Shown here: positions 1 through 64,000 of the stretch, one piece after another | Position numbering within the stretch: the first letter of the stretch is position 1 | How the letters are laid out: the number at the start of each line of letters is the position of its first letter | Source of the DNA: an uncultured Clostridia bacterium | GTDB lineage: Bacteria > Bacillota > Clostridia > TANB77 > CAG-508 | DNA length: 64,000 bases | Direction: 5' to 3' | NCBI GenBank assembly: GCA_947627755.1 | Contig: CANQXD010000004.1 | Span: 6,441 to 70,440, forward strand | Translations under genes and position numbers: made by a program | Notes under the pieces: generated by a model | What the model saw: only the letters and a program-made list of their open reading frames with translations | What the model was told of the DNA's origin: nothing | The model's database searches: none

Positions 1-1
1 T

Positions 2-508
2 TTAGGAGAAATGTTTGCACAAGATATTCCTTTATCTTTAACTGCTAGTATCTGTTTTGAGCAATTATACAATGGCGTTGATGGTGATAGTGCTTCTAGT
101 ACCGAATTATATGCTATTTTGTCTAGCTTATCTGGTATTCCTATTCATCAATCTATTGCCGTTACTGGTTCTGTTAATCAAAAAGGAGAAATTCAACCAA
201 TTGGTGGCGTTAATGACAAAATTGAAGGCTTCTTCCAAGTATGTAAAATGCGTGGTTTAGATGGTTCTCATGGTGTTATGATTCCAAAACAAAATATTAA
301 AAATTTAAGTTTATCGGAAGAAATTGTAGACGCTGTAAAGAAACAAAGGTTCCACATTTATGCTATTTCTACTATTGAAGAAGGAATTGAAATTTTAACG
401 GATGTTCCTGCTGGTAAGAAAGATGCAAATGGAAGATTTCCTGCTGGTTCGATTAATTACTTGGCATATCAAAAATTAAAAAAATATGCAGAAATTAGTA
501 AAAAGTAA
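2..508 (+). CDS. Lon-related protease, C-terminal S16 proteolytic domain (5' part lies outside the window)
   Basis: Frame is open to the window edge. DGDSASS ... VTGSVNQKGEIQPIGGVNDKIEGFF resembles the Ser/Lys catalytic region of YcbZ/COG1067-type Lon-like proteases. Confidence 0.7.
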   Translation, partial: LGEMFAQDIPLSLTASICFEQLYNGVDGDSASSTELYAILSSLSGIPIHQSIAVTGSVNQKGEIQPIGGVNDKIEGFFQVCKMRGLDGSHGVMIPKQNIKNLSLSEEIVDAVKKQRFHIYAISTIEEGIEILTDVPAGKKDANGRFPAGSINYLAYQKLKKYAEISKK

Positions 509-516
509 AAGAGAGG

Positions 517-951
517 TTAATCCTCTCTTTCACTTTCTGAAAATTTAGAATCAAGGTCGGAAAGTCTTTCTTTTTCCTCTTCTTCTACTCTTGAAAATTC
601 TCCATAAATTATGGCTTGTGGAATACAAAGTAAAAATGCTACAAAGAACCAAATGGAAAGTATAATGCTACTTATTGCTAAAATAGAAAATACTAATTTT
701 GTGCTGAGAGGCCTTTTTACTAAATAATAAGTTAGCCTTTTAAAGAAACATTTCTTAAAAAAGCCTGCCATTATTAGCAGTATAAGAAAATAAGTAATTA
801 TTGATAATAAGCAGTAGCTTTTTGCAATAACTGCTCCCATTATACTAGCAATTTCCCCTATCACAAGTTCAATTAGGACTAGCACCACTAGTATTATTTC
901 CTTCCGATTCGTTGTAAGCCAATTTTCAATGCTTCTTAACTTTTTTTCCAT
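517..951 (-). CDS. hypothetical membrane protein
   Basis: Several hydrophobic helices and an acidic C-terminus. No family recognised. Confidence 0.45.
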   Translation of the reverse strand: MEKKLRSIENWLTTNRKEIILVVLVLIELVIGEIASIMGAVIAKSYCLLSIITYFLILLIMAGFFKKCFFKRLTYYLVKRPLSTKLVFSILAISSIILSIWFFVAFLLCIPQAIIYGEFSRVEEEEKERLSDLDSKFSESERED

Positions 952-1223
952 ATTTTTGTCCTCCTACCAATAAGTTTATTGATTGAATCTGCATACAAAT
1001 GCACTTTAACGTTACGAGTTATATTTTAGCACAATTTTCGGAAAAGAGCAATACTTATAAAACTATATAAAAAAGCGAGCCTAAGATTTTCTAACAAATG
1101 AAAATTTTAAGAAAATCTAAGGCTCGCCATATTTATCGTCTGCGGAAAGTCCTCCTTCAAGGAGAACTTTCCTACTATATAAAAAAGTAGAGCTCATTTT
1201 GAACTCTACTTTTTAGGTTTGCT

Positions 1224-1637
1224 TTAAGATACTTTGCTAAACAAATATCGGCTTCTTAAGTCGGCTTTTATTTTTTCTGCTATGAGCATAACGGAAATTG
1301 TTTGCAGAGAATCTCTTACTGCCTCATTTGGCTCCTTTTTGTTTGTAAAACCCGCCTTAAACATTTCTTTAAAAGCTACTATTTGTAAATCTTCCATATC
1401 CTGCTTTGCAATTGAAGCTTTCAAGTAGTTCAAAGTAACTTTTTCTATTTCTTTCTCCTCCATTTTTTGCTCTGCAACTTTCAGATTATGCTTTATATTT
1501 TGAGCATGTATGTTGAAGAAAGAAGAAAAAGTTTCTTTTAAAAATTTGTCAAATTCTTCTGATGCATCACCCTGCAAATACATAGCAAAAATATCCTCTT
1601 TTTCCATTTCAAAAGAAATCGTTATCCGCTCTCCCAT
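1224..1637 (-). CDS. hypothetical protein
   Basis: 137-aa ORF followed by hairpin terminators at about 1181-1213 and 1075-1130. No family recognised. Confidence 0.45.
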   Translation of the reverse strand: MGERITISFEMEKEDIFAMYLQGDASEEFDKFLKETFSSFFNIHAQNIKHNLKVAEQKMEEKEIEKVTLNYLKASIAKQDMEDLQIVAFKEMFKAGFTNKKEPNEAVRDSLQTISVMLIAEKIKADLRSRYLFSKVS

Positions 1638-1751
1638 AAAAGCTACCTCCTAAAATTTTTTATGTAATCATTATACTATTATTTTTGAGTTATGTCAATT
1701 TTAGAATAATAAATTTCAAATCATTTTTCAAAACAAACTTATGACTAATTT

Positions 1752-2468
1752 TCAAAATAAATTTCTAACCACTGCCACTACCATATAAATCATAATTTTT
1801 ACTATACAATTTATCATTAAAATATAATTGTATGCTGGAATGCCTAAATGATTTATTCTATTATATTCTTCTACTATTTCTTCTACTTCTTCTTTTGTGC
1901 AAATAGGATTTTTTTCAATATAATCTAGCATATATTCTTTTGCCAAATATGGTGCTTTTGTCATAGCATCTGTTTCTAAGAAAGACCTTATTACATAATA
2001 GAAAAAACTTAATAAACTTAAAATAATAATTTGTAATTTGATGTCTTTGAAAATTCCTAATATAGTTAAAATAATGCTTAAGGTAAAATAAAAAAGATAA
2101 ATATTAGAATAAATAAAATTAAAAATTAGTAATTTTTTGCTTTGTACAGAATGTAAACATTCATGGGCAATCGTTTGAATTCTGGTATAAGTATCTTTAA
2201 TATTAGCAATAAAAATAGTGTCGGAAATAGCAATGTAAAGGCTTGCTTGTGTGTCATTATCATTACTTTCTTTTATATTTACTTTTGTATTATTTAATTT
2301 TTCTAAAATTGCTTCGCAAATTTCCTTATTTTCTGGAAATTTGTAAGTTAGTTCATCTAATTTTTTATTATGACCTGCCCTTTTCATTTCTTTCATTTGA
2401 ATATTAAAAATAAAATAACCTATCATTATCATTAAAATTAATACTACTAAAATTATAATATACTCCAT
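1752..2468 (-). CDS. putative membrane-anchored zinc metallopeptidase (HExxH)
   Basis: N-terminal TM helix, an IAHECLHSVQ (HExxH) motif and further TM helices. Confidence 0.4.
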   Translation of the reverse strand: MEYIIILVVLILMIMIGYFIFNIQMKEMKRAGHNKKLDELTYKFPENKEICEAILEKLNNTKVNIKESNDNDTQASLYIAISDTIFIANIKDTYTRIQTIAHECLHSVQSKKLLIFNFIYSNIYLFYFTLSIILTILGIFKDIKLQIIILSLLSFFYYVIRSFLETDAMTKAPYLAKEYMLDYIEKNPICTKEEVEEIVEEYNRINHLGIPAYNYILMINCIVKIMIYMVVAVVRNLF

Positions 2469-2621
2469 TTTATTTCTCCTTTTTCTTTTGTGTTTTTATT
2501 CATTAAAATAAATTCATATTTCTTTTTCTAATAAATAGTTTGTATCATGCATCAAACTATTCTAAATTTTTTCAAACAAAAAGTCGCAAATGATTTTTAT
2601 CATTTACGACATTATTCGACA

Positions 2622-2969
2622 TTATAATACATCTTGAACTGATTCTGCTATGATTTTATTAACATCAGCTAGCATAACATTAAATTTTACTTCTAAATCG
2701 AAGTATTCTTTAATTTCTTTATTTTGAATTAAAACAGTATACATCTCTTGCAATTTTTTATTTTTTTCTTCTTCTACTTCCTTGCCTTGCATTGCTAGAA
2801 CTTGCACTTCGTAGCGTGTTTTTTCAAAATCATCTACTTTTTTCTTCAATTCTTGATTTGCTTCTATCTTTTGCTTTGCATCTTTATATTGTATATATTC
2901 TTCAGAAGTTTTTATCTCTTGTGCTAAACGATTTGCTGTATCATATACATTCATTTTTTCATCCTCCAA
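2622..2969 (-). CDS. YlbF/YmcA-family (UPF0342) regulatory protein
   Basis: About 110-aa helical protein. The pattern A..LA..I..SEEY..YK.A...I.....L...V..F matches my memory of YlbF-like proteins. Confidence 0.55.
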   Translation of the reverse strand: MEDEKMNVYDTANRLAQEIKTSEEYIQYKDAKQKIEANQELKKKVDDFEKTRYEVQVLAMQGKEVEEEKNKKLQEMYTVLIQNKEIKEYFDLEVKFNVMLADVNKIIAESVQDVL

Positions 2970-2985
2970 TGTCTCTTTGGTAAGT

Positions 2986-3095
2986 TACCATTGGGGACGT
3001 TTCCTTTTGGTATATCTGTCCCTTTTGGTACTTTATTATAACAATGTAATTACCATTAGGGACAGATATACCAAAAGGAAACGTCCCCAATGGTC
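2986..3095. repeat. two inverted copies of GGGAC-core element family A, forming a hairpin with a stem of about 35 bp
   Basis: CCATTGGGGACGTTTCCTTTTGGTATATCTGTCCC (about 2988-3022) is the reverse complement of about 3059-3093. The same unit recurs at 22467, 32560, 32721, 32968, 46163 and 63605. Confidence 0.85.
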
Positions 3096-3106
3096 CCCAA
3101 CAATAA

Positions 3107-4399
3107 CTATGCATAGGCATGTTTTTTCTTGAAAGCTAATAGATTTGTAATTTCTGACTCTGTATTTTTTGCTTTTTTAGTTTTTTCAGCCTTTTCTTGT
3201 GCAATTTGTTTTGCTTGTTTTTCTGCCATTGTTTGACAAATTGCTTTTTGATATGTAAAGTGTGTATCTTGTGCTATTTTATTCCAGTTGTAACATTCTT
3301 TTACTTTTGCTTTTGCATTTTTTGCTACATTTGCTGCTAATTGATGGTCATATAGCAAGCTTAAAATAGAGTCTGCAATAGAATTTGCATTTCCTGCATA
3401 ACTTTTCATTCCTGTTACTCTATGCTCTACTATTTCATTTAATCCACCAATATCGGATACTACTGTTGGAACGCCTGCAAGCATTGCCTCTAATGCTACA
3501 ATACCAAATGGTTCATAAGTGCTTGGAAATACAGCAATATCACTGCATTTATACATTTTTTGTACTTGTTTTGAGTCTAAATAACCAGTAAAATATACTT
3601 TATTATCTATTCCCATAGCGTGTACTTGGGCTTTCAGTTCATCTAACATTCCACCTTTTCCTGCAATAATTAGTTTGCTATCGTGGTAATTTTCCAATAT
3701 TTTTGGCATAGCAGAAATTAAGTGTTGAACTCCTTTTTCATAAACTAGTCTTCCCATATATAGAATTATTTTTTCATTATCTAGTGCATATTGTCTACGG
3801 AAATCATAATCTCTTTCTATACCAGAGAAATTATTTAAATTGATTCCATTTGGAATAACGTTTATTTTATCAAAAGGAAGTCCAAATAGTCCTTGAATAT
3901 GTCCTTTCATAAAATTGCTATTTACAATCACTTCTGTAGATTCATAAGTAAGCATCCATTCTACATCATTTATATAACGTTGCGTTTCATCATGAATTCC
4001 GTTATTTCTACCAGATTCCGTCGCATGAATAGTACTTACAAGTGGAATATCGTAAGCATGTTTTAAAGTTTTTGCACTATTTGCTACTAACCAATCATGT
4101 GCATGAATTACATCAAATTTCCCTTGTTTTGCAATAATTTCCGATGCCTTTGCCACCATATTAAAATTTAATTGCATAATCCAGTCGATAAAGTTGTTTG
4201 GCTGAATCATATCGTTATCGACACGATATACTTCTACTCCTTTGTCGTTTTCGTAGTAAGGCATATTTCCTTCTCTATATGTTACTACGGTAACATCATG
4301 TCCGTCTTTGATAAGACGCTGTGATAAATCGTGCACAACTCTTGCAATTCCTCCTACAATTCTTGGTGGATATTCCCATGTTAGCATCAATATTTTCAT
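3107..4399 (-). CDS. GT4/GT5-type glycosyltransferase (alpha-glucan/glycogen synthase-like)
   Basis: MKILMLTWEYPPRIVGGIARVV N-terminus and FPSTYEPFGIVALEAM GT-B motif. The ATG at 4399 has an AAAGGGG RBS. The track start at 4426 is a TTG alternative. Confidence 0.8.
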   Translation of the reverse strand: MKILMLTWEYPPRIVGGIARVVHDLSQRLIKDGHDVTVVTYREGNMPYYENDKGVEVYRVDNDMIQPNNFIDWIMQLNFNMVAKASEIIAKQGKFDVIHAHDWLVANSAKTLKHAYDIPLVSTIHATESGRNNGIHDETQRYINDVEWMLTYESTEVIVNSNFMKGHIQGLFGLPFDKINVIPNGINLNNFSGIERDYDFRRQYALDNEKIILYMGRLVYEKGVQHLISAMPKILENYHDSKLIIAGKGGMLDELKAQVHAMGIDNKVYFTGYLDSKQVQKMYKCSDIAVFPSTYEPFGIVALEAMLAGVPTVVSDIGGLNEIVEHRVTGMKSYAGNANSIADSILSLLYDHQLAANVAKNAKAKVKECYNWNKIAQDTHFTYQKAICQTMAEKQAKQIAQEKAEKTKKAKNTESEITNLLAFKKKHAYA

Positions 4400-4611
4400 A
4401 GGCTTTTTTTGCCCCTTTCTTCCCAATTTTCTTTTGTTAATTTTGTTTTCTTTATTCTATACAACTTTTCGATAAAAGTAAACATTTTTTGATAAAATAT
4501 TTACTTTTTTATTCCATTTTTTATTTTTCTTTTTATTATCTATTGAATTTCTTTTCTTTTTGATATAGTATATAAGGAAGAAAAGTATGAAATTTTACTA
4601 AGGAGGAAATT

Positions 4612-5499
4612 ATGCTAAGAAAAGCAAAAGAAGAAGTAAAAAATGTCGAAAAAGAAACAATAAAAAAATCAAAAGCTTCTACAAAAAAATCAACTAATAC
4701 TAAAAAAGCTTCTAATATTGAAAAAAAGTCTGGTAGTAAGCAATCTTCTAATATATCTAGTAGTAAAAAAGCACTAGAACCTGTAAATAAAGTAACAGCT
4801 AAAAAAACAGCTAAAAAAGATAATGCCAAGAACACATTAAACAAGAAAACTCCTAGTAAAAAAGTTTCAACCAAAAAAGTAACTACTAAAAAGCCAACTT
4901 CTAAGAAACAAGCTTCAAAAATTGCTATTAGTGAATATTATGACTTACCTTATCGCTATAATCAAACCGTCGTAAAAGTTTTAGCACAAACACCAAATAC
5001 TCTATTTGTTTATTGGGACATTTCAGACGAAGATAGAAAAAATTATATTGAGCAATATGGACCTTACTTTTTTAATGATACAAAACCTGTTTTAGTAGTA
5101 CATAATAAAACTAAAAATTATGACTTCGAAGTAGATATTGACGATTTTGCAAATAGCTGGTATCTTCATTTAGTTGATAGCAATTGTGAATATGAAATTG
5201 AACTTGGAAGGCGTCCTATCAATGAATATGCAAAAATAGAAAATTATTTACCAATTAGTAATTCCAATTCTATGGAATCACCAAATGACCACATTTTGTT
5301 AGATAAATTATCTCACGTTATTTACTTTAAAAATGTAAAAACAAATGAGGTAAAAACTAAAACCACCTTAAGTCTTCTTAAGAAAATTGGTAAAATTTCT
5401 TCTATGGCTGAGTTTTATCAAAAATTATATCCAGAAGAAGAAATTAATTTTACAAAATTAGATTTAAGAAATCCATCTTCTAGTTCTTTCTTTAAGTAA
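4612..5499 (+). CDS. DUF4912-domain protein with Lys-rich low-complexity N-terminus
   Basis: YDLPYRYNQTVVKVLAQTPNTLFVYWDISDEDR resembles the DUF4912 signature that accompanies GH57/GT4 alpha-glucan genes. Confidence 0.65.
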   Translation: MLRKAKEEVKNVEKETIKKSKASTKKSTNTKKASNIEKKSGSKQSSNISSSKKALEPVNKVTAKKTAKKDNAKNTLNKKTPSKKVSTKKVTTKKPTSKKQASKIAISEYYDLPYRYNQTVVKVLAQTPNTLFVYWDISDEDRKNYIEQYGPYFFNDTKPVLVVHNKTKNYDFEVDIDDFANSWYLHLVDSNCEYEIELGRRPINEYAKIENYLPISNSNSMESPNDHILLDKLSHVIYFKNVKTNEVKTKTTLSLLKKIGKISSMAEFYQKLYPEEEINFTKLDLRNPSSSSFFK

Positions 5500-5635
5500 A
5501 ATCTAAGAATATAAAATAATTTTTTTTGATTATGAAAGAAATATAAACTTTAATTTATATATAATGACTTTGCGAACTAATTACTTACTACTTAGTTCGC
5601 AATTGTTTTGACAAATTTGACAAAGGAGAAAAATT

Positions 5636-7226
5636 ATGCAAAATCCAAAAGGCTATGTAAGTTTTGTTTTACATGCCCATTTACCTTTTATACATCATCC
5701 AGAAAGTGAAAATTATTTAGAGGAGCAATGGCTATTTGAAGCAATTTCCGAGACCTATCTTCCCCTTCTTACGAATTTTCAAAAATTAGTTGAAGAAAAC
5801 GTAGATTTTCGAATTACTATGTCTATGACACCTCCTCTTTTAAATATGTTAGATAATAAATTATTACAACAAAGATATATAAAATATCTAAAGAAACATA
5901 TTGAACTTGCAAAAAAAGAGACAAAAAGAACCGCAGATGATAAACGTATCAATGAACTTTCCTACTATTATTTAGAAAAGTATTCTAATGACTTACATTT
6001 ATTTCATGAAGTTTATCAAGATAATATTATTCAAGGTTTTAAACATTTTCAAGATATTGGTGTATTAGAAATTATTACTTGCCGGAGCAACTCATGGTTA
6101 CTTCCCTATTTTATATATCACAGAGCAAACCATAAAGGCACAAATTGCAGTTGGTGTGCAGACTTATGAAAAATATTTTGGAAGAAAGCCACGTGGTATA
6201 TGGCTTCCAGAATGTGGCTATGTACCAGAAGCTGACCAATATTTAAAAGAATTTGGTATTGATTATATCATCACTGAATCTCATGGTATTTTATATGCAG
6301 ACCCTACCCCTATTTATGGAACTTATGCTCCTATTGTTTCTCCAAAAGGTGTTATTGCTTTTGGTAGAGATATGGAATCTTCTAGGCAAGTATGGAGTTC
6401 TATCAATGGTTATCCTGGAGACTTTAATTATCGTGAATTTTATCGTGATATTGGCTATGATGCAGACTACGACTATATTAAGCCTTACATTGCTCACAAT
6501 GGAGTTCGTGTTCATACTGGAATTAAGTACCATAGAATTACAGGAAAAGATTGTGAAAAAGATGTTTATAATTTACAATGGGCAAAAGATTCTGCAGAAA
6601 AACAAGCAAGCCATTTTCTAGATTCTAGAAAAAGCCAAATTTCAGTTGCTTCTTCTTATATGGAAAACCCTCCTATTATTCTATGTCCTTATGATGCTGA
6701 ACTTTATGGACATTGGTGGTATGAAGGTCCTTACTGGCTATATATTTTATTTAAAAAGATTCACTTTGATCAAAATGATTTTAAACTCATCACACCTAGC
6801 GAATATATAGCTAAATACCCTGAAATGCAAGTTGCTACTCCTTGTCGTTCTAGTTGGGGCGCTAATGGCTATAGCGGAGTTTGGTTAAATGAAACAAATG
6901 ACTATGTTCATCGCCATTTACACGTTGCAGGAGACCGTATGGTAGAGCTTGCTAATACATATTCAAATGAAAAAGAACCTTTAAAAGTACAAGCTTTAAA
7001 CCAATGTGCAAGAGAATTACTTTTAGCCCAAAGTAGTGACTGGTTATTTATTATTACCAATGGAACAATGGTGGATTACGCTAAAAAAAGAATTAAAGAA
7101 CATATTGGTCGCTTTACCAAATTATATGAACAAATTAAAGAAAATAAAATTGATGAAAACTTTTTAAAAGACTTGCAAGAAAAAGATTGCATCTTCCCTG
7201 AAATTGATTATAAGATTTATAATTAA
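5636..7226 (+). pseudogene. glycoside hydrolase family 57 (alpha-glucan branching enzyme-like), split by a +1 frameshift near 6083
   Basis: Track ORFs 5636-6169 and 6156-7226 are in different frames. The first frame reads VLEIITC. The second frame continues GATHGYFPILYITEQTIKAQIAVGVQTYEKYFGRKPRGIWLPECGY, a continuous GH57 motif once one C at about 6083 is skipped. Confidence 0.8.
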
Positions 7227-7341
7227 ATTGCAAGCACAAGTTACCAAAAACTCCCTTTCTGAATAAAATATGTATATCTAAGTTTTTTTAGTAGATACTA
7301 ATACATAGAAAAAAGAAAAAGAAAGGGGATTTTTTTGTCTT

Positions 7342-8193
7342 ATGAAATCTTTTTGCATAAAAACGAATAACCAAGAAATCATACAGTATTTATTAAAAAA
7401 TTTAGAAACCTCTTCCTTAAAAAATATTTATTATATTCATAGAAAATTCAAATGTTATGAAAATGTTATAGTACATTATAAAGGTAATGAGCAAAGTCTT
7501 TTTTTAGGCTTTTTAGCTGATGTTTTAACTGATTGCATTCTTTTCTTTTACGAGCCTATCTTGCTTCGAAAAATCCTTTACTTTCACTACTTCTACTTTG
7601 ATGATTTTGAAAGAAAGTTAATTGAAGAAAATTGTTATAAACAAATTATTTTAGAAGAAGATGACACATTAAAATATAGGAAAGAAGAAATTTGGTCTTG
7701 TGTACTACTCTATCTTCATGAAAATAAATCTATGATTTTAGATGGCTTTGTTACGTTCCGTTTGGAAGATTATTGCCACACCTTAGAGGAAATTGTTGAC
7801 TGCGCTGTAAATGAATATGTGATAGAAAAAGAATATACTGAATTTATCAATTTATTAAAATTATATATTGATTCAAAGGAGCCTCTTTGTAATATTATTC
7901 ATTTAGTATATCACAATGGAGAATCCATTTTATTAAATCAAGAGAAGAATATCATCTCGCTTGATGATAATATTTTTCATGCAAGATATTTATCTGATAT
8001 ATCATTTTCTTCTAATGACTATGCCTTAAATGCCTTGCTTACTTTGCTTCCAAAAAGAATTGAAATTCATTTAATTGGGTATGAAGATGAATTTATTAAC
8101 ACGCTAAAATTGATTTTTGGCAATCGCATCTTTATTTGCAAAGATTGCAACATTTGCCGAACCTATCGCGTTTTAAACAACGTTCATAGTTAA
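7342..8193 (+). CDS. YtxC-like sporulation protein
   Basis: LDGFVTFRLEDY ... EYVIEKEYTEFINLLKLYI resembles the YtxC family (TIGR02834) as I remember it. Confidence 0.55.
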   Translation: MKSFCIKTNNQEIIQYLLKNLETSSLKNIYYIHRKFKCYENVIVHYKGNEQSLFLGFLADVLTDCILFFYEPILLRKILYFHYFYFDDFERKLIEENCYKQIILEEDDTLKYRKEEIWSCVLLYLHENKSMILDGFVTFRLEDYCHTLEEIVDCAVNEYVIEKEYTEFINLLKLYIDSKEPLCNIIHLVYHNGESILLNQEKNIISLDDNIFHARYLSDISFSSNDYALNALLTLLPKRIEIHLIGYEDEFINTLKLIFGNRIFICKDCNICRTYRVLNNVHS

Positions 8194-8203
8194 TTTATAT
8201 TTA

Positions 8204-8254
8204 AGGGACGGAGCATTTTCTATAACATATTTTTATAGAATTTGCTCCGTCCTA
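8204..8254. terminator. bidirectional hairpin terminator between convergent genes
   Basis: GGGACGGAGCATTTTCTATAA ... TTATAGAATTTGCTCCGTCC is a long imperfect inverted repeat. Confidence 0.6.
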
Positions 8255-8261
8255 AAATTTA

Positions 8262-8609
8262 TTATTTCATATTATCAAGTCCGCCTTCTATTTGGTACAA
8301 ATTAGTATATCCTTGCTCTTGCAAAAGTTTTAAAGCTCTTTGACTTCTACTTCCAGACTGACAATAAATAATTATGGTATTTTCTTTGCTTTTTAATAAT
8401 TTTTCTGCATTTCTTTCTAAATCATATAAAGGATAGTTCATGCTTCCGTCTAAATGCCCTTCTTTATATTCTTGCGGACTTCTTACATCCACTAATATAG
8501 CTTGTTTATCGTTTTTTAAAATTGTTTTTGCATTTTCATAATCTATATTATTTTCTTCACTATTTCGATATTTTCGAAAGAAATGTTTTATACTTTCATA
8601 TATTTTCAT
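8262..8609 (-). CDS. rhodanese-domain sulfurtransferase
   Basis: ILVDVRSPQEYKEGHLDGS ... IIIYCQSGSRS contains the active-site Cys loop. The ATG at 8609 has a GGAAGTG RBS, so the longer track start is unlikely. Confidence 0.8.
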   Translation of the reverse strand: MKIYESIKHFFRKYRNSEENNIDYENAKTILKNDKQAILVDVRSPQEYKEGHLDGSMNYPLYDLERNAEKLLKSKENTIIIYCQSGSRSQRALKLLQEQGYTNLYQIEGGLDNMK

Positions 8610-8810
8610 ATTTTCACTTCCTGTCTTATAAAATCTAATATTGTATGATACAAAAATAGACATCCTATTCTATTTTATGAAGGATGTCTATTTTTTGTTA
8701 TTTTTATTACTTTTCTCTGTTATATTATTGTTGTTTTATTTTTATAGTTATTATTTATTGCTATTTTTATTATATATCGTTTATTTTCTTTATGATTCTA
8801 TTTTTATACT

Positions 8811-9437
8811 TTAATTGTTACATAATTTTGCTATTGTTGTTAAAACGAATAACACAGCAGCTATTGGCATTGTAAATTGATTTATTGGTAATCTTGTAAT
8901 AGCAAGTATTGCAAAATATAATAATTGAATTGCAACAATTCCTACTACTGTTTCTGCTAATGCTTTTGGCATACTTATTTCATTTCCTTGATGCTTATAT
9001 ATTGCTATATAGATGATGAAATAAACTATAACTAAAGCAAATGAAATAATAGCTGGTATGATATAAGGTTTTACAATATCTACAATGCTTACGCTTGGAA
9101 CTTCTGTTACTAATATATCCTCTGTTTCATTTTCAATGCCATATTTTTCGTTTATTTTTGTATTTAAATTTTCTAATTGCTCATCTGTTATATCTTTTAC
9201 ACTGATAGCTACCATATCTTCGTATAATTCTACTTTTTGAATGACTATTTTTTGGTTTCCTATAATTTCTTTTACCATGTCATATATTTCTTTATTTTCG
9301 AATTCTTCTCCAATATAGATATCTACTTCTTTATGGTCGCTATATGTAAAACCAAGGTTGAAGCCCCAAATAGAAGCAACTACAATACCTATTATTATAA
9401 TAAGAGCAATAATTCCGATTCCTATTTTCTTTTTCAT
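8811..9437 (-). CDS. SecF-like membrane protein (short, divergent)
   Basis: N-terminal TM, a GFNLGFTY segment like the SecF GLNLGIDFTGG region, and C-terminal TM helices. It directly follows the SecD-like gene. Confidence 0.35.
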   Translation of the reverse strand: MKKKIGIGIIALIIIIGIVVASIWGFNLGFTYSDHKEVDIYIGEEFENKEIYDMVKEIIGNQKIVIQKVELYEDMVAISVKDITDEQLENLNTKINEKYGIENETEDILVTEVPSVSIVDIVKPYIIPAIISFALVIVYFIIYIAIYKHQGNEISMPKALAETVVGIVAIQLLYFAILAITRLPINQFTMPIAAVLFVLTTIAKLCNN

Positions 9438-9452
9438 GCTTCTTCCCTCCTT

Positions 9453-10838
9453 CTAATCTCTAAGCATAAGGTTTGTTATGCTTATATGATATAATAGTGC
9501 AATGGCAATTCCCCAGAATAATACTACACCTATTGAAATATCCATAAAAGTAAAGGTGATTGCAATAATTAAGGAAGGAATTAAGATAATTAGTGCATTT
9601 TTTACTACTTTTATGATTTCTTTTTGTTTTAAGATACTATTTTCGATGAAGTAGCTAATAATTACACTTAACGCTATTCCAATTAGACCTGCAATAGAGA
9701 TTTCTACATTAAAGTATCTTATTGCAATTAGTAAAATGGCTATATAGCCTACAAGTGAAATGCTTGCTAAAATTCCTTTTGTTTTGTATTTAATTATGAA
9801 ATAAATCATTCCAATTGCTACAATAGCTATAGCTACACTTATTGCAATTGCAATTGATTGTGATGTGATATCTGAATAGATGAATTGATTTTGATCTATT
9901 TCATATATAACTGGCATTTTACCACTATCTATTAAACTTGCTATATTTGATGCTTCTGTTAAATATTCTTGTAATTGTTCTTGTGTTGCATTTGCTGAAG
10001 AACCTACTGATAATTGTAAAATTCCATTAGTAATTTCGTTATCAAAATAGGTTGTAAGTAAAGTAGTATCGTCTAATTTAAGTGCAATTTCTTTCGTTAC
10101 TGTTTCTTGAGTTTCTTCTGTTTGTTCGGTTTGGTCTGTACTTTGTGTTTCTTCAGTTTGTTGTTCATTTCCGTTTTGATTATCTTGTTCTTCTGTTGTT
10201 TCAACATAAGTATTGGTTATATTCTTGAATTTTTCGGTTCCTTCTTTATTAAATTCAAAGTTAATGAAAACAGTAACTGTTCCACTAGCATTGCTTCCAT
10301 AGCCAGCACGTACTGATTTTATATCATCGTTTGTCATTAAAACTTCGTTTGTGTCGTTATCTACTATTTCAAATTTTCCTTGTGAATACATTTGCCCAAC
10401 AATAACATCTGTATTTTCATTTTCTGGAACTTCTAATATAATTGTTCCATTTTCATTGCTTTGTTTAATGACATAGTCAGTTACATGCATTTTGCTTAAT
10501 CTTTTTTCAACAACAGCTTTTACTTTTTCATAGTTTTCTTGCGTTAAAATTTCTTCACTATTTACCTTTTTTTCCTCTGTTCTTGCAACTTCGGTTTCAG
10601 TATCTGTAGCTGAAATAACATTTCCTTCTGCATCATATTTAATAGTTTCTTTTACTTCATCACTTACTTTTAAGACTATTTTTCTATATCCCTTTAAGTC
10701 TCTTGCAAGTTGGTATTCTGGCAAAATATTGATATATTGACCTTTGCTTTGTACAAATATACCTCCAAATGATATTATTGCTAGTAAAACAATTACTAAA
10801 ATGATTAGTGTTAATTTTAAACCTTTGTACTTTTTCAT
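9453..10838 (-). CDS. SecD-like protein-export membrane protein (divergent)
   Basis: LARDLKGYRKIVLKV and VVEKRLSKMHVTDYVIKQSNENGTIILEVP resemble the SecD P1-head motifs. An acidic Q/E/T-rich insert and about 5 C-terminal TM helices follow. Confidence 0.5.
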   Translation of the reverse strand: MKKYKGLKLTLIILVIVLLAIISFGGIFVQSKGQYINILPEYQLARDLKGYRKIVLKVSDEVKETIKYDAEGNVISATDTETEVARTEEKKVNSEEILTQENYEKVKAVVEKRLSKMHVTDYVIKQSNENGTIILEVPENENTDVIVGQMYSQGKFEIVDNDTNEVLMTNDDIKSVRAGYGSNASGTVTVFINFEFNKEGTEKFKNITNTYVETTEEQDNQNGNEQQTEETQSTDQTEQTEETQETVTKEIALKLDDTTLLTTYFDNEITNGILQLSVGSSANATQEQLQEYLTEASNIASLIDSGKMPVIYEIDQNQFIYSDITSQSIAIAISVAIAIVAIGMIYFIIKYKTKGILASISLVGYIAILLIAIRYFNVEISIAGLIGIALSVIISYFIENSILKQKEIIKVVKNALIILIPSLIIAITFTFMDISIGVVLFWGIAIALLYHISITNLMLRD

Positions 10839-10924
10839 TTTTATTATCTTCCTTTCTTGTCTTGCCTTCGCTATAGAATATATTTGCGAAAGGTATCAAA
10901 ATTGTAATATTTTTATAGGTTATA

Positions 10925-11584
10925 CTATAATAGTTTTGTTCCGTTAATAATTAGTTCAAACCAAATATTTAAATATTTAGCTGCATATTTGCTCATCATG
11001 GTACGATCCATAAAGATTTCAAAATAATCTAATACTGGGCAAATTGTAGTATCAATGCTTAAGTCTAGTGTAGCTATTCTTGTTTCTTTGTCAATGCTAA
11101 AATCTGCATTGGTTACGGCATAATTCACTTTGTCGTGTTTATCAAAAGTGGACATATTGGTATTTACTACCCTATCACGATGAACATCAGATTTATCTGC
11201 TAAAATTAGGGCAGCTGATATATCGCTTACAGCTGTTCCAGTTTGTTCATCGTGGTTTCCAATTGCCATCATAATTTCAGTTCTTTCTTTAACATCCATT
11301 CCCATTTCCTTTAAGATTTGGTAAGCAAGGATTGCTCCTGAGTGTGCATGGTCTACTCTATTTACGCAATTTCCAATGTCATGCATATATCCTGCTATTT
11401 TTGCAAGTTCTATTCTTTCTTTTGGATAATCTAAAGTTTCTAAGATTCTTCCTGCTCTATTAGAAACAATAGAAATATGCCTTGTAGAGTGTTCTGTATA
11501 GCCTAAAGCATTTAATTGCTTTTGCGCTCCTACAATTAACTCTTGAATTTCCTGATTGTTTTTCACTTCTTCTAAAGTTATCAT
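10925..11584 (-). CDS. HD-domain phosphohydrolase
   Basis: STRHIS ... GYMHDIGN ... HAHSGA are the H..HD..H metal ligands. Confidence 0.75.
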   Translation of the reverse strand: MITLEEVKNNQEIQELIVGAQKQLNALGYTEHSTRHISIVSNRAGRILETLDYPKERIELAKIAGYMHDIGNCVNRVDHAHSGAILAYQILKEMGMDVKERTEIMMAIGNHDEQTGTAVSDISAALILADKSDVHRDRVVNTNMSTFDKHDKVNYAVTNADFSIDKETRIATLDLSIDTTICPVLDYFEIFMDRTMMSKYAAKYLNIWFELIINGTKLL

Positions 11585-11682
11585 CTATGTTCCTCCGTTA
11601 ACTCTGCTTTATTTTATCGTAAAAACATAAAAAATTCAACCATTTTTTGTAAATTGGTTGAATTTGTTTTGTTTTTATTTTC

Positions 11683-12174
11683 TTATTCTCTATTTCTTCG
11701 TTTATTATACCTTAATAATTTAAGCAAAAGAAAGGGGTGTCCCAAGCGTTCCATTTTGGAACGAAAAGGGGCGTCCCTCTTGTTCAATTCAAATTTACTC
11801 CTATAATTCCTCCGAAACATTCCCGCTACAATGCTAGCTACCATCATAATAATAGTATTTATATTACAAGTAAATCCAGAGCCTGTTAAACTAGAAAGTA
11901 AGTAAATTGTAAGAATATAAATAATTCCTACAAAACCGCCATTTAATAGTCCATTCTTTTTAATTTTTAACGTGCTAATGCTACTACCAATTAAAATACT
12001 AATTGCTGTAATAACAATTAGAACAGGATTTATTATATTTTCTTGTAAATTGGTATAAGTAAGTAAAATAGCAAAAATAAATAGTAGTAATAGTGTAATA
12101 ATAATAGCTGTAATACTGCCTTTTACAATACGCATTAAATTAGTTGAAAGTTCTTTTTTATCAAAGTTTCCCAT
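11683..12174 (-). CDS. small multi-TM membrane protein (YrzE/TIGR04086-like) whose 3' end reads through a repeat element
   Basis: Four hydrophobic helices. The last roughly 35 codons (KRDAPFRSKMERLGHPFLL...) are the translation of repeat element B1. Confidence 0.5.
   Translation of the reverse strand: MGNFDKKELSTNLMRIVKGSITAIIITLLLLFIFAILLTYTNLQENIINPVLIVITAISILIGSSISTLKIKKNGLLNGGFVGIIYILTIYLLSSLTGSGFTCNINTIIMMVASIVAGMFRRNYRSKFELNKRDAPFRSKMERLGHPFLLLKLLRYNKRRNRE
11727..11786 (-). repeat. GGGAC-core element family B, copy 1
   Basis: AAAGGGGTGTCCCAAGCGTTCCATTTTGGAACGAAAAGGGGCGTCCCTCTTGTTCA. Near-identical copies lie at 12266 and 18920. Confidence 0.85.
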
Positions 12175-12265
12175 TATTTTATCATTCCTTTCAATAGTGC
12201 AACCTTATTCAAATTTGTTTTTAATTTATTATATTAACCTTGTTTTTCTTTTAGAACTTTCATAT

Positions 12266-12326
12266 AAAAAGAAGGGATGTCCCCACCGTTCCATTTTGGA
12301 ACGAAAAGGGGCGTCCCTCATGTTCA
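12266..12326 (-). repeat. GGGAC-core element family B, copy 2
   Basis: AAGAAGGGATGTCCCCACCGTTCCATTTTGGAACGAAAAGGGGCGTCCCTCATGTTCA, immediately 3' of the stop of the 12329-12859 gene. Confidence 0.85.
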
Positions 12327-12328
12327 TT

Positions 12329-12859
12329 TTATCTCCAAATATCTTCGTTAATAAATTGCGTTAATGCCATAATAAAGGCTTGCTTTGTTAAATCGATTCT
12401 CGAAATTCTATCTTGTGTTAGTAGACTGATACCACCTTTTCCTGCTCTTAATTCTGTTTCGTTAAAAATTCTGTCCATTACTTTTCCTAAATCTGTTTCT
12501 ATTATTTCTTTTACATACTTTTCTGGTACTGGGAATCCAGAGCTTGTACCCCAACTTTTAAAGCCATTTTTATCTTCAATCACCGCAATATTAATAATAG
12601 TCCATTCTCCTAATTGGTTCGTAATTCCAGATTCCACTGCTACATAAAAATCTGCTTCTTTTCCTTGCTCCTTTGCTATTTTTCTTACGTTTTTTACTCG
12701 GTTGCTAGCTCCCTCATAAATTTCGTTATTTACTGGTTCTTCCGAAACATCACTACTTGCCTTAATTCCTTCTATTTCAAATTCTTTAAAATATTCTGAA
12801 AAAGCTAGTTTTGCTCCTTCTATTTTCCCTGGGTTACTACTTGCTACAATGATTTTCAT
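12329..12859 (-). CDS. inosine/xanthosine triphosphatase (YjjX/DUF84 family)
   Basis: MKIIVASSNPGKIEGAKLAFSEYF N-terminus is typical of the non-canonical purine NTPase family. The ATG at 12859 is preferred over the longer track ORF. Confidence 0.65.
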   Translation of the reverse strand: MKIIVASSNPGKIEGAKLAFSEYFKEFEIEGIKASSDVSEEPVNNEIYEGASNRVKNVRKIAKEQGKEADFYVAVESGITNQLGEWTIINIAVIEDKNGFKSWGTSSGFPVPEKYVKEIIETDLGKVMDRIFNETELRAGKGGISLLTQDRISRIDLTKQAFIMALTQFINEDIWR

Positions 12860-12950
12860 GTTAAATTTCATTCCTTTCTTATTTTGTTCAAAGTTACACA
12901 TAATAATGAACGATTATTTCTTTCAAACTATATTACCTACTCTATGATTA

Positions 12951-13373
12951 CTATCTTAATAATTTTTCTTTATAATATTCTACTTGCTCTACCATGTGAC
13001 CAATATTGCCTTCTCCTGCATATTTTTCTATATCAAAAAAGTTTTCCTTTTTATTTATCCACTGCAAATGATTCACTTCTTCTTTTAACTCTACTTCTTT
13101 GTTTAGTTTTCCTACATACACTTCTAATTCTATATTGGAAACTTGATATTGAAAATTCATTAAATGTTTTAATTTGACATCTTTTCTGGTAATACCCGTT
13201 TCTTCTTGTAGTTCTCGGTAGGCCCCTTGTAGTTTGGTTTCACCTTCTTCTAATTTACCGCCTACTAAATTATATTTTCCTTTATAGGGTTCTTTAGCTC
13301 TTTTGCACATTAAAATATTTTCTTCGTTTGCGTCATAAATCATAATTACATTTAATTTTTTCATTCTTTTCAC
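12951..13373 (-). CDS. NUDIX hydrolase
   Basis: Nudix box GGKLEEGETKLQGAYRELQEETGI. Confidence 0.85.
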   Translation of the reverse strand: MKRMKKLNVIMIYDANEENILMCKRAKEPYKGKYNLVGGKLEEGETKLQGAYRELQEETGITRKDVKLKHLMNFQYQVSNIELEVYVGKLNKEVELKEEVNHLQWINKKENFFDIEKYAGEGNIGHMVEQVEYYKEKLLR

Positions 13374-13458
13374 CTTTTTTGTTTGATTTTATCATAAGGT
13401 TGTTTTATTTACAATATTTTTTATTTTTTTGTTCATACTAATAGCAGGTGATACCAAT

Positions 13459-14403
13459 ATGAATTCTTTTTATTTATTACAAAATCCAGAAGTGTTTCAA
13501 GGAGAAAAGAAAATAAAATACACCAATTCTTATTTTGAAGGTTGGTATTTTAAGCATACTATTCAAAATAAAAGCATTTCTTTTATTCCGGGTATTCATA
13601 TTGAAGAAGGAAAAAAGTCTGCTTTTATTCAAGTAATTACTAATTTTTCTTCATACTATATTTCTTATCCATTTGATGAGTTTTCTTTTTCTCATGAACC
13701 TTTCTTTATTCGTATTGGAAATAACTTCTTTTCTTTAAATGAAATAAAAATAGATTTGCAAGATACAAATATAAAAATACAAGGTGAGTTATTTTATAGT
13801 AATCACAAAAAAATAAATAAGAGCTTTCTTATGCCGAATATTATGGGACCTTTTTCTTATCTTCCTTTTATGGAATGTAACCACGCTATTTTAAGCATGA
13901 AACATGAGGTAAATGGTTTACTTATGGTAAATGAACAGCCTTATCATTTTAAAAATGGAATTGGCTATATTGAAAAAGATTGGGGAAGTTCTTTTCCTAC
14001 TTCTTATGTTTGGGCACAAGCAAATGACTTTGAAAATCCAGATTGTAGTTTCTTTTTGTCTGTTGCTACTATTCCTATTTCCTGCTTTTCTTTTACTGGC
14101 TTTATTTGCTCACTTATTTTAGAGGGAAAAGAATATCGTTTTTCTACTTATAATGGTAGCAAAATTGCTAATTTTAGGACTTCTTCTCAAAATTTTAACA
14201 TAGTGTTAAAACAGAAAGATTATCGTTTGCATATTTATAGTGATACTAAAAATTCTTTTTCCTTAAAAGCACCACGAGTTGGCAGTATGAATAGAGAAAT
14301 TTTTGAAAGTATTGATGCTAATATTATGATTTGCTTATCTAAGCAAGATGCTATTCTTTTTGAAGGTAAAAGTAAAAATTGTGGACTTGAAATTGTGTTA
14401 TAA
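13459..14403 (+). CDS. tocopherol-cyclase-like family protein
   Basis: FEGWYFKH and GYIEKDWGSSFPTSYVWAQAN resemble the bacterial tocopherol cyclase-like family. The ATG at 13459 has an AGGTG RBS. Confidence 0.5.
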   Translation: MNSFYLLQNPEVFQGEKKIKYTNSYFEGWYFKHTIQNKSISFIPGIHIEEGKKSAFIQVITNFSSYYISYPFDEFSFSHEPFFIRIGNNFFSLNEIKIDLQDTNIKIQGELFYSNHKKINKSFLMPNIMGPFSYLPFMECNHAILSMKHEVNGLLMVNEQPYHFKNGIGYIEKDWGSSFPTSYVWAQANDFENPDCSFFLSVATIPISCFSFTGFICSLILEGKEYRFSTYNGSKIANFRTSSQNFNIVLKQKDYRLHIYSDTKNSFSLKAPRVGSMNREIFESIDANIMICLSKQDAILFEGKSKNCGLEIVL

Positions 14404-14409
14404 AAAGAA

Positions 14410-14439
14410 GAAAAGATTGGGACGTGTCCAAATCTTTCC
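14410..14439. repeat. GGGAC-core hairpin family C, copy 1
   Basis: GAAAAGATTGGGACGTGTCCAAATCTTTCC lies between convergent genes. Related copies are at 20822 and 40570. Confidence 0.7.
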
Positions 14440-14480
14440 TTCTTTTTATCCTTATACGTCATATCTACTATTATTCAGTA

Positions 14481-15929
14481 CTATATGATATAAAGTGCAG
14501 GACGGAAGCCGAAGCGCTCGTAAGTGCAAGTCGCAGTGTTGTAACCACGGTAGCACGCAGGGCTACCGAAGTAGGTAGTGTAGAAGCTACCACCACGAAC
14601 CATGTAACTAATTTCTGATTTGTTCTCAACTTTTTCATTTGTCCACTCCCATAAGTTTCCGGCTACATCATATAGATTCTTTTGTTTTACTCCTTCTGTG
14701 CTTGCTGTGGTTCTTATGCCATAGTGGTATTGTCCGTCTGCTACGATAAAGGCATCGTTACTACCACTATCTCTTTTTACCGCTGAATATCTTCCTTGTC
14801 CTGTTACATATTGTATATGTTCGCTATCTTCTTTGTTATAATTTCCCCAGTAACTTTCTGTTGTTACAATATTGTTATTTCCGTTTGCTATAAATGTTAT
14901 CATAGCATCCCACATTGTTCCTGTTACTAAGCCACTTTGTACATAGGCTGTTTGGTACATTCTATTACATAATTCTAATGCTGTAAAATAATCTGCGTGA
15001 TAATATGGTATTTCTCCTGCCTTACAGGTAATATTGCCTGTTGCTGTATGATTCAATTCTTTTCTTATAGAAAATTCTTCATTTTGCATATTATTTGCTG
15101 TATTTGCTTTTGCAAAATCTACTTTTGTTGATAATTTTATATTACTCGTTCCTGCTTCATATCTTCCTATATAAAATCCACCGTATTTTTTAATTTGTGT
15201 AAGTTCTGAGTCAAGTGGTTGTTGGTCCCATTCTACGTTTGAATATTTTGTTCCATCTTCTTTTGTCCAAGTTACTTTTGTATAATCTTCTATTTTTACT
15301 GGTATCCATACAAATTGGTTTCCTTTTAATTCAGATTGTTCTACATTTACAGTTCCATCATTGTTATATGCTACTCCTGTCGGTATTCCTTCTTTTACTT
15401 CTTTAGTTTGGGTATAGTTTGCATATTTATCTTTATCTTTTGGATCATCTGATATTACTACTCCACTTTCAACTGTTCCACCTACATAGTAAAAGCCTTT
15501 TGGTACTGGAACTTTATCTCCTTCTCCTGTTGCTATCGCTCTTACACTTATTTTTTCTGTTTCATCTGTTGGTATCCACTCATTTGGCAGTTTGACCTGG
15601 GTACCTGCTGGCGTTTCTTTTGTGATTTCTGGTAAATTTTCATTATCTTTAATTTCCATTTCTAATTCTGCTAGTGCTTTTTCCTCTTCTTTTTGTGCCT
15701 CTGAAAATTTTTGTGTTGCTTCTCTTGCTTTGTTAAATAATCCATTTTCTCCTAATATTAAATTTATGCTTATACCTGCTAAAATGATTAAAATAATAAT
15801 GGTTATTACAAGTGAGATTAGGGTTATTCCACTATATTCTTCAACATATTTGCTCAATTTTTCTTGAGAATTTTTGCAAATTCTTTTTATACAATTTATA
15901 TTTGTCTGTTGTTTTTGATGTTTTTTCAT
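14481..15929 (-). CDS. pilin-like N-terminal segment + FGE/SUMF1-like (sulfatase-modifying-factor fold) domain protein, paralog P1
   Basis: SGITLISLVITIIILIILAGISINLILGENGLF resembles a prepilin-type class III signal. GGFYIGRYEAG, LYDVAGNLWEWT, VRGGSF and FGFRPALY match FGE-sulfatase family motifs. Confidence 0.7.
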   Translation of the reverse strand: MKKHQKQQTNINCIKRICKNSQEKLSKYVEEYSGITLISLVITIIILIILAGISINLILGENGLFNKAREATQKFSEAQKEEEKALAELEMEIKDNENLPEITKETPAGTQVKLPNEWIPTDETEKISVRAIATGEGDKVPVPKGFYYVGGTVESGVVISDDPKDKDKYANYTQTKEVKEGIPTGVAYNNDGTVNVEQSELKGNQFVWIPVKIEDYTKVTWTKEDGTKYSNVEWDQQPLDSELTQIKKYGGFYIGRYEAGTSNIKLSTKVDFAKANTANNMQNEEFSIRKELNHTATGNITCKAGEIPYYHADYFTALELCNRMYQTAYVQSGLVTGTMWDAMITFIANGNNNIVTTESYWGNYNKEDSEHIQYVTGQGRYSAVKRDSGSNDAFIVADGQYHYGIRTTASTEGVKQKNLYDVAGNLWEWTNEKVENKSEISYMVRGGSFYTTYFGSPACYRGYNTATCTYERFGFRPALYII

Positions 15930-16025
15930 TTGTTTTCAACTCCTCTTTTTTGTTTTATTATATAAATGTATTTGGGCTAAAGCAATAAAATAGGCAGTTT
16001 TAGTTAATAACTTTTTTACATAATT
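15930..16025 (-). promoter_or_regulatory. conserved promoter/5' leader module of the pilin-like paralogs (copy 1)
   Basis: Minus strand TTGCTT(15985-15980)-17 nt-TATAAT(15962-15957), then a GGAG RBS. The roughly 95-bp block is conserved at 18714-18808 and 20128-20225. Confidence 0.6.
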
Positions 16026-16076
16026 TCATTTTTAATTTACAATTGTTTTTATATTTTTCTATATATCTTAATACTC

Positions 16077-16136
16077 AAAAAAGGGACTGTCCCAAATGGC
16101 AATTGATTGCCAAAAAAGGGCATCCCTTCTGTTTCA
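16077..16136 (-). repeat. GGGAC-core element, family B variant (different inner hairpin)
   Basis: AAAGGGACTGTCCCAAATGGCAATTGATTGCCAAAAAAGGGCATCCCTTCTGTTTCA. Its terminal TCA is the TGA stop of the 16134-16958 gene. Confidence 0.75.
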
Positions 16137-16958
16137 TCTTTTATTTAATTTTGTTAACTCTTTCTTTATTTTTTCTAATTCTTCTTTCTTTATTCCTGTT
16201 ACTTCTTGTATTATTTTATCATCTAATTTTAATCCTAACATTCTTGTTATTGTTATATGAAGCATTTCTATTTTGCCTTCTATTTTGCCTTCTATTTTGC
16301 CTTCTATTTTACCCTCTTTTTTACCTTTTTTTTCACCTTCTATTTTACCTTCTTCTATTGCTTGTAATCTTACTTTTAGTCTTTCTTTTCTTTCATTTTC
16401 ATGTATCCTTTCTGCTAATGTCATTGTTTTTTCCTCCTTTTTGATTTTTACTTTTTTTAATATTGTTTCTAGTTGCTCTTGCTCAATTATTCCTTCTGCT
16501 TTATATCTTATTATGTCTTTTATTTTTTCTAAATTTTTATTTTCACTTGTGTTTAATATTTCTTCTACATTTTTTATAAATTCTACTGTATTCTTGCTTT
16601 TCTCTAATAACATTACTTTTGATAATATGTTATCTTCTTGTAATAGTTCTTCTTTACTATATTTATTGATATCTACTAAACTTATTTCTTCTTTTTCTTC
16701 ATACCATTTTGCTTCTTCTTTTCTCATTAATATTTCTCGAATTATTTTATCATGTTCATTATTTCTGTCGTAAATGTATTCTTCTGGTTCTTCTGCTACC
16801 ATAGATTGTTTTTCTTCTGGCTCTATTAATTCATATAAATCATATAAACATATTTCTTTTTGTTCATTTAAACATTGGTATTTTCCCTTTTTTAACTCTT
16901 CTTTTTTCTGTTGAAATTCTTGATATTTTAGATAATGTTGATATGTGATTTTTAACAA
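16134..16958 (-). CDS. Glu/Lys-rich hypothetical protein with (GKIE)n repeat and an Rpn/YhgA-like C-terminal tail
   Basis: TTG start 5 nt after AGGAGG. EGKIEGKIEGKIEGKIE followed by GLKLDDKIIQEVTGIKKEELEKIKK resembles the tail of Rpn-family proteins. No PD-(D/E)XK nuclease motifs were seen. Confidence 0.5.
   Translation of the reverse strand: MLKITYQHYLKYQEFQQKKEELKKGKYQCLNEQKEICLYDLYELIEPEEKQSMVAEEPEEYIYDRNNEHDKIIREILMRKEEAKWYEEKEEISLVDINKYSKEELLQEDNILSKVMLLEKSKNTVEFIKNVEEILNTSENKNLEKIKDIIRYKAEGIIEQEQLETILKKVKIKKEEKTMTLAERIHENERKERLKVRLQAIEEGKIEGEKKGKKEGKIEGKIEGKIEGKIEMLHITITRMLGLKLDDKIIQEVTGIKKEELEKIKKELTKLNKR
16266..16352. repeat. 12-nt tandem repeat (TTCTATTTTGCC)n inside the coding sequence
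   Basis: About 7 consecutive 12-nt units by direct reading. They encode the GKIE/GKKE repeats. Confidence 0.8.
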
Positions 16959-17231
16959 ATTTTACCTCCTATGTATATTATATTTGTTTTAACTATACTG
17001 TCAATATAAATTTAAAAGTTAAAATAGTTTTTAAAGTAATTTCTTCTTTTTGCCACCCATTTATCTAATTTTTCTTTTTTCTTGATTTTTTTAAGAATCA
17101 ATTTTTTGATATTAATTTTTTGAACCCAATATTTTTTATATTTCTATTAAATCACATAAATAGTAAAAAAGCAAGAACTTTTCATCGCCTTTTTCTGACA
17201 TATTTCTTGCTTTTATTTGTTTTTATAATAA

Positions 17232-18713
17232 TTACTTGATATAAAGTGCAGGGCGATACCCTAAGTCCGTATTAGTTTGAGTTGCAGGTGTTCTAGCACG
17301 GAAACACGCAGGGCTCTGATTATAATAATTTTCAAAGCCACCACCTCTACGCATATAACTTTCTACTATATTATTAGATAAATCATTTGGATAAGATGCT
17401 TCTTGTGTCCACTCCCATAAATTTCCTGCTACATCATATAAGTTTTTTTGTTTTACATTTTCTGTGCTTGCTGTAGATCGTATTCCATAATGGAATTGTC
17501 CATCTGATTTTTGGAATCCTGATAGCATTCTTCCTGCTGTCGTAGAACCTTGATTATCAACTATAGCATATCTTCCTTGTCCTGCTGTATATTTTACATT
17601 TTGGTTTTCTTCTCTATAATTTCCCCAAGTACAGTTTGTTGTTACTGTAGTATCATCTCCAATAGCAATAAATTTCATCATAGCATCCCACATAGTTCCT
17701 GTTACTAGCCCACTTTGCACGTATTTTGAGCTTTCATACATTTTATTACATAAGATTAAAGCTGTAAAATAATCTGCATGGTAATATGGTATTTCCCCTG
17801 CCTTGCAAGTAATATTTCCTGTTGCTGTATTTCCTGATTCATCTCGAATAGAAAAATTAGGATTTTGCCAAGTTTTTGCATCATTTTGATTTGCAAAATC
17901 TACTTTTGTTGATAAACTAATTTCACTTGTTCCTGCTTCATATCTTCCTATATAAAAGCCACCATATTTCTCTATTTGTATTAGTTCTGATGTATGTGGT
18001 TGTGTCTCCCACGTGGCATTACTATATTCTGTATTTTCATCGCCTGTCCAAACTTCTTTCTTATAATCTTCTAATTCTACTGGTATCCATACAAATTGAT
18101 TACCTAATATTACTTTTTGTTTCTCACCATCTGTTAATTGGTCTTCTGTTTTTGGTATTCCTGTTGTTAAGTCATACTCTACTCCTGCTGGTACATCTGT
18201 TGTACCTGCATATTTATTTTGGTCGTTTGGATTATCAGATATTACTACTCCACTTTCTATAGTTCCTCCTACATAGTAAAAACCGATTGGTACTGGTACT
18301 TTTTCACCATTTCCTGTTGCTATTGCTTTTACATTTGATGCTACTACTGACTTCTTTACTATGTCTCCTTTTTCAGTTTCTACATAAGCTGGTGTTGTTG
18401 TGCTCCACTTGCTTGGCAATTTTACTTCTGTCCCTGCTTCTGTATCTTCTGTATTTTCTGGCAAACCTTTACTATATTCTTCTATTTGTTTTTCTAAGTC
18501 TGCTATACTTGTTTCTTCCTCTGCTTGTGCATTTAAAAATTTTGCTTGTGCTTCTCTTGCTTTGTTAAATAATCCATTTTCTCCTAATATTAAATTTATG
18601 CTTATACCTGCTAAAATGATTAAAATAATAATGGTTATTACAAGTGAGATTAGGGTTATTCCACTATATTCTTCAATAAATTCGTTTGTATATTGTTTTT
18701 GCTGTTTTTTCAT
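17232..18713 (-). CDS. pilin-like N-terminal segment + FGE/SUMF1-like domain protein, paralog P2
   Basis: The same N-terminal SGITLISLVITIIILIILAGISINLILGENGLFNKAREA as P1. GGFYIGRYEAG, LYDVAGNLWEWT, RRGGGF, LGYRPALY. Confidence 0.7.
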   Translation of the reverse strand: MKKQQKQYTNEFIEEYSGITLISLVITIIILIILAGISINLILGENGLFNKAREAQAKFLNAQAEEETSIADLEKQIEEYSKGLPENTEDTEAGTEVKLPSKWSTTTPAYVETEKGDIVKKSVVASNVKAIATGNGEKVPVPIGFYYVGGTIESGVVISDNPNDQNKYAGTTDVPAGVEYDLTTGIPKTEDQLTDGEKQKVILGNQFVWIPVELEDYKKEVWTGDENTEYSNATWETQPHTSELIQIEKYGGFYIGRYEAGTSEISLSTKVDFANQNDAKTWQNPNFSIRDESGNTATGNITCKAGEIPYYHADYFTALILCNKMYESSKYVQSGLVTGTMWDAMMKFIAIGDDTTVTTNCTWGNYREENQNVKYTAGQGRYAIVDNQGSTTAGRMLSGFQKSDGQFHYGIRSTASTENVKQKNLYDVAGNLWEWTQEASYPNDLSNNIVESYMRRGGGFENYYNQSPACFRARTPATQTNTDLGYRPALYIK

Positions 18714-18808
18714 TTTTTTTCAACTCCTTATTTTTTGTTTTATTATATCGATGTATTTTTGCTAAAGCAATAAAATGAATGTTTTTAACTTATCACTTTT
18801 TTACATAA
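18714..18808 (-). promoter_or_regulatory. conserved promoter/5' leader module (copy 2)
   Basis: Minus strand TTGCTT(18770-18765)-17 nt-TATAAT(18747-18742) and an AAGGAG RBS. Confidence 0.6.
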
Positions 18809-18919
18809 CTTTAATTTTAAAAATCATTTTAACATTAAATAATCTTTCTTATTAAACTTCTTTATCAATTTTTTTACTAAATAAATTTTATAATATAAAT
18901 GGCAATAAAAATTAAGACA

Positions 18920-18981
18920 AAAAAAGAAGGGATGTCCCCTCTGTTCCATTTTGGAACGAAAAGGGACGTCCCTCTTGTTCA
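18920..18981 (-). repeat. GGGAC-core element family B, copy 3
   Basis: AAGAAGGGATGTCCCCTCTGTTCCATTTTGGAACGAAAAGGGACGTCCCTCTTGTTCA. Confidence 0.85.
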
Positions 18982-19071
18982 TGGTTTTAATTTATAGGAC
19001 TCCAAGTTATATTTGAGAAAATACTAACTGTTGCCGGTGTGTTTTTTTGATAGGTACATGAGAGTTTAACT

Positions 19072-20127
19072 TCATAAGTATGTCCGTTTGGTAGCCTTAA
19101 AAGTCATTTGAAGTGATGGAACTCCATAATTTATAATACTACCATTGCAGGCAAAGTTTGCTCCCTTAGTTGTATCCCATAAATAAATAATTAAAAGATT
19201 GTTTGGTTCTGCATTTTCAACAGTGCACCAAGTAGATATGCTAACTAAAGTATCTTCTGTTGCAGTATAAGTAAAAAAGGAGACTTCGCTAGTACTATTT
19301 ATATTTTTTTTGTGAGCATGTGAATAATTAAAATACTGAAAACTATTTAGCAAGGTATCAAACTTTTTTGAAGATTCATTTAATGCAGTTGTTAATTGAG
19401 CATTTTGGGTTTGTGCTTGTTGCAATTGTGTAGTTAAACTTGCTACTTGACTAGTTAATGAGTTTTTATTTGCTTCTAAATCTTGTAGTTTTTTCTTACT
19501 ACTAGCTAATTCTGTCTCTTTTGCTTGTAATTGTTCTGTTAAACTATTTATTTGCTCATCTTTTGCTTGTATACTTCCTTCTTTTTCGGCTACTTCTTTG
19601 TTTAATGAATTGACCTCACTTTGTAAATTAGTTATTTGGTCTTGCTTACTTTTTATATCTGCTTGACCTTGTGCAACTTGTTTCGTTAATTCAGTTATTT
19701 CATTTTCTTTTTCTTGTATTTGTGATTTTCCTTGATTAACTTCTTCTTGTAATGTGCTTACTTGCTCTTGTAACACGTCTATCTGAGATTCTAACTCTTG
19801 CTTTTGCTGCTGTGAACTTTGTAATTGATTTTGTAAATCTTCTATGTTTTTTGTCAATTTATCTATAGTATCTTGCAATTCACCTACTGCTGGATAGTTA
19901 AAATTACCTTCTTGTTCCATTTGAGTATACAGTTCATTCATCCTTGTTTGTTCTTCTATTTGTGCTAATTCTATATCTTCTTTTGCTTTTTTTGCCATCG
20001 TGAATAGTCCATTTTCACCTAATACTAGGTTTATACTAACTCCTGCCAAAATAATTAAAATTACAATTGTTATAACTAACGAAATTAATGTAATTCCTTT
20101 GATATAATTTTGCTTTTCTTTCTTCAT
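19072..20127 (-). CDS. pilin-like N-terminal segment + long coiled coil + small C-terminal domain, paralog P3 (possible 3' frameshift)
   Basis: KGITLISLVITIVILIILAGVSINLVLGENGLF, then about 200 aa of Q/E/L heptad-like sequence. No FGE motifs. Confidence 0.6.
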   Translation of the reverse strand: MKKEKQNYIKGITLISLVITIVILIILAGVSINLVLGENGLFTMAKKAKEDIELAQIEEQTRMNELYTQMEQEGNFNYPAVGELQDTIDKLTKNIEDLQNQLQSSQQQKQELESQIDVLQEQVSTLQEEVNQGKSQIQEKENEITELTKQVAQGQADIKSKQDQITNLQSEVNSLNKEVAEKEGSIQAKDEQINSLTEQLQAKETELASSKKKLQDLEANKNSLTSQVASLTTQLQQAQTQNAQLTTALNESSKKFDTLLNSFQYFNYSHAHKKNINSTSEVSFFTYTATEDTLVSISTWCTVENAEPNNLLIIYLWDTTKGANFACNGSIINYGVPSLQMTFKATKRTYL

Positions 20128-20225
20128 TTGTTTCCAACTCCTTGTTTTTTTGTTTTATTATATCTATGCATTTTTTGTTAAGCAATAAAATGAAGGTTTT
20201 TAACTAATAACTTTTTTACATAATA
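20128..20225 (-). promoter_or_regulatory. conserved promoter/5' leader module (copy 3)
   Basis: Minus strand TTGCTT(20185-20180)-17 nt-TATAAT(20162-20157) and an AAGGAG RBS. Confidence 0.6.
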
Positions 20226-20324
20226 ATTATGTTTTTACTACTTCTTTATATGTCATTAAGTTTCATTAGAATTAACAAATTTCTTTTTTCTTTATATATT
20301 TAGCCCTACAAAATTATCCAATAA

Positions 20325-20370
20325 AAAGTAGCAATTGGGGATAAGTCCCTAATTGCTACTTCTTTTTTTA
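20325..20370. terminator. bidirectional hairpin with A-run/T-run flanks
   Basis: AAAAAGTAGCAATTGGGGATAAGTCCCTAATTGCTACTTCTTTTTTT. The stem carries the GGGA/TCCC core and the GTCCCTAATTGCTAC module also seen at 36929. Confidence 0.6.
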
Positions 20371-20739
20371 ATAGTCTTTCAAGTTTTCTAGTTGGATTCT
20401 TCTTTTTTCTTGTTTTTCTTGTAAATTTGCAAGCATTTCTTCGCTCATTTCATATTTGTTATTTTCCATATATTCTTGTGTATTTTCATACTTTTTTTCT
20501 AAATTTTCAATTTGTTCTTCTCTTGTTTGAATATCGGCATTTCCATTTAATTTTTCTCTTAAATCATCTATTTGTTCTTCACGAATTTCTTGAATTTCGC
20601 GTGCATGGTCTTTATTATCTTGATTTCCAATATGAGAATATTGCTCTAAATGTCGTTCTGTTCTTGTATGATTTTCCACTAAATTGATTAAATTATCAAT
20701 TTGTCTATCTTTTTTGTTTTGTTCGTCAAAATTTTCCAT
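20368..20739 (-). CDS. acidic coiled-coil protein (possibly Tlp-like small spore protein)
   Basis: 123-aa E/Q/N-rich helical ORF. The resemblance to SASP Tlp is weak. Confidence 0.4.
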   Translation of the reverse strand: MENFDEQNKKDRQIDNLINLVENHTRTERHLEQYSHIGNQDNKDHAREIQEIREEQIDDLREKLNGNADIQTREEQIENLEKKYENTQEYMENNKYEMSEEMLANLQEKQEKRRIQLENLKDY

Positions 20740-20821
20740 GATAAAAAATCCTCCTTTTGAAATACTATAATTATAGCATTCGTTATTTTTAAATTTTTAT
20801 AAGTGAGAATTTTTTGAAATT

Positions 20822-20853
20822 TGGAAAGATTTTTGACACGTCCCAAATCTTTC
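20822..20853. repeat. GGGAC-core hairpin family C, copy 2
   Basis: GGAAAGATTTTTGACACGTCCCAAATCTTTCC abuts the stop of the DUF1287 gene. Confidence 0.7.
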
Positions 20854-21510
20854 CTACCATCTAAAATGTCCTGAAATTTTTTCAAAATGTTCATTTAAAT
20901 ATTCTAAGGCATCTTCTTCTCTTAAAGGTTGCCCACTATTATGAATTAAATAAGGAACTCCCTTTTTATTTCTTTTATCAGATATTATGCCAATATGGGA
21001 AGTTCCAAAAGTAACAATATCCCCCGGTTGCCATTCTTCAATTTTGCTTAAATCTGTAGTTAAATTTTTTGCATTTCTTTCAAAAAAGATTTTCAAATTT
21101 CCTACTCTGCGAAAATCTATGTTAGGATCTGGCTTGTTTTCTACTCTAGGATACAATTCTACATTATTTTTAATATCTTCATCTACCATATCTTTTAGAC
21201 TATACCCTGCATTCTTAAAAGCTCTCCAAATAACATCTGTGCAAACACCTTCTTCGTCTGGTGGATAGCCACCTGCATAATAGGCACTTTTATACTTTGG
21301 CGCTCTTTTTGCTTCTTCTTTGGCTCCTAATAAAATATCTGTATAATCATCAATGCCATTATTGTTATAATCTGTATCACTCTTTATAGTCTGGATTCCA
21401 AAATCTTCTGCACTATAAAATTCTTTATTCTTCTCATAAAAAATAATACCAAATATTGAAGCACACAATGCTAAAATTATAATAGTAGTTATAATAAAAA
21501 ATTTTTTCAT
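20854..21510 (-). CDS. DUF1287-domain protein (NlpC/P60-like fold), N-terminal signal anchor
   Basis: YYAGGYPPDEEGVCTDVIWRAFKNAGY ... WQPGDIVTFG.SHIGIISDK matches my memory of DUF1287. Confidence 0.7.
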   Translation of the reverse strand: MKKFFIITTIIILALCASIFGIIFYEKNKEFYSAEDFGIQTIKSDTDYNNNGIDDYTDILLGAKEEAKRAPKYKSAYYAGGYPPDEEGVCTDVIWRAFKNAGYSLKDMVDEDIKNNVELYPRVENKPDPNIDFRRVGNLKIFFERNAKNLTTDLSKIEEWQPGDIVTFGTSHIGIISDKRNKKGVPYLIHNSGQPLREEDALEYLNEHFEKISGHFRW

Positions 21511-21605
21511 TTTAATAACATTCCTTTCCTTGTTGTCTCTTACTAATAATTATACATAAGAAAAGAATATAAACTATGAAATTTATAAAATCTTAAGAAA
21601 AACTA

Positions 21606-21634
21606 TTGCTTTTATAAATAAAAAGATTTATAAT
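21606..21634 (+). promoter_or_regulatory. sigma-A-type promoter of the type III TA locus
   Basis: TTGCTT (21606-21611), 17-nt spacer, TATAAT (21629-21634). Confidence 0.6.
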
Positions 21635-21646
21635 GAATATACTAAT

Positions 21647-21666
21647 ATTGATAAAATATTTTATCA
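21647..21666 (+). promoter_or_regulatory. perfect 20-bp palindrome just downstream of the -10 (candidate operator)
   Basis: TTGATAAAATATTTTATCAA read directly. Confidence 0.4.
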
Positions 21667-21670
21667 AAAA

Positions 21671-21823
21671 ACTAGGTTAACACTAACCTTTGACTCAGTT
21701 CATAAACAAGTGTGTTTTAACATTAGGTTAGATATGAGCCTTTAGGATGAAATCCTATAAACGAATATCCTTTTGAACATTAGGTTAGAAACGAGCCTTT
21801 AGTTTTACTATAAACGAGTTTCC
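21671..21823 (+). ncRNA. toxI: ToxI-like tandem-repeat antitoxin RNA (about 2.8 imperfect units of about 48-57 nt)
   Basis: The units start near 21671, 21719 and 21776 and share AACATTAGGTTAGA, GAGCCTTTAG and TATAAACGA cores. The array lies between a promoter and a terminator, immediately upstream of a ToxN-family ORF. Confidence 0.75.
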
Positions 21824-21834
21824 AAAAAAATTAT

Positions 21835-21864
21835 GGGGGTACTAAAAAGTATCCCCTATTTTTG
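21835..21864 (+). terminator. intrinsic terminator between the RNA repeats and the toxin gene
   Basis: GGGGGTACT-AAAA-AGTATCCCC forms a 9-bp stem (one G-U pair) and is followed by TATTTTT. Confidence 0.75.
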
Positions 21865-21879
21865 TGAAAGGATATGTAT

Positions 21880-22425
21880 ATGAAAAATAGTAAAAAATTA
21901 AAAATAAAAAAATTAAATTTCTATATTATTGACAATGACTATATAGATTTTTTAAGTAAATTTGAGAACCACATTGCTTATAATAAAAATGAGAAAAGAC
22001 CTTATATTGGAGTAGTTCTTGTAATAAAAGAACATTATTATTTTGCTCCTTTGTTTTCTCCAAAGAAAAAACACAAAACTTATAAAAATAATTTAACTTT
22101 CTTTAAAATTATAAATGAAAAGACAAAAAATAATTTAGGAATTATAAGGTTTTCAGATATGATTCCAGTACCAGAAGATTGTGTGTATTTATTAGATATG
22201 AAAAGTAAAAGTTATGGATATAAAAGGCTTTTATCTGAACAATATTCCTATATAAATAAGCCTAACAATAGACAAAAAATTATAGAAAAAGCAGAAAAAA
22301 TCTATCATATAGTTACCAATAATAAAAATAGCAAAGTATCAAAATTTTATAAAGATTTAAGTTGCAATTTTAAATTATTAGAAGAAAAGTGTTTAGAGTA
22401 CAAAATTAAACAAACAAAGGTATAA
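21880..22425 (+). CDS. toxN: type III toxin-antitoxin system toxin, ToxN/AbiQ-family endoribonuclease
   Basis: LNFYIIDNDYIDFLSKFE, KRPYIGVVLVIKEHYYFAPLFSPKKKH and LGIIRFSDMIPV parallel the ToxN/AbiQ N-terminal motifs as I remember them. An AAAGGA RBS lies 8 nt before the ATG at 21880. The track start at 21874 is an alternative. Confidence 0.8.
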   Translation: MKNSKKLKIKKLNFYIIDNDYIDFLSKFENHIAYNKNEKRPYIGVVLVIKEHYYFAPLFSPKKKHKTYKNNLTFFKIINEKTKNNLGIIRFSDMIPVPEDCVYLLDMKSKSYGYKRLLSEQYSYINKPNNRQKIIEKAEKIYHIVTNNKNSKVSKFYKDLSCNFKLLEEKCLEYKIKQTKV

Positions 22426-22466
22426 ATTTTTTAATCATTTTATACCTCTGTTATTACTAATGAAAC

Positions 22467-22508
22467 AAAAGGGATAGATGGTGCAAATGGAAACGTCCCT
22501 AAAGGTAC
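22467..22508 (-). repeat. GGGAC-core element family A copy that overlaps the sigma-factor stop codon
   Basis: The minus strand reads GTACCTTTAGGGACGTTTCCATTTGCACCATCTATCCCTTTT. The TAG inside it terminates ORF 22499-23470. Confidence 0.75.
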
Positions 22509-23470
22509 TTTTTGTATTTTTGTTGTGCAAAGATAATGCTAAAGAAGATTGTAGCACATAGTGAAATGCTGGTAATTCCAATTAGTGCAATATCTAGCCA
22601 AGTTTCTAAAGGCTTACCTAGCACAAAAGATTCTTGTCCTGATTGGCTTTGTACTACTTCTTGCTGTATTTCATGCTCATTTTCATATTGTTCTTTATTT
22701 TGTTCTATTTCATTTTTACTATTAAAATTGCTATCTATTTCTTGGTTTTCTTTGTCGCTTTTCGATGGCTGTTGCTCTATTGCCTCACTATCTAGTCTGT
22801 CGTTTTCCGATTTGCTAGAAGAAGTTGTAGAATCTATTATAGTGTTTGCTTCTATTTCTTCGCTTTGCGCCATATTAGCACTTCTTTTTTTGCCACCTAG
22901 TAATTTACTAACACATATTGTTGCCGTTACAATAAATAGCGATAAATTTCCTATTAGTAATTTTAAACTATGAAGTGATTTATAATATTTCCATTGTACT
23001 GTTCCGATTGGCATATTTAAAAGTTTGGCAATTTCTTTAAAAGATAGTCCTATTTCTACTTTTAACGAAATAATTTGTTTTTCTTTTTGCTCTAACGAAG
23101 AAATGATATTTTGGTAAGTGTTTTTTCCTACTATTTCCTCTATGGTATCTTCTTTGCCTTTTTCTTCAATTTCTTCTATTTGAAGCGTTTCCTTATTTTT
23201 TCGTAAATACGAAATTGCTTCATTTTTTGTTACGGAGTAAAGCCAGCTTGCTTCATAGTTACTTGGAAGTTTTTCTTTTGAAAGATTTCCTATTTTGATA
23301 AATACATTTTGCATGATATCTTCTGCATTTTCCTTGTTTTTTAAAATAGAAAATGCAATTTGGTACACTAAGGAAGAATACTTTTGGTATAATTCTTCAT
23401 AGGCTGTTTTATCTTCTTCTTTTAGTTTTTCAAATAATGTATGTAATTCTTGTTCATTTATTTTACTCAT
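22499..23470 (-). CDS. sigma-70/ECF-type sigma factor fused to a TM helix, an acidic low-complexity region and a second C-terminal TM helix
   Basis: A region-2-like segment (YELYQKYSSLVYQIAFSILKNKENAEDIMQNVF) and a region-4 HTH (LSFKEIAKLLNMPIGTVQWKYYKSL), then LSLFIVTATICVSKLL, an S/E/Q-rich stretch and ALIGITSISLCATIFFSIIF. Confidence 0.7.
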   Translation of the reverse strand: MSKINEQELHTLFEKLKEEDKTAYEELYQKYSSLVYQIAFSILKNKENAEDIMQNVFIKIGNLSKEKLPSNYEASWLYSVTKNEAISYLRKNKETLQIEEIEEKGKEDTIEEIVGKNTYQNIISSLEQKEKQIISLKVEIGLSFKEIAKLLNMPIGTVQWKYYKSLHSLKLLIGNLSLFIVTATICVSKLLGGKKRSANMAQSEEIEANTIIDSTTSSSKSENDRLDSEAIEQQPSKSDKENQEIDSNFNSKNEIEQNKEQYENEHEIQQEVVQSQSGQESFVLGKPLETWLDIALIGITSISLCATIFFSIIFAQQKYKKYL

Positions 23471-23527
23471 TTTTTACTCCATTCTTTCGATATCATAAGA
23501 AATATATCAACTTTTGAAAATAACTTT

Positions 23528-24265
23528 CTAAATAGTTAACTTATGGTTAATTGCTATTTGTTTTAAGTATTTATCAATTTCCTTATAATTTGGAATATAT
23601 TTTTCCACTAATGTATAAAAATCTTTGCTGTGATTTGGATGAACAATGTGGCATAACTCGTGCACAATAATAGCATCTACCGCTTCTTCTTTTAACATAA
23701 CCAAACGGCTACTAAAATGTAGAGCTTTTGTTTTAGGTATGCAACTTCCATATTTGGTTTTCGCATCTCTTACCTGCACACTATTATATGAAATATTTGT
23801 TTTTTTACTCCAATATGGTAGTTTTTCTTGTAACATAAACTCTGTATTTTCTTTAAAAAGTTTTCTTACTGCTTGTTTTATATAAGCATTTTCTTCTTCC
23901 TTTTGAATTTGCTTTGGAAGAAGAATTCGAAATATTTTACTTTCCTTTTCAAGTCTTACCCTTATAATATCTTTATTATGATAAGATTTATCAATTTTAT
24001 ATTCCTCTCCGTGATATAGAATGGTTTGACCAGTTTGCCATCTTCCCTCTTTTTGACGCTTTATCTCTTCCATATTTTTGTATTTTTCATAAATTTTTTC
24101 TTCATTTATTTGAAGAAAAGCATCTACTTCTATTTTTGGCACATAAAATGGCTTGGTTACAACTATTCCATCCTCTTTAAATAATATCTTCATCGTTTTA
24201 GCTGTTTTATAATTTTTTATACAAAGTGGAACTTCTATTTCTTTTATTTTTAATATATATTGCAT
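23528..24265 (-). CDS. YgjP/DUF45-type (M48-like, SprT-like) metallopeptidase
   Basis: IIVHELCHIVHPNHSKDFY zinc motif. The start is uncertain: ATG at 24265 or TTG at 24322. Confidence 0.7.
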   Translation of the reverse strand: MQYILKIKEIEVPLCIKNYKTAKTMKILFKEDGIVVTKPFYVPKIEVDAFLQINEEKIYEKYKNMEEIKRQKEGRWQTGQTILYHGEEYKIDKSYHNKDIIRVRLEKESKIFRILLPKQIQKEEENAYIKQAVRKLFKENTEFMLQEKLPYWSKKTNISYNSVQVRDAKTKYGSCIPKTKALHFSSRLVMLKEEAVDAIIVHELCHIVHPNHSKDFYTLVEKYIPNYKEIDKYLKQIAINHKLTI

Positions 24266-24391
24266 TTTGATTCTTCTCTTTTCTTTTTTCTTTATCCTAA
24301 CATACCCTTTCTTATTTTTCAAGATTACTATTTTGGACAGGTTTATATAGCAATATCTAAATAATTATCCTCCGGCTTAGCTAGAAGTATA

Positions 24392-24440
24392 TAAACAATA
24401 AAAGATGCATATAAAATTTATATGCATCTTTATTGTTTAG
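24392..24440 (-). terminator. hairpin with a stem of about 20 bp, downstream of the 24453-24920 gene
   Basis: AACAATAAAAGATGCATATAAA-ATT-TATATGCATCTTTATTGTT. Confidence 0.65.
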
Positions 24441-24452
24441 AGAAACTTTTAA

Positions 24453-24920
24453 TTAATAACAATGAAATTGTTTTGCCGCTTCTATTGATTCCTGCTCTAC
24501 TATTGCATTTTGTTGTAATTTTTGCCTAATGCTAGCATCCAGCTTGCTTATTTCTGCCGCAGATACTTCATAAACAATTTGAGTTTCTTTTATCCATTGT
24601 AAAATTGATGAATTATCTGTAGCAGTTTTTACAGCAGGCATATAATTTAATTTTGCTTTCCTTATACCTGATTTCTTACTTTCCTCGTACATAGCCATCA
24701 ATTTTCTTTCTTCGCATTTTAGCAACTCGTGCTCTAATGTATATTCAAGTAGTTTGCAAGCTAAATTTTCTTCACAATTTTTTGACTTTATAAAGTCTAA
24801 GAAACGCATTTTAAAGATATTTAGATTTTCTGAAGTCAATAGCGTATTTTTCTCCATCCAATCAGATTGGGCATCAAAAAATTCACGCAATAAATTTCTA
24901 TCTTCCTGTTTTAATTTCAT
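24453..24920 (-). CDS. hypothetical protein
   Basis: 155-aa helical ORF with its own terminator. No family recognised. Confidence 0.45.
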   Translation of the reverse strand: MKLKQEDRNLLREFFDAQSDWMEKNTLLTSENLNIFKMRFLDFIKSKNCEENLACKLLEYTLEHELLKCEERKLMAMYEESKKSGIRKAKLNYMPAVKTATDNSSILQWIKETQIVYEVSAAEISKLDASIRQKLQQNAIVEQESIEAAKQFHCY

Positions 24921-25186
24921 AGTAGTTACCTCCTTGCCAGTTGGCTTTTCTTTGCTTGTTAATAGTTACTCTATTAAAACTCCTTTGATGCTATATTAGG
25001 AGATGATATAATTTAAAACTGAACATATTTTATCATGTTTTATGTGAAATTGCAAGAAAAATACTTAATTCTATGCATATTCCTATTGAAATTTTTTCAA
25101 AATTATGTTATATTTATTGTATTATAATTGCTAAGTGCAATTTGCAACTATTCACCTTATTTAAATATTTTTATGGAGGTATCTTT

Positions 25187-25372
25187 ATGAAAACAAAAAA
25201 AATCTATGGTATTTGTACCACCGATGATGAACGTTCCTCTAGCATTAAATGCTATTGTGCTACAAAAGCAATTGCTAAGCGGGAATTAAAAAATTATCGT
25301 GATTTTTTTGCAAGTAAGCCACCAAATCCGGATGCAAAACATATTATTCCTATCGATTTAATTATTGAGTAA
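25187..25372 (+). CDS. small hypothetical protein (61 aa)
   Basis: GGAGG RBS 6-7 nt before the ATG at 25187, and a hairpin terminator directly after the stop. Confidence 0.4.
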   Translation: MKTKKIYGICTTDDERSSSIKCYCATKAIAKRELKNYRDFFASKPPNPDAKHIIPIDLIIE

Positions 25373-25377
25373 TCACG

Positions 25378-25415
25378 AAATAACGACCAGTAAAATTTAC
25401 TGGTCGTTTTGTTTG
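25378..25415. terminator. bidirectional hairpin shared by the small ORF and clpX
   Basis: ACGACCAGTAAAATTTACTGGTCGT followed by a T-rich run. Confidence 0.65.
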
Positions 25416-25417
25416 TT

Positions 25418-26734
25418 TTATGCTGTTTCTTCTGTTCGATTCGTATTTTTTCTTTGTGGTTTTGATGTTTTATTTTTGATTAGTTCTTTTTTATCATTGA
25501 TAACTAATTTTGGTGCTTTCTTTTCTAGCACTGTTTCTTTTGTTACAATACATTTTTCTATTCTTGGGTTAGATGGAATGTCAAACATAATGTCTCTCAT
25601 TATTTCTTCTATAATAGAACGTAAGCCTCTTGCTCCTGTTTTTCTTTCTAAAGCTTTATCTACAATAGCTTCTAATGCTTCTTGTTCAAATTCTAGTTCT
25701 ACATTGTCTAACTCTAGTAATTTTTGATATTGTTTTACTAACGCATTTTTTGGTTTTGTTACAATGTCTATTAAAGCATTTCTATCTAATTCTCTTAATG
25801 TTGCTACAATTGGAAGTCTTCCTACAAACTCTGGAATTAAACCAAATTTTAATAAATCTTGTGGTAATAATTGTTCATAGATTTTGTATTTATGAATTTA
25901 TTTTTGACTTTGTACATTAGCACCAAATCCAATTGCTTTCTTGCCTGTACGTTCATTGATGATTTTGTCTAGTCCTTCAAATGCACCACCACATATAAAT
26001 AAAATGTTTTCTGTGTTAATTTGTATTAACTCTTGATGTGGATGTTTTCTTCCGCCTTGTGGTGGAACAGAAGCAATGGTTCCTTCTACAATTTTAAGTA
26101 ATGCTTGTTGCACACCTTCACCACTTACATCTCTTGTAATGGATGGATTTTCTGACTTTCTTGTGATTTTATCGATTTCATCTATATATATGATACCCTT
26201 TTCTGCCTTTTCAATGTCATAGTCTGCATTTTGAATTAGTTTTAATAAAATGTTTTCTACGTCTTCTCCTACATAGCCTGCTTCTGTTAAGGTTGTGGCA
26301 TCTGCAATCGCAAATGGAACTTGCAAAATTCTAGCAAGAGTTTGTGCAAGCAAGGTTTTTCCACATCCTGTTGGTCCTAGTAGTAAAACATTACTTTTTT
26401 GAATTTCTACATCTTCTTTATTTTTCTGTGGATGGTTAATTCTTTTATAGTGATTATATACGGCAACTGCTAATGTTTTTTTAGCATCTTCTTGCCCTAT
26501 TACATAACTATCTAATACCTTTTTTATTTCTTCTGGACTTGGTAATTTATTATTTTCTTTATTTAATGTGTAGCTAAAGTCTGCTTCTTCATAAGAATCA
26601 TCTTCTAAAATATTAGTACATACTTTGATACATTCATCACAAATAAATACTCCTGGTCCTGCAATAATTCTCTCTACTGCATCTTGTGATTTTCCACAAA
26701 ATGAGCATCTTATATTTTTATCTGTCTTGGTCAT
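25418..26734 (-). pseudogene. clpX: ClpX AAA+ unfoldase interrupted by an in-frame TAA at 25898-25900
   Basis: The 278-aa N-terminal ORF has the zinc ribbon (CSFCGK ... CDEC), Walker A (GPTGCGKT) and Walker B (IIYIDEIDK). The same frame continues after TAA with [20 protein letters not shown] ... [15 protein letters not shown] to the stop at 25418. 25898-25418 = 480 nt, a multiple of 3. Confidence 0.8.
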
Positions 26735-36370: not shown

Positions 36371-36416
36371 GGGCTGTTACAAATTGTCCCAAATTAGAAT
36401 CAATTGGGCAATTTGT
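36371..36416 (+). repeat. GTCCC-core element family D, copy 1
   Basis: GGGCTGTTACAAATTGTCCCAAATTAGAATCAATTGGGCAATTTGT (internal inverted repeat). Confidence 0.7.
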
Positions 36417-36458
36417 GTTATTTACAATTTAAGTAAATGGAATAGTACAAATTGTTTC

Positions 36459-36857
36459 TTAACGAGGACCTAAAGTTCCAAACCATAAAGTCATTAATAT
36501 TAGTGTTCCATAGATAATAACTTGAGTAAGTGCATAAGTTGCATAAAAGGAAATTCCAAGTATTAAACTTAGTACCCTTATAAAATGAACATGTATTCCA
36601 TCTACTCCTGATTGCAGTGTTTTTTGCTTTTTATCAATTATTTCAGAGCTTGGAATCATATAAATTTCCGATAATTTATAAATCATATCTAAGTCTGGAA
36701 ATTCTAAATCACGTTCCCATTTTTTTATATTAATTTTTTGTACATTTATCATATTGATTTTTTCTACTAAGTCTTCTTCTGTAAGGTCATGCTGTTTTCT
36801 TGTTTCATATAGCCATTGACCAAAATCAATATAATCTTTATCCCTTTTCTTTTTCAT
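36459..36857 (-). CDS. XRE-type HTH protein with C-terminal TM helices
   Basis: FGQWLYETRKQHDLTEEDLVEKINM ... IKKWERD is a helix-turn-helix. The C-terminus has two hydrophobic helices. Confidence 0.6.
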   Translation of the reverse strand: MKKKRDKDYIDFGQWLYETRKQHDLTEEDLVEKINMINVQKINIKKWERDLEFPDLDMIYKLSEIYMIPSSEIIDKKQKTLQSGVDGIHVHFIRVLSLILGISFYATYALTQVIIYGTLILMTLWFGTLGPR

Positions 36858-36886
36858 TTCAACTTTATCTCCTGTATTATTCTTTT

Positions 36887-36940
36887 AAGGGGCGGTACAA
36901 ATTGTCCCGTTTGTCTCAATTTGGGACTGTCCCTAATTGC
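36887..36940 (+). repeat. GTCCC-core element family D, copy 2 (overlaps the stop of the FAD-oxidoreductase gene)
   Basis: AAGGGGCGGTACAAATTGTCCCGTTTGTCTCAATTTGGGACTGTCCCTAATTGC. Confidence 0.7.
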
Positions 36941-38363
36941 TACCAAGTATTCTTGCCATTTGAACACCAGAAGCAGATGCCATCATTAAGCCTCTTGTCA
37001 TTCCTCCACCATCTCCAATTGAATATAAGCCTTTAATGCTAGTTTCAAAATTTTTATCAATTACTACTTGATTGCTATAAAATTTAATTTCTGGTGCATA
37101 TAGTAAGTTTTCTGGGTTAGCAAATCCTTCTACTACTTTATCCATTTCACGAATGAATTGTAAAATATCTGTCATTGTTCTATATCCTAATGCAAACGTA
37201 ATATCTCCTGCTACTGCCGATTTTAAAGTAGGAACAATTTTATTGTTTTTTAGTTCCTCGTCCCATGTTCTTTTTCCTCTATAAATATCTCCTAAACGTT
37301 GAACTAATACGTTTCCATTTCCTAACTCATTTAAATTTTTTGCTACATTTCTACCATATTCTATTGGTTTATCAAATGGATAATTGAAATGATGTGATAC
37401 TAAAATGGCTAAATTGGTATTTGTGCTTTTCTTATCTTTATATGAATGTCCATTTACTAATGTTAAGTTGTTATCATATACTTCAGAAGAAACAAATCCA
37501 CTTGGATTTTGGCAGAAAGTTCTTACTTTATCGCCATAAGGCGCTGGTCTTCCAATAAATTTTCCCTCGTACATATATGTATTTATTTTTTGCATTACTT
37601 CGTCAGATAGTTCATATCTTACTCCAATATCAACAACTCCGGCTTCTGTTTTTATATTATGCTTTTCGCACATATTTACAAGCCAATTTGCTCCTTTTCT
37701 TCCTACTGCAATTACTACATTTTCTCCATAAATTTCTTCTACTTCTGACTCTTGTGCTTTTGCACTTCTTACTTTTACCCCTTTTGCTACACCATTTTCA
37801 ATAATTAAGTCTTCTACAATGGTTTCAAATTTTAAATCAATTTTATTTTCTTCTAAATAATCTTCTAGTTTCTTATATAATTCATGTGCTTTTTCAGTTC
37901 CTAAATGGCGAATTGGAATATCAATTAAAGTAAGTCCTTGCTTTTTTGCTTTTTTCTTAATTTCATTTACTTCTTCTTTATGTTCGGTTCCTTCTAATTT
38001 GGTATCTGCGCCAAAATCTAAATAAATTTGGTCTGTATAATCAATTAGTTTTTTGGTTTCTTCTATTCCTACATATTTGTGTAGGTTTCCTCCAACATAG
38101 AAATCTTCATCTTCTTTATTATATAAAGATAATTTTCCATCTGAAAAAGCTCCTGCTCCAGAAAATCCACTTGTAATATGGCAAAATGGTTTACATTTCA
38201 TACATTTTCCTGTTTTTTCAATAGGACAAACTCTATTTTCAACTCTTTTTCCTTGCTCAATTAGTAAAACTTTTTTGTTCTTGTTTATTTTTGTCATTTC
38301 ATACGCCATAAAAATCGCACCTGGTCCCATTCCTACTACTATTACATCATATTTTTCTTTCAT
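36933..38363 (-). CDS. FAD-dependent oxidoreductase (COG2509-like)
   Basis: YDVIVVGMGPGAIFMAYEM dinucleotide-binding motif and a C-terminal GLYSIGDGGG motif. Confidence 0.7.
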   Translation of the reverse strand: MKEKYDVIVVGMGPGAIFMAYEMTKINKNKKVLLIEQGKRVENRVCPIEKTGKCMKCKPFCHITSGFSGAGAFSDGKLSLYNKEDEDFYVGGNLHKYVGIEETKKLIDYTDQIYLDFGADTKLEGTEHKEEVNEIKKKAKKQGLTLIDIPIRHLGTEKAHELYKKLEDYLEENKIDLKFETIVEDLIIENGVAKGVKVRSAKAQESEVEEIYGENVVIAVGRKGANWLVNMCEKHNIKTEAGVVDIGVRYELSDEVMQKINTYMYEGKFIGRPAPYGDKVRTFCQNPSGFVSSEVYDNNLTLVNGHSYKDKKSTNTNLAILVSHHFNYPFDKPIEYGRNVAKNLNELGNGNVLVQRLGDIYRGKRTWDEELKNNKIVPTLKSAVAGDITFALGYRTMTDILQFIREMDKVVEGFANPENLLYAPEIKFYSNQVVIDKNFETSIKGLYSIGDGGGMTRGLMMASASGVQMARILGSN

Positions 38364-38419
38364 TTTTCATACATCCTTTCTTGTTTTACTCTATATTGAT
38401 AAGTGTTCATTTTTTTATT

Positions 38420-38656
38420 TTATAACACTTTTATGATTTCTCCCACGTCTTTTCCTTGGTTTTTTGGAATTTGAAGAATTTCAAATTTTGCTAATTTATC
38501 TCCAAATTTAATTTCTACAATGTCTCCTACTTTTACCTCATAGCTTGGTTTTACTATTTTTCCATTAACCACCACTCTTCGACCATCTGCTGCTTCATTT
38601 GCAATGGTTCTTCGTTTAATGACTCTTGCTACTTTTAAAAATTTATCGATTCTCAT
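38420..38656 (-). CDS. rqcP: S4-domain RNA-binding protein (YabO/RqcP-like)
   Basis: MRIDKFLKVARVIKRRTIANEAADGRRVVVNGKIVKPSYEVKVGDIV closely parallels B. subtilis YabO as I remember it. Confidence 0.6.
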   Translation of the reverse strand: MRIDKFLKVARVIKRRTIANEAADGRRVVVNGKIVKPSYEVKVGDIVEIKFGDKLAKFEILQIPKNQGKDVGEIIKVL

Positions 38657-38963
38657 TTAAACCTTCTTTCTTTTTATAAATTTAATTCTTATCTTTTACG
38701 CGTTCTTATTATATCATAATATATAGCATCTCACAATATAAAAATAGAAAGATTTTAAAGACTTTATGGAGTATATAAACCTTTTATTTGAGTTAGTACA
38801 AAAAATAAAAAATGTGTGACATTCTCAATTAAATATAAAAAAAGTAGCACATACAGTACCACTTTTGCTTTAATATATTTATTTAATATATTTAATTCAA
38901 ACTCTAAATTTAATAAGGTAAAATAGAATTTTTTTAATTTATACAGTTAAATTGATACTCTCA

Positions 38964-40247
38964 TTATGACGCAGGTGTATCAATATAAAGTATAGGTCTA
39001 AATGTATATTGCTTGTAGTAAGCGTTAGCAGGGTCGCTACCACGATTAGCACTGAAGTTACTGTCGGGATACTTACAACCCCCTCCTCTAACAGTACAAG
39101 TATAATTGTAAGACTCCTCAGTTCCCTCTCTTGTACCCGTTCGTGTGCAGTTTTCTGTTGTCCATTCATGACAATTACTTGCCATATCATTTATTTTACA
39201 TACTTCATCTTTAATTGTTCCAGTATTGCTTAAATTTTTATTTATTGTATTTGTTCTCGAATAATTTTGGTTATTTGAAAAATTTTGTATATATACAATA
39301 GCAGTATCATACGCATAACTATTTACTAAATCAGAACTTATTGTACTATACATATTTTCACATGCTTTTGCTGCATCTATTTGCGTTATATTATTCCATA
39401 AGTATCCTTCCGTTGTTGGTGCAGTATCTGTGTCATTAGGGTTGTTAGAAACTTTTGAATTTGGCTTATTATCTTTTCCATAGCTTGCCTCATATCTTGC
39501 AATATAATAACCTCCATTTGCTCCTACACTATCTATAAATCCTTTTAAATCTTTCGCTGTTCGATTTGTTCCTACATTAAGGTTTGCTACACCATCACGA
39601 TAAACCTTTAATTCAGAATAATATTGATCTATTACTGTTTCGTTCGCATAATTTTCTGCTGTTTGTTCTAACTTTTCTTTTCCATTATCACCAAAGGTAT
39701 ATCTTCCTAATGTAATTTCAATTTCTTCGTTGCCTTTTTTAATTTTATTTGTTCCTTTTCCATCTATATTGCTTACTGGTATCCATACATACTGGTTTCC
39801 TCTACCATTTCCTATTCCTTCTATAACATCATCATCTTCTATGACTATTCCTTCTGTTACATTGGTTCCTGAATCTGCTGCTATTTTAAATCCTGCTGGT
39901 ATCACTATAGGATTATTATATTGATCATATACAGTTGTGTTGTTAACAACCCTTTCTTTACCTATATAATCTTTTAGTTGTGGTTCGATTGGTTTTGGTG
40001 GGGCTTGTTCTTCCGGTGGATTTCCCACATAAGTTCCAATTTCATTATATAAAGTGTTAAACATTTCTTGTTCATTGATAGCTGCTTGTTGATAGTCTTC
40101 TGCTGCTTGTCTTGCTCTTGTAAATAATCCATTTTCTCCTAATACTAAATTAATACTTACTCCTGCTAGAATAATAAGCACTACAATGGTAATGACTAAT
40201 GCAATTAAAGTTATACCTTTACTATATTTGTTATTTTTCTTTTTCAT
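38964..40247 (-). CDS. pilin-like N-terminal segment + FGE/SUMF1-like domain protein, paralog P4
   Basis: KGITLIALVITIVVLIILAGVSINLVLGENGLF. NGGYYIARYEAS, HEWTTE, VRGGG, YTFRPILY. Confidence 0.6.
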   Translation of the reverse strand: MKKKNNKYSKGITLIALVITIVVLIILAGVSINLVLGENGLFTRARQAAEDYQQAAINEQEMFNTLYNEIGTYVGNPPEEQAPPKPIEPQLKDYIGKERVVNNTTVYDQYNNPIVIPAGFKIAADSGTNVTEGIVIEDDDVIEGIGNGRGNQYVWIPVSNIDGKGTNKIKKGNEEIEITLGRYTFGDNGKEKLEQTAENYANETVIDQYYSELKVYRDGVANLNVGTNRTAKDLKGFIDSVGANGGYYIARYEASYGKDNKPNSKVSNNPNDTDTAPTTEGYLWNNITQIDAAKACENMYSTISSDLVNSYAYDTAIVYIQNFSNNQNYSRTNTINKNLSNTGTIKDEVCKINDMASNCHEWTTENCTRTGTREGTEESYNYTCTVRGGGCKYPDSNFSANRGSDPANAYYKQYTFRPILYIDTPAS

Positions 40248-40569
40248 TCTTCATTTGTTCTCCTTTCTATTTTTTCTTAGTTTTCTTTTTTCTTTATTTT
40301 TTATACTTGTTTTTTCTTTTTAAGTACTTTATGTTTATAAGTTACTACTATTTTATATTGTAAATTTTACCATTGTTTTACTTCACGGTCAAGTATTTTT
40401 GTAAATTTCTTTGTTAAGAGTTTACGAAAAACTTTTTTATAAAAATTTTAAACAAAAAAATTGATAAATAATTCACTTTGCTTAAAAATATGATACTATA
40501 CAAAACAAAAAGAATTGAAATTATTCAATCCTTCTTGTGTTATATTTTTTACTTATTTTTTAAGCTTTT

Positions 40570-40600
40570 GGAAAAATTTAGACGCATCCCAAATCTTTCC
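40570..40600. repeat. GGGAC-core hairpin family C, copy 3
   Basis: GGAAAAATTTAGACGCATCCCAAATCTTTCC abuts the ATPase stop codon. Confidence 0.65.
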
Positions 40601-43333
40601 TTATTCTTCTTTTATAGTATTAATTTTTAACAATTTAAATATTTCCACAATTACAATTGGCGATAGTACTAAAAGAATTACTTCTATAATATTGGCTGTT
40701 GGTAGAACTGGTATACTAAAGATGTGTCTTAAGCTTGGAATGAATAAAATAACAAGCATTAAAGCTGCAGATACACCAATAGCTAATAATAAGTATTTAT
40801 TATTAAATGGATTTGTTTTGAAGATTGATTTTTTATTATTCCTAATATTAAACAGATGCACAAGTTCTGATAAAGCAAGAACAGTAAATGCCATTGTTTG
40901 CCCAATTTCCACTTTAACTTCTTCTACAGTTAAACCTTCTACTATAGGAAGGTTTTCTTCTGGTGTTGCAAGACCAATTAAGAAAGCTGCTAAAGTAATA
41001 AATCCTATCATCAATCCTTGGTAAATAATGCGCCATGTCATACCTTTTGTGAAAATGCCTTTACTTGGTTTCTTTGGTTTTCTATCCATTACATCTTTTT
41101 CTGCTGGGTCTACTGCTAAAGCTAGTGCTGGTAGAGAATCTGTTACTAAGTTAATCCACAAAATATGAATTGGAAGTAAAGGCACGATTAAGTTTACATC
41201 AATACCAAAGAAGTTTGATATCCATGGAGTAATTAAAATTGCAACAAATAATACTACAATTTCCCCTACATTGCTAGATAGTAGGAATTGAATTGCTTTT
41301 AAAATATTGTCATAAATACGTCTTCCTTCTTCTACTGCAGATACTACTGTTGCAAAGTTATCATCTGTTAAAATGACATCAGCTGCTTCTTTTGCAACGT
41401 CGGTTCCTACCATTCCCATGCTACAACCAATGTCTGCTGTTTTTAAAGAAGGTGCATCATTTACGCCATCTCCTGTCATAGCTACTATTTCGCCTTGTTT
41501 TTGCCATGCTTTTACAATTCGTACTTTGTGCTCTGGTGACACTCTTGCATATACACTATAGTTTCTAATGTTTTTCTCTAATTCTTCTTGTGACATTTCT
41601 TCTAGTTCTTTTCCAGTAATTGCTTCTTCTTCATTTTCAAGAATTCCTAATTGTTTAGCAATAGCGGTTGCTGTAATTTTATGGTCTCCTGTAATCATAA
41701 CTGTTTTTATGCCAGCTCTTTTACATTTTTCTACCGCTTTTTTTGCTTCTTCTCTTGGTGGATCTATCATTCCTACCATTCCTATATAAATTAGGTTACT
41801 TTCTAAGTCTTTTATTTCTTCTTTTTCTGGTTTGTGGTCTAATTCTTTATAAGCCATAGCAAGCACTCTTAATGCTTCTTTTGCCATTGCTTCGTTATTT
41901 ACTTCAATTACTTTTGTGTATTCCTCTAAGTCTGTTTTTATTTCACCATTTATGTTATAACTTGTGCAACGTTTTAGAAGTTCGTCTATACCTCCTTTTG
42001 TATAAACAATGTATTTGTCTCCTATTTCGTGAACAGTAGTCATTAGTTTTCTATCTGAATCAAAAGGAATTTCCTCTACTCTTGGATATTCTTCTAAAAC
42101 AGATGGATTAAAGTCAAGTGCAAAGCCCATATCTATCAAAGCTGTTTCAGTGGGATCACCTGTTAATTGATTGTCTTGACCTACCTTAGTATCGTTGCAA
42201 AGCATACTAATATATACTAATTGTTTCAATTCTTCATTATTGTTATTTACCTGGGCATCTTCTACATTTTGTAAAATATTATCGTAGAATACTTTTTGCA
42301 CTGTCATTTTGTTTTGTGTTAAGGTTCCTGTTTTATCTGAGCAAATAACGGTACTACTTCCTAAAGTTTCTACGGCTGGAAGTTTTTTTACAATGGCATT
42401 TTTCTTAACCATTCTTTGCACGCCAATAGCAAGTACAATGGTAGATACCGCTGCTAAACCTTCTGGAATTGCTGCTACTGCTAAACTTACTGCTGTCATA
42501 AACATTTCCATCGCATTTTTTCCAATAGCAATTCCAACTATAAAAATAACAATACAAATAACAATTGCTACAATTCCCAATGTTTTGCCTAATTTGTTTA
42601 GTTTATTTTGAAGAGGAGTTTCAGTTTCTATGGTGTCGTTAAGAATTCCTGCTATTTTTCCTACTTCTGTATTCATTCCTGTTTCTACTACTATTCCTTT
42701 GCCTCTACCATAAGTTACTAAACTTGATGAAAAAGCTTGATTTGTTCTATCTCCAATTCCTACTTTTTCTTCACTTATTGCTATGGTATTTTTGTCTACT
42801 GGCACAGATTCTCCTGTTAAAGAAGATTCTTGTACTTTTAAATTAACCGCTTCTATTAACCTTACGTCTGCTGCAATGTAGTCGCCTGTTTCTAATACCA
42901 CAATGTCGCCTGGTACTAATTCTCTTGCAGGAGCAACAATCAATTTTCCATTTCGAATTACCTTAGCTGCGTGGCTGCTTAGTTTCTGCAATGCCTCCAA
43001 TGATTTTTCTGCTTTACTTTCTTGAGCAACACCAATAATAGCATTTACTACCACTACTATTAAAATAATAATGGTGTCTGTAATGCCCTCTCCTTCCATA
43101 ATTCCAACTACGCCAGAAATAATAGCTGCAATAATTAAAATGATAATCATAAAATCTTTAAATTCTTCTAAAAATTTTACCAATAAGCTCTTTTTCTTTT
43201 TAGCTTTTAGTTCATTATATCCATACTGCATTCTTTTTTGTTCTACTTGCTCTTCTGTTAGTCCTTTTTCTTCGTTGGTTTGTAATATTTCACAAGTTTC
43301 TTCTACTGTTTTATTAAACCATTTATTTTCCAA
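40601..43333 (-). CDS. P-type Ca2+-transporting ATPase (P2 type)
   Basis: CSDKTGTLT, TGDHKITA, MTGDGVNDAP and PEGL motifs with about 10 TM helices. The probable TTG start at 43333 follows a GGAGAAG RBS. The track start at 43378 is an alternative. Confidence 0.85.
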   Translation of the reverse strand: MENKWFNKTVEETCEILQTNEEKGLTEEQVEQKRMQYGYNELKAKKKKSLLVKFLEEFKDFMIIILIIAAIISGVVGIMEGEGITDTIIILIVVVVNAIIGVAQESKAEKSLEALQKLSSHAAKVIRNGKLIVAPARELVPGDIVVLETGDYIAADVRLIEAVNLKVQESSLTGESVPVDKNTIAISEEKVGIGDRTNQAFSSSLVTYGRGKGIVVETGMNTEVGKIAGILNDTIETETPLQNKLNKLGKTLGIVAIVICIVIFIVGIAIGKNAMEMFMTAVSLAVAAIPEGLAAVSTIVLAIGVQRMVKKNAIVKKLPAVETLGSSTVICSDKTGTLTQNKMTVQKVFYDNILQNVEDAQVNNNNEELKQLVYISMLCNDTKVGQDNQLTGDPTETALIDMGFALDFNPSVLEEYPRVEEIPFDSDRKLMTTVHEIGDKYIVYTKGGIDELLKRCTSYNINGEIKTDLEEYTKVIEVNNEAMAKEALRVLAMAYKELDHKPEKEEIKDLESNLIYIGMVGMIDPPREEAKKAVEKCKRAGIKTVMITGDHKITATAIAKQLGILENEEEAITGKELEEMSQEELEKNIRNYSVYARVSPEHKVRIVKAWQKQGEIVAMTGDGVNDAPSLKTADIGCSMGMVGTDVAKEAADVILTDDNFATVVSAVEEGRRIYDNILKAIQFLLSSNVGEIVVLFVAILITPWISNFFGIDVNLIVPLLPIHILWINLVTDSLPALALAVDPAEKDVMDRKPKKPSKGIFTKGMTWRIIYQGLMIGFITLAAFLIGLATPEENLPIVEGLTVEEVKVEIGQTMAFTVLALSELVHLFNIRNNKKSIFKTNPFNNKYLLLAIGVSAALMLVILFIPSLRHIFSIPVLPTANIIEVILLVLSPIVIVEIFKLLKINTIKEE

Positions 43334-43476
43334 ATTACATCTTCTCCTTTTTCTTTTTACTATTATATACAAAAACAAATATTTTTAAAGAGTTTTTGGA
43401 AATTTTTATTATTTATTTTATGCTCTTTCTCTTGAAAGCTTTACTAAAATACGGTATAATAATATTAGTTTTATTT

Positions 43477-43551
<75 letters not shown>

Positions 43552-43588
43552 TGACGTATCTATTCGAACTTTTATAGAAACGTACATA

Positions 43589-43628
43589 AAAAATCAATCA
43601 GAATTAAACTGATTGATTTTTTTTTTGC
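43589..43628 (+). terminator. intrinsic terminator after tRNA-Gly
   Basis: AATCAATCAG-AATTAAA-CTGATTGATT followed by a T10 run. Confidence 0.75.
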
Positions 43629-43679
43629 AAAAAATTATCCTAAATTTATAATGAAAGGATGGTTTCTGATAGGTATAAC

Positions 43680-44870
43680 TTATATGGCTATTTCTATTGC
43701 TTTTTGTAATTGAGTATCATTTTCTTCTACACTATACAAACTTTCTCCCTCTGGCAATTCCACTTCTATATCTGGCTTAATTCCAATTTTATGAATCGTA
43801 TTGTGGTTTGGTGTATAGTATTCACTTGTAGTTAATTTTATACCGCTTCCATCATTAAAACTATAAATGGTTTGAATAATGCCTTTTCCATAAGTAGTAG
43901 TTCCTACAATTGTAACATTTTCATTATTTTCTTTTACTGCTGCTGACAATATTTCAGATGCACTGGCTGTGTTCTCATTTACTAATATAACAATTGGTAC
44001 AGTAATAGTTTTATCATTCTTTGCTTTTGTAATTTCTTCTTTTTTATCTTTACTTTCGGTAATCAATAGTGTTTTATCTTTTTCTACCATCATATCAGCT
44101 ATATTAATTGCTTCATCTACTATTCCTCCACCATTGTTTCGTAAATCAATTATTAAATTTGAAATAGTATTATTGCTTTGTAGTTCTTCCCATTTTTGTT
44201 TAAATTCGTCATAAGTTCCCTCATCAAAACTAGAAACTTGCATATATCCAATATTATTTTCTAATGTTTTAGCTTCTACATGATTGATTTTTACTTCTCT
44301 TCTTTCTACTTCTAATGTAAGTACTTCTTCTCCTCTTAATATTTCTATTTGTACTTTTGTTCCTGCTTCTTGTTTTAGTGCACTAGAAGCTTCGCTTAAT
44401 TGTTCTCCTGTATAAGCAATTCCATCTACTTTTGTAATTATATCCCCTGATTTCAAACCTGCTTCTTCTGCTGGTGAACCTTTCATTGGCATTAAAACAA
44501 CAATTTGATTTGTTTCTGTATTATTTGCAATATAAACTCCTATTCCTACATACTTTCCTGTTGCTTCTTGCATATAATCTTCCATTTCTTCTTTTGTTAT
44601 ATATTCTGAATATTCATCATTTAAACCTGCTACATAGCCTTTAATAGCAGACTCTAACATAGCAGAATCATCTATTTCACCCAAATAATTTTTCTCAATA
44701 AATTTTCTAAACGTTTGGAAGGTTCTTCCTATGCTATCAGTTGCAATATATTTTACATTTCCGCTTCCTAATATACGATACATTCCAACAGATGTAATAA
44801 TGAAAGTAATGGCTGCTGTTAGAATAATTAGCATAATGGTTTTATAAACTTTTTGTGTTTTTTGTGACAT
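43680..44870 (-). CDS. S41 carboxy-terminal processing protease (CtpA/CtpB-like) with PDZ domain
   Basis: N-terminal TM, a PDZ domain (GSPAEEAGLKSGDIITKVDG) and a catalytic region (NENTASASEIL). Confidence 0.85.
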   Translation of the reverse strand: MSQKTQKVYKTIMLIILTAAITFIITSVGMYRILGSGNVKYIATDSIGRTFQTFRKFIEKNYLGEIDDSAMLESAIKGYVAGLNDEYSEYITKEEMEDYMQEATGKYVGIGVYIANNTETNQIVVLMPMKGSPAEEAGLKSGDIITKVDGIAYTGEQLSEASSALKQEAGTKVQIEILRGEEVLTLEVERREVKINHVEAKTLENNIGYMQVSSFDEGTYDEFKQKWEELQSNNTISNLIIDLRNNGGGIVDEAINIADMMVEKDKTLLITESKDKKEEITKAKNDKTITVPIVILVNENTASASEILSAAVKENNENVTIVGTTTYGKGIIQTIYSFNDGSGIKLTTSEYYTPNHNTIHKIGIKPDIEVELPEGESLYSVEENDTQLQKAIEIAI

Positions 44871-44986
44871 ACTTTTTCCTCCCTTAAGTACCTATTCTTT
44901 TTTATTATACTCTTTTTTGCAAAAATTAGAAGTTAGAACAACAAAACTTATTCTAACTTTTGTTATATAATAGAATATTCTATTTT

Positions 44987-46135
44987 TTAATTAGTTACTT
45001 GTAAATAAGGATGTGGATTTACAGGTGTTCCGTTTATTCTTACTTCAAAATGTAAGTGTGGACCTGTTGAAACACCAGTTGAACCAACTTCCATAATTAA
45101 GTCTCCTTTTTTTACTTCTGTTCCTACGCTTGTTAATATTTTTTGCCCATGTCCATATAAAGTAGATATTCCATTTCCATGATTAATCATAACACAATTT
45201 CCATATCCACCATAATAGCTTGCCATAGAAACAACTCCATCTGCTGCTGCAATAACTGGTGCACCAAAACCTGCATTTCCTATATCTATTCCTGTATGTG
45301 CCTTTTCTACACCTTGTATAGGGTGCTCTCTAATACCAAAATCTGACGTAATGTATGTACCACTTTTTGCAACTGGCCATAACATAACTCCACCTGTATA
45401 TTCTCCATCATAAACATAGCCATTTGCTGCAAGTTGAATTAATTGTTCTATTGTTGCTTGCTCTTCTTTATATTTTTGAATATTCTCTTGTAACTGCTTT
45501 TCTTCTTCTGATAATCTACTAATTGCATTTTCTTGAATGGTTTTATTATTTTGCATAATAATTTTTGTTTGTTCTTGCTTTACTTTTAATAATTTTAATT
45601 CTGCTTTTTCTTTTTCTAACTGCGTTTTCTTTGTTTCAATATCATCTCTTTCTTTTCCGATACTATCTAATAGTTCATTGTCACTCTTTATCATTTCTTG
45701 TATAAAATAATAATTTGAAATAAATTCTATGATATTAGCAGAGTTTAGTAGTACATCTAAATAAGTAGTTTCTCCACATTCATACATAACAACTAATCTT
45801 TGTTCCATTATTTTTTGATTTTCATCATATTGTTTTTGTACTACTTCTAATGCTTTCGTTGTTTCTTCTACGTTTGCTTGAAGAGTTGTTAATTTTTCTT
45901 CCATATCTGCTATTTCTTTTTCTGAATTTTTTATAGTATCATCTAATTCTTGTATTTTTACAACTGCTGATGATAGTTCTTCTTCTACATATTGTAGTTT
46001 TTGTTCTGCTTCTTCTTGTTTTTCTTGCGACTCTTGTTTTTGTTCTTCTAATGATGCTGCTTGTAGTTTAGGCATAAAGAAAAAGCATGATAGTAATGAA
46101 ATAAGAATTAAAACTGAAATCACTTTACTTTTCAT
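44987..46135 (-). CDS. coiled-coil + M23 (LytM) peptidase, EnvC/PcsB-like, paralog 1
   Basis: Signal peptide, about 200 aa of coiled coil, then HTGIDI ... GSTGVSTGPHLHFEV. Confidence 0.8.
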   Translation of the reverse strand: MKSKVISVLILISLLSCFFFMPKLQAASLEEQKQESQEKQEEAEQKLQYVEEELSSAVVKIQELDDTIKNSEKEIADMEEKLTTLQANVEETTKALEVVQKQYDENQKIMEQRLVVMYECGETTYLDVLLNSANIIEFISNYYFIQEMIKSDNELLDSIGKERDDIETKKTQLEKEKAELKLLKVKQEQTKIIMQNNKTIQENAISRLSEEEKQLQENIQKYKEEQATIEQLIQLAANGYVYDGEYTGGVMLWPVAKSGTYITSDFGIREHPIQGVEKAHTGIDIGNAGFGAPVIAAADGVVSMASYYGGYGNCVMINHGNGISTLYGHGQKILTSVGTEVKKGDLIMEVGSTGVSTGPHLHFEVRINGTPVNPHPYLQVTN

Positions 46136-46162
46136 ACTTTCCCTCCCTTTTTTGTGTTTCTT

Positions 46163-46197
46163 GGGTGTCTCTTTGGGGACGTTTCCTAAAGAGACAT
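46163..46197 (+). repeat. GGGAC-core element family A partial copy
   Basis: GGGTGTCTCTTTGGGGACGTTTCCTAAAGAGACAT matches the core of the copy inside dnaE. Confidence 0.75.
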
Positions 46198-46212
46198 TAT
46201 TTTTATATTTGG

Positions 46213-47418
46213 TTAATCGACTATTACATAACCACCTGGCAAATAGTCTAATGGGTCTAACCAGTTATTTCCAAAGAAATTACCAACTGAACTTGCTTTT
46301 CTTATTTCAAAGTGTAAGTGTGGCGCTACACCTCCTGTATTTCCTGAGTAAGCTATTAATTGACCTTGTGAAACTTTTTGACCTGTTGAAACTAATTTTG
46401 AGTTTAAGTGAGCATATAAGGTACAATATCCGTTTCCATGATATATAATTAAATAATTTCCATATCCTGCTGCTGAAGATGAACCAGATTGATATGCACT
46501 ATAAATAACAGTTCCAGAGGCTGCTGCAATAACACTTTTTCCTGTTTCTGCATTAGTTCCTATATCGATTCCTTTGTGCCATCTTCCCCATCTATATTTC
46601 ATTCTAGATGTAACTCTTCTTGGTGAATAATCTAAAGGCCAGATAAATGTTCCATCAAAATTGCTACCTGAACCTCCTTGTTGTTCTGCTTTTAATGCTT
46701 CTGCCATAGCTTGTGCAATTGCATTATCAATTTCTTTTAATTTTTTGTTATTTTCTTCTATTTCAGTTTGTAATGTTTTTTCTTCTTCAGATAATGCATC
46801 TACTTTTCTTTGTCTTTCTGCTCTTTGTGTTTTTAACAGATTATTTTTCGTTTCTTGTTCTACTTTTGCACTATCTACTTTTGTTTTTTCTTGTTCTAAT
46901 TGTTGTTTCGTATTAGTAATTTCTTGTTGCTCTTGTTCTATTGTGTCTAATAAATCTCTGTCACATTGTATTAATTGTTGCCATAAATAATAATTAGAAA
47001 TAAATTCTACAATGTTTTTAGAACTAAAAAGCATATCTAAGAAAGAAGTTTCTCCTGCCTCATACATAACTACTAGACGATCTTCTAATAGTTTTTGATT
47101 TTTATCATGTTCTTCTTGCTTTTGTTCTAACTCTTTTTGTTTTTGATCAATAGATGCTTGCAAGGTATCTATTTCGCTTTGCAATTGTTGAATTTGTCTT
47201 TCTACTTCATCAATTGAATTATTTAACTCAACTACCTCTTGCATTTCTGCACTTAATTGCTCTTTTACATCTTCTTGCTGTTCTTGTGCTTCTGTAATTT
47301 TTCCTTGTATATCCGCTTTTTCGTCATTTAATTCTCCAACTGAAGCTGCATAAGTAGGAAGTAAGTTCCCCAATAATAAAATTAAACTAAGTATAAACGG
47401 CACAATTTTTTTCTTCAT
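46213..47418 (-). CDS. coiled-coil + M23 (LytM) peptidase, EnvC/PcsB-like, paralog 2
   Basis: Signal peptide, coiled coil, then HKGIDI ... GNTGGVAPHLHFEI. Confidence 0.8.
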   Translation of the reverse strand: MKKKIVPFILSLILLLGNLLPTYAASVGELNDEKADIQGKITEAQEQQEDVKEQLSAEMQEVVELNNSIDEVERQIQQLQSEIDTLQASIDQKQKELEQKQEEHDKNQKLLEDRLVVMYEAGETSFLDMLFSSKNIVEFISNYYLWQQLIQCDRDLLDTIEQEQQEITNTKQQLEQEKTKVDSAKVEQETKNNLLKTQRAERQRKVDALSEEEKTLQTEIEENNKKLKEIDNAIAQAMAEALKAEQQGGSGSNFDGTFIWPLDYSPRRVTSRMKYRWGRWHKGIDIGTNAETGKSVIAAASGTVIYSAYQSGSSSAAGYGNYLIIYHGNGYCTLYAHLNSKLVSTGQKVSQGQLIAYSGNTGGVAPHLHFEIRKASSVGNFFGNNWLDPLDYLPGGYVIVD

Positions 47419-47539
47419 TTTTTTAGTTCCTTTCTTTTGAATCCCTACGCTTAAAAATTTACATTTTAAACTTTTTAACCTTTTGCTTTTTTATTCTTAT
47501 TCTTTTTTGCTTTTACTCTTTACTTTTTACTCTTACGCA

Positions 47540-48448
47540 CTACACTTCTAAGTATTTTCTCATAGAAATAGCACTTCCTAATGTACCAATTCCTATTCCT
47601 AATATTAAATAAACAGCAATTACTAATGTAAAGATTTGATTGAATGGTAATAATGTCATATTAATCATACTTGTAATGTCTGATTCCATAATTTTATGAA
47701 CTACAAAATTATAACTTGCTCCTAAAATTAGAATAGAAATCATTGCTGCAATTACTCCAATGATAATACCTTCTATAATGAATGGCCACCTAATAAATCC
47801 ATTTGTTGCTCCTACATATTTCATAATAGAAATTTCTTTTCTTCTTGCATGAACAGTAAGTTTTATGGTATTTGCAATAATGAAAATAGAAATTATAACT
47901 AATAAAACTAGAATTCCAATAGAAATCCATTGAACTCCATTTGCTATTTTTACTAATGCATTAATGGTTTTGTCTCTTATTTCTATGTTACTTACATTGT
48001 CAAATTGTGCAATTTGTGCTCTTACTTCTTCGCTTTTTGATAAATCTGTTAATGTTACAACATAAGAAACTTTAAAAGGATTTTTTTCTACAGTATAAGG
48101 TTCTAAAGCTTTACTATATTCTTGCCATCTTTCTTTTACAATATTGTATGCCTCTGCTGCTGAAACAAATTCGGTTTTTGCTACATAGTCTAAACTTTGA
48201 ATTTGTTCTCCTAATGTTTGGATTTGCTCTTCTGTTGCATCTTTTATCATGAAAACTTGCATTCCCTGTGCAGATTCTATTTCTTTTAGCATATAATTTA
48301 CGTTTTGACCTATTAAGAAAAATAGCCCAAAGATTAGCATAGTTGCACACATAATCATAAGAGAAGCACCAGTTGATTTTTTATTTTTTAAAAAGTTTCG
48401 AAAACCTTCTGCTACTAAATAACCTAGTACATTATATCTCACTATCAT
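47540..48448 (-). CDS. ftsX: cell-division ABC transporter permease FtsX
   Basis: GFRNFLKNKK N-terminus, an extracellular loop and 3 C-terminal TM helices. It overlaps the end of ftsE. The start may be the ATG at 48448 or the GTG at 48442. Confidence 0.85.
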   Translation of the reverse strand: MIVRYNVLGYLVAEGFRNFLKNKKSTGASLMIMCATMLIFGLFFLIGQNVNYMLKEIESAQGMQVFMIKDATEEQIQTLGEQIQSLDYVAKTEFVSAAEAYNIVKERWQEYSKALEPYTVEKNPFKVSYVVTLTDLSKSEEVRAQIAQFDNVSNIEIRDKTINALVKIANGVQWISIGILVLLVIISIFIIANTIKLTVHARRKEISIMKYVGATNGFIRWPFIIEGIIIGVIAAMISILILGASYNFVVHKIMESDITSMINMTLLPFNQIFTLVIAVYLILGIGIGTLGSAISMRKYLEV

Positions 48449-49118
48449 AACCACCTTTTTTATCATCTCTATCGATAACGCCTTTATCGATATGAATTAC
48501 TCTTTTTTTCATACGATCTACAATATCTTTTGCGTGTGTTGCTACAACAACTGTTGTTCCTCTCATGTTAATATCGTTAAGTAATGTCATAATGTCCCAT
48601 GCGGTTTCTGGATCTAAGTTTCCTGTAGGCTCGTCTGCAATTAACATAGATGGGTTATTTACTAATGCTCTTGCTAATGCTACCCTTTGTTGCTCTCCAC
48701 CAGATAATTCATTTGGATACATTTTTGCTTTTCCACTTAAACCTACTAATGAAAGTACCATTGGCACTTGGCGTCTAATATGTTTTGGCGTAGCTCTTAC
48801 AATATACATTGCAAATGCTACATTTTCATAAACTGTTTTATCTGGTAATAGTCTAAAGTCTTGGAATACTACTCCCATACTTCTTCTTAAATATGGTACT
48901 CTTTTTGGTTTTAGAAAAGTAGTATCTTTTCCATTTATAATAATATTGCCTGATGTAGGGTTTTCCTCTTTTAGAATCATTTTTATTAAGGTTGATTTTC
49001 CAGAACCTGATGTACCTACTAAGAAAGCAAACTCACCTTTTTCTATTGTGAAATTAGCATTATGCACAGCTTCTGTTCCTGTGCTATAAGTTTTGCTTAC
49101 ATTTCTAAACTCAATCAT
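48432..49118 (-). CDS. ftsE: cell-division ATP-binding protein FtsE
   Basis: Walker A GTSGSGKST, signature LSGGEQQR and Walker B LIADEP. Confidence 0.9.
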   Translation of the reverse strand: MIEFRNVSKTYSTGTEAVHNANFTIEKGEFAFLVGTSGSGKSTLIKMILKEENPTSGNIIINGKDTTFLKPKRVPYLRRSMGVVFQDFRLLPDKTVYENVAFAMYIVRATPKHIRRQVPMVLSLVGLSGKAKMYPNELSGGEQQRVALARALVNNPSMLIADEPTGNLDPETAWDIMTLLNDINMRGTTVVVATHAKDIVDRMKKRVIHIDKGVIDRDDKKGGYDSEI

Positions 49119-49366
49119 TATTTTGACTCCTTATTTATCGTCTTTTTTTGCTAACTTTTTACAGCATATTTTACGATTTTATCTTTTCTCCTTTATCATA
49201 CCAATAAAATACATTATTTGCAATACTTTTTGCATAAAAAAAAGTTGTAATTTATGGTAAGGAAAAATGCCTGTTTCTCGTTTCTATTAAGAGGTTTTCC
49301 TCTTTGTAATTTATTGGATTATTCAAAAAATTCACAGAAAATTCACAAAAGAAAACTCTCTTACTT

Positions 49367-50299
49367 TTAAGAGAGCTTTACTTCTTTTATAATATTTTCT
49401 GCTGTAATTTCGTAATATTTCATTAGTTCTTCTGCTTTTCCTGATTGTCCGAAGGTATCTTTAATTCCCATGCGAATTACTTTGCAAGGATATTCTTCTG
49501 CTACTACTTCACAAACGCTAGAACCCAAGCCTCCGATAATGTTGTGGTCTTCTATTGTAATTATTTTTTCTGTTTCTTTAGCACATTTTATAATCATTTC
49601 TTTATCGATTGGTTTAATGGTATGCATGTCAATTACGCGAGTAAAAATTCCTTGCTTTTCTAATTCTTCTTTTGCCTTAATAGCTTCGCAAACAACATCT
49701 CCCGTAGCAATAATAGATGCTTTGGTTCCTTCTCCTATTTGCACTGCTTTTCCTATTTCAAAGTTTTGTTCTTTTTCATAAATAGTAGGCGTAGCAAGCC
49801 TTGACATACGTACATATACTGGTCCTTTAATTTTTGCAATTTCTTTTATAGCCCATCTAGTTTGTACATCGTCACAAGGGCATAGTACAGTCATATTAGG
49901 TAGTGCTCTCATCATAACAATATCTTCTAACATTTGATGAGTTGCCCCGTCTTCTCCTACTGTAATTCCACTATGCGTAGCACAAATTTTTACATTTAAG
50001 TTTGGATAACAAATACTATTTCGGATTTGGTCATACGCTCTTCCTGCTGCAAATACTGCAAACGTGCTAACGTACGGAATTTTGTTGCAAGTAGCAAAAC
50101 CTGCTGCTGTGCTTAACATATCTTGTTCTGCAATTCCCATATCAAAAAATCTTTCTGGAAATTCTTTGGCAAAAAGTTCTGTTTTGGTTGCACTAGATAA
50201 ATCTGCATCTAGTACTACTATATTTTCATTTTCTTTTCCTAACTCTACCAACGCTTCTCCATAACTTTGGCGAGTTGCTATTTTTATTTGCTCGTTCAT
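49367..50299 (-). CDS. transketolase, C-terminal (pyrimidine-binding) subunit
   Basis: 310 aa; ATRQSYGEALVELG ... FDMGIAEQ. Typical split transketolase. Confidence 0.9.
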   Translation of the reverse strand: MNEQIKIATRQSYGEALVELGKENENIVVLDADLSSATKTELFAKEFPERFFDMGIAEQDMLSTAAGFATCNKIPYVSTFAVFAAGRAYDQIRNSICYPNLNVKICATHSGITVGEDGATHQMLEDIVMMRALPNMTVLCPCDDVQTRWAIKEIAKIKGPVYVRMSRLATPTIYEKEQNFEIGKAVQIGEGTKASIIATGDVVCEAIKAKEELEKQGIFTRVIDMHTIKPIDKEMIIKCAKETEKIITIEDHNIIGGLGSSVCEVVAEEYPCKVIRMGIKDTFGQSGKAEELMKYYEITAENIIKEVKLS

Positions 50300-50309
50300 G
50301 GAATCCTCC

Positions 50310-51137
50310 TTATTCTAATTCTTTCATAGCTAACTTATATTCTTCCTCTTTTGGTGCTTTTCCGTGCCATTCTGCTTTATTTTCCATAAAAGAAACCCCT
50401 TTTCCTTTTATAGTTTTTGCAATGATAATGCTTGGTTTTCCTTTTGTCATTTTTGCTGTTTCAAAAGCATCTATCAATTGTTCTATATTGTGTCCATCTA
50501 CTACAATTGTATTAAAGCCAAAACTTTTCCATTTTCCTTCTATGTTATCTAGTCCTTTTACTTCTTCTACTTTTCCATCAATTTGTAAGCCATTATAATC
50601 TAAAATAGCACATAAATTATCCAAATGATATTTGCTTGAAGTCATTGCTGCTTCCCAAATTTGTCCTTCTTCTATTTCTCCATCTCCAAGAAGGCAATAA
50701 ACACGATATCCATCATGATTTAATTTTGAACTAAGTGCCATACCATTTGCAACCGATAAACCTTGTCCTAAAGAGCCTGTTGTCATATCGATTCCTGGTA
50801 CTTTATTTTTATCTGGATGACCTTGTAATTTTGAATGAATTTTTCGAAATGTAGTTAATTCTTCTTTTGGAATGAAGCCTCTTTCTGCAAGGGTTGCATA
50901 TAATGCTGGAGAGCAATGTCCTTTTGATAAAACAAAGCGATCTCTTGCAAAATCTTCTGGTTCATTTTCGCTTACATTCATTTGATTAAAATAAAGTACT
51001 GTTAAAATGTCAGCACACGATAGAGAACCACCCGGATGTCCAGATTTTGCTTCATATACTTGTTTTATAATATTTTTTCTAATTTCTTTTGCAATTTTTT
51101 CTAATTCTTTACAATCTGTTATTTTCAAAAATAACAC
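50310..51137 (-). CDS. transketolase, N-terminal (TPP-binding) subunit
   Basis: SGHPGGSLS ... GDGEIEEGQIWEA. Confidence 0.9.
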   Translation of the reverse strand: MLFLKITDCKELEKIAKEIRKNIIKQVYEAKSGHPGGSLSCADILTVLYFNQMNVSENEPEDFARDRFVLSKGHCSPALYATLAERGFIPKEELTTFRKIHSKLQGHPDKNKVPGIDMTTGSLGQGLSVANGMALSSKLNHDGYRVYCLLGDGEIEEGQIWEAAMTSSKYHLDNLCAILDYNGLQIDGKVEEVKGLDNIEGKWKSFGFNTIVVDGHNIEQLIDAFETAKMTKGKPSIIIAKTIKGKGVSFMENKAEWHGKAPKEEEYKLAMKELE

Positions 51138-51195
51138 CTCCTAGTATAACTTTCTTGAAAGTATTGTATATTTAATTGCGTTTTTTTGCAATAGG

Positions 51196-51789
51196 CTATT
51201 GCAAATAATCTAGTGGATTTTCATATTCTTCATTTATACGAAATCCAATATGCAAATGACAGCCTGTTGTTGCTCCATTGGTAGGATTTCCATTTTCATC
51301 ATGATAGGTATTACCTTTTACTCCATAAACATATTTTGGACCTACTGTTGCTATAATTTGCCCTCTTTGCACAATATCTCCTACCTTTACTAAAAATATA
51401 GGTGATACATGGCAATAGGTTATTTTCATATTATCTTTGCTTAATGTAATTGTATATCCACCACCACCTAAAAACCCAGTATAAGTAATTTTTCCATCTA
51501 TTGTTGCAATTAAAACTGTTCCTTCTGGTGCTCCAATATCTAGTCCTTTATGATAAGATGAAGCTCCTGCTGTGGGAGATGTTCTTTTTCCAAAATATGA
51601 TGTAATTGTAGTATACCCCGGTATTGGCCATGCAAAACCTAAAGGACTAATAACAATTTCTCCTTGCTCAATTAGTTTTTTCATTTCTTCATTTAAGCAT
51701 GTAGGAATAAAAAAGCAAGAAATTAGAATAACAAAAATTGCAATTACTGCAATGAAATAATAATAAAGTTTAAAAAAAGAGCTAAACAT
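51196..51789 (-). CDS. M23 (LytM) peptidase with N-terminal membrane anchor
   Basis: YHKGLDIGAPEGT ... GCHLHIGF. Confidence 0.8.
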   Translation of the reverse strand: MFSSFFKLYYYFIAVIAIFVILISCFFIPTCLNEEMKKLIEQGEIVISPLGFAWPIPGYTTITSYFGKRTSPTAGASSYHKGLDIGAPEGTVLIATIDGKITYTGFLGGGGYTITLSKDNMKITYCHVSPIFLVKVGDIVQRGQIIATVGPKYVYGVKGNTYHDENGNPTNGATTGCHLHIGFRINEEYENPLDYLQ

Positions 51790-52037
51790 AGAATTCCTCC
51801 TAATTGTTTGAGCCCTTATTTGTTTTTATTGTCTAAATGCAAAAAACCTCAAGCAAGATTTTCTACGCAATGGAAATTGCTAGAAAATCTTGCTTTCGCC
51901 ATAATTGTCTTCTACGAAAATTTTTCATACTATGAAAAATTTTCTAGAATACAAAAAACTTACTAATAAAAAAGTTTAATATAATGACAATGATTGATAT
52001 TGCAACTTGACTAACCCATTCCCCTATATGCAATATG

Positions 52038-52352
52038 TTAAATAATAAGAAGAAACCGAAGCGTTTCTACTACCATTGAAAAAGCACGTCCCAATATAAA
52101 TTTATAAAATTCTTTTAAATTACTATAAAAACCTTTTGCTTTTGTATCAAATACCATTTTTCTATTGGTAAAATAAGCAAATAGTACTGCTAATATAATA
52201 GCTAAAATATTAGAGATATTTTCTTCTAGTCCTATTCTTGTTAATATGAAATAAGATACAAATTTAACAACAGTTGTTAAAACGCCAAAGATACCATATA
52301 GTATTATTTGCTTTGTGAATACTTTTTTTATTATACTTTTTAGTTGTTCCAT
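52038..52352 (-). CDS. GtrA-family membrane protein (possibly C-terminally short)
   Basis: YGIFGVLTTVV ... FAYFTNRKMVF pattern of GtrA-like proteins. Confidence 0.6.
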   Translation of the reverse strand: MEQLKSIIKKVFTKQIILYGIFGVLTTVVKFVSYFILTRIGLEENISNILAIILAVLFAYFTNRKMVFDTKAKGFYSNLKEFYKFILGRAFSMVVETLRFLLII

Positions 52353-52442
52353 TTATATTTTCCTTCCTTATTTTTTATTATAGTATAAAGGGATTAGAAA
52401 TAAAAAACGTTTCTATTTTTTATTTCTAACCCCCTATTTCTT

Positions 52443-52517
52443 TGGCAGAGGTAGTAGGATTCGAACCCACACAGGCGGTTTTGGAGACCGATGTGCTACC
52501 ATTAACACTATACCTCT
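52443..52517 (-). tRNA. tRNA-Trp (anticodon CCA)
   Basis: The minus strand reads AGAGGTATAGTGTTAATGGTAGCACATCGGTCTCCAAAACCGCCTGTGTGGGTTCGAATCCTACTACCTCTGCCA. It folds as a cloverleaf with a CTCCAAA anticodon loop. Confidence 0.85.
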
Positions 52518-52689
52518 ATATTGTGCTAAGACATTTTTTATCTTAGCACATTTTTTTTAATTATGCAAGTGGTTTTAAATAGATTTTTATCATTATTTTT
52601 ATTAAAAAATAATTTTATATTATAATGTAAAAATTAGTCTCATCAAACTTTTTGAATAACTTTATTATCTTTTTTTATCAAGTAACAAA

Positions 52690-54669
52690 CTAAGGCACAA
52701 CTACGGCACGGAAACCATTAGAATGGTCAGAAATACCATCTCCTCTATTGAAAGTAAATCCACCAGCAAAAGCAGTATCAGCCCAACGACCTCCACGATA
52801 GAATACAAATTTTGAGTAAGTTGGAAAATATGAGTAATTGTTATTCCATGCGCTTTTGCCCCAATCACTTTCATTTGTCCCAGCCTTATTTATTGTTGTT
52901 TCTCTTATAGCATCTCCAAAAATGTTTTTATTATTTTTAAAATTATTTTGGCTTAACATATCATCATTTGATGATGTATTACCATCTTGAGATGTATCGT
53001 GTGGATAAACCGTTACATATTTTGTGCTTTTCTCAATAGTTATTGTTTGTTGGCTAGTTGTAATAGTTGTCTTTGTGTCGTCAATTAAACTTTTGGCATA
53101 AGTTGCTAAATTAGTATTTACGTTATCAATAATGCCAGCCACTGACTCCCATAAGCCTCCGTTCATATCATAGATTCCTGTAATGTTTCCTGTAGTACTT
53201 GCTTTTTGTCCTTGTATGCTTTGCCAATTACCTTGTTCTGTGCCTGCTAATAAGCCATCTAAATTTGTATTTGTAACAGAAGCAGTATTTGTATTTGTTG
53301 CTCCATACCCTGTTATAGCATAAATTGTATTTGTATTATTAGCTGTTATATTATTTATATATATTTCTTTTCCTTCTATACCATATTTACTATAAGATAA
53401 ATAAATTACTGCTCCCCATTCACTATTTTTCATTAAATGGCTATCTACTTTACTACTTAAGTTATATGGATTACCACTATTTGTTAATGCTCTACATAAA
53501 GTAAAAGCATCTCCTACACTGATATTATTGTAACTTGCTCTATTCGCTTGGAAAGTTGGATATTTCATTTTTGTACTGGCCGTTTTTGTTCCATAATAAT
53601 AATTTGCATTCGTTTGAGAACCAGTATTTCCCTCTATTATAGTATAATTATATTTGGAATCTATTGCTGTATTTGGTTGATTTACTTTTCCTACATATCC
53701 CGCTTCAAATTTTGCCACCCAAATACCTGTCAGCTCTTCATCCCATCCGCCATTGGCATAACCTATACTACTTTCATTTGTAAAAACTGGATGCACATAA
53801 TAATCAGCCATAGTATCTGCTACTTCATCTTTTGATTTTACTCTTTTAGCTGTTTTCGTTGCTCCATTTTCATCATAATATTTATCCGTGGTTCCAATTA
53901 AGAAAACAATATCTACACTTCCGTATTGCGTTTTTGTTTGACTTTTTACTGTTTTTGTACTATCTGTATAATAAGTTATTTTATAAGCATAGCGTGGTAT
54001 CCATACCCACATACTTCCATCTGCTGTTTTTGCATTTGCCCATCTTCTTGTTTCATAAGTTGTTCCATATTGATACCAATTTTGATCATTTTCTGTAGTT
54101 TCGTTTACTGTGCCTGCTGATGTAGCAGTTGGTAAAGTAAATTTTACAGGAGTCATTCCTTCTGCCAATTTAGGTTTATTAACATACCCTTCTACTTTTA
54201 TATTATTATAAACATCATTTGATGTGTAATGGTATTCACCGTTATACATTACACCTTTAGGATAATAAATAGTATGAGATTGTTCATTTATAATATAAAC
54301 GTCAAATAAGTTTGTAATTTCTTCTGTTACATTTTTTTTCCTAATAATACTATAGTCTGCACCATAATTTAAAGTTACATTCTTCAATTGATTTAAGTCA
54401 ATTACGTAATATTTATCATTATCATTTATATTAGTAAATCCTTTTATTGTAGAAATGTTAGTATATGGATTAATTATTGGCAATTTATTATTTGCAGCAT
54501 AGTATTGAGATACTTGTTCTTTTAGCTTTTGTAAATCTACCTCGAAATCTGATTTTTTTCTTTGATTTCCGTATTGATCCATATTAACTGTAATAGTAAA
54601 AGTTAAAATAATTAAAATAACTACTGTAACGACTAATGTAATTAAAGTAACAGCTCTTTCATTTTTCAT
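52690..54669 (-). CDS. N-terminal hydrophobic anchor + large N/T-rich region + FGE/SUMF1-like C-terminal motifs, paralog P5
   Basis: ERAVTLITLVVTVVILIILTFTI. GIWVAKFEAG, IYDMNGGLWESV, YRGGRW and NGFRAVVVP. Confidence 0.55.
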   Translation of the reverse strand: MKNERAVTLITLVVTVVILIILTFTITVNMDQYGNQRKKSDFEVDLQKLKEQVSQYYAANNKLPIINPYTNISTIKGFTNINDNDKYYVIDLNQLKNVTLNYGADYSIIRKKNVTEEITNLFDVYIINEQSHTIYYPKGVMYNGEYHYTSNDVYNNIKVEGYVNKPKLAEGMTPVKFTLPTATSAGTVNETTENDQNWYQYGTTYETRRWANAKTADGSMWVWIPRYAYKITYYTDSTKTVKSQTKTQYGSVDIVFLIGTTDKYYDENGATKTAKRVKSKDEVADTMADYYVHPVFTNESSIGYANGGWDEELTGIWVAKFEAGYVGKVNQPNTAIDSKYNYTIIEGNTGSQTNANYYYGTKTASTKMKYPTFQANRASYNNISVGDAFTLCRALTNSGNPYNLSSKVDSHLMKNSEWGAVIYLSYSKYGIEGKEIYINNITANNTNTIYAITGYGATNTNTASVTNTNLDGLLAGTEQGNWQSIQGQKASTTGNITGIYDMNGGLWESVAGIIDNVNTNLATYAKSLIDDTKTTITTSQQTITIEKSTKYVTVYPHDTSQDGNTSSNDDMLSQNNFKNNKNIFGDAIRETTINKAGTNESDWGKSAWNNNYSYFPTYSKFVFYRGGRWADTAFAGGFTFNRGDGISDHSNGFRAVVVP

Positions 54670-54783
54670 AATTAATTTCTTCCTCCTAGGCTGTAAATTT
54701 AGTTTTTAGCTTTTATTTTTCATTTGTTCTATATTTTTATATATTGTACTTTAAAAAGGCACCTTATAAAAAGTGCCTTATTT

Positions 54784-55239
54784 TTATTCTTCGTCTTTGT
54801 TTATATCTTTTAATAACTCTAATTGAGAAATTAGTAATGATTCCATTTTTGCTTTATATACTTCAAATTGTTGTTTAATATCTTCTACTTCTTTTTTCTT
54901 CATTAAAATTTCTTGTCCTAAATCATCTACTGCTTTTCTAGCATTTCCTTCTGCTTCTTTTATAATTTGTTCTGCTTGTTGTCTTGCTACTTCTTTTACT
55001 TCTTCTGCTGTGGATTGTGCCATGACTAATGTATTTTGAAGTGTATCTTCTATGGTTTTGTAATGTAATAAACTACGTTCTAATTCTTCTACTCTTATTT
55101 TTAATTCTGTACTTTGTTTATAATTTTTTTCATAGTCTGCTGTTAATTCATCTAAAAATTCGTCTACTTCTTCTACATTATATCCATTCATCATTTGTTT
55201 TGAAAATTTTTTATTTTCAATTTCTAATGGTGTTATCAT
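54784..55239 (-). CDS. divIVA: DivIVA-domain cell-division protein
   Basis: MITPLEIENKKFSKQMMNGYNVEEVDEFLDEL, the canonical DivIVA N-terminus. Confidence 0.85.
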   Translation of the reverse strand: MITPLEIENKKFSKQMMNGYNVEEVDEFLDELTADYEKNYKQSTELKIRVEELERSLLHYKTIEDTLQNTLVMAQSTAEEVKEVARQQAEQIIKEAEGNARKAVDDLGQEILMKKKEVEDIKQQFEVYKAKMESLLISQLELLKDINKDEE

Positions 55240-55269
55240 ATTACTTCCCCCTATGCAAATTTAGCTAGA

Positions 55270-55737
55270 TTAAGCATTGTTATTTCTAAGCCAAGATACA
55301 GATAATTTATTTTTAATTTCTTCTCTTGCTAAGTCGCTTGTAATTTCATAGTTATATGGTGCAATTAAAAAGATAGAATTAGATACCTTTTGAATATGTC
55401 CATCTAGTGCATGAACAGCACCACTAATAACATCTACAATACGTCTTGCTACGTCTTTATTTACGTATTCTAAATTAACAATAACTGATTTTTTTTCTTT
55501 TAATAAATCACAAATTCCTTCTGATTGTTCAAATGTTGTTGGTTGTGAAATTACCATTTTAATTTGTTCTGTTTGTGGCATATTCACTACCTTGTTACGT
55601 CTGTTCCAAAAATTTCTATTTTCCTCTTGTTCTTCTTGTTCTTGTTCTTCTTGTTCATAATCTTCATCTTCAAATTCTTCCTCTGAAGTATCTACTCCAA
55701 ATAAGTCTAATACCTTATTCATAATTGCTCCTGCCAT
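55270..55737 (-). CDS. sepF: cell-division protein SepF
   Basis: Acidic linker, then a conserved C-terminal domain (VISQPTTFEQSEGICDLLKEKKSVIVNLEYV ... FLIAP). Confidence 0.8.
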   Translation of the reverse strand: MAGAIMNKVLDLFGVDTSEEEFEDEDYEQEEQEQEEQEENRNFWNRRNKVVNMPQTEQIKMVISQPTTFEQSEGICDLLKEKKSVIVNLEYVNKDVARRIVDVISGAVHALDGHIQKVSNSIFLIAPYNYEITSDLAREEIKNKLSVSWLRNNNA

Positions 55738-55871
55738 TTTAAAACCTCCTAAAATTTATTGTCCTTTGTATTTTATGTTATAAGTATCTATCTTTTTTTC
55801 TTAATTGTCAATACTTTTTTCAATTGTAATGTTAATTTAATATTTTTGTAATATTGTTGTAATATTCTTTC

Positions 55872-64000: not shown

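Follow-up and report, generated by a model that had tools for sequence, protein, structure and literature searches.

Results

The window, by which we mean the whole 64,000-nucleotide (64-kb) stretch of DNA analyzed, contains five genes with a common N-terminal module rather than the three minus-strand genes of the first-pass annotation. The coordinates and open reading frames of those three (P1 to P3) hold, but P4 and a fifth gene had been overlooked. The features are as follows (FGE, formylglycine-generating enzyme; DGR, diversity-generating retroelement; VR, variable region; TR, template repeat).

14481..15929, minus strand: P1, 482 aa; pilin-like N-terminus, beta-rich region, and FGE-type C-type-lectin head with a C-terminal VR (open reading frame, PF03781 at 23.6 bits, head model)
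14491..14602, minus strand: P1 VR, 112 nt, in register with VRs and TRs of DGR-linked homologs
15735..15929, minus strand: P1 class III-like signal and hydrophobic helix; 34-aa basic leader, Gly, ITLISLVITIIILIILAGISINLILGENGLF
15930..16024, minus strand: conserved leader upstream of P1, from an alignment of four upstream regions; equivalents at about 18714-18808 (P2) and 20128-20222 (P3)
16134..16958, minus strand: truncated Transposase_31 (Rpn/YhgA-like) homolog between P1 and P2, interrupting the cluster
17232..18713, minus strand: P2, 493 aa; P1 paralog (59% aa and 72% nt identity)
17242..17353, minus strand: P2 decaying VR, scaffold kept, codons drifting to AT
19072..20127, minus strand: P3, 351 aa; common N-terminus, coiled-coil stalk of about 200 aa, unrelated 100-aa tail
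38964..40247, minus strand: P4, 427 aa; fourth paralog, alone among housekeeping genes
about 38986-39094, minus strand: P4 decaying VR, GC3 0.31 versus 0.15
52690..54669, minus strand: fifth, divergent module gene, 659 aa (phmmer E 5.6e-4)

The common start recognized earlier, a basic leader followed by (S/K)GITLISLVITI(I/V)ILIILAG(I/V)SINL(I/V)LGENGLF, is indeed present in P1, P2, and P3, and P3 is, as described, a coiled coil with a tail of about 100 aa, for which we detected no relatives, and no lectin head. P3 is the counterpart of the N-terminus and stalk of relatives of 636 to 667 aa that end in an FGE/VR head and carry about 230 aa of coiled coil between helix and head (P3 and sequence P0089 exemplify the stalked variants), and it is probably a stalk-only relative. 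P4 has the N-terminus and FGE-like motifs of P1 and P2. The fifth gene has the module in a divergent form, RA|VTLITLVVTVVILIIL, with hhalign support (probability 91%) confined to the N-terminal 146 residues; its FGE-like motifs (WVWIPRY, YDMNGGLWE, YRGGRW, and GFRAVV) were identified by eye only.

The similarity between P1 and P2, and between P1 and P3, reaches about 100 nt upstream of the ATG, and the conserved upstream leader contains TTGCTT-N17-TATAAT and an AAGGAG ribosome-binding site. The truncated Transposase_31 copy gave no Pfam match; it was recognized by its similarity (E 1e-91) to a gene at the syntenic locus of a relative (L001), where a single pilin-like gene is followed by a full-length Transposase_31 homolog.

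The evidence on how these genes vary comes from relatives. At four related loci, the homolog gene is followed by bAvd and reverse transcriptase genes with a TR. At one of these (L008, the P0053 locus), the homolog precedes bAvd (PF22296) and RVT_1, and a 112-nt repeat downstream of the reverse transcriptase differs from the gene 3' end almost exclusively at template adenines (12/13 mismatches); three further genome loci with the same arrangement gave 8/10, 11/13, and 23/24. The 3' end of the repeat is constant, CTCTA in the TR versus CTTTA in the VR. Within three homolog clusters (at least 90% identity), 10 to 13 hypervariable positions lie in the last 45 residues, the preceding 420 to 450 or so residues holding just 3 and 10 variable positions in two clusters and 92 in the third. 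Every residue observed at the hypervariable positions (479/479) belongs to the 15-aa set reachable from AAC. One abundant homolog cluster had no VR variation. The TR/VR pairs with their adenine-specific mismatches, together with the population hypervariability, show that the family is a DGR target.

The VR of P1 aligns to both the TR and the VR of L008, has the VR-type end ...GCACTTTA (that is, CTTTA), and is followed by the post-stop motif TAG-nnCTGAA. The last 126 coding nucleotides of P1 differ sharply in composition from the remainder of the gene (GC 0.51 versus 0.32; GC3 0.55 versus 0.17), and the targets linked to a reverse transcriptase behave likewise (GC3 0.48 to 0.57 in the VR versus 0.12 to 0.16 in the rest). 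P1 therefore keeps the GC-rich composition of active targets, which, with the flanking motifs, suggests that it is rewritten in trans, now or until recently. The VRs of P2 and P4 are decaying, with intermediate GC3. In P2, the GC3 is 0.29 versus 0.15, there are 25/82 non-adenine mismatches to the L008 TR, and the VR encodes E and Q, two residues out of reach of AAC mutagenesis; both genes are probably former targets. P1 and P2 form singleton clusters, in which population variation of their own VRs is not visible.

Several findings count against current DGR activity in the source genome, among them the homolog cluster with an unvarying VR: the 64-kb window contains no reverse transcriptase, bAvd, or TR, and the L008 template, although the closest found, is not the cognate of P1 (15/82 non-adenine mismatches). 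It is accordingly conceivable, if somewhat doubtful, that every copy in the window, P1 included, is a fossil target whose retroelement has been lost from the genome, the copies now evolving as ordinary paralogous surface proteins. The decay of P2 and P4 would fit this, as would a GAG (Glu) codon in the P1 VR, not producible by AAC mutagenesis. The syntenic ortholog of a sister genome may likewise be static, its VR being identical in the three contigs compared and intermediate in composition, and many orphan loci have VRs wholly at genome composition. Yet a patch with the composition of the P1 VR should erode at 17% GC3, and equally fresh VRs occur in orphan copies that have no reverse transcriptase within 10 kb, including two on one contig. 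Recent or ongoing rewriting of P1 in trans remains our preferred reading.

The N-terminal module recurs far beyond chance: at E ≤ 1e-10, it heads 22,683 clusters (50% identity). Five type IV pilus operons, all complete and with the order PilM/N...PilD-PilB-PilT-PilC, have as their only pilin gene one that encodes a 70- to 73-aa protein with the module (basic leader, Gly at -1, ITLIALVITI...) as its N-terminus, and this gene adjoins that for a prepilin-peptidase (PilD) homolog. Among 201 unique module sequences, the leader has a median length of 11 aa and a net charge of +3, position -1 is Gly or Ala in 99%, Ile occupies +1 in 99%, and +2 and +3 are invariably Thr and Leu (100%). About 30 residues after the Gly are near-invariant across unrelated heads; the module is also fused to adhesin-type heads (BspA LRR, Big_2, PKD, and GLUG). 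The cleavage motif G|FTLIEL is the point at which module profiles align to MshA, PilA, and geopilin. These observations bear out the earlier description of the N-terminus as pilin-like, and its remark on a noncanonical +5 extends to the whole set of 201, in which Glu is never present there.

Several results count against the pilin reading, the missing Glu among them. PF07963 stays below threshold in the window proteins; in favor of the pilin reading, weak N_methyl matches occur in relatives (14/68 and 10/74). Homologs of PilB, PilC, PilD, PilT, and PilM are absent from the 64-kb window, as first reported, and pilus machinery is absent within 10 kb of all 80 genome loci. The PilD homologs match the N-terminal zinc domain and not Peptidase_A24, leaving them with no detectable catalytic domain.

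All of these results would also fit proteins that, while DGR targets, have an N-terminus that is an uncleaved transmembrane anchor or a module for other machinery, a helical or coiled-coil stalk holding the head at the membrane or wall and no type IV filament being involved. So would the number of clusters and the high diversity of their heads, beyond expectation for a set of minor pilins, and the mini-proteins with the module that lie outside pilus operons. For the variants with about 230 aa of coiled coil, membrane-anchored, wall-spanning display is in fact a better fit than filament incorporation. We nevertheless consider this account rather unlikely: the module is the N-terminus of the pilin in five pilus operons, conservation over the 30 residues that follow the Gly exceeds the needs of anchoring, and it is exactly at the cleavage motif that the profile matches solved pilins.

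The heads of P1, P2, and P4 have an FGE-type C-type-lectin fold. The FGE-like motifs previously noted in P1 and P2 are present, and the family profile PF03781 supports the assignment in part: P1 lies just above the cutoff (23.6 versus 23.3 bits), P2 below it (19.2 bits). For the P1 head the fold is confirmed by a high-confidence predicted structure (pLDDT 93.3), the best PDB matches of which are all FGE-type C-lectin folds; it matches EgtB, pFGE, FGE, and PorK and, among DGR variable proteins, TaqVP, TvpA, and Mtd. A surface-displayed enzyme, one option raised in the first-pass annotation, is unsupported because the FGE active-site region corresponds to the hypervariable stretch, where only one near-invariant Cys is left. 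The DGR of the relatives rewrites the last 35 or so residues of the head, and these are therefore probably variable binding proteins rather than sulfatase-maturing enzymes. A membrane-anchored FGE-like (or EgtB/OvoA-like) enzyme with exported substrates, to which the borderline PF03781 match and the presence of EgtB and FGE among the best fold matches might point, is thus very improbable, the more so as solved DGR variable proteins share the fold, FGE activity is absent from TvpA, a member of a described class of such proteins (PMC5758913), and no sulfatase genes were found nearby. Equally remote is an origin as prophage or phage receptor-binding proteins: many DGRs are phage-borne and a preprint describes Bacillota DGR targets only as resembling such proteins (bioRxiv 10.1101/2024.11.15.621889), but we found only 10 loci in 2.9 million viral contigs versus at least 393 in genomes, the window and the loci linked to a reverse transcriptase lie amid housekeeping genes, and one homolog cassette is carried by a conjugative element rather than a phage.

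Discussion

The best explanation of these results as a whole, and in our view a probable one, is that P1, P2, and P4 are members of a large family of pilin-like, DGR-rewritten surface proteins in uncultured gut Clostridia. Such a protein comprises, first, an N-terminal signal with its hydrophobic helix, of a type IV pilin-like (class III-like) variant in which +5 is never Glu; second, a connector that is helical and rich in beta structure; and, third, an FGE-type C-type-lectin head of which the last 35 or so residues are the VR. In relatives, the reverse transcriptase and bAvd copy the TR into cDNA with misincorporation at template adenines, and the cDNA replaces the 3' end of the gene, so that 10 to 13 AAC-templated codons are re-randomized on an otherwise fixed lectin scaffold, yielding a rapidly changing ligand-binding site. 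The window genes appear to be chromosomal "remote" copies with no retroelement of their own. The N-terminus would deliver the head to the cell surface via the type IV pilus pathway; the head-bearing protein might be a minor pilin or a tip pilin, or it might stay anchored in the membrane after processing by the peptidase. In either case, we would expect variable adhesins or receptors rather than enzymes.

The defining feature of the family, its targeting by DGRs, had been overlooked in the first-pass annotation. The statement made there that this is not a described system stands only for the combination with a pilin-like N-terminus because FGE-type lectin-fold DGR variable proteins are already known: TvpA of Treponema denticola (PDB 2Y3C), TaqVP of Thermus aquaticus (5VF4), and the "CLec1/FGE-sulfatase" DGR targets (Wu et al. 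2018, PMC5758913). The present family shares with that class the target-Avd-reverse transcriptase cassette with a template repeat, adenine-specific mutagenesis, and extra remote targets within the same genome. It differs from TvpA, a lipoprotein, in its type IV pilin-like signal and helix and, sometimes, a long coiled-coil stalk; sequence identity is about 12%. The FGE itself (SUMF1, PF03781) has the same fold and C-terminal motifs (GNxWEW, RGGS, and GFR), but here hypervariable positions take the place of the active-site loop, and an enzyme role is not expected.

On the pilus side, the closest parallels are the modular type IV pilins, such as PilB (vWA) and PilC (lectin) of Streptococcus sanguinis (Raynaud et al. 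2021, PMC8179133), in which a binding module is likewise grafted onto a class III-type N-terminus and many different domains are grafted onto one N-terminal module. Canonical modular pilins have Glu5, an IPR012902/PF07963 match, and a globular pilin domain; the present proteins lack Glu5, score below the profile threshold, have no demonstrated globular pilin domain, and carry a DGR-hypermutated module. In Bacteroides, the tip adhesins of type V pili (Macadangdang et al., bioRxiv 10.1101/2024.11.15.621889) are likewise pilus-associated adhesins diversified by cellular or conjugative-element DGRs of gut bacteria, although they belong to another phylum, a pilus assembled by strand exchange, and other target folds. 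Finally, in the PilV minor pilin of the thin pili of IncI plasmids R64/TP114 (PMC9045228), a type IV minor pilin adhesin also has its C-terminus diversified by a dedicated DNA mechanism; one homolog cassette of the present family is likewise borne on a conjugative element. The PilV shufflon operates by site-specific inversion among a few cassettes, whereas the variation described here is retroelement-driven codon randomization.

Pilin-like genes in the window

Three minus-strand paralogs (P1, P2, and P3) lie at the positions reported in the first-pass annotation, and the cluster that it described is borne out. Its count was nevertheless incomplete, as a fourth paralog (P4) and a divergent 659-aa open reading frame (ORF) are also present in the window:

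14481-15929, minus strand: P1, 482 aa
16134-16958, minus strand: truncated Transposase_31 (Rpn/YhgA-like) homolog, E 1e-91 to the gene in the syntenic contig L001
17232-18713, minus strand: P2, 493 aa
19072-20127, minus strand: P3, 351 aa
38964-40247, minus strand: P4, 427 aa, from a six-frame motif scan
52690-54669, minus strand: divergent ORF with the pilin-like module, 659 aa, N-terminus MKNERA followed by VTLITLVVTVVILIIL

P1, P2, and P3 share, as had been described, the N-terminus (S/K)GITLISLVITI(I/V)ILIILAG(I/V)SINL(I/V)LGENGLF behind a basic leader. The motif scan that found P4 shows the same N-terminus and the head motifs GGYYIARYEAS, CHEWTTE, VRGGG, and FRPILYI; the gene stands alone, flanked by genes for an FAD-dependent oxidoreductase and a P-type ATPase. 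In the 659-aa ORF, profile comparison confirms the N-terminal 146 residues only. FGE-like motifs near its C-terminus (YDMNGGLWE, YRGGRW, and GFRAVV) were recognized by eye only, its C-terminal half has no significant match to the family profile, and it has no Pfam match. P3 matches only coiled-coil families in Pfam, and its tail is unrelated to the family profile; it is clearly the N-terminus-plus-stalk part of a stalked protein like the homolog P0089, which has ~230 aa of coiled coil between helix and head.

The window is chromosomal (~30% GC), with housekeeping genes that include dnaE, a P-type ATPase gene, the trigger factor/ClpP/ClpX region (by synteny), and two tRNAs. L001, a 269-kb contig of a related MAG, is syntenic with it. 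The order there is sigma factor, DUF1287, a 123-aa ORF, one pilin-like FGE gene, Transposase_31, a tocopherol-cyclase-like gene, and NUDIX, while the same interval of the window holds P3, P2, the truncated Transposase_31 homolog, and P1; a one-gene locus has therefore grown to three genes. The homolog between P1 and P2 is N-terminally truncated and contains an (EGKI)n repeat, and the full-length gene occupies the same place in L001. Because P1 and P2 are 72% identical at the DNA level, their duplication is not recent. A conserved leader of ~100 nt, with TTGCTT-N17-TATAAT and an AAGGAG ribosome-binding site, precedes each of P1, P2, and P3, stable hairpins follow P1 and P2, and a terminator-like site follows P3; the three appear to be separate transcription units. 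A promoter/terminator scan, noisy in AT-rich DNA, added nothing to this upstream alignment.

Two neighboring genes were also noted. An acidic helical ORF of 123 aa without a Pfam match (20368-20739, minus strand) has counterparts in the syntenic loci L001, L002, and L003, where they too lie immediately upstream of the pilin-like gene. A ToxN-family toxin of a type III toxin-antitoxin system (21874-22425, plus strand; PF13958, E 8e-43) has no tandem-repeat antitoxin RNA upstream according to Tandem Repeats Finder and no Rfam match.

Fold of the head domain

For the FGE-sulfatase assignment made at first pass, PF03781 gives only borderline scores: P1 scores 23.6 bits, just above the cut-off of 23.3, but P2 stays below it at 19.2 bits. 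P4 has no match, and among relatives 56/68 match at E<=0.01. Structure prediction confirmed the proposed fold. For the P1 head (residues 98-482), a model built from a 68-sequence alignment reached a pLDDT of 93.3 and a pTM of 0.93, and its best PDB matches in Foldseek were all FGE-type C-lectin folds. Matches included EgtB, pFGE, FGEs, PvdO, PorK, and CarF as well as the solved variable proteins of diversity-generating retroelements (DGRs) TaqVP (E 7e-4), TvpA (E 2e-3), and Mtd (E 5e-3). Match probabilities were ~1, but TM-scores were only 0.3-0.5 and identities 9-18%, which places the predicted head in a fold class and does not indicate close kinship. A full-length P2 model (pLDDT 70) gave no significant PDB fold match; it was the head-only P1 model that resolved the fold.

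The suggestion that these proteins are surface-displayed enzymes was not supported. An enzymatic role is very unlikely because the C-terminal loop of the family (PAC-Y/F-R) holds one near-invariant Cys, not the conserved FGE catalytic pair that had been looked for, and the neighbors of this Cys are hypervariable positions. This loop would correspond to the region of Cys336/Cys341 of human FGE; sequence alignment of the P1 C-terminus with solved FGEs was too weak to map catalytic residues. FGE-type lectin folds form the largest class of DGR targets in the survey by Wu et al., TvpA lacks FGE activity, and the N-terminal extensions of some DGR targets have no known function (PMC5758913).

A hypervariable family with retroelements in relatives

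The lectin-head family is large. P2 has >4,300 homologs at E<=0.001 (90%-identity clusters), and the 120 that were listed are all unnamed and all from MAGs or metagenomes. A scan of the genome collection, which succeeded with an alignment as the query and found nothing with P1 alone, returned at least 393 loci. The 80 that were kept all belong to uncultured Clostridia living in the guts of humans, rabbits, mice, chickens, and ruminants, with Clostridium sp. CAG:440 as the best match among them (58% identity).

A weak PDB sequence match to the Treponema DGR protein TvpA prompted us to check variation within the 90% clusters. In two of the four clusters examined, only 3 and 10 positions vary over ~420-450 residues; in these two and a third, 10 to 13 hypervariable positions fall in the last 45 residues, in the pattern RGGSF[xx]S[x]S[xx]PACYR[xxx]TAT[x]T[x]T[xx]GFRPALYIK. 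Each of the 479 residues at hypervariable positions of the three clusters belongs to the 15-aa set reachable from AAC via adenine changes; K, E, Q, M, and W do not occur there. P1 and P2 each form a singleton cluster and have no near-identical relatives in the databases.

DGR components are found beside several relatives. At locus L008, the gene for the homolog P0053 is followed by the accessory protein bAvd (PF22296) and then by an RVT_1 reverse transcriptase (RT). A 112-nt repeat downstream of the RT pairs with the 3' end of the gene as template repeat (TR) and variable region (VR), and 12/13 mismatches are at template adenines. A phmmer search of the 80 genome loci placed bAvd and RT immediately after the homolog in L019, L013, L049, and L067, with fragments in two more loci; template adenines account for 8/10, 11/13, and 23/24 of the TR/VR mismatches in L019, L013, and L049, respectively. 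The sole other constant difference is a 3' end that reads CTCTA in the template versus CTTTA in the gene.

L019, L049, and L067 have housekeeping neighbors (rpsD/rpoA/lysS, clpC/groEL, and adhE/sipL), and only 10 loci were found in 2.9 million viral contigs; the lectin-head family is a cellular DGR family. The surroundings at L008 (1-6300 and 11700-16100) are conjugative-element-like, with PrgI, a VirB4-like ATPase, a sortase, a CHAP hydrolase, a PemK toxin, and two integrases, and because of this the L008 cassette could pass from one genome to another and act there on the chromosomal copies already present.

Variable regions of the window genes

No RT, bAvd, or TR was found in the window, and a template search there with the 3' 220 nt of P1 to P4 returned only the P1/P2 cross-match. 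Codon composition separates the window genes. In AT-rich coding sequence, the last 126 coding nt of RT-linked targets stand out by their third-position GC content (GC3), and P1 shows the same contrast:

Table. GC3 of the C-terminal coding region and of the rest of the gene
Gene: last 126 coding nt; rest of gene
RT-linked targets: 0.48-0.57; 0.12-0.16
P1: 0.55; 0.17
P2: 0.29; 0.15
P4: 0.31; 0.15

The overall GC of P1 is likewise 51% in the last 126 coding nt versus 32% in the rest of the gene. The VRs of P2 and P4 contain AT-rich codons and the residues E, Q, and K, which AAC mutagenesis does not yield. Across the fetched loci, the GC3 contrast is continuous, from fresh to fully eroded. The VR-type CTTTA 3' end (CTCTA in templates), a putative IMH-like end, is kept in P1, P2, and P4, and the post-stop motif TAG-nnCTGAA, a putative downstream element common to RT-linked loci, is kept in P1 and lost in P2.

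Fresh VRs more than 10 kb from any RT also occur elsewhere. The genes of L042 and L071, ~23 kb apart on one 246-kb contig, have GC-rich VRs with the same scaffold codons and with variable codons that differ at positions one and two, a pattern that reads as consistent with trans-acting diversification. Given the VR composition, the 3' motifs, and these RT-distant examples, we infer that P1 is a remote target that is being, or has recently been, rewritten in trans and that P2 and P4 are probably former DGR targets with decaying VRs. This reading is to be weighed against the noncognate L008 template (ruled out as the P1 cognate, 15/82 mismatches being non-adenine), the single GAG codon in the P1 VR, the lack of near-identical relatives of P1 and P2 in the databases, and the VR of the syntenic ortholog in a sister genome, which is the same in the three contigs fetched.

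The pilin-like N-terminal module

With the first 61 residues of P4 as the query, about 2,000 proteins were retrieved, and those that match best are 50 to 105 aa long and consist of the module (basic leader, Gly, and ITLI-type hydrophobic helix) and one amphipathic helix. In 201 unique sequences, a leader with a median length of 11 aa and a net charge of +3 precedes 25 hydrophobic residues that follow position -1. Lys occupies -2 in 68%, and -1 is Gly in 92% or Ala in 7%; +1 is Ile in 99%, and every sequence (100%) has Thr at +2 and Leu at +3. Position +5 is Ala in 77% and Ser in 21% but never Glu, the mini-pilins of the operon described below included. Thr9, Ile10, Leu13, Ile15, Leu16, Ala17, Gly18, Gly26, Asn28, and Gly29 are near invariant, and this conservation is more than a membrane anchor needs.

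The module profile aligns with the solved pilins MshA, PilA, and geopilin exactly at G|FTLIEL (E 0.006-0.02). The N_methyl profile (PF07963), by which the pilin-like signal was to be checked, has no match in P1 to P4; weak matches occur in relatives (14/68 and 10/74), and one, in the homolog P0303, reaches the cut-off at a second copy of the module that lies internally. Standard pilin detectors miss the module because Glu5 is absent. At E<=0.001, an exhaustive profile search found it in 32,579 clusters (50% identity), and at E<=1e-10 the number is 22,683. It is N-terminal in all but one of the 150 best matches, the exception being a 706-aa protein with two copies, and these proteins range from 70 to 700 aa. 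P0303 (706 aa) has the module at residues ~8 and ~390 and is probably two tandem genes fused by a frameshift or assembly error. The heads found among 74 long examples include BspA-type LRR (11), FGE-sulfatase (6), DUF285, LRR_8, GLUG, Big_2, and PKD, which are adhesin-type domains.

A pilus operon and a possible route to the surface

Four of the mini-proteins (P0151, in two loci, P0234, P0145, and P0133) led to an operon conserved in five loci of related gut Clostridia:

L004, 7166-16266: type IV pilus operon, also present in L005, L089, L090, and L102

The order is BacA, a PilM/N-like protein, two small proteins, a 70- to 73-aa pilin, a prepilin-peptidase homolog, two minor pilin-like genes, PilB, PilT, PilC, and ROK. 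The operon may encode a noncanonical type IV filament system. Even its presumed major pilin lacks Glu5, and the peptidase homolog matches A24_N_bact (E 1e-30), the zinc-binding N-domain only; Peptidase_A24 itself has no match in the PilD homologs even at E<=1. Two other mini-proteins are solitary and lie outside the operon.

The window contains no pilus machinery genes, as the first-pass annotation stated, and none of the 80 lectin-head loci has pilus genes within 10 kb. L045 shares a TPR-BacA neighborhood with the pilus loci and does not have the operon at that position; in a tblastx synteny comparison of pilus loci with lectin-head loci, this neighborhood was the only similarity found, and the rest was noise. 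A stalk as long as that of P0089 fits a membrane-anchored, wall-spanning fiber.

We think it reasonably probable that the module acts as a type IV (class III-like) signal and that the pilus pathway handles it. Incorporation of the lectin-head proteins into filaments is less likely than not, and it is equally possible that they are processed and kept in the membrane for display, in which case they would resemble archaeal class III substrates such as the sugar-binding proteins of Sulfolobus. Both estimates are held down by the lack of Glu5, of a Peptidase_A24 match in the PilD homologs, and of nearby pilus genes and by the long stalks.

Implications and comparison with known systems

The finding is real and larger than the first-pass annotation conveyed. 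The DGR-diversified lectin-fold binding head is of a known kind; the new part is the widespread, uncatalogued Glu5-less pilin-like N-terminal module joined to it. Put together, noncanonical type IV filaments, a general display module, and DGR-mutated lectin heads would make pilus-borne adhesins, a combined reading that we put forward as a possibility with the odds somewhat against it. A clade of uncultured gut Clostridia would have a filament system in which the 70-aa pilins lack Glu5 and no A24 catalytic domain is recognizable in the peptidase homolog; its pilin signal would have become a general surface-display module, in >20,000 protein clusters; and DGRs, whether chromosomal or borne on conjugative elements, would hypermutate, both in cis and in trans, the members with a lectin fold.

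The human gut is where DGRs are densest. In Bacteroides, the cellular targets are understood and are type V pilus adhesins; accounts of those in Bacillota are vague, the cellular, plasmid, or ICE-borne targets being said only to resemble phage receptor-binding proteins (bioRxiv 10.1101/2024.11.15.621889). For many Clostridial targets, the lectin-head family supplies a concrete architecture of pilin-like N-terminus, stalk, and FGE-type lectin head, and its tie to the type IV pilus operon points to a way by which the heads could reach the cell surface. The N-terminal module brought to light here is itself very large (the 22,683 clusters of the stricter search) and unnamed, and the gradient from GC-rich fresh VRs to fully eroded ones offers a simple sequence-only test of whether a DGR target in an AT-rich genome is live or fossil.

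The FGE-type lectin fold is well documented among DGR targets (PMC5758913). Full-text searches found no literature joining DGRs with a type IV pilin, prepilin, or pseudopilin, and the nearest statement, a single line, counts a 'GspG-type pilin' domain with the rare domains that hold a VR (PMC11661182). DGR-diversified pilus adhesins are known from the type V pili of Bacteroides (bioRxiv 10.1101/2024.11.15.621889), and the Clostridial proteins, if the combined reading is true, would be rapidly changing pilus-borne adhesins and the Gram-positive type IV counterpart of those pili. The arrangement of adhesin-type heads on one module is like that of the 'modular pilins' of Raynaud et al. (PMC8179133), and the closest functional analogue within type IV pili is the shufflon-varied PilV pilin of IncI plasmids (PMC9045228).

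Follow-up and report, generated by a model that had tools for sequence, protein, structure and literature searches.

On the + strand, positions 21606 to 22425 of the window (the whole 64-kb stretch of DNA that was analyzed) very probably form an intact ToxIN-family type III toxin-antitoxin cassette that works by the mechanism set out below. It is organized with a promoter, a 5' leader hairpin, three repeat units, an intrinsic terminator, a ribosome-binding site (RBS), and a 181-aa open reading frame (ORF), in that order (Table 1), and the same elements are conserved across 58 aligned loci from about 60 species-level genomes. The cassette is real, intact, chromosomal, and evidently mobile, and the kind of system is ordinary, in which three copies of an RNA antitoxin come before an RNA-cutting toxin of the ToxN/AbiQ type. 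An earlier note, made from the letters of the sequence, had proposed a complete ToxIN/AbiQ-like locus here; each element that it listed was found where it had been placed or a few bases away, and the family, solved-structure, and predicted-fold matches of the toxin agree with the architecture, the covariation of the RNA, and the co-occurrence of array and toxin.

Table 1. Features of the type III toxin-antitoxin cassette, in window coordinates
Feature	Position	Strand	Details
Mobile cassette, full extent	21596..22448	+	From the promoter to a hairpin overlapping the toxN stop
Sigma-70-type promoter	21606..21634	+	-35 TTGCTT (21606-21611), 17-nt spacer, -10 TATAAT (21629-21634)
5' leader hairpin	21648..21667	+	UUGAUAAA-AUAU-UUUAUCAA; directly 5' of the first junction motif
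Four A-rich junction motifs	21666..21834	+	Bound the three units; putative ToxN processing sites
Junction 1	about 21666-21676	+	AAAAAAC-UAGG
Antitoxin unit 1	21669..21717	+	Covariance model 26.4 bits, E about 1e-3; sequence diverged, fold kept; stem A 21674-78/21685-89, stem C 21680-83/21710-13, short hairpin B 21691-93/21700-02
Junction 2	about 21715-21727	+	UUUUAACAUUAGG
Antitoxin unit 2	21720..21772	+	Covariance model 78.3 bits; stem A 21725-29/21737-41 (AGGUU/AGCCU), stem C 21731-35/21765-69 (GAUAU/AUAUC), hairpin B 21743-48/21752-57
Junction 3	about 21771-21784	+	UUUUGAACAUUAGG
Antitoxin unit 3	21777..21825	+	Covariance model 69.9 bits; stem A 21782-86/21794-98, stem C 21788-92/21818-22 (GAAAC/GUUUC), hairpin B 21800-03/21807-10
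Junction 4	about 21822-21836	+	CCAAAAAAAUUAUGG
Intrinsic terminator	21835..21864	+	Between the antitoxin array and toxN; 9-bp stem, 4-nt loop, then UAUUUUUGUG
RBS	21867..21872	+	AAAGGA, from sequence; relatives carry GGAGG
toxN	21880..22425	+	ToxN/AbiQ-family endoribonuclease toxin, 181 aa, from profile, structure, and fold matches

The toxin belongs to the PF13958 family and has a Kid/MazF-like ToxN fold. Its profile match, which the earlier note had named as the check to make, spans profile positions 1 to 159 of 159 (E=8e-43); the PADLOC AbiQ model also matches (1.8e-45), and phmmer identifies the solved structures 4ATO (4.6e-23), 2XD0 (5.4e-20), 7D8O (5.1e-17), and 4GLK (3.8e-14). An AF2 model of the protein (pLDDT 83.8) aligns by Foldseek with four ToxN/AbiQ structures at TM 0.72-0.84, with MazF far behind. 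The toxin does not group with CptN or TenpN of the cptIN and tenpIN systems, as the Pfam scan gives only ToxN_toxin above threshold and the solved-structure matches are all ToxN/AbiQ; NCBIfam has no model for the protein. The peptide motifs quoted in the earlier note, RPYIGVVL among them, are present in the ORF translation, and the RBS and the 181-183-aa ORF follow the terminator as it described. An in-frame upstream ATG at 21874 gives an ORF of 183 aa (21874-22425); the ATG at 21880 is likely the true start, being favored by its spacing from the RBS and by the start used by homologues. Ser62, Lys64, Arg42, Tyr116, and Gln123 align with active-site and RNA-holding residues of ToxN. Compared with Lys33, Thr52, Ser53, and Lys55 of the Escherichia coli protein, Ser62 and Lys64 are kept, Arg42 replaces Lys33, and Phe61 replaces Thr52, and several RNA-holding residues are changed (Trp57 to Lys66 and Phe88 to Asp95); arginine in place of Lys33 is also seen in E. 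coli clusters 4 and 5 (PMC8860590).

Transcription is predicted to start near 21641, from a promoter whose TTGCTT-17-TATAAT arrangement can be read directly in the sequence, as the earlier note had done. A consensus promoter scan does not list it because the -35 box is weak, agreeing with TTGACA at three of six positions, but TTGATT-17-TATAAT is kept across 48 related loci, with similarity ending ~8 nt upstream of the -35, and this conservation settles the question. The leader hairpin that follows is a perfect 10+10 inverted repeat with 96% of cells paired in the alignment of 58 loci, and eight leaders of differing sequence, including those of a distant clade with 36-nt repeats, have a 6- to 8-bp hairpin with a 4-nt loop in the same place. 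A single promoter lies upstream of the repeats and a terminator lies between the repeats and the toxin gene. The terminator (GGGGGTACT-AAAA-AGTATCCCC at 21835-21856, then TATTTTTGTG) is the hairpin and T-run of the earlier note and the sole terminator-like site in the 1.2 kb from 21400 to 22600, where 0.2 would be expected; its stem is retained across loci with GC/GU/AU changes.

The three imperfect direct repeats were recovered by a covariance model built without any first-unit sequence, which gives exactly three unit matches in the 64-kb window, the sole other match being noise (E=3.4). By plain repeat searching, two copies are clear, sharing one block of 31 nt at 90% and another of 16 nt at 88%, with a spacing of 57/53 nt; Tandem Repeats Finder misses the array, owing to indels between the copies and the strong divergence of unit 1. 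The shared cores put forward earlier (AACATTAGGTTAGA, GAGCCTTTAG, and TATAAACGA) hold for units 2 and 3, whereas unit 1 keeps only TAGGTTA, CCTTT, and ATAAAC.

Covariation supports a fold in which each unit would form an H-type pseudoknot, with stem A (AGGUU/AGCCU), stem C (GAUAU/AUAUC), and a variable hairpin B in loop 3, and the conserved pseudoknot for which the earlier note suggested aligning and folding the units is thereby borne out, as one of ToxI type, at the level of sequence comparison. A MAFFT alignment of 28 units has 95% of its cells paired, two-sided changes affect five of five pairs in stem C and four of six in hairpin B, and the covariation score is reached by 0 of 500 shuffles. 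Among 119 distinct units, in an alignment fitted to stems B and C, stem A is 99.7% and stem C 99.8% paired, and stem C and hairpin B also emerge from an independent RNAalifold prediction. Unit 1 shows covariation across loci in both stem A and stem C (GC/AU/GU and UA/UG/CG/AU), and hairpin B of unit 2 covaries as well (GC/AU/UA/CG). In units 2 and 3, the two stems hardly vary between species, so their covariation comes mostly from comparing unit with unit and from unit 1 and two loci (L062 and L063). Judged on stem pairing, the units have the two-stem hairpin-type pseudoknot with a short loop 2a-1b and a variable loop 1b-2b. Other folds were considered and set aside. A nested-only minimum free energy fold of the whole precursor contains long-range pairings between units that lack covariation support, and only its leader hairpin, unit-2 hairpin B, and terminator agree with the covariation. 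An alternative to stem A, a stem lengthened by tandem G.A pairs (GAUAUGAG/CGAAUAUC), was rejected since pairing of AGGUU/AGCCU reaches 99.7-100%, with AU/CG/UA and UG/UA/CG among its variants. Iterons or an operator at the DNA level were likewise rejected, since the compensatory changes are accompanied by strand-specific U.G pairs, those in stem A and the terminator being compatible only with + strand RNA.

Four A-rich motifs bound the units, and their consensus in the 58 loci reads, in order, AAUAAAC-UAGG, UUAAACAUUAGG, UUGAACAUUAGG, and CAGAAAAAUUAUGGGG. Known ToxN enzymes cleave AA|AU, GAA|AU, and AAA|AA (PMC8860590), and we infer that the junction motifs are processing sites and which bond in them would be cut. 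The proposed mechanism begins with the single promoter, which would drive a transcript carrying the small leader hairpin and then the three antitoxin units. Most transcripts would stop at the intrinsic terminator and a minority would read through into toxN, giving RNA antitoxin in excess over toxin. ToxN, as a Kid/MazF-like endoribonuclease, would cut the precursor at the A-rich junctions (RAAMAUUA) flanking each unit and free RNAs of about 49-57 nt, each predicted to fold as a ToxI-type H-pseudoknot with a 5-bp stem A, a 1-nt loop, a 5-bp stem C, a further 1-nt loop, and a long loop 3 bearing the projecting hairpin B, variable in sequence, and a conserved CUAUAAACGA stretch. The single-stranded tails and the pseudoknot edges would bind ToxN monomers into a closed, inactive RNA-protein ring, probably 3:3 like the solved ToxIN complexes. 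Were the antitoxin supply to fall, as it would on phage-induced shut-off of host transcription or on loss of the cassette, free ToxN would cleave A-rich sites in cellular and phage RNAs. Toxicity, processing, neutralization, stoichiometry, control of the RNA:toxin ratio, and phage defense are all ascribed here by analogy with the family.

Arrays and intact toxins co-occur strictly. In uncultured gut Clostridia, at least two units were detected before each of the 81 intact toxN genes for which the upstream sequence sufficed, and all three before 60 of the 81, in every case as tandem direct repeats immediately upstream of the toxin gene and on the same strand, as in the window. Only two toxN homologues are without any unit (L060 and L077), and both are truncated. 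Conversely, 17 arrays adjoin damaged toxN genes and eight arrays have no toxN match, six of these with room for one downstream. An array with every intact toxin, together with arrays that outlive the loss of the toxin, is useful indirect evidence that the RNA functions as an antitoxin.

The cassette is located between a DUF1287 gene and a sigma-factor gene. In the closest relative (L001) the same intergenic site is empty and the cassette lies one gene further on, after a YgjP-like gene; from such occupied and vacant sites in close relatives it is evident that the 850-bp cassette is mobile as one piece. Roughly 80 loci have almost no neighbor genes in common, and no defense genes were seen among the neighbors, which include DUF1287, the sigma factor, the YgjP-like peptidase, and clpX/clpP/tig. 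A search of viral contigs gave none with this clade's RNA core or its toxin, and the INPHARED phages and PLSDB plasmids contain only relatives of ≤40% identity and no copies of the clade. With neither nearby defense genes nor phage or plasmid copies, a role in phage defense is suggested by family analogy only.

The same context bears on a reading in which the system is type III in form and acts as a selfish addiction or stabilization cassette, or is a neutral passenger, instead of aborting phage infection. This is a serious possibility, although we consider it rather unlikely. The different chromosomal sites in close relatives, the scarcity of shared neighbors, and the lack of adjoining defense genes all fit it, as does frequent decay, with about 19 damaged toxN genes and eight arrays lacking a toxN match among about 120 loci. 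On the other hand, the characterized relatives ToxIN_Pa, ToxIN_Ec, and AbiQ protect against phages (PMC8860590; PMC3401426), the toxin matches the PADLOC AbiQ model, and addiction and phage defense are not mutually exclusive roles.

Decay among relatives might equally suggest that the window holds an inactive remnant, its catalysis lost with the Thr52-to-Phe change and its repeats persisting without function, and this reading is very improbable. Thr52Val does abolish the toxicity of E. coli ToxN (PMC8860590), and the window RBS is weaker than the GGAGG of relatives, but AbiQ is an active enzyme with Leu in place of Thr52, and the clade, which has 59 invariant columns (37 homologues, 69-96% identity), keeps Phe61 almost throughout, a pattern that indicates purifying selection. 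Third codon positions of toxN are also much less conserved than second positions (0.668 versus 0.907), the RNA units exceed synonymous sites in conservation (across loci, units 2 and 3 have mean pairwise identities of 0.885 and 0.902, compared with the 0.668 of third codon positions), and the ORF, promoter, terminator, and all three units of the window are intact. It is harder still to credit that the repeats act in cis, as a 5' leader that controls toxN by attenuation or as a protein-binding operator, and not in trans as an antitoxin. Units that fold individually as ToxI-type pseudoknots with compensatory changes, A-rich boundaries resembling known ToxN cleavage sites, U.G pairs favoring selection on RNA over DNA, and arrays that persist after toxN deletion all speak against such a leader, even though the repeats do occupy the 5' part of the toxN transcript, ahead of the terminator, with a palindrome just downstream of the -10 box.

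The cassette represents a probably new, well-populated subfamily of a known kind, the nearest published long ToxI RNAs being compared by description only. Homologues of this gut-Clostridia ToxIN subfamily fill 814 protein clusters at E≤1e-10, and about 100 loci were examined. The earlier note held that protein-centered annotation would miss the antitoxin RNA, and RNA annotation does miss it, as no Rfam family matches: ToxI (RF02519) gives no match even at E≤10, and other Rfam matches are only noise. As a control, the 34-nt Rfam ToxI model matches the B. thuringiensis array and misses the 36-nt E. coli ToxI repeats, which we take to be identical to the paradigm P. atrosepticum unit. The model covers only the B. 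thuringiensis type, so its silence says little about novelty or ToxI-type function, and the missing match was dropped as evidence of novelty after this control. The earlier proposal of a possibly new antitoxin subfamily from unit length and divergence calls for more caution, since both properties have precedent among other ToxI RNAs. In the survey of Blower et al. 2012 (PMC3401426), toxIN repeats span 31-62 nt and three ToxI of about 60 nt appear without an alignment; arrays of the B. thuringiensis type and of E. coli likewise contain units that differ from one another and carry compensatory changes. The published ToxI template has the same stem order and short loops as the window unit and a variable loop 1b-2b (PMC3401426), and the 49-57-nt length is accounted for by a hairpin inserted into this blueprint. 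Among the long examples, both compared by description, Clostridium sp. HGF2 ToxI (entry 70, PMC3401426) has a 12-nt hairpin in loop 1b-2b, the loop that carries hairpin B, and the ToxI of about 60 nt differ in being unaligned, whereas the window units have a covariation-supported structure. Understanding of type III systems is unchanged by the cassette; what it adds is a covariation-supported structure for a long ToxI unit, the extra length being a hairpin that projects from loop 3 of the standard pseudoknot. With a covariance model like the one built here, annotation pipelines would be able to detect the antitoxin, which is useful because Rfam is without these units and the 2012 survey left the ToxI of about 60 nt unaligned.

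The best solved-structure match of the toxin is ToxIN_Bt (Bacillus thuringiensis pAW63, PDB 4ATO; E=4.6e-23, TMq 0.76), which shares the order of promoter, about three repeats, terminator, and toxN, and whose units likewise differ from one another, stem 2 showing compensatory changes (L082, a copy on a B. thuringiensis plasmid). However, its toxin is only about 36% identical to that of the window, its 34-nt unit has a short loop 3 and no hairpin where the window units of 49-57 nt have hairpin B, and it is plasmid-borne while the window cassette is chromosomal. ToxIN_Pa and ToxIN_Ec (Pectobacterium pECA1039 and E. coli plasmids; 2XD0 and 7D8O) share the toxin fold, the catalytic Ser and Lys, A-rich junctions (GAA|AU), and the pseudoknot blueprint. 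The window unit, like theirs, begins AGGU...(A/G)CCUUUA, and its first 21 nt resemble E. coli ToxI (AGGUgAuuugcuACCUUUA versus AGGUuAgauaugAGCCUUUA). Their arrays have 3.5-5.5 nearly identical 36-nt copies with stems of 3-4 bp, in contrast to three distinct 49-57-nt units with 5-bp stems and a loop-3 hairpin in the window, and the window toxin differs by Thr52 to Phe and Trp57 to Lys. AbiQ/antiQ of Lactococcus lactis (4GLK) is the weakest of the four structure matches by sequence (3.8e-14), although its fold aligns at TM 0.76-0.84 and AbiQ, like the window toxin, has a hydrophobic residue at the Thr52 position; antiQ consists of 2.8 repeats of 35 nt. A sister clade in gut Clostridia (L069-L080), with toxins 44-48% identical to that of the window, shares the promoter and leader start GUAUAAUGAAUAUACUAA, the leader hairpin, the terminator, and toxN, but its units are canonical, about 36 nt long (UUGGAGUAUCCAAGCCAUAAGUUGGAAUUAAAAA), and without the loop-3 hairpin, and the long-unit covariance model gives no match to them.

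The three units also differ consistently from one another. Their stem-C sequences are distinct, (A/G)CAC, GAUAU, and GAAAC, and each occupies the same array position in 58 of the 58 aligned loci. It is conceivable, if doubtful, that the units are a fixed ordered set and not interchangeable, and that hairpin B could give a ToxIN particle with one of each RNA; were this so, the particle might depart from the known 3:3 triangle in geometry or stoichiometry. Another possibility is that the distinct stems prevent cotranscriptional misfolding between neighboring long units.

The locus holds a genuine and intact type III toxin-antitoxin cassette of the ToxIN family, whose antitoxin is of the ToxI type with a hairpin inserted in loop 3. 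The central reading of the earlier note, a type III ToxIN/AbiQ-like locus, is borne out by protein matches, conserved layout, and RNA fold, and the proposed order of promoter, repeats, terminator, RBS, and ORF is recovered by reading of the sequence, a repeat search, and a terminator scan. The terminator is the only such site in 1.2 kb (0.2 expected), and the repeat search joins units 2 and 3 through a 31-nt block (90%) and a 16-nt block (88%) with a 4-nt indel between them; Tandem Repeats Finder detects no array at the locus. A second ATG at 21880 has proper RBS spacing and is where homologues also begin, so 181 aa is the most probable length of the predicted toxN product. Just two elements are less secure, the weak -35 and the strongly diverged unit 1, and comparative data settle both.

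Features of the toxin-antitoxin locus (window coordinates unless prefixed)
Feature	Position	Strand	Basis
Promoter	TTGCTT 21606-11, 17 nt, TATAAT 21629-34	+	sequence
Palindrome, perfect 10+10	21648-21667	+	inverted-repeat search
Three related stretches (antitoxin repeats, units 1/2/3)	21669-21717 / 21720-21772 / 21777-21825	+	sequence
Terminator GGGGGTACT-AAAA-AGTATCCCC plus T-run	21835-21864	+	terminator scan
RBS AAAGGA	21867-72	+	sequence
ORF, 183 aa from first ATG	21874-22425	+	translation
Site comparison	21588-22457 vs L001:59-667 and L001:2716-3585		near-identical genomes

The assignment of the ORF as ToxN/AbiQ-like holds: it matches the full Pfam ToxN_toxin profile (PF13958) end to end (E=8e-43), the PADLOC AbiQ model (1.8e-45), and all four solved ToxN/AbiQ proteins (4ATO, 4.6e-23; 2XD0, 5.4e-20; 7D8O, 5.1e-17; 4GLK, 3.8e-14). 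An AlphaFold2 model (pLDDT 83.8) has TM scores of 0.72-0.84 to these four structures, and MazF-family toxins rank far below ToxN/AbiQ in a structure search with it. Homologues form 814 clusters at E<=1e-10, many 70-96% identical, and those with names are all "type III toxin-antitoxin system ToxN/AbiQ family toxin." Alignment to ToxN_Pa/Ec, with the E. coli active-site residues defined as in PMC8860590, places Ser53 and Lys55 at Ser62 and Lys64, Tyr110 and Gln117 at Tyr116 and Gln123, and Lys33 at Arg42, a substitution also present in E. coli clusters 4 and 5 (PMC8860590). Thr52 corresponds to Phe61, which would not be read as inactivation, since AbiQ, an active enzyme, has Leu there.

A scan of species-representative genomes yields 80 loci, all in uncultured gut Clostridia or related MAGs from rabbit, human, mouse, and ruminant hosts. 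Alignment of the 260 nt upstream of toxN reveals a common layout in ∼60 of them, with GAATATACTAATA after the -10 box, then a palindrome, the three units (the first of them diverged), a terminator hairpin rich in G, and GGAGG. Relatives keep the promoter as TTGATT-17-TATAAT, and similarity ends ∼8 nt upstream of the -35. A covariance model whose building set comprised 28 copies of units 2 and 3 together with the units of related loci L062 and L063, and excluded unit 1 of the window's clade, picks out exactly three units in the 64-kb window (78.3, 69.9, and 26.4 bits). It has 170 hits in 499 kb of related loci, all on the toxN strand and nearly all immediately upstream of toxN, and none in the more distant clade L069-L080. 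This sister clade (44-48% ToxN identity) carries canonical ToxI-like repeats of ∼36 nt, and the -10 box and transcript start GTATAATGAATATACTAA are common to both clades, which suggests that the loop-3 hairpin may have been gained or lost within one cassette lineage.

Stems A and C and hairpin B can form in each unit and make up a predicted H-type pseudoknot with loops 1 and 2 of 1 nt and a long, hairpin-containing loop 3, a fold that pair counts support. Stem A is AGGUU/AGCCU, with the 5' strand of stem C sitting within its loop; stem C is (A/G)CAC/GUG(U/C), GAUAU/AUAUC, and GAAAC/GUUUC in units 1, 2, and 3, respectively, and hairpin B (UUUAG-N-CUAUAAA) comes after the 3' strand of stem A and before that of stem C. 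A plain MAFFT alignment of 28 units has 95% of its cells paired, versus 82% when shuffled, and the covariation score is reached by 0 of 500 shuffles, statistics that are inflated by the relatedness of the sequences. Both sides change in all five stem-C pairs and in four of six hairpin-B pairs, stem A pairs in 100% of cells, its variants being AU/CG/UA and UG/UA/CG, and slid controls bring the paired fraction down to 29-52%. When 119 distinct units are aligned to the covariance model, which lacks stem A, the alignment being fitted to stems B and C, stem A is 99.7% and stem C 99.8% paired. Stem C and hairpin B also emerge from an independent RNAalifold prediction. In units 2 and 3, stems A and C are almost constant from species to species, and a large share of the covariation therefore comes from comparing units with each other; in a whole-region MAFFT alignment the unit-1 stems covary across species, and the leader hairpin and terminator are 96% and 84% paired. 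Loci differ freely in how long the distal stem and loop of hairpin B are and in their sequence, and CCUUUAG and CUAUAAACGA are nearly invariant; we infer that hairpin B would project away from the protein, with the conserved loop-3 bases packing on the core.

The leader hairpin, formed by the palindrome and found at the same position in L001-L080, has 6-8 bp and a 4-nt loop and sits ∼10 nt past the predicted transcript start. Its structure is kept and its sequence is not (UUGAUAAA/UUUAUCAA, GUAAUC/GAUUAC, GAAAAUAU/AUAUUUUC, GAAGUA/UACUUC), and it is found in the distant 36-nt-repeat clade as well. It may protect the precursor 5' end or act as an operator, and to our knowledge ToxIN systems have not been described as having one.

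With its two stems, its short loop 2a-1b, and its variable loop 1b-2b, the window unit conforms to the template that Blower et al. (2012; PMC3401426) give for ToxI, and it begins like the 36-nt E. coli ToxI (AGGTGATTTGCTACCTTTAAG..., read from an E. coli plasmid). Published toxIN repeats range from 31 to 62 nt, three ToxI of ∼60 nt could not be aligned in that survey, and that of Clostridium sp. HGF2 has a 12-nt hairpin inserted in loop 1b-2b (PMC3401426); non-identical units with compensatory changes likewise occur in arrays of the B. thuringiensis type and in those of E. coli and C. botulinum. The long, divergent units, which the earlier note took to indicate a possible new subfamily, therefore fall within known family variation, although the subfamily itself is new. 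The locus has no match in an Rfam search, which says little because the Rfam ToxI model, 34 nt long, is limited to the B. thuringiensis type. For Clostridiales of the human gut, Fremin and Bhatt (2021) listed structured-RNA candidates located upstream of ToxN and proposed that they are ToxI (PMC8040213). What is new here is the subfamily and its supported structure.

By analogy with the family (PMC3401426; PMC8860590), a constitutive promoter would produce the repeat RNA, the terminator would restrict read-through into toxN, and ToxN would cleave the precursor between units and stay attached to the products within a closed, inactive ring, with loss of RNA supply freeing the RNase. The three units are bounded by four A-rich motifs (AAUAAAC-UAGG, UUAAACAUUAGG, UUGAACAUUAGG, and CAGAAAAAUUAUGGGG), which resemble known ToxN sites (AA|AU, GAA|AU, and AAA|AA; PMC8860590) and are taken as putative processing sites.

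Mean pairwise identities of units 1, 2, and 3 (0.789, 0.885, and 0.902) and the terminator (0.688), set against toxN codon positions 2 (0.907) and 3 (0.668), indicate purifying selection on the sequence of the antitoxin RNA. Scanning metagenomes with the unit-3 core adds 44 loci, and among all 124, every intact toxN with enough upstream sequence has at least two nhmmer-detected units (81/81) and 60 have three; several two-unit loci that were checked have a sub-threshold unit 1 seen by eye or by the covariance model. The only toxN homologues with zero units, L060 and L077, are both truncated. Conversely, toxN matches are absent from eight arrays, of which six have room downstream and several of these six retain the first toxN codons with the rest deleted, and 17 arrays lie beside damaged toxN genes. 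The toxin is never alone and the antitoxin often outlives it, an asymmetry consistent with the pattern predicted by a toxin-antitoxin relationship. Metagenomic orphan arrays L088, L102, L116, L121, L125, and L127 retain promoter and terminator with toxN deleted, about a fifth of toxN genes in this clade look damaged, and a second, partial toxN-like fragment lies a few kb from an intact cassette at L017:5861-6106, L022:5362-5501, and L077 (contig of L027).

The window is chromosomal, with tig, clpP, clpX, dnaE, and other housekeeping genes nearby, and genes for a DUF1287 protein and a sigma factor flank the cassette. In L001, the closest relative (97% ToxN identity), this intergenic site is empty and an 870-bp segment beyond the YgjP-like gene is 95% identical to the cassette segment of the window; other loci have essentially no neighbors in common with the window. 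The cassette of ∼850 bp therefore moves as a unit. No target duplication or terminal inverted repeats are seen at the window/L001 junctions, the left of which has only an 8-nt microhomology (AAGAAAAA), and searches of viral contigs, phage genomes, and PLSDB plasmids turned up no member of the window's clade.

Among the neighbors, clpX (25418-26734, minus strand) seems split, with a 278-aa N-terminal ORF ending at 25898 and a ClpX-like C terminus in a separate ORF (25418-25600, minus strand), reflecting either a frameshift or assembly error or a real pseudogene. A 351-aa protein (19072-20127, minus strand) has a long Q/E-rich coiled coil after an N terminus that by look resembles a prepilin/pseudopilin hydrophobic segment (KGITLISLVITIVILIILAGV; candidate only), and Pfam returns only coiled-coil noise for it. 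The gene at 22499-23470 (minus strand) codes for an ECF-type sigma factor (regions 2 and 4) fused to an apparent transmembrane segment and a low-complexity C-terminal extension; it adjoins the YgjP-like metallopeptidase gene, and the pair is kept together in L001 and the related locus L002.
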